In this document: in pieces, positions 1-64,000 of the stretch
Layout of the letters: the number at the start of each line of letters is the position of its first letter
How positions within the stretch are numbered: position 1 is the stretch's first letter
Assembly: GCA_025603075.1 (NCBI GenBank)
Contig: MU626269.1
Span: 62,001 to 126,000 of the forward strand
Length of the DNA stretch: 64,000 bases
Direction of reading: 5' to 3'
Source of the DNA: Neoconidiobolus thromboides FSU 785
Lineage: Eukaryota; Fungi; Entomophthoromycota
Notes under the pieces: generated by a model
Databases searched by the model: none
Told to the model about the DNA's origin: nothing
The model's input: only the letters and a program-made list of their open reading frames with translations
Position numbers and translations under genes: made by a program

Positions 1-685
1 TTTTTAAAATAACAATTAAAATTATGTGTATAAATCAATAAGAATGAGAATAATATGATGGTATAAAATAAGAGTATTTAAGGAGGGTTCAAATTAACTC
101 ATACTACTTAGAAATTTTCGAAAAAATTTATAGAAATTTTACATCGAAAATACTTTTTTATATGATGATAAATTTACAAAAGGCTTTAATTTACAGAATT
201 TAAATTCCCTGCTAATGAAAGTCAGTACTAAACTTTCAAGGGCAAACTTTTTTCCTTTCATTCTTCTGTAAACTAATTGTTAGTTTTTATGACTTAGATA
301 TGTAAATAGACAAATTTTTGTTTATTACTTTTACATATCAAGTTGAACCCAAACTTTAAAAATAAGCTGTATGTTTTTAAACTAAATTTCGACATGATGA
401 CAACTCAATATAATCTCAGACATGTATTTATTAAAATAAAAATTCCGATATAAAAACTTTAAAGTTTAATCTGAGATTTCTTGGCCCTCTAAAATTAGAT
501 AATTTTGAGATCATAATTATTATGATGCTCTGACATCATTTTTTTGATGACAAAATTAATTTTAATAGTAAAAAAGTTTAAATTTAAAATGATTAAAAAT
601 TACGTAAAATAAAGCATTATAGAAGAAGCAATATATAAACTCGAAGAAAATAAAAAGATAGAATAAAAAACATAAATTATTATAA

Positions 686-3521
686 ATGCCATCAACTACT
701 CATATAACCCCTTCAGCTGCTATTGCTGTTGAACAAATGAAGACCAATGATACTAAGGATGACTTTGAAGATAAGTCTGTTCTTAGCAATGACTTTAATA
801 AATCTAGTGGTCTACCAAGTAACAATTTGACAGCTTTGAAAATAAGTAATGTTTTTGATGATAATTTAAATAACAAAAACAGTAAAAACAACTTAAATGA
901 GTCACCAGTATTACATAAACACGACTACACTGAAAGTGATAATACCTCCGAATCTAATACCGATAATGATGATTTACTTAGGCATGGAAATAAGCATAAT
1001 TTAAACCAACATTATAGTCATACAGAAAAAGAAAATAACCCCCTTTTGAATGATCGAATTCTATCTAAAGAGCACGAGGTTCTAGGAAACCCAGCGTTTG
1101 AATCTAGAGATCAAGAAAGTTTTCGCACAGAACCTGCTTTATTCAACAATAGGCATAGAGATATATTACCATTAAGGGAAGAACATGAACCTTTTGTCCA
1201 AAAAGAAAAAGATAATTCGCTTTTAAATAACCAAACTCCATATAAAGAACCAGGAATTTTGAAAAAACCAGTGTTTGAGCATAGAGACCAAGGAACCCTT
1301 AGTACAGAACCTGCTTTATTTGACAATAGCCATAATAATATACTACCACTAAGAGAAGGATATTTACCTTTAGTTGATAAAGAGAGAGAAAACAGTCCTG
1401 TTCTAAATGATCAAATCCCATTTAAAGAGCATGAAACTTTAAGAAAGTCACCATTTGAACCTAGAGATCAAGAAATTTTTAGTACAGAACCTGCTTTATT
1501 CAATAACAAGCATAATGACACCCTACCTTTAGGGGAAGAATACGAGCCTTTGGTTTATGAAGAAAGAGAAACTTACCTTAATTTAAACAAAACCCCATCT
1601 AAAGAATCTGAACTTTTAGAAAAATCAGTATTTGAACCTAGGGATCAAGAAAGCCTTGGTATTGAACCTACTTTTTTAAATAATGGCCTTGACGATAAGT
1701 TATCATTAGGAGAAGAGTATGAGCCTTTTGTTCATAAAGATACACAAAAACCTTTAGCTGCTCCAATCAAATTGGATATTAGCCCAAATTCATCTGTAAG
1801 TAATAGTATAAATAACAATGAGAGATTGTTTGCATCTGAAGCTATCGCTACTCCATCTATTTCTGATGCTCACTCTAAATTAAATGATCCTTTCTTTGAT
1901 TCAAATATATCGAAACCAAAAGACTTGGATTCTAATGTTAATGATACTGCTACTGATTATAACAAACTTGAAGAACTACCTGGCTCTTTCCCAGCCGATA
2001 AAGTAGAAGAAATTGATTTATCATCATTTGAAAATGAGCACAATCGTAATAAATCAGATTTAGCTTACGAATCAGCACTTCATAGTATTAAAAATAATGA
2101 CGAAGGGGAAAAGGAAGAAATCTTAACTAATGAAACTCACAATCCACTTATGGATAGTATTGAGCCTCAATTTAATAAAGATCCTATTAAGGATGACTTT
2201 GGTTTTGGTGAATTATATGATGAAAACTCGTTAGTTTCTACTGAGAAGGACCAAACAAAGTTTAATGAATTTGTAAATAAGGAAGATCATTTATTACATG
2301 ATAACAAACTTGGTTCTATTGGAGAAGTCAAACCTTCAGTTACTGGNNNNNNNNNNNNNNNNNNNNNNNNNNNNNNNNNNNNNNNNNNNNNNNNNNNNNN
2401 NNNNNNNNNNNNNNNNNNNNNNNNNNNNNNNNNNNNNNNNNNNNNNNNNNNNNNNNNNNNNNNNNNNNNNNNNNNNNNNNNNNNNNNNNNNNNNNNNNNN
2501 NNNNNNNNNNNNNNNNNNNNNNNNNNNNNNNNNNNNNNNNNNNNNNNNNNNNNNNNNNNNNNNNNNNNNNNNNNNNNNNNNNNNNNNNNNNNNNNNNNNN
2601 NNNNNNNNNNNNNNNNNNNNNNNNNNNNNNNNNNNNNNNNNNNNNNNNNNNNNNNNNNNNNNNNNNNNNNNNNNNNNNNNNNNNNNNNNNNNNNNNNNNN
2701 NNNNNNNNNNNNNNNNNNNNNNNNNNNNNNNNNNNNNNNNNNNNNNNNNNNNNNNNNNNNNNNNNNGAGAAGTCAAACCTTCAGTTACTGGATATACTAC
2801 CATAACACATGATGGTAATATTCGTTCAAGTGTTAACAGTTTGTTACCTTCAGATAAACAAGACAGGAATTATAATACAAATGTACTTGACCAAAATGAA
2901 GCCCCCTATTCTCCTCCTTCTACTCCACTTAATAATGATATTTCAACTCATGACAAGTTTTATTCTAAATCAGATAATCATAGACACAATATCACTGATA
3001 GTAAATATAATACTTTAGAAGAAAAAGACAAACAGCCTGAAAGTAAAACACTTACTGATATAAGCAAACCAAGTACAATTAATCATGATAACGAAACATC
3101 AAAGTTAGATAAAACTTCTACTACTTTAAAATCAGATGAAAATAAAATGGAAACCGGATCCAAAGATAGAACTTTATCCGAAAGTTCGTATGATCCCAAG
3201 AAAATTGAAGGAAAATCAATTCTAAATAACCACACTAGTAGTGAAAGTAGAGCATCCAATGAATATGAAGATAAATTAGAGAATACCATTATATCTAAGA
3301 AATCTAGTGAACATTCATCAACACATCCAGCCTATTCTAGTGATGAAATTGAAGGTGCATCTAAATCTAAAGGATATGCTAAAGTAATCAAGGGTTCAAT
3401 CAAAAAAACAATAGGCAAATTAATTAAAAGTGAGTCTTTGATTGAAAGTGGTACTAGTAGCAAATTAGAAGGGAAAGCCGTTATTGAAGCTGCTAATGCT
3501 GAACAATCGGGAGGATTATAA
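686..3521 (+). CDS. Large hydrophilic repeat protein with C-terminal Hmp1/CsbD-like module; interrupted by an assembly gap (~796 aa if the gap flanks overlap)
   Basis: ORF 686..gap and post-gap ORF ending at 3521. The same 25 bp (gagaagtcaaaccttcagttactgg) lies on both sides of the N-run and joins them in frame. C-terminus is KVIKGSIKKTIGKLIKSESLIESGTSSKLEGKAVIEAA. Confidence 0.75.
1030..1742 (+). repeat. Four ~180-bp (60-aa) coding tandem repeats
   Basis: The motif FE(P/S/H)RDQ...TEPALFNN.H...LPL.E.YEP.V occurs four times in the translation. Confidence 0.85.
2347..2766. other. Assembly gap (420 N)
   Basis: Run of N flanked by an identical 25-bp sequence (2322..2346 and 2767..2791). Confidence 0.99.
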
Positions 3522-3800
3522 TTTATGTTTAACCTTGTATAAATAAAATATTAATAATTAATACTGTTTTGTTTAAATATTTTCAATTGTTTAGTTAAAT
3601 AATTTGATTTTTTAATACAGTAGAATGAGCATTTAAAAAATTGACTCTAATATTTTACTTTAATTTGCTGATTTTAATCAAATCAACTACTTTAATTTAA
3701 ACTCTAGTTAACTAATAATTGGCCAAATCAAAGTATAAAATCTCTAATTTGAAATATCAAATCTCTTTTTTAACCTTTTTTCCAATTAGAAAAAAAAGCT

Positions 3801-4451
3801 ATGGCCATTGAACAATACCAACGGGAGTTTATTAAGCATGCGATCGATCTTGGAGTCTTAAAATTTGGTACCTTTGAATTGAAATCCGGTCGTATAAGTC
3901 CTTATTTTTTCAATGCCGGCTTATTTTATCAAGCTAGTTCTATCAGTAAATTAAGTCAATGTTATGCTGCCAGTATCCAATCTTGGAATTTGGATTATGA
4001 TATCGTATTTGGACCAGCTTATAAAGGAATACCATTAGCATGTTCCACCGTTGTAGCATTATATACTGGATATAATATTGATAAACCATTTTCTTATAAT
4101 AGAAAAGAAAAGAAAGATCATGGTGAAGGAGGTAGTATTGTTGGTGCACCATTAAATGGCAAAGTTTTAATTATTGATGATGTAATTACAGCTGGTACAG
4201 CTATTAGAGAAAGTTTGGATTTAATTAAAAATAGTTCAGCCGAAGCAGTAGGTGTTATCGTAGCTGTGGATAGAGAAGAAAAAGGTAAAGGGGAATTATC
4301 GGCTATTCAAGAATTGGCTAAAGAAAGAAATTTACCTGTTCGTGCTATTGTTACTATCTCCCAAATTATTGAATACCTTAAAGAAGTTGGGGGTTATGAT
4401 GAAACTATTGTCAAAATGGAAGAATACCTTGAAAAATATAAATGTTGTTAG
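3801..4451 (+). CDS. URA5: Orotate phosphoribosyltransferase
   Basis: Motifs FGTFELKSGRISPYFFN, FGPAYKGIP, NRKEKKDHGEGG and the PRPP loop IIDDVITAGTA; intronless. Confidence 0.97.
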   Translation: MAIEQYQREFIKHAIDLGVLKFGTFELKSGRISPYFFNAGLFYQASSISKLSQCYAASIQSWNLDYDIVFGPAYKGIPLACSTVVALYTGYNIDKPFSYNRKEKKDHGEGGSIVGAPLNGKVLIIDDVITAGTAIRESLDLIKNSSAEAVGVIVAVDREEKGKGELSAIQELAKERNLPVRAIVTISQIIEYLKEVGGYDETIVKMEEYLEKYKCC

Positions 4452-4536
4452 TAAGAAATTTTATTAATATCATTTTTAATAAATAAGAGATAAAATAGAA
4501 ATAATTTCAAATTTCAAAATTTATTAAATTTTATTA

Positions 4537-5811
4537 TTATTGAACAATTAATTCAATCCCGATTTTAAAAATTGATACTAAATTAGTGAGTTGTATTTCT
4601 TCGGAAGCTCCAATACTTAAATTATATCTATAAAAATTATTAATTTCTTTTAGAATTCTATTAATAAAATGCAAATATTACTCAATATTAGCCAATTTCG
4701 ACATTAAATAGCCAAGGAAATTAGTTGGTAATTTTAACTCTAACACATTTAAATAAAGTTGATCAATAATATCTTGAAGTGCTAGACCTCTTTCTATTTT
4801 TAAGGAATTAATATCTATAATAATAATAATAATTAATTAGATAGCTATATTCAGTTATAATAAAGCTACTATTATAAGCTAAAGAAAACTCTGCATTCAT
4901 TAACCAATCTCGAATTTTTTCAATTTCTTCTGGCAATGGTAAGCCAGTACATAAATAAACTTCTTTTTCAGTAATAAGATCAAATGCTGAATGACAAGCC
5001 TAAATATTAAAAAAATTTAAATTATAATCAAATTAAAATTAATTACTTGAAGGATATTAAGAACACGACGCATATCACCGTTGGATATCTTTAAAAGGGC
5101 CGTTTTTCCGTTATCTGTAATATTAACACTAATTCAAATAATAAGAAATAAACCACTATAGAATAATAATAAGTTTACTTTTCTTGTAAAGCAATAGCAT
5201 TTAATCGTGCTTCTATTTGTTCCGATTCTAATGGTGCAAATCGAAACTTTGTACAACGAGATTGTAAAGCAGGTATGATTTTACTTACATAATTACATAT
5301 GATACAAAATCGTACATTATTAGTATATTTTTCAATAACTTTATAAACAAATTTAATAAATTAAATAATTAAAACTAAAATATTAAATTTACTTCTTCTT
5401 AAAGCTGCTTGAGCGGCATTAGTCATTGCATCTGCTTCATCTAAGATAATTAATTTAAATTCATTACTATTTCGAAATTGATTAATACTCTTTTAGATAG
5501 TAAAATAAAATAAACTTGGCATACTTGAATAAATTTTTTGAACTTGCAAATTCTTTAATCCTTTCACGAACAACATCAATACCACGATCATCTGAAGCAT
5601 TTAACTTTCGTTTTAGTTAATATCTCCACTTTTTTTATAGAATAAAACAAAGCAATTCATATACTTACTTCTAATACTACATTAGTTAAATTCGATTTGT
5701 AAATTTTTTTAGCAATGGCTAAAATGGTAGATGTCTTCCCTGTTCCTGGTGGTCCATAAAACAACAAATGAGGTAATTTGTTAGCTTCAATAAAGTTGGA
5801 AACTATAATCA

Positions 5812-5845
<34 letters not shown>

Positions 5846-6041
5846 GTTGATATAAAAGTTAATATTTTTTAAAATTGAAATTAATTTTTACTTGTATCAA
5901 TAATATCTCCTTGAGAAACTAAATCTTCTAATTTGGATGGTCGATATTTTTCTACCCTAAAAAGTTCTAATTATTTGATTTTTATTATATATTTTATTAT
6001 TATTATTACCATGGTAAACTATCAGTTAGCTTTACTTCCAT
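4537..6041 (-). CDS. RFC3: Replication factor C small subunit (yeast Rfc3 / human RFC5 type), multi-exon
   Basis: Spliced by eye: [11 protein letters not shown]|VEKYRP, Walker [50 protein letters not shown] motif [22 protein letters not shown]. Confidence 0.92.
5812..5841. repeat. (ATT)10 microsatellite in an RFC3 intron
   Basis: Direct reading of the sequence. Confidence 0.9.
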
Positions 6042-7197
6042 TTTATATTGAAATTTTTAAAATCGATAAAAAATAAGAAGTTGATTTTATGGGAAGTTCG
6101 TAATTTTCTTAAAGTTTATTACGTAAAAACTAAAAATAGTAAATCATTCCAATGTTTAGATTTTGATTATCAGTTTTAAAATCTTATTAACATCCTTATT
6201 TAATTTAATAATAGTAATAATTGATTATATCATACTTGTTTCTAAGCTAATTGTTATATGAATCAATTTATCTCAGTAGAAGCCACTGTTAAGGAAAGTT
6301 TATACATAAATAAAATAAAATCAAAAACATTTTTAAGCTCACTTTTTTATCTTTATAATTGATAGTATCATATATATATTATAAGGGTTTTAAAGTCCTT
6401 GAGCTCAGTAGCATACTAACTAACAAGGTGATATAAAGTATTATAAGCTAAGGTAAGCCCAATACTTGAATAGTGAGTGAGGAAAACTTTAAAGTCTTGT
6501 TAAATAAATAAGAAACAAAGATGTAAATCAAGTTAACTAGACTAGTAAAGTTTAAAAGCATATTTCATGTTAGAAAATAAATAATAAAACTCTCAGTGAA
6601 TAAAATTTTTGAAAAAAGAGATTCAATTGCTTCTATACTTTGTATAAGTATAAGATACATTAGTTAATTTTGTTTCATATTTCTATTCAATACATACATA
6701 AAATTAATAAAAATTTTGATATTGATTTTAATTGTATCATTTTCTAATATGTATTCAGCTTGTATTGAATTTTATTAAGTTATAGTATTAAATTCTGGAA
6801 AGTATGGGATTTAATTAGTGATCCAACAATAATAAATAAGTAGAATAACTTTGCTAGCTATATTATAAAATAAATGCTATTTTTTTACTTTAGTAATTTT
6901 TTTATTTACCTTGTTATTTATATTATTAATTTTTTATTTATAAACTATATATTGAATAATTAGTTAAAAAATTGATACAAGTTTTAAAAAAAACCTCTTT
7001 TACTTATTGATTAATAATAATAAAATAGAAAAGCCCTTTATTTAGTACAAAAAGGTAAAAATAAATACTTTTAATTATAAGAAGTTATATAAACATATAG
7101 ACCATTTATTCATGAATTATATGAATATACAATGATAAAAACAAGCAGTAATTAGTAAGTAATATGATAAATTAATAACAAATAATAAATAATAAAT

Positions 7198-7277
7198 AAT
7201 AAATAAAATATATAATAAATAAAATATATAATAAATAAAATATATAATAAATAAAATATATAATAAATAAAATATAT
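7198..7277. repeat. 16-bp tandem repeat x5 (aataaataaaatatat)
   Basis: Five consecutive identical units, intergenic. Confidence 0.9.
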
Positions 7278-7735
7278 AATTAATACTTTCAAATTAACTA
7301 ATAAATTACTTTATTGATTTTTTATACCCCATATTTCTATCTACAAATAGTTATCAACTTTTATTTAATAATTAATTTTCGTCTTCTTTATCTCTCCTTT
7401 TCTTTTTTAAATCTAAGATAAGTTCATTATTAATAGCATTTAATATGCACTTCTCCTTAAAAAACTACTTAAGGCAATAAAAGTGGAGTTTATGTTTTGT
7501 TTTTACTATAAAGTTTGATTTTTTATTAATTGAAATCTAGCAAATAAATCAATTTAAATTTTATCAAATACACTTTAATTAGAATAAAATTTCAATAAAA
7601 GTACTGGATTGGTTAATTTATAAATTCAACTCAGAACAATTAAAAGTCTTGCCCCACTACTATTTAAAGCAGAAATTGAAAAGAATAAATCTTACCTTTT
7701 TATCTTTAATTTTATAAACTTAATAAATAATCATC

Positions 7736-8337
7736 ATGAAATACACTCAATTAATTAGTTTAGCTGTTGTTATCACCTCTGTAGCTACTTCTCATCTTGG
7801 TAAGTTTTAATTTTAGTGTTTAAATAATAAGAACATATTAATATCAATTTAGAGAGACGCCAACAAATCACCGATCCAACTAGAAGAGAAGATCCAAAAC
7901 CAACTTCTCCACCAGAAGGTAAAGATGAAGATAAAAAAGATGATGGTAAAGATAAATCAAGTGCTAAAGATGATAATAAAGACAAATCAAGTGCTAAAGA
8001 TGATAATAAAGATAAATCAAGCACCAAGGATGATAACAAAGATAAATCAAGTACTAAGGATGATAATAAAGATAAATCAAGTACTAAAGATGATAACAAA
8101 GACAAATCAAGTACCAAAGCTGATGATAAAGATAAATCCAACACCAAAAGTGACGATAAAAAGAAAGATGCAACTACCACTTCTGATAAGGCCACCTTAA
8201 CTACTCGTAGTAAATCGGATAAAGTAACAAGTGTTAATCCAGTCAATCTTAACACTGATTCTGGTTCTGGTTCTATTCATGTATCTAATTACTTTGCTCT
8301 AGCACCTGCTATTGTTGCTGCTTTTTATTATAATTAA
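7736..8337 (+). CDS. Secreted, probably GPI-anchored surface protein with DKSS(T/A)KDDNK repeats; 2 exons
   Basis: Signal peptide MKYTQLISLAVVITSVATS; intron 7800..7852 (gtaagt...tttag) keeps the frame; seven 30-bp repeats; C-terminus SGSGSIHVSNYFALAPAIVAAFYYN resembles a GPI signal. Not present as such in the ORF track. Confidence 0.8.
7951..8160 (+). repeat. Seven 30-bp coding tandem repeats (DKSSxKDDNK)
   Basis: gataaatcaagtactaaggatgataataaa and variants in 30-bp register. Confidence 0.92.
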
Positions 8338-9249
8338 AGTTTTCAATTAATACCTTATTTAGTTTTTGAATTTTCATTAAATATAAGACTTTAACTTTTT
8401 GTTTTTTAAAGTTATAAAAGTAAAATATAAGTTAAGACTTGGTTATAATGTTTTTATAAGTAATTTTTTATTCCCACTTTATTAAAGTTTATTTTTATGT
8501 ATAAATAGTTTATTTGTTATGTATTTTATTGTAACATTGAATTTGTGTTAATAAGTCAAATTCAATTTATTATTCCAGTATATTATTATATATAATACTT
8601 TCTATTAGTTATTATTTTAAAGTCAATTGATATGAAGAAGCTTTAATTTAGCTGTATCTATTTCTTAATTGTTTGTTTATTCAGCTTAAAAGCTCTTTAT
8701 TGTCTTCATTAATAAAATTTTAAACCTTTTTCTTGTAATTTTCAATACGATAGTAACTATACTTACTTAATTATTAAACCATTTAATCAATGATTGTTTG
8801 ATACTTAAATAAAATATTTAATATGAGTATTATTTAGCTTAATATTTTGAAAAAATAACATGAACTTAAGTACATATGTGAAAGATTTACTTAATTTCAT
8901 AAAAATATTTTATATTACATTATATAAAACGTACATTCAAATACTTTGTATTAGATGGATCTAAGTATTATCCTTCACTCCTATATATAGTACTTTTATA
9001 TGTTATAACGCTTTAAAACTATTAAATATGATAAAGTGAAGTTTAATTTTATAAAAAACTAGTTATTAAATGCTTATATTTGACTTATTTTAAATCCCTT
9101 AATTTCAATTCAAAAGCAATTCCAATTTTTGAAATCAAACTACCTAAGCAGTAATAATTGGTTCATATAATTTAGTAAATCCCAAGCTTAACATTTCGAT
9201 TTAATAGTTTAAGCATTAAATTTCTAATTTTACTGTTTAATCATCAAAA

Positions 9250-11103
9250 ATGGCTCCAAATTTTATGGTAAAATAAAATAGAACAATAAATAATATTAAA
9301 ACTAAATATAATAAATTTGATAGCAACCTCAAATTGTATTATTAAAAGAAGGCACCGATACTTCTCAGGGAAAAGGTCAACTTTTATCTAATATTAATGC
9401 CTGTTTGGCTGTAGTAGATACAATAAGAACCACTTTAGGTCCACGTGGTATGGATAAATTAATGGTAGATGCAAGAGGTAAATTGAGTTTTCATTGTATT
9501 TCTTTTTGAATTTAAAATGAGGTTTTTTTCAAAGGTGAAGTAACTATTTCCAATGATGGTGCTACTATTATGAAACAATTAGATATTGTTCAACCAGCTG
9601 CTAAAGCTTTAGTTGATATTGCTAGAGCACAAGACGCCGAAGTTGGAGATGGTACTACTTCCGTTGTTTTATTTGCTGGTGAACTTTTAAAAGAAGTTAA
9701 AAATTATATTGAAGAAGGACTTAGCCCACATGCGATTATTAAAGGATATAGAAAGGCTGCTGAAATTGTAAGTAAATTGGAATTATTAATTCAGTTTGAT
9801 TTAATTTTGAATCATATTAGGCTATTGAAAAAGTAAAGGAGCTTTCAGTTAGTATTTCAAGAAAAGAAAATGAAGAGTATGTATTTTTATTTTTTATTTA
9901 TTTATAAATAGTCTAACTTTTATTAGAGAATTTAGAGAATTATTATCAAAATGTGCTTCAACTGCTATGTCTTCGAAACTTATTTACTCACAAAAAGATT
10001 TTTTTACCAAAATGGTAGTAGATGCCGTATTAGGTTTAGATCAACAAACATTAAACGAAAAATTAATTGGTATTAAAAAAGTTCCTGGAGGAGCTATGCA
10101 AGATTCAATTTTAGTTCAAGGAGTAGCCTTTAAAAAAACATTTTCTTATGCAGGATTTGAACAAATGCCAAAATCTTTTAATAATCCATTGATTTTATGT
10201 TTAAATGTGGAATTAGAATTAAAAGCTGAAAAAGATAATGCAGAAATACGTATTAATGAAGTTAGCGAATATCAAGCTATTGTAGATGCTGAATGGAAAA
10301 TTATTTTCGATAAATTAGAATCAATTGTTGCTACTGGTGCTAAAGTTGTTTTATCTAAATTACCTATTGGTGATCTTGCAACTCAATATTTTGCTGATAG
10401 AAATATTTTCTGTGCTGGTCGAGTTACTTCGGATGACTTAAGTCGTGTTGTTCAAGCTGTAGGTGGTTCTATCCAATCTACCACTACTGGGTTAAATCCA
10501 GAAAAACATTTAGGTCAATGTGAAAGATTTGAAGAAGTTCAAGTAGGAAGTGAACGTTTTAATTTGTTTACTGGATGTCCAGAAGCTAAAACTTGTACTT
10601 TGATTCTTCGTGGTGGGGCTGAACAATTTATTGCTGAAGTAGAACGTTCTTTACATGATGCTATTATGATTGTACGTCGTGCTATTAAACATCATTCCGT
10701 AGTTGCTGGTGGTGGTGCTATTGAGATGGAATTATCCAAACATCTTAGAGATTATTCAAGAACCATTGAAGGTAAACAGCAATTAATTTTAGCTGCTTTT
10801 GCCAAAGCACTTGAAGTTATCCCACGTCAATTATGTGATAATGCTGGATTTGATGCCACTAATATTTTAACTCAACTTCGTCAAAAGCATACTAAACCTG
10901 ATGGTAAATGGTTCGGTGTTAATGTTCAAGATGAATGTATATCTGATAACTTTGAGGATTTTGTTTGGGAACCTACTTTAGTTAAAGTTAATATACTTTC
11001 TTCTGCTGTGGAAGCAGCTACTCTTATATTATCAGTTGATGAAACAGTTAAAAATCCTAAGTCACAACAAGCTAATCCAAACGCTCATGCTATGGGACAA
11101 TAA
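9250..11103 (+). CDS. CCT7: T-complex protein 1 subunit eta (CCT chaperonin), multi-exon
   Basis: [74 protein letters not shown]. Confidence 0.95.
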
Positions 11104-11527
11104 AAATATAAAACAGAAGAGTCATAAGTAACTGATTCTTTAAGTAAGCTTTATTATAAATAAATAAAAAAGTAGAAAGTATTAATAAAGTAGATACACA
11201 TTTCAACAGGTTTTTATTTTGATTTTTTATAGTTTGTTTAAATGAGAATTGTATATTTATTATTTCCAAATATCTTTATTATTTAAAATGTGAGATATAC
11301 TTTGAACAACATGCTATTTATTCAGAAATTTATATTACAAAAGCGATATTATTTAATAATCTTACAACTGTTAAAATATAAGAGTTATAATTCTTTACCA
11401 GTAAAAAAGGTTAAAGGACTTTTTTGCTTTAAAAATTGCAAAATTGCAAGCACAGAATCAAAACTATTTGATTTGAAAAAAAATCCAAGTTTTTATTTTT
11501 AAGTTTTAGATTTCAAATAAATCAAGG

Positions 11528-11900
11528 ATGGTAGTCAAAATCCGTTTAGCACGTATAGGAGTGAAAAATACACCTTTATATCAAATTGTAATTGCGAACG
11601 CACGTTCACCAAGAGATCACAAACATATTGAGAAGATTGGTTATTATGATCCAAAACCAGATAATCATGGGATTAAACAAGTTTCCCTCAATATGGAAAG
11701 GGCTAAATTTTGGATAGCTTCAGGGGCTCAACCTTCAGATACAGTGCATCAGTTGTTATCAAAAGTAAGTTTTTTTTTACTAGTTCTGATCATTTTCGTA
11801 TATTAATTCTATTTTTTATTTTTATTCATAGGCTGGATTATTACCATTTAAACCCTACAAAATTACACCACGACAACCTAAGGAGAAGAAAGAAAAATAA
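11528..11900 (+). CDS. MRPS16: Mitochondrial ribosomal protein S16 (bS16m), 2 exons
   Basis: MVVKIRLARIG..NTPLYQIVIANARSPRDHKHIEKIGYYDP, FWIASGAQPSDTV; intron after LLSK, then AGLLPFKP. Confidence 0.92.
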
Positions 11901-12094
11901 AATAGAATAGATTTTATAAAAGAAAGGAATAAAACTTGATCATTTTATTATATTTAAATAGTGGATTTTAATATTTATTTTGCTAATTAAATTGTAACAA
12001 ATATCTAATTTTATTATATTAAAAAATAATAAGTTGAAAAATAATAAGCTGCAAACTTTTAGAACTAGTGCAAAAGGTTTGGCAAAAAATGCAA

Positions 12095-12105
12095 GGTTCG
12101 AATCC
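12095..12105 (+). promoter_or_regulatory. Perfect Pol III B-box (GGTTCGAATCC) with an A-box-like TAGTGCAAAAGG at 12066..12077; not a tRNA
   Basis: Matches the GGTTCGANTCC consensus; the A-B spacer is only 17 nt and no cloverleaf can be folded. Confidence 0.4.
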
Positions 12106-12176
12106 TTAGTCAAAAAGAAGAAATTAGTTAAGCCACTTTATTATTTTATTATTTTCAAATTTCAAACAATTAGAAT

Positions 12177-13026
12177 ATGGATTGGTTCTTTGGAAAACCT
12201 AGGGCACAGAATGTAGCTAAAGAAAGTATTACTAAATTACGCGAAAATTCTTTACTATTAGAAAAGAGGGAACAACATTTACAAAAGTTAATAGATCAAG
12301 AAGTTATCAAAGCAAAGAAGTTTATAGCTGAAAGCAATAAAAGAAGTAATTTTGATGTAATCTAAATTATTCGAAATTTTATTAACATAATATTCGTTTA
12401 GAGGCCTTAGAAGCTTTAAAGAGGAAAAAACAATGGGAAGACCAAATCAATAAAATTGGTAATACTCGTTTAAATATTGATACTTTATTGATGACCATTG
12501 AAAATTCCAAGATTGATTTGGAAACGGTCAATGTTATGAAACAAGGTGCTAGTGCTATGAAAGCTATGCAAAAAGAAATGTAATTTTTATTTCATTTCTA
12601 TATTTTACTTTATTTTTAATACTATTTTAGGAAAATTGAAAAGGTGGAAGATGTTATGGATGATGTTAGGGATCAAATGTCAAATGCAAATACTATATCA
12701 GAAGCTTTATCAGAATCCATTGATGTTGGTATGGAATATGATGAGGTAACTCTAAATTTAATTCGATTTATTAGTTATTAATTTTTTTAGGATGACTTGA
12801 TGAAAGAACTTGAAGAATTTGAAACGGATCTTATTGATCAACAACTTGAAGAAGCACAAGCTCCTCCAGTATCCCTACCTGCTACTTCAGAACCAGGTAT
12901 TTTATATTTATATATATTATAGAAAGATTAACCTTATTTTTAGTAATGGCATCAACTCATTCAGTTAAAGCGGATAAAGAAGAAATGGATGAATTTGCAG
13001 AATTACAAGCAGAAATGGCTAGTTAG
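12177..13026 (+). CDS. SNF7: ESCRT-III subunit Snf7/Vps32, multi-exon
   Basis: MDWFFGK..., KLRENSLLLEKREQHLQKLIDQE, ALEALKRKKQWE.QI, TIENSKIDLETVNVMKQGASAMK, VEDVMDDVRDQM, C-terminal EFAELQAEMAS. Confidence 0.88.
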
Positions 13027-13865
13027 TTTGTTTGGTTCATATTTCAAGTTAAAATTATTATCAAGTATAGTAAATTAAATTGAATTTTTAATATGTATTT
13101 TATTTTTAATACGTAGTTTTTTAAGGATACTTTGTTTATTTTTTTAAAAATAGTAACGGAATATTTCATTTATTAAAAAAGAAAACTTGACGCTTGTAAT
13201 ATTTATGCCACTATTTTTTAATTTTAAATACTAAGATGATTTCATTAAAGAAACAATGATTTTAAGATATAAATTAATATCTTTTGTAATTCCTATGACT
13301 CTCAATTTTATTCAATAATAAAAGGACAACTTTATAGTTATAGTAACACTTTAAAATCAGCGTTATATACAAAATTATAGGAAGTTTATGTATTAATATT
13401 AACAAAATGGTAAAATTACGGCATATATTAATAGATGGTATAGTAATTGTAAATTGGCTGGTTCACCTATTAAGCTTGTCTAATATACTAAAATAACAAA
13501 AATATTACAATACTATATGAAATACAATAATAATATGTGATGGCTTTTTATTACTTATTTAATAAAAAAGGTAGAAATTTATATGAATAAAGTATTATGA
13601 CTTGAAAAATAACTCTTAGACTATAAGAGGTTATAAACAGTAGATAAAATTTTTATAATCAAGTATCAATTCATTTGCACTTTTCAAAACATATTTTTAT
13701 TGTAGCATTTTATTTTGTTTATTTAAAATAACATATTAAGATATAATATGAAATAGTAAAAAATATTTAAATTTATATTACTAAATTATTATTATAAATC
13801 ACTTTAAAAACTGTTACTGCTTTTTAGCAATGTTAAAGCAATAAATTTAATTTAAGACAAGATAT

Positions 13866-13963
13866 GAGGGTTTTTTTTTGGCTTCATTACTTTTTCTATC
13901 TTTTAAGCGCTATTTAAGTGGAAAAATTCTCAGCAAAATTCTCAAACATAAAAATACATCCCC
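13866..13963 (-). mobile_element. MITE copy 1 (~97-bp family)
   Basis: Matches the family consensus; ends ...aaaatacatcccc; flanks ATAT/GGAT (TSD decayed). Confidence 0.85.
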
Positions 13964-14295
13964 GGATGTTTTTTACTTATTGTCTTTCTGCTATTTTTTC
14001 AGAATTTAGAAATCAATCAATCAATCAAACTGTTTAAGTTAGAATGTGTGCTGGCAAACGATAAATTTTGTAGCTAATTATTTACTCTATCATACTGATT
14101 TGTGGCTTATTAATTTAATTTAATTTTGAAATGAACAATTATCTAGCACGCATTCAAACTTGAACAATGAATTAGTTAATTGATCTCTAATTTAAAAAAT
14201 AATAAAGGACAATAAGTAAAAAATATGCTAATATACTTTGTATAAACTATTTGATCCTTTTACAAAACATGTGATATGAATTGCAAACACTATAT

Positions 14296-14394
14296 GGGAG
14301 TGTTTTTTTTAACTTCATTATTTTTTCCATTTTTTAAGCGCTATTTAAGCGGAAAATTTGTTAGTAAAATTCTTAAACACAAAAATACATCCCC
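14296..14394 (-). mobile_element. MITE copy 2
   Basis: gggagtgttttttt...aaaaatacatcccc; perfect TSD ATAT/ATAT. Confidence 0.92.
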
Positions 14395-15785
14395 ATATGT
14401 AATCTAGTTTAACTATTTATTAGAAATTATTATTGGATAATTTCAAGTTTAAAAACAATTTTAAAAATAATTATAGTTATTATGAGCATTTAAAGTTACA
14501 TAACATAACACTTACTATGTCTTAGAAACTAGGAATATTGATAGATTCTATTAAAATAGAAAAGTGTTTGAACTTTGATATAGTCAATATAAAACATGTA
14601 TACAATGTCTTTATAATAAAGAATTTCAAGGCTTGGCAAAAATACGTTTTTTAATTGAGATTTAGCTATTGTATTTTTTTGAATTTAAGTGAGATAAAAA
14701 AATAGAGGAATTAGTAAAATAAAAAAGACACTTCTATATTATTATTATAGATGCTACTTGTAGGAGTGCTTATTAAATTAGCATAAAAAAGCACAAACAT
14801 ATTATGATGTTGAGTAATATAAAAGTAAGGGTACGTTATAGTAAAGAAAAATGGAAGTAAAAAGCAAGTGAGCACTAATTGGCAACTGATCCTTGACTAG
14901 TTTTAAAGTTATATCTGGCTTTTAAGACAATTCTTAAGTTAAGTGGTGCTTTTACTTTATGATTTAGTTTTAATATCTTCAAATATTATTTTTTAAAAAG
15001 ATAAGAATTCTTATAAGTAAAGCTTAGATTAGTTAATTATAGATCGTAAGATTGATAATATTCGTTTATTAAAAATGATAGTTATTTTTTTCATTTTACA
15101 TAACTAAGCATTTCTGAGAAATGGGGAAGTTGATTTATTATTTTAAGTAATAAAATTTTAAATTAAAAGATATTAAAAATAATAATATAATAAAATAAAT
15201 AAAGGGTAAATTAAAGATTAAAACCATTAATTAGTATTTATATTTATTTAATTAAAAACATTAATGCTAACATACTCTTTTTATTTAATAAACCTCGGTT
15301 AATTGAAACATATTTCACTTATAAAATATCAAATCATTATTTATTATTTGATTACACATGTCAAAATATTAAAAATAGTACATAAGTCAGGACTCGCAGC
15401 AGAATAAAAAGGATAAGAATTATAAAAAAAGGAAGTCAATGGGGTTTTGGGTAATAGGTAACATTATTATTTAACTACAAAATGTTATATTTTATTTTTA
15501 TTTAACTAGATATATTATTATACTATCAAGTTAAATGAACTATACTATATATATCAATTACACAATTATGGCATTTATTTTCAATTTTATATAATAAAAA
15601 TGGATTAGTTAAGAGAGGGTTTGGTCTAATTATCAATTTAATCGGTTTCAACTTAACATAATTAGAAGAAAACTAGTTAAGCATCATTTACCCCATTTAG
15701 AAGCAAAACTTGATTCTATGATATCACAATAAACTATATATACGAAGCATAAATATATTATACAAAATTATTTATAAAAAAGTGA

Positions 15786-16379
15786 ATGGAATCTAAAAGG
15801 AACTCGATATTACCTAACCTTATAAAACAGACAGAAATTATAGAACTAGAATCTAATCATACAATCAAAAAACATATATTCTTACATTGTATTGGCCCAG
15901 ACTCAGAACCATTGATAGATTGGTCAACGTATAATGCTACTTCTTACTCAACCTACCGTCCAAACATTGACTTAGACTATGAATATCGCTATGACAAGCC
16001 GAATAGCGACTCAGAGGAGGAGTATAGTGATGATGACATGAACAAAGAGATAAACTGCACTTTATTAAATCAAACCAAAATCATGCAAACTAAGAATTCA
16101 TTATTAGAAAAGATAGGAGTTGAATTTGACCGAGGAATCACTAATGCAGCTACATTTACAGCCTTGAAAGATTTACCAAGAACACGTAGCTTAAGCTCTA
16201 GTAACTTTAGTAATGAAGATATCAAAGCAAATAAAGTGTTAGGTAGCTTTAATATTTTATTGGCTAAGATTCAACTTAAATTGTCCGATTTAACTAATAA
16301 TCCAGATAAAGTGTATGCTAAAGCAGAGAGAAATTTAATGGTTGGAAGGCTACAAATTGGTAAACCCCTTTTTGTGTAG
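15786..16379 (+). CDS. Hypothetical protein, paralog of 22036..22605; divergent Hmp1/CsbD-like C-terminus
   Basis: 197-aa intronless ORF sharing KQTEIIELE, FLHC.GPD..PLIDWSTY and AK.QLK.SD.T.NP.K..A.AERNL.VGRLQ with the paralog. Confidence 0.85.
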   Translation: MESKRNSILPNLIKQTEIIELESNHTIKKHIFLHCIGPDSEPLIDWSTYNATSYSTYRPNIDLDYEYRYDKPNSDSEEEYSDDDMNKEINCTLLNQTKIMQTKNSLLEKIGVEFDRGITNAATFTALKDLPRTRSLSSSNFSNEDIKANKVLGSFNILLAKIQLKLSDLTNNPDKVYAKAERNLMVGRLQIGKPLFV

Positions 16380-17783
16380 AGTTTTTGATTTTAAAGTATT
16401 TATTTATGTTTAATAAAAAGTTTGTTTTATTTTTATTTTGACATCTATTTTATATCAGTCTTTTAAAAAATGCTAATCAGGATAGATACTTTTATAAATT
16501 AATTTTATTGGCTAATCAATCACTAGCAATTTTTGTTTTTTAATAACTTTCATATCATTAATATCTGTAACTTCATTATTATATCTATAAGGTAGTTTTT
16601 CATCATAAGAAATTATTAAACTTGTGCTCCTTTAGTTATCCTGATTTTTACTTATTGACAATAATCTCTTAAAAAAACCTAGTCATTTATTTATTAATAT
16701 AAATCATACTAATATTGGTTGTATATCTACTTAAATAATAACAATAAATAGGTACTTTCTGGATAATATAATGTATATAAAGCCTTTAGAATTTATATAA
16801 TTAATTTCTATAATGAGGCCTTGTAAAGTTTCTGAACCGAAGAAACTATTGTAGATAAAATATTACTTTACTAATGATATTGATAATGTACTATTTAGTA
16901 TGTCAGCTCCTATCCGCTTCACTAGTACAGTCTATTTAAGAATAACGTCTCTATGAAAGTAGTTTTATAGTCTTTGTTAGGTCTCTATTTGTATGATTCA
17001 TTAAACTATCATAATATTAGTATAAGAAGCTCTAAATTACATAAAATAGCAACACCGTTGCTAGTATCATACACAAATGACAATAAAGTTATAAAGACGC
17101 TTGTTTAACGATGTTAATCAAAAATAAGATTTATCCTCAACCGTAGATTTATTATCATATCTATTAAAAGCTACTTATACAATTTCTAAGTATTTATTTT
17201 GCAATTTATCATGAATTAAGGTGTAGCATTATACTATTCACTTATTCTATTAATGTAACCATTGTGATCATTTGGGTCAATTTTTATACATGATGCTAAT
17301 GTATCAGAGAATTAAATATATAAATTGTAGTGGCATTCATAAAGCCTCTTTAGTGTGATATAAAAAGTTGATAGTTTATTGGGATTGAAGGGCTTAAGGA
17401 TGAAAGGGTTACTAAAATTAAATTGAATACTATTATTTTGATAATGCGAAAGCTGTTTACTGTGTTTGTACAGTTATTGTTACTTTGCAACAATGATTTG
17501 AGATGAATTTACAACACTTTGTAACTGTTCCTTTAACTTGGTTACATAAAGCCATGGATAGATAAATGAGACATAAGCAATGTTGTGGAAGAAGATTAGT
17601 TTTTGTAAGTGAATAAAGCTGTTAAGCTTAACAAAGAGTTTTAGATAAAATAACAACTAAGTAAGCGGTAGGATTTTTAGAAGCTTAAATCAGGCCATAC
17701 TTTTATAAAGATTACAGTATTGAAATATAGACTATTTATACATAAATATGCAACTTTTTTCCAAGAACATAAATAGAACATAT

Positions 17784-17878
17784 GGGAGTGTCTTTTAACT
17801 TCATTGTTTTTTCTATTTTTTAAGCGCTATTTAAGCGGAAAATTTGTTAGCAAAATTCTTAAACAAAAATACATCCCC
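17784..17878 (-). mobile_element. MITE copy 3
   Basis: Consensus match; flanks ATAT/ACAT. Confidence 0.88.
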
Positions 17879-18013
17879 ACATATTTCACTACAATTCAAT
17901 AAAGTGAACTCTGTTATATTAAAGCAATTACAATATTTAGAATTCATTAAAATTAAATGATATCTAATAGGTTTAAATAAAAATTAATCTTTATTTACAA
18001 TTAATTATACTAT

Positions 18014-18511
18014 TTACACAACACTACGATTATATTTAGCAGCAGAAATTTTAGCATCTCCTTTTAACTTATCTTGTGTACCAGATACAACGACTTCAGG
18101 CTTATTTAATGCTTTACCAACTGTTTCTTTAATACTACCTTTCACTTTATCCATTCTTCCTCCCATGCTGCTTGGTTTTGCATTTCCAGGTTGGGCTGGA
18201 TTGTTATGGGTATGACCAACGGTATTATGACCGGCAGTATAGTGTCCAGTAGTAGGGTGACCGGCGGTGTGATGGCCAGTACCAACAATAGGTTGTCCAG
18301 TAGTGTGATGGCCAGTAGTATGATGACCAGTACCAACGATAGGTTGTCCAGTAGTGTGATGGCCAGTAGTATGATGACCAGTACCAACGATAGGTTGTCC
18401 GGTAGTATGGTGGCCAGTAGTATGGTGATCAGTGATGTTATGACCAGTAGTATGATGGGTACCAGCTGGTTCAGTAATTACGTTAGAGTGTTTATTGTTT
18501 TTTAAATGCAT
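18014..18511 (-). CDS. His/Thr/Gly-repeat hydrophilin with C-terminal Hmp1/CsbD-like module
   Basis: Three 17-aa repeats HHTTGHHTTGQPIVGTG; C-terminus PSSMGGRMDKVKGSIKETVGKALNKPEVVVSGTQDKLKGDAKISAAK. Confidence 0.85.
   Translation of the reverse strand: MHLKNNKHSNVITEPAGTHHTTGHNITDHHTTGHHTTGQPIVGTGHHTTGHHTTGQPIVGTGHHTTGHHTTGQPIVGTGHHTAGHPTTGHYTAGHNTVGHTHNNPAQPGNAKPSSMGGRMDKVKGSIKETVGKALNKPEVVVSGTQDKLKGDAKISAAKYNRSVV
18276..18428 (-). repeat. Three 51-bp coding tandem repeats built on 15-bp GHHTT subunits
   Basis: ccagtaccaac.ataggttgtccagtagtgtgatggccagtagtatgatga x3. Confidence 0.88.
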
Positions 18512-18998
18512 TTTGAATTTTTAATGTTATTTTAGAATATTTTTCTGTGTATTTATATTATTTTTTTGCTACAGTTTACTCTATTTTAATTTTTTGTTAT
18601 GCAATTATGATTTTAATTTTTGTATTGATAAATCAATTAGCTGTAACTATTAAATCATTTTTTATAGTTTATTTTTAAATTAAGATTTCAAACTGACGTA
18701 TTAAAACCGAAAAAAATTTAAAATTTAAAAATTAAGGTTTATACTTTATGCAAATTAAATAATTAACATTATTATGTAACATTAATAATAAAGATTTCAT
18801 TGATCTTAAAAGTCTTTTTATTTTAATACAATGAGTAATACGATGTAATTTTCATTTTATTTTTTAATGATTTAAACTTATGTCAATTATTATGATTACT
18901 GACATTACCTTAGCATTTTTATATCACTGAAATATAATTTTGACCTTTTTTAACTAAAGATGAGTTTAATTCCATTGAAAAATAACATATGAATATAT

Positions 18999-19094
18999 AG
19001 GGATCTATTTTTGTGCTTAAGAATTTTACTAACAATTTCCCCGCTTAAGTAGCGCTTAAAAAATGGAAAAAGTGAGGCCAAAAAAGACATCCTC
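18999..19094 (+). mobile_element. MITE copy 4
   Basis: agggatctatttttgtgcttaagaattttactaac...aaaaagacatcctc; TSD unclear. Confidence 0.82.
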
Positions 19095-19997
19095 TATGGC
19101 TTAAATCAAAATTGAAGAAGCTCAATTTTTGAATTCTTTAAAATGCAGTCAAAATACACTTTATACTTACAAGGACTTTGATTTATCTACTTTATTTAAA
19201 CTTCTATATATGCTAATTAGTATGTTAGATTTAATACATATATATTTATTTGTAAAATAGATTGCTCTAAGACCAGTAACAAAAAATTATTGATTAAATT
19301 GAATAAATAAAGTGTCGCTTCTAACAAGGTACAATGCAGAAGTACTTCTACCTCTAGTGGAATGCATAATAAAAATACCACCATCTCCTTCACTCGACCA
19401 GAGCATAGGAGTATGGTTGTTTTAAACAAAACATAAAACAGAAGTATCACTGTTGATACCAAGTTGGAACATAAAGGATCTAAAAGTTATAGTCAATCAA
19501 AGATTACAAATAGAAATAGTCCCAAATCAGGTGACAATATTTCTATTTGTAAATGAGATAAGTTTATTAGAGTCTAAAAGGATGCTACTCAAGCAAAAGA
19601 GTTTAGGGAGAGAACATTAAAATTAAAACCAAGTATGGTTAATAAATACTCAATTATATAACTTATTATTTAACATATTGCTTTAACAGCTCCTAAAATA
19701 TTGTTAAAATAGCGCTGTTTGGCTACTTAACTGACTTTGATTTTTATAAAATACCCAATTTGTACGTTTTATTAAAATTATACGAATTTTGTGCTTTAGT
19801 TAATATAATACAGTAAAAACTTATGTTTTTTAATAAATTCACAGTATCCGAATCAAATATTTAAATTGGTAGTTCTTTATTTTATTAGTAGTAGATGATT
19901 GAAGAAGAATATATGTGAATGTTATAAAAATTTCAAGGACCTTCCTAATTCATGATAATATATTTGAAACTTATTCATAATAAAGATATAAAGATAT

Positions 19998-20091
19998 AAA
20001 GATGTTTTTTAGTTTCATTATTTTTTCCGTTTTTTAAGTGCAATTTAAGAGGAAAAATTACTAATAAAATTATTAAACAAAATACATCCCC
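19998..20091 (-). mobile_element. MITE copy 5 (decayed terminus)
   Basis: aaagatgttttttagtttcatt...aaatacatcccc; flanks ATAT/ATGT; preceded by short taaagata tandem units. Confidence 0.82.
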
Positions 20092-20546
20092 ATGTCTTGA
20101 GTAGAATTATAGTTTATGCAAATAAATATATGATCCCATTATTTTTAATAAATTGAATTAACAAAATAAAATAAAACAGATTAGATAATTGAAGTTAATA
20201 ATTGGTGTATTTTTTAAATCATCAAGTCATTATCTAATATTAATTATTATGTAAATCAATATCTTTATAATTTAATACGAATTCTGAAATTCAAATTTAC
20301 AAAAAAATATTTTTTTAATTTACTAGTTTAAAATATTATTAAAAAGGAACTAAATATTAACTTTTGTAAGTTGTATTTTTATATAGGTTAATTAATATGG
20401 GTTTACCTCTTATGATGTATTTTATAGTTAATATTAACCTATAACTTATACTGTATATTTAAAATTACTAAAGTGTTTATTCAAATTAATAATTTAGAAG
20501 TCCTAAGATTTATAATACTCCCAAATTTTAAAATAGTTTTATATCT

Positions 20547-20646
20547 GGGGATGTATTCTTGTGTTTAAGAATTTTACTAATAATTTTTCCACTTAAATAG
20601 TGCTTAAAAGATGGAAAAAGTGATGAAGCCAAAAAAAAACATATTC
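20547..20646 (+). mobile_element. MITE copy 6
   Basis: ggggatgtattcttgtgtttaagaattttact...aaaaaaaaacatattc; flanks ATCT/ATAT. Confidence 0.88.
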
Positions 20647-20697
20647 ATATAATATCAATTTTGTGTAAATAAAAAGAACAGAAGGAACACACGATAT

Positions 20698-20795
20698 GGA
20701 GGTGTTTTTTTGTGTTTAAGAATTTTACCAACAATCTTTCCACTCGAATAGCACTTAAAAAATGGAAAAATAATGAAATTAAAAAAAACATCCCC
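20698..20795 (+). mobile_element. MITE copy 7 (51 bp after copy 6)
   Basis: ggaggtgttttttt...aaaaaaaacatcccc; TSD ATAT/ATAT. Confidence 0.9.
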
Positions 20796-22035
20796 ATATA
20801 GTTCATGTTAGTAATATAGATACAAATATTAAAATTTTGTTACATAAAATTGAGTCTATTTAAATCAAAAGCGGTTTCTGTTGTTTATTAAGCAAATTAT
20901 ATTAAAATTGTAATAAATCGTAAAAATATCTTATACGAATATCGACTTTATTAGTTTATGAAAAAAGTATTATAGTTTTGTTTTCATTAGGTTTGATTTA
21001 TGGCGCCTAAAGGGCTTGATACCTTTTGTAAAGCTAGGCGGATATCTTTCTTTCTCCCTCATCGTTCGTTCATCTTTAAATGCTTTATCACTTAGCCTTG
21101 TTGAGCTTTTCTCCTATAAAACACTTACGAATTCTTGTCTCTTTCAGGATTAATTCATTGAAAAGCTTAAGACATTAAATAAAATGACTAATATTGTATT
21201 TTATACTTATATAAGTTTATTTTTATAATATACTACTACTCCTTAGCAGATAAGTGTATATAAAAATTTAATTTATCAGTTTTATGTGAAGCGATGTATT
21301 AAGTGAATAATATATAAACATTTGCATTTATTTTATATTAGAATTCCAAAATGTGTCATTCTTATAACAATAGCAGCTACTAATCTTCAAGCAACTCTTT
21401 AAATAAAGATAAAGTTGGTTACAACTAACTAAAGACTAAGATTGAATCAAAGGTATAAGTTAAAGGTGAAGCTAAACCAAGCATTGATCCTTCTCTTACT
21501 ACTGATTTAGGTAATTCTCCTTCGAACAAAAAAAGACAACTCCAAGCCGGATGACTTAGAGCAACAACAGACTGTACAAGAGACCATGTATGAGTAATAA
21601 AAAGGAGCTACTTTATCTTTACTTTATCCTTACTTTATTCATATCAAATTAGTGACTTCTATCTTATGAATAAAGCCATGCTATTAGCTTAATTTTTTAC
21701 AAACCTTAGAATAACAAAAGCTCATAGGCATTTTATTTCTGAAGAAAATCCTAGGTAGTTAGCTAGAGGTTATGAGAGGATTTAAGGTGAGTCGATTTTT
21801 GGAATGCGAATTTGAACCCAATGACTCCTTTTAGACGCAGTCATGCTAAATAAAGTAGTTTGGAATTTTGCATTATGCAGATCAGCTCATATGAAAGAAA
21901 TGGTGGATGGAGCGGTAGGGGGAGTAGAGATATCGTCTGGAGATAGTTTTGTACAGTAAGAGCTGATGGTCCACATATACGTAGTCATATCAAAAAGTTA
22001 TGTAAAGCTATGTGGTTTTAGGATTTATAGAAAAC

Positions 22036-22605
22036 CTAGTTAACGGGTTTATTTAATTGTAATCTCCCAACAATCAAATTCCTTTCAGCACTAGCCTGAA
22101 GTTTATTAGGATTGCCTGTCCAATCTGATATTTTTAACTGCATTTTTGCTATCATCACGTTAAATCTTCCTTTAACTTTATTGCGTCGAATGTCATCTGT
22201 GCCAAAGTTGTTGTGCTTTTTCTTTTCATCTTGATTTAATTCAGTTAATGCTACGAAAGTGGCGTAATCTGTAACACCTCGATCTTCTTTATCAACTCCA
22301 ATATTTTGTAAAAGTTGATTGCTTGTCTGGAGGATTTCCGTTTGCTTTAACAATCTTCCAGTTACTGTTGGGTTTGGTTTAATATTATTAGATTCATTTG
22401 ATGATTTCAATAGAACATTTGGTTTATATTTTGAAAATGAAGTTGACTCATACGTCGACCAATCGATCAATGGGGTTGCATCAGGCCCTACACAATGTAA
22501 AAAGGTTTGTTTTTTTATATTGTTTTTACCCTCCAATTCAATGATCTCAGTTTGTTTTATTACATCTGGCATCAAATTGTTTGTATTCAATTTATTATCG
22601 TTCAT
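22036..22605 (-). CDS. Hypothetical protein, paralog of 15786..16379; divergent Hmp1/CsbD-like C-terminus
   Basis: 189-aa intronless ORF with clear blockwise identity to the 15786 ORF. Confidence 0.85.
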   Translation of the reverse strand: MNDNKLNTNNLMPDVIKQTEIIELEGKNNIKKQTFLHCVGPDATPLIDWSTYESTSFSKYKPNVLLKSSNESNNIKPNPTVTGRLLKQTEILQTSNQLLQNIGVDKEDRGVTDYATFVALTELNQDEKKKHNNFGTDDIRRNKVKGRFNVMIAKMQLKISDWTGNPNKLQASAERNLIVGRLQLNKPVN

Positions 22606-22965
22606 ATTAATTAGCTTGCTTTTTAAAATTTATAAAACATATTTTGTTCATGTTTATATATATTCTTATTGATGATTTCATCTTTCCCCATCTTTCTTTT
22701 TACTTCCTTTCTTAAATTGACCTGGTGACTATGTACCTTATTATTTCAATTTCCTTTTATATAAAACCTTACTGTTCATTACAACAAGCAGTTAATTGTT
22801 TCTGTCCCTCAAAAATCATTAAAAAACTAATAGTGAGCTAATAAACTATTTTGAAAAACCGAGATTCCAGTTAAGACAAATGAGAACATTTAAAACATAA
22901 AATTCATAACTATGTTATTTAATATATATTATTTATTATTTAATATTAATCCATGAATTTTGTAT

Positions 22966-23604
22966 TTAGTGCTTTTCTGGGCATTTACCAAGTAATTTGA
23001 TATCAGACCAACAGCTATTGGTACCTTTATAGATGCCATCTTCAATAAAGAGATCACGATCCAAGAAACCTAAAGTGATGTGACCCCAAAAAGCTTCAGG
23101 TTGGAATAAAGCACCCTCACCGCCCTTACTTTTATAGACATTAAATATATCTTTACGGATATCAATATAACGCTGCTGATTTTTTAAGATCAAATTGTAA
23201 ACTTCTTGTTGTTTGTCAGCAATAACTACTCTTTGGCGTCCAATACAAGCAATGTTAACTGGGATCTGTTGGATCTTATGCTTAAGTGCGATGTCATTAA
23301 TCTCCTTCATAGTAACTCCAGCCTTGGACAAAACTTTGTCAAATTCAGGTGGGCTAATAACAGTGATATGAGCTTCACCACGGGATTTTAATGGAATACC
23401 AACAGTGCTATTAAGTTTATTAAATAATGGCTTAATGTAGCTGAAGTCTAAAGTTTGCTGAAGGTAGTTAGTGAACGGTTTTTCTCCAATTTTTGGCTCA
23501 AATGGGGTAGAGGAGGAATCAAGTGCTCTACGATCTAATTCAAAACTGTTTTGAGCATTAACTAAGGCTAAAGTAGCAAGGAGGAAACTGAAGTTGAATT
23601 TCAT
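22966..23604 (-). CDS. Secreted 2H phosphoesterase-superfamily protein
   Basis: Signal peptide MKFNFSFLLATLALVNA, propeptide ending in LDRR, and two HxT motifs (AHITVISPPEF, GHITLGF) about 90 aa apart. Confidence 0.78.
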   Translation of the reverse strand: MKFNFSFLLATLALVNAQNSFELDRRALDSSSTPFEPKIGEKPFTNYLQQTLDFSYIKPLFNKLNSTVGIPLKSRGEAHITVISPPEFDKVLSKAGVTMKEINDIALKHKIQQIPVNIACIGRQRVVIADKQQEVYNLILKNQQRYIDIRKDIFNVYKSKGGEGALFQPEAFWGHITLGFLDRDLFIEDGIYKGTNSCWSDIKLLGKCPEKH

Positions 23605-24616
23605 GGTATCTTATTGAGTTGAACTATAAAAAGCAAAAGCTAAATTTCATTGAAGTAAAATTGGCTGGTTTTATTGACTTGGTGTAAGGAATTAAGTTTT
23701 ATTCGAGAACTGAATTTCTTTACTTTTAAAGCAATTTAATAGCTTAGGTTCCTAATAAATTATTCGCTCTTTCGTCTTTTTTATGGTTATTTTTTCATGC
23801 TCGCCTCGAACCTTATTTGCTTACCCATATTTTCTCTTATTTATATATGAAAGTTTTATTAATAACATTTATGTTGTTGCTTCTTTTCCAATATTATAAT
23901 TATTTTTAATAAATAATTTATTTCTAAAATAACCCAATCAAATCTCACTTTCTATCAATGTGGTAGAATGATTAACATTTAGACTGTCTAATTCGGAACC
24001 AAATTTCTCAATATTATTGATAGTAAATCAGAACTTGTTTGTTATTATTATTTTATTCACTAACAGACTATTTGAACTAAACCATTCAGTAAATAGAGAA
24101 CTAGCTTTAACAAGTAGCTTTAATACTGGTAATACTATGATTTAAAATAGACAAAAAATGATAAGGATTTTTGCTGTTATTCTAATTGAAATTGATAGGT
24201 TTTTATAAAATCGTTAGTTATATTAAGAAATGAAATTTAAGTCAAGCTAGATTTCTAAGATTTATTATTACAAAACTCCCTTCAAGTTGGATTAAATTCA
24301 ATTTAGTTATATAAAATAAGTGAATTAACCAGGTTGAATTAAATTTCAAAGGTGTGAAGAAATAACTAAGAAAAAAAAAGTGCTTAATTTTACTAACACC
24401 TATTTTAAGAATAGCAAAGAAAATGGTCTACTATATCTAGTTAGTAAAGCTAATTTCATTTAAATAAAACAAAATGCCATGTATTAACAAACAAACCTGT
24501 AATATCAAATTAAAGGTATATAAGGCAACAATCATAGTGCCGTAAATAATTATAAAAAAACAAAAACTTAAATACTAACTGCTAACTGCTACGGTTTTAT
24601 CTCGACAGCAAGAAAA

Positions 24617-25243
24617 ATGATCGCTCCTTTATTCTTTACCTACTTTATTACCTTGACCTTGGCTGCTCCAAATTCCTATAATGGTTACAATCCTTACACT
24701 AGTTTAAATGGTAATGTTGACAGCAATGTAGCAGCCAATGTAGGAAAAACTGTCTACATCGATGTCAATACCGCCTTGGGTTTAGGGTTAATTTCCAACT
24801 CATATCCACGTGTTTACCGAAGAGATTATACTACTACCAATAATAACTTAGATCTTAACGCATCTGCTAACGTCAAACTTGGTCACCTTGTTAACATCAA
24901 TGGTCACCTTGCACTTGCACTCGATACTAATGCCAACCAAGGCTACAGTCGTAGCTTAGCTATAGGTGCTAATGTAAAGGGAGATGCTCAAGTAGGACAA
25001 TCAGGTTCTCATTATTATAGAAGAAATTATGACTATGGCAACAATGGGGTAGATGTCAATGCTGATGCAGCTGCTAAAGTTCAAGTAGGTAAGCTGGTTG
25101 ATGTTAATGCTAATGCTAAGCTTGGGTTACTCCTTGAGGCACCTCAATATGGATACGGATACGGGTATGGGAATGGTCTATCTCTCAATACAAACGCTTT
25201 ACTTGATACACGTTTAGGGCATGTTGGGGGATCTTATTACTAA
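24617..25243 (+). CDS. Secreted Asn/Gly/Tyr-rich repeat protein with internal dibasic (YRR) sites
   Basis: Signal peptide MIAPLFFTYFITLTLA; three related segments separated by VYRR and YYRR; intronless 208 aa. Confidence 0.8.
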   Translation: MIAPLFFTYFITLTLAAPNSYNGYNPYTSLNGNVDSNVAANVGKTVYIDVNTALGLGLISNSYPRVYRRDYTTTNNNLDLNASANVKLGHLVNINGHLALALDTNANQGYSRSLAIGANVKGDAQVGQSGSHYYRRNYDYGNNGVDVNADAAAKVQVGKLVDVNANAKLGLLLEAPQYGYGYGYGNGLSLNTNALLDTRLGHVGGSYY

Positions 25244-25694
25244 GAAAAAAGAAAAGAAAAAATCATTAAAATAGAATGATAATATTTTATTAAAAAGTAG
25301 TATATTAAATTGTTTGGTATTATTTTATTGCTGATTATCTTTATTATTCTATATATTAATTTATAGGTAACGTTTTGATATTTAATAATCTTATTTAGCT
25401 ACAATGATTGCCAAATTATTTTTTTAAAATTATACTTTAATAAAATATAGTAATGCCATCCTCAAACAAATTTGGTTAAAATAACAACCCATTTTAATAA
25501 TAACAGAATTTAATATCATCAATAAACTTAATTTTTAAACCATTTTATTATCTTTATAATAATAAGTAACAATAAGTAAACAAAAGATAAAAGCTAATAA
25601 ACATACATTCTTTATTAAAAAAATTAGCTATTTCCTGATAAAAAAAATAATTTAACCACAATTTAAAATTTAAATACAAACTCCCATTATAAGT

Positions 25695-28600
25695 TTAATC
25701 ACTTAAATTCCCATTCTGATTTAAATACGTCTTACTCAGTTTATCTGTTAACCACGGCATATTACTAGCTTCTTGACGCTCTCTGACTCCAAGATTTTTA
25801 TACCAGCCATTCGGTCCATTTAATAGTGAGAGCCATTTATCTAGTCGTTTATTGTTACTTTGATACACTTCTTTCTTTTTGATGAACATGGTCTCTTCAA
25901 TATCCTCATTATCTACATAGATACGGTACGTTTGTGGATGTACACGAATAATTCGTCCCATTTCAGATACTATATTATCACTTCTACTATCTTTATCTTT
26001 TATCATATCAAGCAATCTATTCTAATTTAGGTTTATTTTCAACTATATTAAATTTTAATTTACCTCTTCAAATATACTTTTCTCCTTATAGTAACTCCAG
26101 TGGTAGGTTGTTCCACTTTATAATGTTTAATATACTCTCTCCATTTAGATTCAGCATTACGGATAACACTTAAGCTAAGTTCACCAGATTCAAATAGTTG
26201 TAAAGTGATCGTTTTTGTAGATAAAGAGTATTCAATGATATAAATATTTTCATCCATAGAAAAATATTTTTGTGCCCTTGAAAAATAAGTTTGCATATCA
26301 TGGTAGGAGATGACACAATTTGGTTGATGAACGTTTTGAAATAATTGGACAAGTTCATTAGAACTTTTATTAATTTCTAAAAATAAAGTATGCACCTAAT
26401 AAAAAGAATGTTACCATCTATTATTGCTATTTGAGTGTGGTTAGCTTACTTGTTTAATAAACCCATTGAGTGTTTTATCAATTGTAAAGATTGAGTAAAT
26501 GTTATTGCCTAACATAAACCTCAAACAATCTTCATAGATTGGTGCTTCGATTTCACCTTCCAATACTTTTTCTGTTAATGTTAAAAATATTGAAAAGCAA
26601 TCATCAGTAGATAAATCAAAATCAGCAAGAGCTATTAATTTAAAGTTATTTTTATGTAAAATACTTAAATAAATCAGTTACCCTCAAATTTAGGTTGAAC
26701 TTCTAATTCTCGAGATACTGTTTTAAGTTTAGATATATTATGGAATCGGTCAGTAGCTTTTCGTGATACTTTTTTAACCTCTTCCAATCTACCATAAATG
26801 ACCTAATTATATTTATCAATATCTAACATAAATGTAAGTGTATCTTTGTATACCTGATAAATCCTTAATATCGAATAAATATGACCATTGCATATCAAGA
26901 AAGCAGCTCCTTTTTTATCATTTGAAAATTTGGGGCTACCTTTACTCGATACATTTAGCTGAGAAAATGATGTGATTGGGGTGCTTTCTTCTACCAAAAT
27001 ATCTGATTTATAATCATCCGCGTCATCTTCGACTGTGAGAGACTCCTGCTTCGTGCCTTCGTTATGCTTATCATTCAAAGCATCAGTAATTTCATCCGTG
27101 TTGTTAGTAATATCCTCTTTAAGATTCTCAACCGTAGTGATACTACTATCAACGTTAATTGGACTAGGCTCATTAGTAATTCTACGGCCCCTCAAAGGTC
27201 TTTTGATAGTTGGATTAACCTCATTATCAGAATCTTTAGAAGAATCATTGTCATCAAACCCTTCATTATTGGTTTTATTTTCATTCGAAAATTTAGCAAC
27301 ATCATTCATAAAAGGGATAGCAAATATAGAATTAATAAATGATTTTAACAGTGCAACAATGCGATTCTTTTCGTTAGCTGTGAGTCCATTATGTGCTCTT
27401 AAAAGACAAACCAAAAGTTTAGAAATATTCTCATGTATGTCTTGATCACACATAGAAAAAGTTAACTGAGGCCTGCACAATACATTTGGTTTATATGGTT
27501 TATCCCCGCTAGCCCCTTTATCAGTGTCTTCTCTCTTGATTGCTTCAATTTCAGTAACCAAATGACGGGGATTAAGGTTTCTACGATCATTATATTTAAA
27601 TTGGGCTGATTGATAATCTAAAGAACGATAATAGTTTTTAATGTCGACATCACGCCATATTTTACTCCATTCTCTCTAATGAAATAGTTTAAGCTTAGTA
27701 CGTAATTTTCTAAATAAAATGTTACCTTAACTTCTCGCCATTCCAAATCTTTTTGTTTAAGGCGTTTGAGAATGATGGGAACAGCTGTTCCAGGAGAATC
27801 ATGTAAAAGATCTAATACAACATCAGCTTCAGAATCGTAAATCTTTCTTATAGCCCTTCTGTAAATAGTTTGTGAGTTACCACCCAAACCTGGAGGTAAT
27901 TTAAAGGCTGCTGCTGCTTCTGGGGACATTTTAGGTATCTGTTTAGCAATTGGCTCTAATAGATCGATTGTGTGTGCATTCGTTTCCATATTAAAATCAA
28001 GCTCAAAGCGATCTTCTTCGCTTTTGTGAAGGTTCTCTTCATAACTGTTCTTTTTGTGTGCTACAAACACTGTCTCTTCGCTGGCCCAAGTTGGATGCGA
28101 GGCATAGTCGTCATTTAATACTTCGTTACATAAGTCATCTCTGCCACTACATTTAAGAGTAGTTTCCTAAAAAAATAATATTAGACGCGATCTATGATGA
28201 TCAAATATACTCACAGATTTTGGAAGTTGACGATAAGAGGGGCCACAAGCCTTGAATAATGAGAGATCCAGCCTAGGTTTAGGGATTCCAGGACTAGTGT
28301 TTGCGTCTGGCTTAGGTTGATATCCAATGAAATTTTTGAACCAAGAAAATAAAGAGCCCGAATTCCCAATGAAGTTTTCCACAGTTTCAACTAAAGTATC
28401 AAGGTCAATAATGCCTTGAGAATATAAACTTAACACTTTAAGGAACTCATGATAAGTTGGCAAATGAGCAATGTGTCGCTTTATCTTTTCTAAGCTGATG
28501 ACGTCATCGATCGGAATCAATTGGCGTGCTTGATCTTGCTGGGCAGAGCTATAAGTTATATTTTGATTATCAAAGTTACCATCCTTCATTTTATTAATTG

Positions 28601-30397
28601 GCTTATTCTTTTTTGTCTATAATTATTATATTAATAAACTTATCATCATTTCATTTAAAAAAATAAGCACAAAACTGCCACTTACCTTTAATGAAACATT
28701 AGGCTTATCATTTAGAAGCGTATTTCTCTTCTTCTTATAGCCTTGTCCAGGAGGAGATGCTGGATTAATTGAATGAGGATCAATTTGATTAGAATTTAAG
28801 ATGTCATTTTGGTCCATCATTCTGCCCAATAACAATGGTGGCCCCAATGGTGGGTTCAAAAAGTCCCTATTCGTGTTATGAGGAGACATTGTTATTTTAG
28901 GATGGTTTAATGAGGTATTTTGTGATCTATTATGATGTGCGGCTATTGGTGGTAACATGTTTGAATTCATTTTCATACCTAAGTCCATGGGTTGGTGGAT
29001 ATGTGGCAATATTGGTACATGGGTTGGTTCTACATTTTCCTTTTGAGAAGCACCTGGTAAAAATTGGCAGAACTCGTTTAATAATTCTTGATCATGGCAA
29101 AATAGCTCCTTTACTTGTGCATAAATCTAATTTGTTATTTATTAATCAATAAATAAAAGCCTAAATTAGCCTTACTTCTTGAACTGGTTTAGTTTCTCTG
29201 GAATAAAGCTGCAAAATATCCAGAAATTGCTTGTAGCTTTCTGGGTCTCTTATAAATCGATTCTTAAGTTTTATTAGTATATTTACAAGAGCAGAAATAA
29301 AATAAGTACCTTAATTCTATTTACATAGTTTATCGCATGGTTAAATTCCACAGGAGGTTTACGTTGCTGATCATGATCTTCCATAGGGGGTGGTTCTTGG
29401 GCCTGCAAATCCTGATGTCTTTCGTCCGCAGGATCTGAATAAATGAGATTGGAATCCTCGAATCGAAAATGTGAAGCAAAAGCTTGGTTATTAAGAAATC
29501 GATCCATTAAGCTAGTTTCATTGACCTCCGATTTACTAAACCCGTCCATACCTCCAGAAGCCATGTAGCCTGTAAAGTGTTCTGGCATAATTACCTTCAC
29601 GCCATTTCTTGCATCCGCATCGTTAGATATCTCTATTCTGAACCCAGGTGGTAAAAAGGCATTAAACCCTATTACCAACGTTGGATAACCTTGAAACAGA
29701 GATGCCACTCTATCGATAACGCCAAGAGTATCCAATCTGTAATTAATTAATATTTTATGGCTATTAATAAAATACTTCTTACTCTCGAAACTTAAACTGC
29801 TTCATAATATCTAAGAATTCATTATAGATAGTTGGATTATTTTGGAAGTCTTTTTTAACCCTATCCAAGTAGGTAAGCGCATCCCCAACGTTTAAACACT
29901 CAAGGTCATTTACGTCAACGTCATCAGATAAAGAAGCCTCATTGATATGGGGTGAGTGGATCTCATTTATACTCCGCATATCATGTTGGGGTTCATTGTG
30001 GTCATGATTGCTATGAACTGGGTTATTTCGTAAATTGATGGGGTTCAAATTAAGTGGATTATGGAGATTATTCTGAGAAAGTATAGGTTGATGTATTGAA
30101 GGTCTTAAGTGACGCTCATGGTCAAGCTCAAGTGGTGAAAGAAGGGGTAGTACCGTAGGCTGATATATTTGGGTGTTTATTGGCCTATCGATGTTCGGTG
30201 GTGGTCCTGGTTGTATTGGAGGATAGTTTATAGAAGGTAAGCTTGGGGCTTGAGAGTGGTTATTATTTTCATAGGATGGATATCTAATTAAGTATTAGTG
30301 AGTTAGATTTATTGAAAGTGAGAGCTTATTACGGATAGCTATTCTCGTTTGATTTTCCGCTACTCATTCTCCATGGATGTCTCTGATTATTAGACAT
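25695..30397 (-). CDS. SIN3: Sin3 transcriptional co-repressor (PAH domains + HDAC-interaction domain), multi-exon
   Basis: PAH1 LNVGDALTYLDRVK...YNEFLDIMKQFK; PAH2 PVEFNHAINYVNRIK; PAH3 TYHEFLKVLSLYSQ; HID GPSYRQLPK and HPTWASEE..F.AHKKNSYEE.LHK.EEDRFELD. Start inferred at 30397. Confidence 0.92.
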
Positions 30398-31131
30398 TTG
30401 TTACTGTTTTCTTTGCTCTATATCTCTGTCTTTGCAATAAAATTAATCAAAAAAAATGTTGCATGTTTAATTGAGAAAAAATAATTTTAGATGAGAATTT
30501 TTTTTGACCAATCATATTAATTCGGTTTATTAGAGGCAGAATGGTAGAAAAGCAGTCTCACTTGAGACAAAATTTTATTTCAAGATATTTATAAGTTGGC
30601 TTGGTGAATGTGAATGGGTAAACACTATAGTATTAACTAGTAAAATAAGGGTTTTATTAGAACTAGCAGTAAATATTAAGTGGTTTTATGTAACTACAAT
30701 ACAATCTTTCAAGCAAAGAGGTTAGCTATCGTTTTGCCATTTAATGTGCTGATATATTGGGCAAATACAATTTTTAGATCTCAACAGAAGCATTGATTTA
30801 GTTTACATTGTTTGAAGTTTGTCTTTTTATGTAAATTTTAGATTTAAACTTCTAACCAAACAAATCTTAAATCTTAAACATTTATTTGCTAACAAACAAA
30901 AATAATGGTTACAAAATTGGGAAATTGACGCTGCGAAAGTGTTAGAAAAAATTGCACAATTCATTTTTGAAGTGTGGCTTTATTGATTGAGTGATGTCAT
31001 TATCAATCTTTTTAAATTAGCTTAAAAATTGAGAAATTAATTAAAACCAAATATCAAGATTACTTATAGATATCCAGGAATATTAAAAAATAAGCATATT
31101 AATAAATTAGTCAAATGAGAAAAGTATAGAA

Positions 31132-33842
31132 TTATAATAGTACACTCATTTGAAATTGATGCATGTCGTCTACATCATTTTCATCAATAATCAATAACTA
31201 ATTAATTTCCAATTTTGTTAATTAGTATGGTACAAGTAATATTTATATAGGTAATAAAAAGGAAATTTTATTTTTTAATCAAGCTGACGATTACAATCAA
31301 AATCCCAGTGCTCTTTCCACTTAGCAGCTTTACAGGCAGCTTTCGTCCAATTAAGCCCATAAGCTAGGTAAGAGAATTTTGCAAAGATGGAAACGGCAGC
31401 AACAGTAATAATCAAGGCAACAACCAATCTAAATTGAGGGCGTAAACGACGGATAGTAAGGTCTACAGTGGCAGCAAAAGCTAAAATTGAAAAATAAAGA
31501 GCTGGTAAATAATGATGAAGGAAGAGTTGACGCTTCATAATGAAAAAGGGGAAGATGTGTAAAACCCATCCCATAACAAAGAACCCAATTATATCAAAGT
31601 AACGCTGACGGAAAGCTAAAATAAATTAATATTTGCAGTTATAATTATAAAATGATTACCTAAGGATGCCAAGTTAACATTTCTTTTTGTCAAGATAAGT
31701 GAGAGAAATTGGAAAATCATATAAGCAATTATAGACATTGATCCAGCATACCAGATAAATGGATTACCAATAAGATAAACTTGGGCATGTTCTTTACCCC
31801 AGAAAGAGATACCCCTTCTTAAAAACGGCCAATCTTGTGGACGAGAATCATAAGGATGAGAAGAAGTCAAACCATTATTAGCAGTCCACATACGATGGTT
31901 CAATTCCATAAATTTAGACAAAAATCCAATCTTTCCATAAGATACTTTAGGTGAATCTTTTAACAATTCATGATCGTTAAATTCAACTACCCATTCAGAT
32001 CTAGGTTTTTGTCCATTTTTAATACAAATTACTTCTTGTTGTCCAAACCCCCATTCTGGTAACTTTTTGGGCCTTGAGTATAAAACACAACCGGTATTGA
32101 CGTGTACTAAACGGAATTTTGTATAAATTGCCATCAACCTTTCTTTAGATTCTGGATCACGTGAATCACCCTTTGAAATTTCAACTCTAAAGTTGTCATT
32201 TGAATCATCAAAGCCATAACCACTAATTAAGATAAATAAAATGAGCTAATAGTAATATATTATCATTTTTACCTGACTTCATTGACATAATCCTTTGAAG
32301 AAAATACTGGGCGAAGTTCATGGGAATGAAGGTGCTTTGAAGTGGTAACATGAATTAAACGAACAATATCCTTATCTTTAATATATTCAATGGTTTCAGT
32401 ATTATTCACTTCACTTTTAGAATCGTGAGGTTTAACAATGGTCCAAAAGTTATTATTATCACGGAAAGGATAAAGTGTAACTTGCTGTTCTATAAAAAGA
32501 ATTAATACTTGCTCCTAACTTTAAAAACGGTAAAACTTACGTTTACTCCCTCCTGGATAAGTGTGAGCATGAGAATGCAAATAACCGCCAGCAGTAGCTA
32601 CATGGTTGATCCTTAATTTTGAGCCGTAGATAACATCTATTAAGATAAATATTATCATATAGATTATTGATTTTTTATATTACCTTTTTTGGCATCGACT
32701 AAACCATTGCCTTCTAAAGTGTTTTGAAATTCAGATGACATTGAATTTGCAGATTCTGTATACTTATTAAGTACCATAAATTGAACTTGGAAAGTAAACA
32801 TGTAAATTGAAATTGGAATAATAATTAAACATAGTGCCCTAGCAACAAAATGTTGAAGATATTTTGACTAAATAAACGTTAGTTATTATATAAGATTAAT
32901 AATATTGTTTAGGCTTACTGGAGTAACTTTAAGATCTCCAACTAATTCCCAAAGTTGACGGATAGTAGAGATACCAATAAGTGCCACAGCAAATAATCCA
33001 ACCCATTTACAACTCAAAGTTAAACCAAGGAATATGCCGGTTGATGCTAATGAAAGCCACCAGCCTTTAGAAAAAGCTCTGTATCTTATTTTAGCTTAAT
33101 AGAATATAAACAAACTTGAAACTTACTTCTTTTCATAATTACAAAATACACTCCAAAATAAAACAGATAAAGCAGTAAATAGAATTAAAGGTGAGTCTAA
33201 GAATATATAACGTGATTGTGTAATCAAGGCATTTTCTAAATTAAAACATAAACAAAATTATAATAAAACAAAATAAATTAAATTACCAAATAAGACCAAA
33301 AGGGAGCCAAGTGCTGCAACTTCAGTAGTTAATCCAGAAACCTTTGAGGTGAGATAAGCAGTAGGAATTAAAAACCATCCAAAAAGAGCTTGAGCCAAAC
33401 GCATAGCAGTATAAGGTACATGATTACCAGCAAACTCTTTTCCAATTTTTTCAAAATCGAATGAACCATCAAATCCAAAAAACCAGCCAACTGCCGCTAT
33501 CATCAATTTAGCTAAAGGTGGATGGACATCAAAAAAATAGTCACGTTTAATGTATTTGGCTGCAAAGCCACCAAAATGGACTTCATCAAAGCTAAATAAA
33601 ATTTAGTATAAAATTCAGAGTTTTGATGAGAATATTTACACTACGGAAGCAGGTTGAGATATACGGAAGAAACGTACTAAAAGGCCTACGATCCCAATTA
33701 AACCAACCAAGTACCAGTCTCTTTTACTCATTGAAAAAAAATTATCCTGGTCATTTTTTACGGATGATTTACTATACTTGAACTCAGAATCATCATAGTC
33801 TATACTTGAATTTTCTTTTTCTTTTAAATACTCTTTTTCCAT
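31132..33842 (-). CDS. PMT1: Dolichyl-phosphate-mannose:protein O-mannosyltransferase, PMT1 subfamily, multi-exon
   Basis: FDEVHFGGFAAKY...FFDVHPPLAKL, MIR domains (LHSHAHTYP, FRLVHVNTGCVL), HPYDSRPQDWPFLRRGISFW, RQLFLHHYLPALYF. The 3' end is approximate. Confidence 0.9.
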
Positions 33843-34333
33843 TTTTATTTTTACAAAGAAATAAAGACTAGTTTATTTTTTTTAAAATATAGTAAAGACT
33901 GGTTTAATATGAACTATCAATTTAAACTTGGGTTTCGTCAACCAATTATTTACCGAAAACCAAAGCCTACTTTTGCTTTGAAGTTATATAAACCAATCAT
34001 ATCAAATTGAATACTATTAATTCTATTTTAATATATTTATTGGCCATTATAAATAAACTATAAAAATTATGATATTCCACTATTCAATCTATTTTATTTG
34101 ATATAGTAAGAACTATTTCATTTATTTTTAGACTTTTAGTTTAAAAAAACTATATGATTATAGTTATTCTAAAGTATAATTTATATAAAATTTCATATGA
34201 GCTAAAAATTTAATTTTTTCTCCAATAGTAAGTCTATTCTGATTTTCAAATTTAAACTCAAATCTAAAAAACTAAGAAACTGTTGACAGTAAACTCACTC
34301 AATCACTTTTTACAATTTTATAACAAGAATAAA

Positions 34334-35540
34334 ATGTATAATTAAACCTCATATCGAAAATTAGAAAACTAAATAATTAACTAGGGGTAGATATGTACAA
34401 TTAGTGATGGGGCCTGCAGGCTCTGGAAAAGTAACTAAATATTAAACTAATTTTTAAAATAAAAATTAATAAATAGTCAACTTATTGTAAAACAATGATA
34501 AACCATTTAATTACGCATAAGAGGACAGCGCACTTAGTTAACTTAGACCCTGCTGCTGAAGATTTCGAGTTTGAACCTACTATTGGTAAATTTTTGTAAT
34601 GTAGTAAGAAATATCAACCTTAATTGTTATAGATATAAGAGATTTAATTTCTTTGGAAGATGTAATGGAAGAGTTAAATTATGGTCCAAATGGTGGTCTG
34701 ATTTATTGTTTAGAGTATAACAAATACGTTTATTGCATAAATCATTTCTAATTTTATAAGGTTCTTGCTAAGTAACATTGATTGGTTTGAAGATGAGTTA
34801 GGAGATTATGAAGATGATTATTTGATTATTGATTGTCCAGGTAAATATATGCCATATAGTTACAAAAAAATGACCTCGTATTCATATTATAGGCCAAATC
34901 GAACTATACACTCATTTTCCAATAATGAGCAAGTTATGTGAGATGTTACAAAAATGGAATTTCAAAATATGTGGTATTTATTTATTAGAAAGTCAGTTTG
35001 TAGAAGATAAGAGTAAATTTTTTGCTGGGGTACTATCTGCCTTATCCGCTATGGTTAATTTGGAAATCCCTCATATCAATGTTTTTTCTAAAATGGACTT
35101 AGTTGCTGATAAAACGGGATGGGAAAGGTAACTCATTAAATAAATAAATTTGATATAAGATCTAATTTATAACAATATCTAACATTAAAGATTTATCAAC
35201 CCAGATCCATATTTAATAGATGAAACAATGGATGAAAGTGAAGACCCTAAATTTTTTAATTTAAATAAGGCTATTGGACAATTGGTAAGCACCATTTTAT
35301 CATTTAACTAGGATGAATTCGAATTCTGTTTTTTAGATCGATGACCATAGTTTAGTTAGCTTTTTGCCTTTAGACATAACTAGCGAAGACTCCATCGCAG
35401 CTATCTTATCTCATGCTGACAATGCGATTCAATATGGAGAAGATCAAGAACCTAACGAACCTGATGTACTTTTTTATATTGTTTACATATAGTTTAGCTA
35501 ATCGTTTTAGTTTGCGGAAGGCGAGGAGGAAGAGGAATAA
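34334..35540 (+). CDS. GPN3: GPN-loop GTPase 3, multi-exon; start codon split by intron 1
   Basis: AT|G GGT AGA TAT gives [16 protein letters not shown]; [57 protein letters not shown]. Confidence 0.92.
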
Positions 35541-35754
35541 TCAAGTGTTAAATATAGAAATTGAAAATACTAAAAGCTTTTTTTAATTAAATCTGAAAAA
35601 TATTACTTTTGATAGTTTCTTATGATTGTAGAAATTCATTAAATATTAAATACTGGCAATTTTATTTTGACTTAAACTAGTCATATCAGAGTACTTACAT
35701 GCCTCAATATAAGATGCAATTTATTTACAGCATTTTCCTTTATACGCAATTAAA

Positions 35755-36390
35755 CTAATCATATTTATTTAAATTCCAAAAAGCATTGATCGCAGCAATA
35801 CCAGCTGCACCATAACTAATGGCCTCCGAATAATCTTGAGCATTTAATCCTCCTAACGCATAGCATGGGTGGATACTAACTTTAGCATATTCACTAAACT
35901 TATCCCACCCTAACACATTATTACTTGGGCAAGAAATCGATGGTTTAACTGGCGATAAAACAATAAAACATAATGGCAAATTGTTGGCTATCTGTATTTC
36001 TTCTTCATTGTGACAAGAAGCAGCTATTTTTATAGTAGAGTTGGTTAATACTTCAACTTCATTTTTTATAGCATATATTTCTTTTAAGCATGTTCCAGTT
36101 AAATGCAATCCACCTAGTTTATACTTTCCTACTAGTCTACTCAAAACCCTAAACTCATTTTCGTTTGAACAGTTTAATAAAATTTTGTTCAAAACAAAAT
36201 CCTCATTAGACTTTAAACTTAGTGGCATTAATACTTTAGTTTCTAATTCTTCACTGGATAAATCTTTAAATCTTAATTGAAGCATTCCATCATTTTTTTC
36301 AAAACATCTAGATACTGAGTTTAATGTGTGCTCGGTATCCTTAAACCCACCACTAATGGTGTAATAATGACTATGTTTATCTTTTGTCAT
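35755..36390 (-). CDS. Stand-alone thiamine-phosphate synthase/TenI-fold protein of proteobacterial type
   Basis: LQLRFK, GLHL, ASCHN.EE, LSPVK.S.S.P...LGW..F, CYALGGL...D...A...GAAGIA.I.AFW; intronless. Confidence 0.85.
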   Translation of the reverse strand: MTKDKHSHYYTISGGFKDTEHTLNSVSRCFEKNDGMLQLRFKDLSSEELETKVLMPLSLKSNEDFVLNKILLNCSNENEFRVLSRLVGKYKLGGLHLTGTCLKEIYAIKNEVEVLTNSTIKIAASCHNEEEIQIANNLPLCFIVLSPVKPSISCPSNNVLGWDKFSEYAKVSIHPCYALGGLNAQDYSEAISYGAAGIAAINAFWNLNKYD

Positions 36391-36612
36391 CTAATTAAAA
36401 TAAAGTTTGTTTAGCAGTTTTAAATAAGTCGATAAAAATCACATGATTTTTAACCTGGGCCCCTTATTGGGCTGCCAAGATCATAAAGAGAATTAATAAA
36501 ATTCAGATTTTAAAACCAATTTAACTTTTATAAACTATTTAGATTAATCAAAATTGAACCTTTATTTACTTTCAACTAATAATAACAATAAAATTAAACT
36601 TTAAAATTTCCA

Positions 36613-37672
36613 ATGAACTGTACAATATGGATGAGATCGTATATTAATTTATATACAATAGCAATTATATTTAATATCTTAAATATCGGTTTTTACTGCC
36701 TAATTTTAGCTGCTTCAGTACTATGTATCCTTAATGAGGTAGTAAACGTAGTAGTAATCAACTCATTTTCCGGGTAAGTATTTCATATCGAATAATATTT
36801 ATACAACTAATCACTAGTTTAATAGAGTATCATGTCTTTTACTAGTTGTCAATGAAATCCATACTTCAAAGTTGACATACAACTACTTTAAATTTTTAGT
36901 CACTTTCCGAGGGCGAGGTTTACTGTATCTTTTATTATCTTTTATCGTGTATCAAAAGGGGATTGATTTCAATTTGGTAGTCACTTATTTTGGTGTTTCT
37001 TTAGGGCTGTTCTTTTTTATCATTTCTTTTGTGCCTCATATACTACCATTAAATGACTTGCGAAACAATTGGCGAAATTATCAAGGCTTTTTATATGAAA
37101 TTAACGATCCTAGCTTAGAAGAGGGTTACTTTAATACTACTGATATGACATCTACTTTATCACCTTTTGTTCCAAACGATGATACGCTGAGGCCAGGCAG
37201 AAAACAAAGCCAACTTAATAGTACATTAAGAGGGTCTAAAGAGTTACTACAACCCTCCCGCAAAAACGTTAATAGTAAGCTATTACCCATTAAAGGACAA
37301 GCTACATTGACTATGGAGATCAATCAAATGTTGTCTGATATTCAGTATTCGGATTTCGAGTTTAATAATAAGGATAAAAAGGAAAACGATAGGCAAACAG
37401 ACTTAACTGACGAATCTTCTATAAGAGACTATAGCGATGAGCCTCTCTCTAGTTCAAATCACATTCAGAATGGTGTTGCGAGTGAACAAAGTTTTTATGT
37501 TAGTGAAAATATTTCAAAATCGCTTTTAAACGACGGCGAAAACCTTGAAGGCGATAAGCATGATATAAGGGTTGACGAAAGTCCAGTTATTAAACAAAAT
37601 TTTACATTAAGGAAATCTCCATTTGGTCGCAAACAACTACCAAGTGTCCCGAAAGAGGGTTCTAGCCTATAA
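36613..37672 (+). CDS. TVP15/COPI-associated-like multi-pass membrane protein with long disordered C-tail; 2 exons
   Basis: Exon 1 from ATG 36613 (hydrophobic) with the intron after tccgg; YFKFLVTFRGRGLLYL motif typical of the COPI-associated family. Confidence 0.65.
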
Positions 37673-38415
37673 TTAGTTACTAGCTTTGAGTTTTTTTAAA
37701 ACGTTGTAAATAAATAATAGTGTATGTATTAGTTTATATTTGAAATTTGCTTTTTATTAATAAAGCGCTATAAAGATATAGATGAGTGTGATATAAATAT
37801 TTATAGGCTATTAAATTTTAACTAAAGCACCTTTATATTACATCAGGTTAATTTATTTTTAATAATTATAAATACCCCAAAAACATAACTCAATATATGC
37901 ATATATAATATTGAAATTTAAACTACCCTTAATCCATAAAAATGTTTTCATCAATTTAAAATTTTATTATAATTTAACTTAAATTAATATAATATAGAAC
38001 GTTTTTCTTAGATTTATTACAAAAATAGGCAAAATATCAAAATGAAAAAAGCATTTTCATTTAAATTTTAAACTTGGATTCATAAAGTAGTTTATTTTGA
38101 AAGATATTTTAATATCCTGGTTTTTAATGTTTTCAATATAATGTGATCTGTTTATCTGTAATATTTTTTCTTTAAGTTGTGATTATATAAGAAGTCTATA
38201 AGCATTTAAATTATTTAACAACCTACTACAAAACACACTAGTACAAAAGTAAAACATCCTAGAAAACCACTATTTTGACAAATTATAAGATTTGAAAATT
38301 ACTTTTAGATTTTACAAGGTGGACAATTCAGATTATTATAAAATTCCTTAAGATATTTGAAAGCGGAATTTTGGACCAAAATTTATATTATAGCTTAAGG
38401 TTTGGACAAAGGTAT

Positions 38416-38513
38416 GGGGATGTATTTTTGTGTTTAAGAATTTTACTAACAATTTTTCCACTTAAATAGTGCTTAAAAAATGGAAAAAATAATGAAATCA
38501 AAAAAACACTCCT
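38416..38513 (+). mobile_element. MITE copy 8
   Basis: ggggatgtatttttgtg...aaaaaacactcct; TSD GTAT/GTAT. Confidence 0.92.
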
Positions 38514-38900
38514 GTATATTGACTTAAGCATGAATAACTTTAATATTCCAATCAATTTAAGTTTAATTTATCTTAGCTTTTAGTAGAAATATAATCGCAT
38601 GTAATAATAAAAATGTTCTATTTGACTCAAATTTATCATTAACTACTTTTTTCTAAAAATTATTGTCTATCTCAAAATAAATCAATAATTATGTTTAACA
38701 TCTGGATGGCTTTAATTTTGAGCCCAAAATTCTACTTATATCTTAGCAATGTTACAAAAATCTAAATTGTCTTGTACAAATCTAAAAGCGATTTTGCAAT
38801 TCTATAACTTTCAAATGCAACTTGATTTTCGAGCAAATTTTGCAATTGCTTAGATGGCTTAAAATAAAATTAAAAATAATGTGAACAGTTTTAAAATAAA

Positions 38901-39674
<774 letters not shown>

Positions 39675-40174
39675 ATGAATAAAAGTTTTAATTTTATCTC
39701 GGTTTTAATTCATTGAGTAATTATATACTTAACATATGTATATATATAGCTTTTATCTATAAAAAAATTGGTATTTTCTTTGAGCTTAAGATGACTTGCA
39801 ATTAAACGTCTTTCATATTTTTCAATTTAGAGGTGATTGTTTTTAAAATGAATTTAAAGCTACATCCCTTTTAAGATCTTTAACTCCATACTAAAATAAT
39901 TTGACTCCAAATAAAAAAACGAAAGATATTTAACTGTAATCTATTCTAAATTCTTCTAAAGTGTACCTAATGCTGAAAAAAAACTATGTTCACATAATTT
40001 TTATAATAAACCATTATAATAAATTCCTATAATATACTCGAAAAAGGATTTAAAGCACTATAATAGCATGCTTTTTCAATAAACTAATTATATTTATTTG
40101 CTATAAATATCCTTCTAATAATTTTTATTTGAACATTTCTAATACTCTTAAACCCAATATTAGTTAACTAAACT

Positions 40175-40939
40175 TTATGATGATTTTTGAAATTGTTCGT
40201 TAGCCATTTTCCATAATCCGATGACTGTACCACAAATTGCTCCACTTACACCTGCACTCCTTAAACCAGCTAATTTATTACTATCAGTATTTAAAATCAA
40301 TATTGATAAGAAACTTACCAGTTGACTTAAAAAGGAATCCTACCAAAAACCCGGCTCCAGCTGAGGTATAAATATCATCCGCAGCTCCTCCTTGTCTAAC
40401 TAATAAACTATTAACAATATTATATCCCAAGCCTAAAAAATTATTAATTTTAACTCAAACAAAACTACCGTTAAATAAGCTCTACCTAACATTCCCATTG
40501 AGTTTCCAATAAATGGACCGCGACGGGTACAACCGTTTAGCATACCGTTATAACGTAATTTAAATGGTGACCCGCGTGTTGAGCGGTATCCTTCTATTAT
40601 ACCATATGCTCCACCAAGGGTTAAACCTTATTTTAAGATAAATAAATAAATAAATGGTAAATATTCAGAATTACCTGCTAAATAAGTAGCCCCGGTACCA
40701 AATAAAATATCGTCGGAAGCGGAACGAGAAGGTATAAACCCAAACGCTGTGGTTGCATCATTTCCCTCTTCTAATCTTATATATTCTATAGCGTCTTGGT
40801 TCAACCCACCGATAGGATGTAATCTATTAGTATCTAATGGAACTTGACCTAAAATTGAAGATATGGTCTGTGGCTCAATTTGAGAGCTTTTTTCCTTAAT
40901 TTCTGCTGGTTTTACACTGTTATCGAAGAAGATGCCCAT
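40175..40939 (-). CDS. TIM23: Mitochondrial inner membrane translocase subunit Tim23, multi-exon
   Basis: RLHPIGGL, SDDILFGTGATYLAG, LRYNGMLNGCTRRGPFIGNSMG, GFLFKST.GLK. Confidence 0.92.
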
Positions 40940-41584
40940 TGTATTGAGTTAATTATTTAAAATTAAATTTAAAAATTTAAACTTAATTTGGTGTTTTTTT
41001 GGGGCTTTGGTTTAATTTTTGGATTATTTTTGGTTTATTAGATTCTTTTTTATTTTGATCGGATTGGCTATACACTTTATCTGTTCTCTAACAAATCATT
41101 AAAACTTTTTATGATGATCTTTGAAATTTAATTGGTTAACAGAATTTGTTTCTAAGTATACTTCTAAGGATTTTGATTTTGCTTTTATGATGAAATTAAT
41201 CGAATGAACTAGAACTTATTAAGCTACTAGTAGGATTTAGTGTATGGTAAATATGGAGAGTTTAACGTTTTCCTTGGCTTTTTTGCTTATAATAAAATAC
41301 ATGAAAACATCTTTTTTTTCTGATATATTTTTACTTTTTAAACAGCTCAGGATGTAAGAAAACATAAAATTCTTACAAATCGAATATTCATTTTATTTAA
41401 CTAAAAATTAATTCTCTGTTTATGAAATCTATTGGCTAGAAGTAAAGCTCGAAATTCGACTTTTACAAATTCTAAAAATGGGAGTACGTAAAAATGCTAC
41501 TAACTCCTATTTCAGAAATATAAATACTGTTCTCATCATTTTTCAACTAAACTTTCTGCTTATAGCTAAGTTGTATTTTTTAAA

Positions 41585-42740
41585 ATGGTAAAGTAATACT
41601 TTATAAACCCCGCTTTCTATAATAAAACTAACTCTAAATAGTTAGTTTCATAATAGCAAAATTATACTAACTAATCAAAAGCTTGGAGAAAAACAAATTT
41701 CAAAGTTAAGTTTCGGAGGAGCAACATTAGGGGGGGTCTATGGCCCTATTGAAATAGAATCAGCAAAGAGAGTACTAGATGAGGCGTTAAGTTCAGGTAA
41801 ATTTACAGAAGTTTTAGAAATAATAAATTAAACAGTAGCCAGGTATTAATTTAATAGACACTTCGCCATATTATGGAAATTCAGAGCAAGTAATAGGCTT
41901 GTGTTTAAAGCAACTTGCTTCTAAGTATCCAAGGCACAGTTATTTTATATCTACAAAAGTTGGCCGGTATGGAGCTAAACATTTCGATTATTCAAGGGAA
42001 ACTGTTCGAAACTCAGTATTAACAAGCTTAAAAAGATTAAATACAGGTTATTTGGACTTTGTTTATTGTCATGATGTGGAGTTTGTAGAAGAAAAGTTAG
42101 TAATTGACTCTGCTTTAAAAGAGTTATTTTTGTTAAAGGTAAGTATAAAGTTTCTTCATATTGTTAATCAATTAACTTATTTTAGGAAGAAGGTTTTATC
42201 CATAATGTAGGTATAAGTGGCTACCCTTTAAAGGCACTCGAAAACATAGCAAAAAAGTGTAATGAACGAAATTCCTCATTAGATTGTTTATTGACTTATT
42301 GCCATTATACGATTCAGAACTCACAATTAATAGATCAACAATACATTACTAAGTTTCAGCGATATAATATCAGGTATCTATTCAATGCTTCACCACTATC
42401 GATGGGTTTATTGAGTGGGTACCAACCGCCAGAATGGCATCCAGCAAGTGAAAATTTAAAGAACGCAGCCGTTAAATGTAAAAATATATGCAATGAAAAT
42501 AGTTTTCAACTACCTCAGTTAGCGTTAGCTTACTCTTTAAATTGCCCCTCTGAATCTATATGTTCGACTATTATTGGTTGTATTTCTACTGAACAGATCA
42601 AAGAGAGTATGAATACTTTAAAGTTAGTTCAAGATGGGTTTTATAACCAGGAAAAATATTATAAAATAATTGAGCAGTGCAAAAAGGAATTTGGAGATGA
42701 GTATAATCACGCTTGGCCTTCTCCACCATTAGATTATTGA
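41585..42740 (+). CDS. Aldo-keto reductase, Ara2 / L-galactose dehydrogenase-like, multi-exon
   Basis: LSFGGATLGG, GINLIDTSPYYGNSE, ISTKVGRYG, SLKRLNTGYLD.VYCHDVEF, VGISGYPL, NASPLSMGLL, PEWHPAS. Confidence 0.88.
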
Positions 42741-44120
42741 AGGCCATTTAAATCCAAGGATCGCTAGTTGTTTATTGTTGACTTACTTGTAAGAAAGTTA
42801 TAGTAAAATTAGTGTATAGCTTTTTATAAGATTAATAAATTTTACATCATTTCAGTATCGTTGTTTTTTATACTTGTATTTTATAATATATAGGTTGTAT
42901 ATCATTGTATTAGCTTTCAATTATGTTTACGATGAAAACATTATCAAATATCAACCATTTGGACAATAAATTTAGAAACATAATTCATTTTTAACAATAT
43001 AACGCATACTAATCAATATTTATAAATTTAAATGTGAATGATTATTTGAAGAAAATAACCTAAAATATTAAAATCAATAAATAACAGAAAAAACTAAAAT
43101 AACATTTAACATGGTCTATTGTTACATTATGACTCCTTTTTTATATTTATATTTATATTTTATTCTTATCTCTAATTTTGCCAATTAGGTTAAATGCAAA
43201 TGACAGTGATGAAATGTTAGAACGTAATGAACTCTTGAGGTGTTTTCCATTTTAGATCCTTGACAGCATTGAATTTAATTGTATAATCTATCTTTGATTT
43301 CTGTAGATAAATTTCACTCGTTTTCATCACTTTAAAACATCCGAATTATCTTAATACGTAAAACTAAAATGACAATACTAACACTATCTTATTTTCTATT
43401 ATGCTTATATACTATTTGTAACACTAATTTCAAAATACATCTAAAACTTACTAATGATAGAAAGCTTCCGAATTACTGTAACTTATCAAAAGAATTATAA
43501 AAACATCAGGGTCCTACTAAGTTTGAATCAAGGTAATGCTTCAAATATCAAGCCTTTCCTATCTAGCATTATAAGCTGCATGTTAATTGCCATTAATTTA
43601 CTTTAATTTAAAAATTCGGCAACATCAATATGTATTTAAATTTAATTTAAATAAATTATGATGAGTAAATCGAATTATCTATATTTAACTTAAATAAGGA
43701 CTAGAAAATCTCAAGGTATTTTGGTAAGTGAGCGGATTTACAATTATTTTTTACAACTCTAGTAAAATATTATCGACTCGATATTTGCACTATTTATTTC
43801 TATTACAAATAAGCGTGATACTTTTAAATAAAAGTGGAATTACTCCTTACTTTATTATCTCTTGAATCCAATTATACAACAATGTTATGTGGTTTTTAAA
43901 CAACCTTGCTTAGCTGTAATATCCATTAGACTTATTGTATCCTAGATTTATAAAATTGCATTAAACAGTGTTTCATATGGCCTTGGAATCTATCTCTTTT
44001 GGAAATACAAATCAAGCTTGTCATCTGGGGTTAAAATTTCAAGCATTCTCTTTTAATTGTTTTTGCTAAGAACTCAAATAAAGCTATATTTTGAAAAGGT
44101 AGAAAAAGTAGAAAATATAC

Positions 44121-44217
44121 GGGAATGTCTTTTTTTGTTAAAGAATTTCACTAGCAGCTTTTCCACTCAAACAGTGCTCAAAAAATGGAAAAGTGATGAA
44201 ACTAAGAAAATATCACA
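44121..44217 (+). mobile_element. MITE copy 9 (diverged)
   Basis: gggaatgtctttttttgttaaagaatttcactagcagcttttccactcaaacagtgctcaaaaaatggaaaagtgatgaaact...; no clean TSD. Confidence 0.75.
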
Positions 44218-44473
44218 GTATATTTTAATATAAGTCTTTGAACTAAAGCAAACAACACATCACTTTTTTTGACCAATAAAATCAAAAAAATATAAGTTTT
44301 AAATTATTAAAACCAATAAATTCTTAAGACAAAATTTAGCCCATAAACTGAACTGAGAAGAATAGCTCACAAATGTATCCAATAAAGTTCAAGCAAAATT
44401 CCCTTTTTCTGCCCTTCGGTCGGTACTTACAGAGACAGCATTTAACTACATCCATCCCTCTGTCCTAAATAAA

Positions 44474-44939
44474 ATGTCTAGCCAAGCATTTACCAACTAT
44501 GTTCAAGTCGGACGTGCCGTTCTCCTTCGTGGAGGAGAGCACGATCAAAAAGTTGCCTTCATTGTCGAAATCATTGATCACAATCGTGCTCTTGTTGATG
44601 GTCCAACCACTGGTGTCCCTCGCCACGTTGCCTCTTTCCGTAACTTAGTCTTAACCAAGGCTTTGATCCCAAAACTTCCTCGTGGTGTCCGTCACGGTAC
44701 CCTCAAGAAGTTCATTGAAAAATCAAACCCTCTTGAGAAATTCAATGAAACTAGCTTAGCTCAAAAGATTGAAGCCCGTAGCAAGCGTGTCAACTTAAGT
44801 GACTTTGATCGTTTTAAGGTTATGCGTATCAAGAAGAACGTAAGTCTATATAGTTAATTTGTCAATTTAATTTAAATTTTTATAGAAAAACATTTTACTC
44901 CGTAAACAAGTTAAAGTTTTAGCTAAACAATCCGCTTAA
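44474..44939 (+). CDS. RPL14: 60S ribosomal protein L14 (eL14), 2 exons
   Basis: YVQVGRAVLL, AFIVEIIDHNRALVDGP, LSDFDRFKVMR. Confidence 0.96.
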
Positions 44940-45489
44940 GAAACCAACTAAAATGAGTTTAATAAAATGTAATAAATTATAGTTTTAAAGTTGAATAGTG
45001 AATTGGATTAATTATAAGGATATTTTTTCAATATAAAGGTAAAATAGAATTAGAATAACATTCTAAGGATACAAGAATATAAGCGACATTGCGAAAGAAA
45101 TATAAGACGTATGGAAGTTTAAAAAGAATGGATATAAATATCAAAATCAAAAAAGTTTTAATGGATAATAGGATTAAAAAAAGAACAACATAAAGTGTAT
45201 AATGGGATAAATAGATAAATATACACCACATTTTGATATTAAACACACAGGTTAGTACAGTGTATAATTTTTTTTTACAACAGATAATGGTGATAAACGA
45301 TCATTATTAAACTATTTTTAATAATACCGCGAATATAACTTTAAAGTATCTGTTAAAATACTAGTCTACTGAAAGAAATAATTAAAAAATTATTATGTAT
45401 AATATAAATATAGAGTTTATTTTATAATATTAATAAGCTAAATCAAAGAAATATTTTAAATTTTGATTAGGAAGCCCATTACCATTATT

Positions 45490-46727
45490 TTAATCGCCTA
45501 ATCTTCTTCCTTGTCCAGAGAAGGTGCTGTTTTGATTTTGATTAGCTGCAGCGCCTGCATTACTGAACCCAAAAACAGATGGTGTATTTTGAAAAAGCGG
45601 AGTATAGTCACTAAAATAAATAAACATAAATCAAAAGTTGATTAAATTTTATTTACCTCCCGGAAGCTGGTTGATTATTTAAACTAGAGCTTTGATTAGG
45701 ATTCTGTTCGTGAAACAAAGGGAGTACTGGGGCGCTGTGTAAGCTAAATCCACAAGAGTCATAGTCTGCAAATCGATGAGGGAATTTATTTTTTATGAAT
45801 AAAAAAGGGTTTGAGTTTTCTAAACTTAATTTAATATCTGATCGAAGCTCTAAAAAGCCCAAAAATTTATACACATCTAAATTTTATGTTAGTTGTTGTG
45901 CTATCTGTTTTTGAATAAATTACATAAATAACCGACCCAAAGTCCAAGGAAATGTCCAAGGAAAGAGGCGCTTGGGAAGATCAAGCTTATCACTAATAAA
46001 AGTAGCAATGGGTACATCTGTGGATGAATATTACATAAGCCACAAAAGCTATCAAAAGTCAATATTAAAAAGGAATTTTGAATTTAAATACCTCGATTCT
46101 GGATATTCTGTAGATTTCCAAACTGAGAGAGTAAAAAATAGTCCACTTGATCCTATAGTAGATGGTAAAGAGGCAAAAAAGGACATTGGTATAAGAGATA
46201 GTAGAGTATATACAGTAGAAGGGATTAAAATAAATGCAGGGATAAGATAAATAAGGTACTGGACAGTCCCAACCCTTCTTTCAAAGTTGCTGCTTAAAGG
46301 AATGACAGCAAACAAGTTGAATAAAATATGAAAAAAACTTAGGTGAAAGAACGGGTAAGTTAACAAACGCCAAACTAAATTTGGTAAAAATAGTTAATTA
46401 AAAAACAAAATTATTACCTTCATATCTTCGAGTTATAGCGTCGGGGTTCAATGAAAAATATCTTTCACCAAATAAATCCCATTCATTTAAAAAACTTTTT
46501 CCTGAAAAAACACTAATCCAATAAAATATGAGTGAAATGCCATACATTGATAAGGATAGTGCAAGGATAGAGCAAGTGACTATTGGCATAGAAATCACCA
46601 TTTGTTTAACACTTTGTTTAATTGATTCTTTGATTCCTTGATAGTCAAAAGAAGGCATTGTTGAATGCCCTCCTTGTCCCGGGGTTTCTAATGTTGTTGG
46701 GCTACTAATTGTATGTATATTGTTCAT
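45490..46727 (-). CDS. Rhomboid intramembrane protease (Rbd2/RHBDL4-like) with C-terminal SHP box, multi-exon
   Basis: YPFFHLSFFHILFNL, FERRVGT, catalytic GSSG, and a spliced C-terminus TFSGQGRRLGD*. Confidence 0.82.
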
Positions 46728-46938
46728 AATTTATAATTCGAAATAAAGCTTTCAATTTTTTTTGACATCAATTGCTTATGCAAACTTTTTCTAAGCTGCA
46801 TAATCTGTTGAATTTTAAAACTGTGACATAAGAAATTCTAATTGATAAATTATCATAAAATGAAATTCACTTTGCTTAGTGTTGCTATTATTATTTATAT
46901 TGTAAATCTGTATTTCTTTTTAAAAAAAACCATGATAT

Positions 46939-47036
46939 GGGGATGTGTTTTTGTGCTTAAGAACTTTACTAATAAATTTTCCACTTAAATAGCGCTTAAA
47001 AAATGAAAAAAATAATGAAATAAAAAAAACACTCCC
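46939..47036 (+). mobile_element. MITE copy 10
   Basis: ggggatgtgtttttgtg...aaaaaaaacactccc; TSD ATAT/ATAT. Confidence 0.92.
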
Positions 47037-47256
47037 ATATGATAGTTTAATATGGTGACTTCCTGTCAACAGACTGATTCATGTTTAATTAGTCAGGGTT
47101 TTATTATTTACACTAAATCTAATGGTAACTATGGTTAACAGTTTGTCTATATTATAGTATATAAATTTAAAATGATACCAAGTGTTTAGAGCTCAATTTT
47201 ATTATCTTATATTATAACAATATGTATAAACATCTAATAATTTAGTTAAAGTACTT

Positions 47257-48446
47257 TCATCTTTTTGAGTTATAGTGTCGATCATTCAACGGGGGAGGGC
47301 TTCTAGATCTTTTGGATATATTTTTATCATTATAAGAGTATTTTCTACCATCTCTATGAGAGGGTCGAGTGCTTCCTTCATTACAATCACGGCGATACCT
47401 ATCATCTCTGTTTTCTCTGAAAGAACGAGTTTCGTCATAATAGCCAGATTCTGACTTTATGTATTGCGCGTTTGAGCTGCGATGGTAGTTGTCATACCTG
47501 TTTTCTTTTGAAACACCATTAAATCTGTTTCTAGAATTTGATTCATTATTAAAAGAATTTCTGTGATCTCTCTTGTAGCTTTCTGTGTCGTACCTACTTG
47601 CTCTCCTTGATCTTTCATTATATTCTTGGTCAGATTCGTTGTCATGTTTTTTGCTATTTTTATCTTTTTTATCTCTTTTATCTTTTTTATCTTTTTTATC
47701 CTTTTTTTCTTTTTTTTTCTTTTTATCTATTCCATTTAATTTAACATCTAAACTTGACTCTTGCCTTGAGTTTGAATCATCAATTTCAGACCCAGGGATA
47801 GCTTCTCCAGCTCTAAAGGTAGTAGAATCTGGATTCCCAGTTAAATGTGTTGTATTACTAAATATAAATTAGAGAGTTTAAATTTACTATACAAGGTTTT
47901 ACCCGCTGAACCCTATCCCATTAATCTCTTCTGCCTCAGCAACAAGGTCTCCTTCTTCGACATGATTACCTTTGCTTAAAAGTGCCTTTAAATCTTTAGG
48001 ATCTATTGGGGCTACAGGTTTGCGTTTTTTTACAGGATAACCTCTAAATATGGATTAGTTTATTTTTTGAAATACCTTAGTATGATTACAAAGCTTCTGC
48101 CAATGCGTCTTCTTCAGCTTCTTTGATTCTCCTAATTTCTTCCTCCCTTTTCAAATCTCTTTCAGCTTTTGATTCTTTAGAATACCATGTTAGATCACGA
48201 TTTTTTTGCCATCTATACATATTAATCAAACTCCATCTATTTATAGATATATTTACCTTCCAACTGGGGCCATGAGAGAGTTACCTAAATAATTTTCACG
48301 ATATTTATCTTCTTTAACATTCTCCCATTTAAACTGACCTCTGCCCCCGCGAACTCCTTTGATTAAGTTAGCAACAAAGATAGTTTTATTGTCACAATAT
48401 TTTTACCTCCTCGCGTTTCTTGATATATTTTATCTTCTTTATTCAT
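47257..48446 (-). CDS. MMTAG2/C1orf35-like protein (conserved N-terminal domain, K/R/D/S-rich tail), multi-exon
   Basis: [44 protein letters not shown] is the family signature. Confidence 0.88.
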
Positions 48447-49146
48447 TTATAAAGCTTAAATTTATTTAAGAGTAGTTTGTCCAATCAATTGATGAAATTT
48501 AATTCAAACAAATTACATATATCCAATAATGTGGCGAATTTTTTAAAAGTTATATTTTATTTAATAAAGATTTTAAGCTATTTTGTTCATATACTACAAA
48601 CAACATACATGAGGACAGTAATCCTTTCCAACATGTCATTGTTTTAAAGAAATAATTTTATTTTCAATTTTAAAACATTTCACAAATGAGCCATGAAATC
48701 TTTGTCTATACAATAAATAAAATATTAGATTACTGTCAAAAGTTTTTTGTTTTATTTTATTTTTGTTTAATTTTATTATTAAATATCTAAAAATAATTTA
48801 TTATATTGGATGAGGTAATAAATAAGTTATAATATTAAAAACATTTTTTTAAATGAAAGATGACACGAAATGGCTATTAACAAAGATTTGATTGGCATAA
48901 TTAGATGTATTTATTTTTAAACAGTAGTATAATATACTTTATGGCCAAACTATATTATTCTATAATCTTACAAATCCTTACGAATTTTTGATTTATTGTA
49001 ATGATGATTGAAGTTTAGAAAAAATTTATTAGCAAATTATGATTTTAAAAATAAGTGATGTCAATATTTCTAAATAAAATTCAGTAAGTTGATGGGTATA
49101 TAAACATGCGAATTTTATTAACTATATCTATAAATTATAAATAAAA

Positions 49147-50853
49147 ATGTTAGGAAATACTCATCAAGAAAACACATTAAACCAACAAAAACCTCGCCCT
49201 GATGCTACTATAGGACAAAGTGATATCAATACTGGTGCTTTAAACAACTCAACCACTACCTCCGATGTTCCACCAACACATCATTTAGGAAAAGGTTCAA
49301 ATACTTATACTGATGCTAAACATGATCTTACCAACCAAGGTTATTCAAATACCACCAGAAACAATAATTTGACTGATCCAACTAGCCACACTGGAAGTAC
49401 CTTAACTGGAGTTACTGGAACCGCAAATGTACCTAGCCATGGACATTCTACTACTGGGCACAACACCTCAAATACCACTGAAAAAGTTGTTCCTAAATAT
49501 GGATATGACGCTGCAGAACTCGCTGGCATAACAGCCACAACTGGCACTGCTTCAGCTCACCATAATAGTAGAGCTAACCCAGTTGGAACTAACCCAGTTG
49601 GAACTACTGGAGATTATACCAAAAATGATAAGTCAAATACTACTGGCAATCTCGGAAGTTATGCAACTGGAACAGCTGCATCAGGAAATTCTGGACTAGT
49701 AGGGGACAGTCACACCGGACTACAGCACGGCACTGCCACAGAAAACACCCCAACTAGTCATCACACTACTGGTCATTCTGCTACAACCGGCCTTAATACT
49801 ACTGGAGGCACCTCAGCTACCGGACACCATACTACCGGAAGTACCTTAACTGATAATAATACCACTGGCTACAATACTACCGGGAACAAACTAACTGGTA
49901 ACAATACTACTGAAAGTAATTTGACTGGTCATAGTACTACTGGAAATAATTTGACTGGCCATAACACCACTGGATATCACACTGCTGGAAGTAATTTAAC
50001 TGGACATAATACTACCGAAAGCACTTTAGCTGGAAATACCTTAACTGGTCATGATACTACTGGTCATCACACTACTGGTAACACTTTAACTAGTAATACC
50101 TCAAATACTAGACCTCACACTACCGGAAATAATTTAACTGGGCACAACACTACTGAAAGCACCTTAACTGGAAGTGGTTTGACTGGGCATAATACTACTG
50201 GAAGCAATTTAACCAGCAATAACACCACCGGTCATCATACTACCGGAAACACTTTAGCTGATAACAGGATTACTGGCAACAACACCGCTGGTCATCACAC
50301 TACTAGTCATCATACTGCTGGCAATACTTTAACTGACAACGTCTCGACTACTGATCATCATACTACCGGAAACAACTTAACTGGTCATCATACTACCGGA
50401 AACAACTTAACTGGTCATAGTACTAGCAGTACCACTGGTCACAATACTGGCGGAAGCACTTTAACTGGTAATAACACCACTGGTCATCACACTACTGGAA
50501 ACACCCTAACTGGCAAAGATGTTACAGGACACCACACTATCGGAGATACGCTAACTGGTAAGACTGCCACTGGAAGCACTCTAACAGGCAACAATACTAC
50601 TGGCCATCACACTACCGGAAGTACAACTGCAGCCAGCCATAATACTACTGGACATCATACTGACGGACATTCAACTGTAACTGATGAAAAGCCTTCCACT
50701 ATTGGAGGAACATTTGATAAAATCAAGGGTACCATTAAAGAAACAGTAGGTAAAGTATTTAGTAGCTCTGATATGCAAGCCTCAGGGGCTGAAGACAAGG
50801 TAAAGGGTGATGCAAAGGTCACTGCCGCTAAACAGGAAAAGCATAATGCTTAA
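49147..50853 (+). CDS. Long His/Thr/Gly/Asn-repeat hydrophilin with C-terminal Hmp1/CsbD-like module
   Basis: 568 aa, intronless, no signal peptide; dozens of TGH(H/N)TTG(S/N)(T/N)L units; C-terminus PSTIGGTFDKIKGTIKETVGKVFSSSDMQASGAEDKVKGDAKVTAAK. Confidence 0.88.
   Translation: MLGNTHQENTLNQQKPRPDATIGQSDINTGALNNSTTTSDVPPTHHLGKGSNTYTDAKHDLTNQGYSNTTRNNNLTDPTSHTGSTLTGVTGTANVPSHGHSTTGHNTSNTTEKVVPKYGYDAAELAGITATTGTASAHHNSRANPVGTNPVGTTGDYTKNDKSNTTGNLGSYATGTAASGNSGLVGDSHTGLQHGTATENTPTSHHTTGHSATTGLNTTGGTSATGHHTTGSTLTDNNTTGYNTTGNKLTGNNTTESNLTGHSTTGNNLTGHNTTGYHTAGSNLTGHNTTESTLAGNTLTGHDTTGHHTTGNTLTSNTSNTRPHTTGNNLTGHNTTESTLTGSGLTGHNTTGSNLTSNNTTGHHTTGNTLADNRITGNNTAGHHTTSHHTAGNTLTDNVSTTDHHTTGNNLTGHHTTGNNLTGHSTSSTTGHNTGGSTLTGNNTTGHHTTGNTLTGKDVTGHHTIGDTLTGKTATGSTLTGNNTTGHHTTGSTTAASHNTTGHHTDGHSTVTDEKPSTIGGTFDKIKGTIKETVGKVFSSSDMQASGAEDKVKGDAKVTAAKQEKHNA
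49760..50670 (+). repeat. Degenerate 15/30-bp coding tandem array (GHHTT / GHNTTGSNLT)
   Basis: Repeated actggtcatcacactact / ttaactggtcataatact units; boundaries approximate. Confidence 0.8.
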
Positions 50854-52909
50854 TTTGACAATTTAACTTGTAAATAAAATTATGATTATTAAATTTATCC
50901 CACAAGAATAATAACCAAAAATTTGACTTTCGATTTCACACTTTTAATAATATCTTTACTCTTTTCAATGTAAGTTTTGACTATAATTTTATTTATGTTA
51001 TTAATATGATGATTACTATTCAACTTTCTTGACTAAACCCATGGAAGGTCAAACATCAAGCTCAACAGGCTGATTATTTTATTTTAAACTATCATATTTT
51101 AAGTCATGTATATTTATTGGTTTTTTAGGTTTTCTCGTTTTGATAGATTCAACAAATAAAGCAACTCGAATATATTTGTAACTTTTCATGTTTACAATTT
51201 TCATAATTATTTGACTTTTTTTTCCACTACATATCTAATAATCAAACCCATTATTATTATTTAAAAATTGTAATAAATCTCTATTGAATTTAATGAAATA
51301 AATTTGGTTCCTAGTCTAAATTTTTTAAAATCTTTAAATGAATGGGGAGGACTTTTACGTTAAAAAAGCTTTAGGTTGTTTTATTAAAATCAAGTTTGAG
51401 AGTAACATGATAGTTTACTTGATTCAAAAAAATCATATTTTACTAAATCAAGTTTTGGGAGTAGCAGCCTGAAACCTCTCTCTAGCGTAACGTTTTTTAA
51501 AGAAAATTGAATCGGAGAGGTAAGGAATTAAAGAATAGGTGATTACAGAAATCGCAACTATGGGAAGATAGTTTGATCTAAACTACTTTTACTTTCCTCC
51601 AATTGAAATTGATCTCAAAGATGTGAACTATCTTATAAGAAACTATTTCACTTTTAATCATAACTTTAGACACTCTATTAAGCGCAATAACGAAAATCTT
51701 AATAAATTTCCATTTTAATATCCCCAGTTTACATATTTGATATCCTTATTTTAATTTTATTCCTTTATTCATCGATTATAAAGTGGGATTCAGCTTTATA
51801 TGATAACTGTAACATTATAAAAGAGCCAGCAAATTCTTTTAAATAAGTAGTTCACTGTGAATAAAATGAAAGCCAAAAAGGTTTCTAAGTTTGTTGTAAA
51901 GTTACTAGTTAAGAAAGATCTCCCTCACTTTTGAACAGGCAGAGTAAGACGCTGAGCAAAATTTTTGAAATTTTAAGTCTAATTTCTGTTTTCGCAAATG
52001 GAAAACAACTATAATGGCTATGGATAAAATTTATAAAGAGACAGTACTCATGATATTATGGAAGAAGCAAGTGATTTCAACATTTTGTACTACCTTTTAA
52101 ACTTGAGCAGCTGCAACTAAACGCTTTGAGAAGCTTCTAAAAATTCCAGATGAGTAGCTTATTTGAAATTTATCATAGCAAAAATAAAATCAAAAATCAA
52201 GTATAAAATTAGATGTTAAGAATAAACTAGCAAATATTTTTTACTTTATTTCAAATATGGTTTGAAATTCAACTGCTTTCAGTAAGTTTGAGAAGGAAGT
52301 AGCACAACTTCACTTTCTAGACAAATGACTACAAGTGATATAAAGTCGAAAACGAAACAGACAAATGAATAAAATTCGAATTTATAAAATTAGTGATATT
52401 TATTAACATCTTGAACTATACGCGTGTTGTATTAAATAAGCTTCAAACTCCTAAAAACATATTAAATGTCCAACTTCAAGAGGGACTATATAAAAGCAAA
52501 TTTAAAATACTAAATCTTAGGACAAACAGAAGTGATCTGGGTAAATAAGTCCACATGTAAATTTGATTTTTAACGAATAAATTAATGACAATTTTTCAAG
52601 TAATATTAAAAATAAATTGAAGTACTTTATGGTGTTACAAAGCAATTTATTTTGATGGATAAAAGAATAGTTAGATTGAACCATGAATACAACATGTTAA
52701 AAAACTGTATATAAACAAAATCAAAATAGCCACCAAAGAGTTGATACAAAATGTATATTAAATAAAACACAAAAAATATTAACGTTGTGAAAATTCAAAT
52801 ATAGTTTATTTTCTAAATTAATATAGATAAGAAAAATAATCGAGAGCAAAGGGCCAGACCGAAGTATAAAATAAATATAACAAATAGCGTACAAACTGTT
52901 ATCATTAAC

Positions 52910-54217
52910 TTACCATTTAAAATCTGATTTCGTTTTTTTAGCTGGTGAATCACTATGATGTTCATTGTGGTTATGATTATGACCATTTAGGCCATAATGA
53001 GGTGGATGTCCAGTACTGTAGTTTATTTCTATTTCATCACTATCTATATCAATGTCATACCAGTCTTTTGGTACATTCTGAAGCTGAACTGAAGGTGCAA
53101 TTTCAGTCCTTTTGAGAACTTCCATAACATGTTGAATAGTATTAGTAATATTTTGTTTAGTATTTAAATTGGTCATATTGTTATTTGATTTGATTTCTAA
53201 ATTAGCCTTCCATTCATCCGTTCCAATGAATGAATTTTTTGGAAGCATATCGTTTAGCTCAACTCCTAGTGCTACCCCAGTTTCTAATGTCCAAGTTCTA
53301 GCCACATTCTGAGTAGTATAACCACCGCCACCAAGCACAACTAAAGGCAATCCAAAAGATTTTGCATACTTTAGGCACTTAGAGTGCCCTTTATTCGATA
53401 AATTAAATTCGCCAAGTCTATCACCAGCAACCGAATCAGCACCCATTTGCAAAACAATTACCCCAGGATTATACCGATTTACAGCTTCAAAGACAATCTT
53501 ATTAAAGACAACTTCATAATCCTGATCATTGATCCCTCTTTTTAAAGGAACATTAATTGAGTGATCTTTTCCAGCCCCACTTCCGCTCTCCTTTGTCTCA
53601 CCAGTAGCGGGAAAAAAGTCCCCATATTGATGAAAGGAAAGAGTCATAACTCGATTGCTTTCATAAAAGAATTGCTCGACACCATCACCATGATGAACAT
53701 CAATATCAATATACAGCACACGTTGGTGATACCTTAAAAGCTCAACAATACATGCTACAATATCATTAGCAAAGCAGAAACCAGAAGCAGTAGCTTTTTT
53801 CGCATGATGCATACCACCAGCCCAATTTATGCATATATCTGCATTGCCTTCATTGATGTCTTTAGCACAAAGTAAGCTCCCACCAACTGTACTTGACATA
53901 TAATCATATACACCTTTAAACAAAGGACAGTCTTCATCCAACGTGTGGGCCCTTTTATTTTTATTATAGTTTTTAATTAGAGTAGATGGCTTAAAATTAT
54001 GAACATAGTCAATGTATTCAGGAGAGTGAATAGCTTTAAGTTGGTGCTCAGTAGCTTTATTATATAGCACAATATTTAAATAATCAAATAGGTTATACCC
54101 TTTGACGAGCTCATGAGTCATGTCCACACGTATAGGTTCCATTGGATGGCAGGGAGAAAAATAGTATGATTGTTCACCAGGTGCGTAGAAATAACTGACA
54201 TTGCTGCTCATTGTCAT
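52910..54217 (-). CDS. Divergent class I histone deacetylase (Rpd3/Hos2-like), intronless
   Basis: INWAGGMHHAKK..ASGFCFANDIV, YIDIDVHHGDGVE, GADSVAGDRLG.FNLS, GGGGYT; all catalytic and Zn-binding residues are present. Confidence 0.92.
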   Translation of the reverse strand: MTMSSNVSYFYAPGEQSYYFSPCHPMEPIRVDMTHELVKGYNLFDYLNIVLYNKATEHQLKAIHSPEYIDYVHNFKPSTLIKNYNKNKRAHTLDEDCPLFKGVYDYMSSTVGGSLLCAKDINEGNADICINWAGGMHHAKKATASGFCFANDIVACIVELLRYHQRVLYIDIDVHHGDGVEQFFYESNRVMTLSFHQYGDFFPATGETKESGSGAGKDHSINVPLKRGINDQDYEVVFNKIVFEAVNRYNPGVIVLQMGADSVAGDRLGEFNLSNKGHSKCLKYAKSFGLPLVVLGGGGYTTQNVARTWTLETGVALGVELNDMLPKNSFIGTDEWKANLEIKSNNNMTNLNTKQNITNTIQHVMEVLKRTEIAPSVQLQNVPKDWYDIDIDSDEIEINYSTGHPPHYGLNGHNHNHNEHHSDSPAKKTKSDFKW

Positions 54218-55149
54218 TTATGATTAAGTAATAAAAAAAGAATAGCTTGAATTTAAAAATCCTGGTAGCTAATTTTTATTAACTTTGGATTTTGCAGTAA
54301 GGTTAAATTTCTGAAAGGAAGGGGATTTTTGCAAAGTTCTTTAAATTGGTGTGAGTTAAAACTGTACCATTTGATTGTAAAGTTGCTGTTCTCTTAGTTT
54401 TAACCAATAAATTTTTACGTAATAATCTAAAATAATAAACCACTTTTATAGAAATATCAAATTTGTATCAAGTAGTAAATTAATTTACTATAAGGCTTAT
54501 TTATCAAAAAATCAGTATAAAAACACCAAGTTTTGGTAATGGCCACAAGGCTTTAACGTAATTACATTGATATCTATTTTGTTTAAAAATAATTGAACAT
54601 GAAAGTCACTATACATCAAAAAGTCGGCATTAAATTGAACGAGATTTTGAATCATTATTATTGCAATTAGTTTGATTTATTAAAGCTACCTCAGTTTTAA
54701 TTTACCTAATGAGTTTATAGCGTATATGTTAATCGTATTTTTATGAGTCTATAGTTTAAACATATATTATATTGAGTTTTTTATACCCTTTTTAGATTAT
54801 GCAATTTACAAAGATCAAAGTTGTTATATAATTTATTTTAAAATATAAACTTAAAGCTTTAAGTATATTATTAAACTTGTGCTAGATTTGGCTAAGACAT
54901 TCTACTCTATCCTTCTTTCCAAATACTCCTTAATATATAATCATACTATATAATTATATAAAAATAAGCAGTCCTTTATAAAAAAGTAGCTTTACTCTCA
55001 ATAGCTTAGACCCTTTACTTACTTATGCTTACTAAAATTATCAACTTCAAAAATAGCTTTACTTGGTAATTTTTCATTTTTAGCAACTTGAATTTCGTGA
55101 TTTTTACATACTGAAAAACAAATGCAATTGTGACATTTCGTTACTGTAT

Positions 55150-55241
55150 GGGGATGTGTTTTTTTGTTTAAGAATTTTACTACAATCTTTCCACTAAATA
55201 GCGCTTAAAAAATCGAAAAATAATGAAAAAAAAACAGCCCG
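55150..55241 (+). mobile_element. MITE copy 11
   Basis: ggggatgtgttttttt...aaaacagcccg; TSD GTAT/GTAT. Confidence 0.88.
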
Positions 55242-56343
55242 GTATCGTATAATTGATTAATATGAATAAACTAGTATTGTTTAAAGTGCTTTTTTATCCA
55301 GTTATTAATACATCGATACTATACATTATAATCTAAGCACATTTTGAAATGAGAATGAATTGACTTGAATTATAATAATAATAATAGTTCACAGCCTTCT
55401 AATAAATTATTTACATAGTTGTAAATAATTTAAATTTGACCTTTTTTTTAAGTATTCTAGTTTTAAAAAGCGTTTATTAGCAATATAAATTTTAATAATT
55501 TCAGATTATTTATGTATTACCCAAGTCGGCAATTTCAAAAATTGGTCCCAAAAGATTCAGGACAATTTTCTTGAAAAGATGTCTTATTATTTAAACTTTT
55601 TTCCTCTCAGTCCCTTGGGCAGATTTGCTTTTATTGTCCCCACAATGCTACTCCAATTTTTTACTATTCTAATTGTTTTAAGTGATTAACATCAACTTTT
55701 TGCCAATTAATTCTTATTGACGTTTTCTAAATAGCGGCTAAACTTTCGTTTGATTAGGCTTAAGTTTTGTCTGGGTTTGACTTAAGCATTAACTCATCAT
55801 TATCCATGGAATTAATCGAATTTATAAAGCTAAACTATAACAGCCATATCGTAAGCAAAGTTTGTTTATTAAAAAATAAGCAATGTTTGAATAGTAACTT
55901 AAGTTTGTTTATACTAGAAATGAGGTAATAAATATTTATTTTGTTCCTGACACAGCTATTAATGGAGTTCACTTCTTATCAAAACGTCAATAACAGTGAA
56001 TTTATTCTATTTATATTTAGTAAAAATGATATCTGCTTAGTTTAAGCTCATCAAGGTTACAATAAAATGATTAAGATTGGGCCAATTAAAATAGCTTAAA
56101 CAAAGGAAAATTCCCAATCAAGTTAAAGCTAATCGCCATCAAATGGAGAAAATCCATTTAATATATTTGATTGGTAGACAAATATTCAGAAAGAAATCAA
56201 CTACCAAAAATAGAAAGGAGAAAATCATTTTAAGGGAGGAGAGAATCAAGGCTTATAAATAGAGGGCTGAGTTTGCTCAAATTTTAAATTTTGTTCCTTT
56301 TCATATTAAATACTTAATTTAATTCTAAAAAACGCCTTTCAAA

Positions 56344-57022
56344 ATGTTCAGTTCACCAAAAAATTGTTGTCTTTTTATCAACCTTAGAGTGGCTACACTT
56401 ATCCTCGCATTCATTCAAACCATCTCATTTGCTTTCCAATCTTATCTCTTTTTCCAACTTGATAACCAACTTATTAATCAAGCCTTTGCATTTGGTTGTT
56501 TATTTCTATCTCTTGTTGGCTCTTATGGATTGTATGGTGTATTCACTGTAAGTACTTTCTCTGGTATACTTAAATAATATGTACTAATTTTCTGTAGAAA
56601 AATATAGCTTATGTTCGTACTTTTGCTGTTTATTATTGGTATGAGTTTATTGGATCTATGATTGGTTATGTATTCTATGCTGTTGCAGCTATTTTATATA
56701 AAGAAGATTATTGCGGTTTACTTAGCGATACTGATGACGAGTTTGTATTTTGTCATGATAACTATTTGACTGTTTACACTTTCACCTTGGTATTAATGGG
56801 TGTAATGACCCTTCTTAGAGTAAGCTAATTATATTTTAAATCGAGTTTTTTATTGATTTTTTACAGGTTCATTATTGCTTTTCTATTTGGGCTTATTTCC
56901 GTCAACTTCAAACCGAACAAGCTGCAGCTGTTGCAGCTGCTCAAGAAACTAAGGTTACTTACCCACAATATGTTTATGTAACCCTTAACGAAAAAGCTCC
57001 AACTTCTGAAGAACAAGCTTAA
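56344..57022 (+). CDS. Four-TM membrane protein (tetraspan/LAPTM-like topology), 3 exons
   Basis: CCLFINLRVATLILA, GLYGVFT|KNIAYVRTFAVYYWY, loop with two Cys, LLR|VHYCFSIWAYFRQL, tail YPQYVYVTLNEK. Confidence 0.75.
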
Positions 57023-57731
57023 ATGTTTAAGTATTTATTTAATGTTCCTCTAGATAAACTTTAAAAGATAGATATCATCGTCTATTAATTTAGTCCACCT
57101 AAAGGAATAAACATGCTCCATTTGCATATATTAAATTGATATAAATTATAAAGTCATTATTTGATAATAAAAACAATATATATAATAGTAAAATGTATCT
57201 GTTGGATGGGTATAGTTTAGAAAGATGCTAATAAAATTCTAAATGATCGTTATAATTCTATAGTTTAATACAGTTTCCGATTAAATTGAAACATTAAAAT
57301 TAAAATATTAAATCTACTGGAATATCGAATAATTTATTATTTTAAAATAATAAAATATAATTAAATTTCCTGAAATCTATGCACAAAATTAATGAGGCTT
57401 TACCAAAATAGCGAACCTCTCTTAAACCTTACCTAATTAAAAAAATTTAATAGATTTAATTAATTTATTTAATAAATCTATTCATAATAGCTATGTAAGC
57501 TATCTATTAACTATTCAAAGTCAGTGTTAAAAAAAGAATCTAATTTTCATTATAAATGGACAGGAATGTAGCATATAAAAGCAGCAGGCATATTAACATA
57601 ACAATAAATTAAAAGGAGGCTAAAATTTTTAAAAGCCCAATCAAAAAATTGAGAATAAATTATTGAAGCAAAACTCAATAACATAAAAAAAATAGAGTTC
57701 TCAATCTTTATTAAATAATCTTATTTTTATA

Positions 57732-58378
57732 ATGTCTAAACTCAATTTTAAAACTATGATATACTTTAAATTCACTAGCATTGTTTTAATATTTACCCAG
57801 CTTTCTTACTATACCTATCTTTATTTCCTTACTTTCAAAACTGATACTTCAACTTCAATAGCTTTATCTGTTTTTTATGTTATTAATTCTTCAATAATAT
57901 TTATTGGTTTAAATAGTACTATAAAGGTAGCCTTTATTGTTATTTAGATATCAAAGCTAATATTTTTAGGGAGATCACACTATACTCGGTTATTATGTCA
58001 AATACTGTCTTTATGGGCTAATCAGTTTAACAGGTTTATCATCTTATTATATAATTAACCAAGTGAAGCAAATTACTCAAGTCTGCGACTCTTATATTAA
58101 CTTTGAAAGTACCTACAATCAATGCCAGCATTTATTTATTTCTGAGAATATAGCAATTTATCAAAGAGTAGGGTTATTTTTTATTCTTAAAGTAAGTTTA
58201 TTTTTATTTTAAACCAAAAAATTTTTACTTACAGTTGAACTAGTTTTTATGTTATTTTATAACCCGTAGTTATCTTTATCAACTTCAAAAAAAGTTAATC
58301 CTTGAAAAGGCTTCTTATAATGATGCTAAAACTGTTTATCCTGTATATGTATATGTTGATATGGCTGAAAAGAATTGA
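57732..58378 (+). CDS. Diverged tandem paralog of the four-TM protein, 3 exons
   Basis: Same exon layout, two-Cys loop, YLYQLQ and tail YPVYVYVDMAEKN*. It requires the downstream TAG acceptor (58241..58243) for intron 2. Confidence 0.6.
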
Positions 58379-59368
58379 TCGAGTGCGCTTTTAATATTGA
58401 ATGAGCATCTCGTTTGTTAGTTTTGGTATAATAAATAGAAACCAATGAAATGTATTAAATAGGCTTAGTAAATGATATTTAAATAATAATAGTCTTAATA
58501 TTAGGCATATGATATATACTTATTAAATAAAATAAAAGGTAGCTTTATTTCAGACTAAGATAGCTTACATTAGAGCCTCTATAAATTCAAGTTTCAGCTT
58601 GAATTCTTTTTCTAACTATCGAACTAAGTTTTGTTCACTATACAGCTATGTTATATTATGAAATATAATATCTATAATTGATAGTGAATCTCTATTATTC
58701 AACTTTTATTTTGTATTTGTATTATTTGATCTTTTCTAGGTGCTATCATAGTCCCATTTCTGTTTTCAATAATTGATCCTTACAACGGCCTAATATTGCA
58801 ATATACTTTGTATATTGATTCAAAAATAATTTTATTATATTTGAATTCTCTTGTAATTTATTAAAATGTACATTGAACATTGTTTGTCATTTTTTTCATC
58901 CTTAACGCTAAGTTAAATCAAGATATAAAGACACAAACCACAAGTATTTTAAAAGTATTTATAAATAAATTTAGCATTTAACACAGATATTGTATCTTCA
59001 ATCTATATATCGTATCAAAACCACTAATATTTATTTTACGCATAAGCTTTTTAAAATCGAAACTCCTTTGTATATAGTAAAGCATCCTATTAGGTCTTTC
59101 TGAAATTATTGAGTCTAAACTAAATTTCATATTTAAATAAGATAAGACTAGTTTCTTTTATTGAGAATGGGAAACTGAAATTAATCCTATTAAAATTTGA
59201 AATTAATTTAATTTTACTAAAGATCCCATAACTGAACATGATAGTCCAAATTTCGAAGATTTCGTTGAAATAAAGATTAGGCTTAATCTGATAGGACGAT
59301 TTAAAATTTACAGAATCGTATTAACTTTCTAATATTCAACACCTTGTTTCTACTTATTTGAACAAAAA

Positions 59369-60510
59369 ATGATTGCTACCACTCAAGCAGCTCGTCAACT
59401 TCTTTTTACCGCCAATGTGAGCCAAGCTCGTAATATGGCTACCCTTAGAGAAAGTAAGACTTAGTGTTATTCAGTTAATGTTATTCATAAACTTATCCAA
59501 TTTTTTTTATAAAAAAAGTTCAAATTCGTTTAAAGGGTGTATCCAATATTTCTAAAATTACAAAATCCATGAAAATGATTGCTTCCACTAAACTTACCAA
59601 AGCCCAAAAAGCTATGAACTCTGCCCGTATTTATGGTCAAGCTTCATCTTGTAAGTTTATTATCTATAACTTGGACTTGAACTAATTTATTTAGCTTTTG
59701 TCGATCACGCTAACGCCAAACCAGCTGAGGAGGGTAAAACTATTGTAGTTACTGTATCTGGAGATCGTGGATTATGTGGTGGTATTCACTCTAGTGTTTC
59801 TAAAGCTACTAGAAACTATCTTGTTAATAAACCAGAATCACCAGTTTATGTACTTGGAGATAAAGCTAAAGTTCAAATTGCTAGAATTGCTAAAGATAAC
59901 ATTCGCCTTACTTTTAATCAAATTGGTAAAGCTGTACCAACTTTCGCTGAAGCTTCTGCTATCACTGACCTCATCCTTCAACAAGATACTGAGTTCGATA
60001 GAGCTGAAATCATCTATAACCAATTTAAGTCCGTTATTGCTTATGAAGCTACCGTTATTCCAGCTTTGAGCTCCAATGCTATTAAAGCTTCAGGTAAGTT
60101 TTTAATCTAATGAATTTTTTGAAATAATATTAATGAGAATTTATAGAGGGTTTCAGTGCTTATGAACTTGAAGAAGATGAAGTACTTCAAAATTTCCAAG
60201 AATTCCTTTTTGCTAACTCTGTCTATTGGGGTCTCATTGAAGGTTATGCTTCTGAAATGGCAGCCAGACGTACTTCAATGGAGAATGCTAGTAAGAACGC
60301 CAGTAAGTGATTTTTTTATTTAGTAAATAGGATAGAGAAATTAACCTGTTTTTCTAGACGATGTTATCAATAAACTTACCTTAGCTTATAATCGTGGTCG
60401 TCAAGCTGTTATTACCAATGAACTTAGTAAGTTTTTTGTTTATTTTCTAAGGTAACAATGCTAATGTTTATTTTTTAGTTGATATTATTACTGGTGCCTC
60501 AGCTCTTTAA
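59369..60510 (+). CDS. ATP3: Mitochondrial ATP synthase gamma subunit, multi-exon
   Basis: MATLRE|IQIRLKGVSNISKITKSMKMIASTKL, SGDRGLCGGIH, ASEMAARRTSMENASKNA, YNRGRQAVITNEL|VDIITGASAL. Confidence 0.96.
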
Positions 60511-61859
60511 ATCATTGGATTACTTTTATGATGAGTAATTTAGGTGTTTTAATATAAAATCTATAAGTTTTAATCTTAGATGTAATGTGTTAACTTTTTG
60601 TACTATAATTTTGTTGTTTTATTGTGTTTTCTATTTTAATATAGTAGATAGTATTTTAAAGATATTGCACATATTTACTGAGGTAGTCTACGTGAATTAA
60701 CAGTGTAATCTTTCATAGATAAACTAAGCATATAGCAATGTTTTTTAATTAAACTTTTTCGTATTAGTATAAGATATCAAATCTATTGATTTATTTAAGT
60801 TTCTTTTTTAAATCTTGAATCCAAGTGGATAAGCGATTTTATAATTTAATAGCACAATAAAAAAGAGGAGAAGAGTATTTGATGAGGTGAACAAGTTGGT
60901 TGGAATCAATCATCAACCGTTTAATGGGTTGAAGGGACCATCTTTCGAATATTGTGCCATTTGACGTGTTCTTAAATTCTTAAACTTAAAAATAAGCTAT
61001 TTGCTCTATTATACAATTGTTTACCTTGATATTATTAAAAAAAGCCCAGGATAACAACTTTACTATTTGAGAATAAACTTTAGGTATGATACAGTTTCTG
61101 ATAATAAATTGCTATTCTGTATTACATCCATTCTGTCATTTATAACAGATTTCAGGCAGATCACATTTGTTTTTTGCAGCTTAAATTTATTTTTGGTGGT
61201 CATAGCCTATGATATCATGAATTTCAGCTCAAAAAGTTCGAGCTGGAAGTCAACTATTTTTTGTGATTTCACCTTTGATCTAAACTAAATTTTAAGTCGT
61301 TTTTTACTTAAAGGAGGTGGCAGTTATTTTTTGCATCTCTCACCAAACTAACTTTTTTTGAGGGGCCATGGCCAAAGTTTCACAAGGCTTGCTAACAACT
61401 TTTAATAGGAAACAAGCTCTAGTGTTTTAACTTGATTTTATTAGCAAACTTAATATTTTAACTAAAAATAAACAATAAAGTAATAAAAATATTATAATTT
61501 GGCATAATAATTTTTATAAAATATTTAAAAAGCACTTATTATAGTGTAAATCAAGCCCATTATCAAAATTGTTTATTTTATTAATAAAGTACAATTTAAT
61601 TATTACTATTGTTATTATTTAATCTGTTGCTAAAATTTAATATAATTTATAATAACTAAGCTATCTGAATTTCAATGTTTGAAAAAAGTTAAGATTATAC
61701 AAAATAACTACAATTAATATAAAACTTTGGCATCTAGCTTACACGTTATAAGATTACAAATTTTAAAATTTCTAAAATAACTTTAAAAAAATTTAAAAAG
61801 ATAATCATTATACCTCAGTTACAAAATAGTTATTTTCATATTCCAAAAACAAAAAATGT

Positions 61860-61955
61860 AGGAATGGATTTTTGTGTTTAAGAATTCTACTAACTTTTCC
61901 GCTCAAATAGTGCTTAAAAGATGGAAAAAGTGATGAAGCTAAAAAAAACATCCCC
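61860..61955 (+). mobile_element. MITE copy 12
   Basis: aggaatggatttttgtg...aaaaaaaacatcccc; TSD ATGT/ATGT. Confidence 0.9.
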
Positions 61956-61974
61956 ATGTAAATATTTTATAAAT

Positions 61975-62070
61975 GGGCATTTTTTTTAGCTTCATCACTT
62001 TTTCTATCTTTAAGCAGTATTTGAGTGGAAAAATTGTCAGTAAAATTCTTAAACACAAAAATATATCGCC
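61975..62070 (-). mobile_element. MITE copy 13
   Basis: gggcattttttttagcttc...aaaaatatatcgcc; TSD AAAT/AAAT. Confidence 0.9.
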
Positions 62071-62103
62071 AAATCATTATTTATAAATTAAGATTAAATT
62101 TAT

Positions 62104-62200
62104 GAAGATGTGTTTTTGTGTTTAAGGATTTTAATGACAATTTTTCCATTCAAATACTGCTTAAAGATAGAAAAAGTGATGAAGCTAAAAAAACATCCCT
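62104..62200 (+). mobile_element. MITE copy 14
   Basis: gaagatgtgtttttgtg...aaaaaaacatccct; TSD TTAT/TTAT. Confidence 0.9.
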
Positions 62201-62408
62201 TTATAAAAAGCATGTTTAATAAATTTAAAGTTATATGGTATATTATTTTAATTTAATAAAATATTTTTAATATTAAAAACAATATTAAAGCTAATTTGAA
62301 TATTTAAAAAAGTATATATATTTTTTAAATATAAAAGTTTATAATGATTTTTTGTATAATAATTTTTATCAATACTTACTACACTGTATTTTGAAACCAT
62401 TAAAATCT

Positions 62409-62410
<2 letters not shown>

Positions 62411-62439
<29 letters not shown>

Positions 62440-62445
62440 TAAAAT
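62411..62445. repeat. (TAAAAA)n short tandem repeat
   Basis: taaaataaaaataaaaataaaaataaaaataaaat. Confidence 0.7.
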
Positions 62446-63132
62446 AGTGAAAATAATAAAAATATTATATTTAATTAGTCTTATCATCGCTTATAATAAT
62501 AGAATTAAATATCTACAAAAACTTCAACTAAAGTCTTGAACTTTGGTATAATTTTTTATCTAAGCTTTGAAATATCTTATCAATTATAATAAAACTAAAA
62601 AATTTATAATTAACATTGTACTGGTTTTTTTATATTATATAAGAAATCTTAAATTGCTAACATGTCAAATAGTCTCAAAATATTTTGAAAGCCTAAATTT
62701 GCCTAAACTTTGGGAATTATAACTTCATCAATAGTGATGCTATAAATCCGATATTAGCATCGCTACATAGCCCTCAATGTAAGCTAATTTAAAAAAATGC
62801 CTAATTTTATTATGTTTTAGTAAAAATAAAATGTTTCTCCGAAACCAGGGTCTCTTTTCCAGACAAATAGAGTATTTCAGAAATTGATTTCAATTTTGTT
62901 AAAATTAATAGTTTATTATAATATTATCAGATTATTTTAAAATTCATTAGTTTAAAAAATTATTATTGCTATTATTTGAATTAACTTTCTTATTAATATT
63001 ATACCCTTAAAAATTAATATTGAAAATTGCAATGGTCATTTCAAATCATAGCTTAAATTAGAATATACAAAAATTAATTTTTATTAATGATATTAGAACT
63101 GTATAAAAAAAACATAACAAACAGTAGATCTG

Positions 63133-64000
63133 TTAACAATCGATACCAAACTGAGTATTCCAAGCTTGAACATGAGCTTCTCTTAATACAAAATCAAAGT
63201 TAATTTTAGTACACGTTGGATCTTCTAAATATTTATTATCACAATAAGTACTACTACCATCTTTTTCAATAAATAATTCATTGCCAAAATGTTGATAATT
63301 TAAAGTTCTAAAGATAAATAAAACGGATTTATCATTAAAATTGACTACTCTAGTAATTTCAAAATCTTGTTGATTAATCCATTTAGCAAATTCTTTATTT
63401 CCCATTCTCATTTGACCATAAGTAAATACTCGCATTTGATTCCATTCTACTCCTACTTCTTGTCGAACAACAACAGCAGTTAAACTGGCTATAGATCCAC
63501 CAATCGAATGGCCTGTTATTAGTAATTTATAATCACTATATTCTTCTAATAATTCAGTTAATGCTTTTCGATATTGAGTGTATAATCGAAATGCAATTGA
63601 ATGCATTAAGGCATGTACTGATATTGCATTCGTTCTTATATTGGTATTATTGTTTCCAGGTTGATTAACGTTTAATGGTAACAAAACACTTGGATAGATA
63701 AATAATTTGTTGCTTTGAGGTCTTTCTCCTGCAAAAGATAATACAATTTCTTTACGTTCCGATACAACGGCTAAATACCCTTTAACTCCAGATAATAAAT
63801 CTCGATAAACACCACGTACTATTACAGAAGATGTTGGTGGTGTGTCTTGAGTTCCCTCTAATGTAGCTTGACAATATGGTTTACAATTAAATCTCTTGAC
63901 CCCTTCATCTTCACAATAAGAAGCCCCAGCTAAATTGGTATAATATTTGGCATCTGCTATGGTACTCACTCGTATTTTCACATATCCTCGGTTTTCAAAT
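63133..64000 (-). CDS. Class 3 lipase (Rhizopus/Rhizomucor type), 5' end beyond the window
   Basis: YYTNLAGASYC, GYLAV, nucleophile elbow TGHSIGG, TYGQMRMGN.EFA, RVVNFND, Y.HFG.E.FI. The frame is open to the window edge; the ORF-track start is a GTG. Confidence 0.88.
   Translation of the reverse strand, partial: FENRGYVKIRVSTIADAKYYTNLAGASYCEDEGVKRFNCKPYCQATLEGTQDTPPTSSVIVRGVYRDLLSGVKGYLAVVSERKEIVLSFAGERPQSNKLFIYPSVLLPLNVNQPGNNNTNIRTNAISVHALMHSIAFRLYTQYRKALTELLEEYSDYKLLITGHSIGGSIASLTAVVVRQEVGVEWNQMRVFTYGQMRMGNKEFAKWINQQDFEITRVVNFNDKSVLFIFRTLNYQHFGNELFIEKDGSSTYCDNKYLEDPTCTKINFDFVLREAHVQAWNTQFGIDC

Follow-up and report, generated by a model that had tools for sequence, protein, structure and literature searches.

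A stand-alone TenI/ThiE-like gene of Neoconidiobolus thromboides belongs to a patchy fungal clade related to the barrel domain of bacterial Nudix fusions

A small TenI/ThiE-like protein is encoded at positions 35755-36390 of the stretch of Neoconidiobolus thromboides FSU 785 DNA analysed here (the window: 64,000 nucleotides of contig MU626269.1, assembly GCA_025603075.1). The gene is real, lies in the nuclear genome of the fungus and is expressed. In the reading that we prefer, to which as a whole we give a probability of about 0.6, the protein is of the PRK08999 type, falls in a fungal clade that would trace back to one old acquisition, and would perform metal-independent chemistry on a thiazole-like ligand.

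Results

Locus and expression

The ORF is read from the minus strand (start ATG 36390-36388, stop 35757-35755), contains no intron and encodes a single TIM-barrel protein of ~24 kDa. It lies tail-to-tail with GPN3, whose stop codon at 35538-35540 leaves a gap of 214 bp, and head-to-head with a TVP15-like gene. The features of the locus are as follows.

34334..35540, plus strand: GPN3 (GPN-loop GTPase), convergent with the ORF and interrupted by eight short GT..AG introns (PF03029 on exons; splice joints)
35511..36454, no strand assigned, as RNA contigs carry no strand information: span covered unspliced by one RNA contig (RNA contig alignment)
35755..36390, minus strand: TenI/ThiE-like CDS, 211 aa plus stop (ORF list; PF02581; NF006530; AF2 model; RNA contig)
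36391..36612, no strand assigned: divergent intergenic stretch of 222 bp common to the ORF and the TVP15-like gene, presumed to be a bidirectional promoter (gene coordinates)
36613..37672, plus strand: TVP15-like (COPI_assoc) gene, head-to-head with the ORF (PF08507; splice joint 36772>36825)

All eight GPN3 splice joints were seen in RNA contigs of two runs, and the TVP15-like gene has one RNA-confirmed intron (36773-36824). The ORF has a GC content of 0.316 and a GC3 of 0.231, compared with a GC content of 0.28 for the window as a whole and of 0.33-0.36 for two housekeeping exons nearby. The preliminary description of this DNA had reported an intronless 211-residue ORF of host-like composition in just this arrangement with its neighbours, and the domain matches, the spliced RNA contigs and the base composition bear it out on each count. 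An Rfam scan over 33500-38500 found no TPP riboswitch or other Rfam family; a SCARNA7 match near the ORF, with an E-value of 0.5, is at chance level and was discarded.

The RNA contig that covers the ORF runs into adapter at 36454, and this point, which precedes the ATG by 64 nt, could mark the 5' terminus of the mRNA. At its other end the contig runs on into spliced GPN3, so the convergent transcripts of the two genes overlap or abut. In two further DNA assemblies from other studies, 33600-38400 is intact in single 17.6-kb contigs with 5-8 differences, and four of the five variants within the ORF are synonymous. The linkage of the ORF to the flanking fungal genes is thus supported by independent assemblies as well as by RNA. 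A bacterial contaminant or an assembly chimera, for which nothing but the bacterial-type family match would speak, is refuted by these data and has practically no probability left: the GC content of about 0.32 is host-like, three assemblies from different studies join the ORF with spliced fungal genes on one contig, and RNA contigs pass from spliced GPN3 into it.

Family membership

Using profile searches, we found the protein to be a member of PF02581 TMP-TENI (64.4 bits, E 1.2e-17, residues 89-203; gathering threshold 27 bits); the AF2 model and the matches to PDB structures show the barrel over its whole length. The best NCBIfam match is NF006530/PRK08999, 'Nudix family hydrolase', aligned over model positions 133-314 of 315 with an E-value of 4e-31. 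The whole-protein score for this model, 108 bits, stays below the cut-off of 245, since half of the model is missing from the N. thromboides protein. A Pfam scan found no Nudix domain in the 211 residues, and in the AF2 model the protein begins 8 residues ahead of the barrel; a search for a NUDIX_4 partner of the bacterial type in the N. thromboides genome yielded a single weak match, on another contig. The models for the canonical enzymes scored 32 bits against a cut-off of 145.1 (TIGR00693, ThiE), 35.7 against 335 (best PRK thiE equivalog model) and 16.8 against 251 (NF005819, TenI equivalog). The subfamily as a whole splits from canonical ThiE in our tree with a support of 100/100. Judged from sequence and model, the protein is a (beta/alpha)8 barrel of the ThiE/TenI superfamily, within the subfamily formed by the C-terminal domain of PRK08999.

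The structural neighbours of the protein in the Atlas are Nudix+TMP-TENI fusions, and many of the matches from an exhaustive search, 306-382 aa long, align from about residue 125 on and have the Pfam architecture Nudix+TMP-TENI. Together with the NF006530 alignment, these results agree with the earlier proposal that the motifs of the protein match the TMP-TENI domain fused to MutT/Nudix. The named bacterial relatives, according to match names and Atlas taxa, are mostly Gammaproteobacteria. Cluster look-ups for ten bacterial or metagenomic relatives added no taxon names, and a donor lineage can be narrowed no further than this group. Bacterial stand-alone forms also exist, and one such copy occupies the mutT slot of a secA-argJ-[mutT slot]-zapD-coaE locus.

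With the PRK08999/NF006530 proteins, represented by Pseudomonas aeruginosa PA4400, the N. thromboides protein shares QxR(x)K, N73, G-x-H96-L, S-C-H127, LSP, LGW, ALGG and GIAAI..W, and the metal ligands of ThiE are absent from both. It differs from them in lacking the Nudix half, in carrying the fungal [ST]-C-P-S in place of a SHP-type motif, and in standing on a separate, long-stemmed fungal branch. Deletion of PA4400 makes P. aeruginosa slow on M9 medium, and thiamine rescues growth (PMC7424265). This was the only paper returned by our literature search on the function of the fused domain or on the fungal family, and the search found no demonstrated activity of the fused domain in any subfamily member.

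Active site and fold

We aligned the protein by profile to the ThiE domain of THI6 from the same genome. The ND of ThiE corresponds to N73-C74, the GQED of the THI6 domain to T98-G-T-C101, and its PTNTK to P-S151-I-S153-C154. The ND and GQED motifs of B. subtilis ThiE align to the same residues of the protein as those of THI6. Both Mg2+-ligand aspartates of ThiE are absent, and the lysine of TxTK, Lys159 in B. subtilis ThiE, is replaced by C154. The positions aligned to C74 and C101 are those that we take to be Asp93 and Asp112 of ThiE (B. subtilis numbering, 2TPS/1G4T). At position 74, Asp does not rank among the four most frequent residues of either the 12 fungi or the 61 bacteria, and at position 101 it occurs in one of the 12 fungi. 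The changes that had been read from the motifs, ND to NC, GQxD to TGTC and the loss of the TxTK lysine, are therefore upheld by the profile alignment and the column counts.

Other parts of the site are present and conserved, namely Q38, R40, K42, G180-G181 and G197/A199/I201, and ThiE shares with the N. thromboides protein both QxRxK and the GG and G..A.I loops that bind phosphate. S146-P147, G180-G181 and G197/A199/I201 form the retained phosphate-gripping loops after strands 6, 7 and 8. S125-C126-H127 is nearly invariant, H127 fully so, and with H96 lies at strand ends.

The AF2 model of the 211-residue protein has a pLDDT of 94. Its closest solved fold is TenI 3QH2 (Z 20.3, rmsd 2.2 Å over 180 residues), while ThiE structures superpose with Z 17.2-18.8 and rmsd 3.0-3.2 Å; Foldseek TM-scores are 0.73/0.78 for TenI and about 0.65/0.61 for ThiE. 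TenI (B. subtilis, 1YAD, 3QH2) and the N. thromboides protein are both ThiE-like barrels of ~200 aa without synthase chemistry, yet their sequence identity is just 14-17%. H127 of the fungal protein, at the end of strand 5, may correspond to the catalytic His122 of TenI. ThiE and the ThiE domain of THI6 share the fold and the superfamily with the protein, and its profile matches 1XI3 and 1G4T with E-values of 1e-26 to 1e-24.

Fungal relatives

When the single sequence was run through a word-index protein search, nothing but the protein itself came back. The exhaustive search gave 1,845 matches, of which we inspected the best 150. Among the best of these matches, the nearest relatives are not bacterial but stand-alone fungal genes at 36-39% identity, from Globomyces, Terramyces, Gaertneriomyces, Geranomyces, Spizellomyces, Phlyctochytrium arcticum and Basidiobolus ranarum. 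Among bacteria, the closest sequence has 36% identity and a lower score than the fungal ones. The alien index is about -16, calculated from the best named fungal E-value of 3.0e-28 and the best Nudix-fusion E-value of 2.2e-21, the latter taken as bacterial; by this measure the gene is not 'alien'.

The lineages with the fungal set are Spizellomycetales, Rhizophydiales, Basidiobolus and Neoconidiobolus. The fungal genes are monophyletic, with an SH-aLRT of 99 in one tree and 100/99 in another, and are marked by the signature S-x-[ST]-C-P-S where bacteria have T-x-S-H-P (Thr>Ser, His>Cys). Position 154 is Cys in all 12 fungi and His in 58 of 61 bacteria, and position 151 is Ser in all 12 fungi and Thr in 56 of 61 bacteria; among 152 proteins compared, [ST]CPS is confined to those of the fungal clade. 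Profile scores also separate the two groups, with fungi at 181 bits or more and the remainder at 141 bits or less.

In the six fungal lineages examined, the genes are single-exon and flanked by ordinary eukaryotic genes, and the GC content of the locus follows that of each host, from 0.27 to 0.50. The stand-alone chytrid and Basidiobolus proteins (among them KAI8896315.1 Globomyces, KAK9762269.1 Basidiobolus ranarum and KAI9008418.1 Gaertneriomyces) have the same clade, motif and intronless structure and are about 31-39% identical to the N. thromboides protein. Some have N-terminal or internal extensions (238-285 aa), and all are uncharacterised. No synteny was found between the ORF locus and the contig of its nearest homologue, nor among the fungal loci compared. 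The name 'thiamine phosphate synthase superfamily' is given to the fungal relatives by their sources. Two Spizellomyces annotations show the domain linked to a DNA-repair nuclease of the SNM1/Artemis type. Merging of gene models could account for this fusion; a close relative is stand-alone, and the exon of the domain has its own in-frame Met codons.

The distribution among fungi looks patchy rather than broad. Branching within the fungal clade is weak, so that vertical descent and transfer among fungi are inseparable.

Evolutionary origin

Since this small family is common to chytrids and Basidiobolus, the sequences indicate that any bacterial origin is ancient and not a recent transfer into the N. 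thromboides genome. The preliminary description had proposed an ameliorated transfer from a beta- or gamma-proteobacterium into this fungus, in which the domain was cut from its Nudix partner. That the best curated family is a proteobacterial fusion, that the gene is intronless beside intron-rich neighbours and that the word-index search gave no close relative would all suit such an event, but fungal stand-alone proteins top the exhaustive search, the fungal clade (100/99) is held together by derived residues without bacterial counterpart, and the closest bacterium does not reach the scores of the fungi. The loss of the Nudix half need not have occurred in a fungus either, as bacterial stand-alone forms exist. 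Lineage-specific transfer is on this comparison largely refuted, and we regard it as very unlikely. The subfamily, the non-canonical residues and the stand-alone, intronless, host-like character proposed for the gene stand, whereas a transfer specific to this genome and the freeing of the domain within it are not supported. The description had set against its own proposal a broad, vertically inherited fungal clade, and the grouping of the protein with other fungi largely brings that outcome about, with the difference that the clade is patchy and not broad.

The position of the fungal clade relative to bacteria bears on whether there was any transfer at all. In an AU test (p 0.70), a tree that joins the fungi as sister group to the bacterial members taken together could not be rejected, and the tree constrained in this way is 19 lnL units better; long-branch attraction to the outgroup may contribute to this placement, and the subfamily tree has little resolution within the family. 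The free tree, in which two bacterial rows came first and fungi were nested in bacteria, was unsupported, and we rejected this topology because the AU test favours or allows fungi outside bacteria. Fungi as sister to the bacterial radiation would fit a history without transfer, in which an old ThiE/TenI paralogue of a fungal or earlier eukaryotic ancestor was kept by few early-diverging lineages, as would the long stem, the fully host-like composition and the span of the clade across Chytridiomycota and entomophthoralean/basidiobolean fungi. We nevertheless consider this history unlikely, though still a serious competitor: no non-fungal eukaryote with the fungal motif was seen among the best 150 of the 1,845 matches, introns are absent from the gene in each lineage examined, although the host genomes are rich in them, bacterial members of the family are numerous and varied, and many independent losses would be required. 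That an early fungus took up the domain once, long ago, from a bacterium is plausible and, from the sequences, the more economical history. Acquisition would then have been followed by descent with many losses and possibly some spread from fungus to fungus.

Discussion

Possible function

The N. thromboides genome also carries canonical THI6 (TMP-TENI + HK), on another contig than the ORF, as well as THI4 and NMT1. The ORF is therefore an extra paralogue and not the thiamine-phosphate synthase of the host. Loss of the Mg-ligand Asp residues and of the TxTK Lys would make the Mg-dependent, pyrophosphate-leaving substitution of ThiE impossible. As far as sequence can tell, the protein is not a ThiE, given equivalog scores far under the cut-offs, changed catalytic positions and the canonical THI6/THI4/NMT1 set. 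A second, redundant thiamine-phosphate synthase might be suggested by membership in Pfam TMP-TENI and by the name that the sources give to its relatives, but the replacement of both aspartates and the lysine, the thiE scores and the presence of THI6 make this highly improbable.

We propose that the protein would bind a phosphorylated thiazole-like or similar small ligand. On this ligand it would more probably carry out metal-independent acid/base chemistry, i.e. tautomerisation or isomerisation, as TenI does, a view drawn from its residues, its modelled fold and the TenI analogy. A different role, in the nucleotide pool or DNA damage, would have the domain handle the nucleoside monophosphate of MutT, e.g. 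8-oxo-dGMP, with the fungal proteins keeping this role in free-standing form. Fusion of the bacterial domain to MutT, the bacterial stand-alone copy in the mutT slot, the two Spizellomyces annotations with a nuclease and the monophosphate-binding site that the barrel appears to retain are all consistent with it. The Spizellomyces fusion, however, is possibly a merged gene model, in view of the stand-alone relative and the in-frame Met codons, TenI and ThiE, which come nearest in fold, bind thiazole phosphate, and the sole phenotype on this part of PA4400 is thiamine-responsive (PMC7424265). We accordingly think a nucleotide role improbable, at about the level of a history without transfer, and favour chemistry on a thiazole-like ligand.

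Some observations concern thiamine metabolism in the fungus. In fungi, thiazole is made by THI4 and the THI4 product is already aromatic, which leaves a tautomerase of the TenI type without an evident substrate there. TenI aromatises the product of the ThiG route, which fungi are not known to possess. The missing TPP riboswitch nearby and the low NF005819 score likewise speak against the function that we favour.

We can also imagine, tentatively, that the fungal genes represent an undescribed eukaryotic branch of MutT-associated TenI-like enzymes. Such a branch would have passed once from a bacterium to an early fungus and been kept for hundreds of millions of years in few zoosporic and entomophthoralean lineages. 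With His>Cys at the site of ThiE Lys159, beside S-C-H, it might perform a new repair or salvage reaction, with damaged phosphates of thiazole or thiamine, or else oxidised nucleoside monophosphates, as substrates. If this possibility were true, the unrecognised repair or salvage step would also account for the proteobacterial fusion of the domain to MutT.

Significance

Many proteobacteria have the domain in fusion with MutT, and the single hint to its activity is the thiamine-responsive phenotype of the PA4400 deletion. A free-standing eukaryotic version without the Nudix half offers a clean handle on that activity, and a homologue is carried by Spizellomyces punctatus, which is genetically tractable. 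For annotation, the proteins of the fungal clade should not bear the name thiamine-phosphate synthase. The case also illustrates how a gene called an 'HGT candidate' from a single genome can turn out, with chytrid genomes in the comparison, to belong to an old and patchy family of fungi. Candidates for ancient bacterial genes retained by early-diverging fungi alone are few, and this gene is one more.

Gene structure, linkage and transcription

The ORF encoding the TenI/ThiE-like protein lies between two intron-bearing genes:

35755-36390, minus strand: TenI/ThiE-like ORF, 211 residues, uninterrupted
35538-35540, plus strand: stop codon of GPN3 (GPN-loop GTPase; its exons match PF03029)
36613: start of a COPI_assoc/TVP15-like gene (PF08507)

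GPN3 has eight short GT..AG introns, as seen in RNA contigs of two runs, and is tail-to-tail with the ORF, with 214 bp between the two stops. The TVP15-like gene, with one confirmed intron (36773-36824), is head-to-head with the ORF and starts 222 bp from its ATG; a PMT mannosyltransferase gene lies farther left in the window. The GC content of the ORF (0.316; GC3 0.231) is near that of the window (0.28) and of two housekeeping exons (0.33-0.36), indicating host composition. The preliminary description of an intronless ORF of host-like composition, set in this orientation between intron-bearing fungal genes, is thus accurate. A CCT-eta exon elsewhere in the window matches the T-complex eta subunit of Neoconidiobolus thromboides FSU 785 at 100% identity, ahead of Massospora cicadina at 84%. 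The GPN3 start codon is itself split by intron 1 (AT at 34334-34335, GT..AG intron at 34336-34384, G at 34385); the joint 34335>34385 was seen in contigs of two runs, and the spliced start (window 34334-34385) reads into a stretch of 19 residues.

Two further DNA assemblies from different studies, X2 and X3, each hold 33600-38400 in a single contig of ~17.6 kb, X2 differing by 8 substitutions and X3 by 5. Independent assemblies therefore place the ORF on one piece of DNA with the spliced fungal genes, which supports its linkage to the flanking genes, including GPN3. A contig from run X5 holds all GPN3 splice joints and hence derives from RNA; it is unspliced over 35511-36454, covering the whole ORF, and its end, 64 nt before the start codon, is adapter sequence. 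As one RNA contig covers both spliced GPN3 and the unspliced ORF, the convergent 3' ends overlap or abut in the spacer, the RNA contigs giving neither strand nor expression level. The linkage in independent assemblies and the RNA contig running from spliced GPN3 into the ORF exclude contamination and chimerism, and the ORF is a genuine, transcribed gene. Five substitutions are listed within the ORF, four synonymous at third positions and one Ser>Asn. Contigs of the RNA-type run X6, from a differently labelled organism diverged by several per cent, also carry the ORF. Within 35892-36360, pairs of X6 contigs differ in their mismatches (2 vs 9 in 212 nt; 2 vs 22 in 263 nt), which suggests that this sample contains two diverged alleles, strains or species.

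Fold and active site

The protein matches PF02581 (TMP-TENI, 64 bits), yet among NCBIfam models NF006530/PRK08999 ('Nudix family hydrolase') fits it by far the best, aligning only over model positions 133-314 of 315 (E 4e-31). Its scores are far below the cut-offs for the thiE equivalogs (14-36 bits vs 145-350) and the TenI equivalog (16.8 bits vs 251). Structural neighbours in the ESM Atlas are Nudix+TMP-TENI fusions from Pseudomonadota. Together with the NF006530 match, this upholds the earlier assignment, made from motifs, to the domain fused to MutT/Nudix, hereafter the MutT-associated subfamily. From a 73-sequence alignment, AlphaFold2 confidently predicts a (beta/alpha)8 barrel beginning at residue 9 (pLDDT 94.1, pTM 0.90). 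The best PDB matches of this model are to B. subtilis TenI (3QH2, Z 20.3, rmsd 2.2 A over 180 residues; 1YAD, Z 19.8), whereas ThiE structures score lower (Z 17.2-18.8, rmsd 3.0-3.2 A). Foldseek TM-scores agree that TenI is closer than ThiE.

Profile alignments with two references, the ThiE domain in the organism's own THI6 and B. subtilis ThiE, gave the residue equivalences:

Active-site positions of the protein and their THI6/ThiE equivalents
Q38-L-R40-F-K42: QLREK; kept
N73-C74: N-D; first Mg ligand lost
H96-L-T-G-T-C101: H-I-G-Q-E-D; second Mg ligand lost
S125-C126-H127: S-V-K (THI6), S-A-H (B. subtilis ThiE)
P-S151-I-S153-C154: P-T-N-T-K; lysine lost
L-G180-G181: I-S-G
G197-I-A-A-I201-N202: G-V-A-M-V-S

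All three alterations reported from the sequence (ND to NC, GQxD to TGTC, and absence of the TxTK lysine) are correct by these alignments. Over 73 family members, R40, H127, G180, G181 and G197 are invariant, and conservation reaches 90% or more at N73, G94, H96, S125, C126, P147, P155, G161, W162, F165, L179, G194, A199, I201 and W205. Except for G161, W162, F165 and W205, these residues lie at the C-terminal ends of predicted strands or immediately after them, where TIM-barrel active sites are found. Every one of the invariant or conserved residues is present in the window's protein and the variation is mostly synonymous, which argues for a working rather than a decaying protein.

A fungal clade with its own signature

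While a word-index protein search with the ORF product found only itself, an exhaustive HMMER search of 1.84 billion representatives returned 1,845 proteins at E<=1e-3. The top matches are stand-alone proteins of about 194-215 aa with 36-39% identity, followed by many of 306-382 aa that align from about residue 125 on and are Nudix fusions by Pfam architecture. By cluster look-up and profile search, the named stand-alone proteins come from Globomyces pollinis-pini, Globomyces sp., Terramyces sp., Gaertneriomyces semiglobifer, Geranomyces variabilis (three strains), Thoreauomyces humboldtii (partial) and Phlyctochytrium arcticum; Spizellomyces punctatus, S. 'palustris' and Basidiobolus ranarum also belong to this group, as do the metagenomic or SRA proteins P0002, P0010 and P0155. 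P0002, the best single match (39%), is encoded on a 20.8-kb metagenome contig of 26.8% GC with fragmentary eukaryote-type gene calls. Scored with the fungal profile, every fungal protein reaches 181 bits or more and no other exceeds 141. Among 152 proteins, [ST]-C-P-S without the bacterial S-H-P occurs only in the fungal group:

Positions separating fungal from bacterial members
154: Cys in 12/12 fungi; His in 58/61 bacteria
151: Ser in 12/12 fungi; Thr in 56/61 bacteria
156: Ser in 12/12 fungi; Asp, Glu, Gly or Gln in bacteria

The fungal group forms one side of a branch in a 131-row tree (SH-aLRT 99). In a 72-row tree (LG+C20+F+G4 PMSF), which omits ten very long-branched bacterial rows and whose bootstrap is incompletely converged, the fungal clade has support of 100/99. 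The whole subfamily is split from canonical ThiE, represented by the own-genome THI6 and the canonical domain of the fusion protein P0011, at 100/100. Branching inside the fungal clade is weak, the window's protein, P0002 and Terramyces grouping at only 87/63. Literature searches found no published description of this fungal family. The window's protein thus belongs to a fungal clade, undescribed and patchy in its distribution, within the MutT-associated subfamily.

Origin of the gene

The preliminary description proposed that the domain was transferred into the N. thromboides lineage and freed from its Nudix partner. This is unsupported, given the fungal clade and an alien index of about -16 with other fungi as in-group (ln(3.0e-28) - ln(2.2e-21)), with which a standard screen would pass the gene unflagged. 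Grouping of the protein with a fungal clade, which would speak against the transfer, is largely what the tree shows, although the clade is patchy, not broad. Bacterial Nudix-fused and stand-alone forms are mixed in the tree, requiring 15 changes, and P0159, a 198-aa bacterial stand-alone protein on a marine metagenome scaffold (L010:5001-5597), fills the slot between argJ and zapD in the order lpxC-secA-argJ-[P0159]-zapD-coaE-pilD-pilC. In gammaproteobacteria, this slot usually holds mutT. Loss or gain of the Nudix half has therefore recurred within bacteria, some of which retain the TenI-like half alone.

Two bacterial rows are the first to diverge in the free tree, which would nest the fungi within bacteria. 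However, the best tree constrained to keep the fungi together with the outgroups, making them sister to every bacterial member, is 19 lnL units better than the free-search tree and is unrejected in the AU test (p-AU 0.70), so that nesting, donor and direction are not established by the data. Long-branch attraction of the fungal stem to the outgroup may contribute to this result. An old bacterial origin is favoured because bacteria hold many and diverse members of the family, the fungal motif is absent from non-fungal eukaryotes among the top matches, and the gene has one exon in each of the six fungal lineages read, beside ordinary intron-bearing eukaryotic genes. The fungal loci read share no synteny and their GC tracks each host (0.27 to 0.50); the event is therefore old. 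In summary, the origin is ancient and probably, though unproven, bacterial.

Possible function

Elsewhere in its genome (24.6 Mb in 799 contigs), N. thromboides encodes THI6 (TMP-TENI plus HK, i.e. ThiE+ThiM), THI4 and NMT1/THI5 (contigs C321, C125 and C81; loci L001 and L007-L009), and it is therefore probably a thiamine prototroph. THI4 is split into two exons by an intron-sized gap. Judged from its residues, the window's protein would not be a thiamine-phosphate synthase. It has the ThiE/TenI barrel fold with conserved phosphate-binding loops and QxRxK, and S-C-H and H96 are invariant or nearly so. A phosphate-bearing small molecule would bind at the barrel mouth, where His, Cys and Arg side chains would drive metal-independent acid/base chemistry by analogy with TenI, which reportedly tautomerises thiazole phosphate carboxylate. 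Our best guess is that it acts on a phosphorylated heterocycle in the manner of TenI. In the one pertinent experiment that the literature searches found, deletion of PA4400, a P. aeruginosa member of the subfamily, slows growth on M9 medium, which thiamine restores, and the authors suggested that its C-terminal part contributes to thiamine synthesis (PMC7424265). A non-essential, rate-enhancing role there would fit a TenI-like function. Carrying this idea over to fungi is weakened on two counts: the fungal thiazole route through THI4 is not known to make the tautomer that TenI acts on, and no TPP riboswitch was found accompanying the gene.

The main rival view assigns the protein to nucleotide or DNA-damage housekeeping, a role suggested by the MutT fusion in bacteria and by Spizellomyces gene models that join the TenI-like domain to an SNM1/Artemis-type nuclease. 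SPPG_09270 of S. punctatus (KQ257457.1, L005:4001-6753; 758 aa) combines an SNM1/Artemis-type metallo-beta-lactamase and DRMBL nuclease with the fungal TenI-like domain, and its S. 'palustris' twin has 763 aa. The fusion may nevertheless be an annotation merger of two genes, as the TenI-like exon (ORF 5351-6235) has its own in-frame Met codons ~20 residues before the barrel and the close relative P0010 is stand-alone. If real, it would be a second independent joining of the TenI-like domain to a DNA-damage enzyme.

P0011 (UniRef100_A0A6A7G4H4, 680 aa), labelled Hirondellea gigas, is a triple fusion of HIT/DcpS_C, a canonical, full-scoring ThiE (residues 264-446) and a C-terminal domain of the MutT-associated subfamily. 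The latter groups with bacterial rows, and the protein may be that of a microbe sampled along with the amphipod. P0011 thus physically connects the MutT-associated subfamily to true ThiE.
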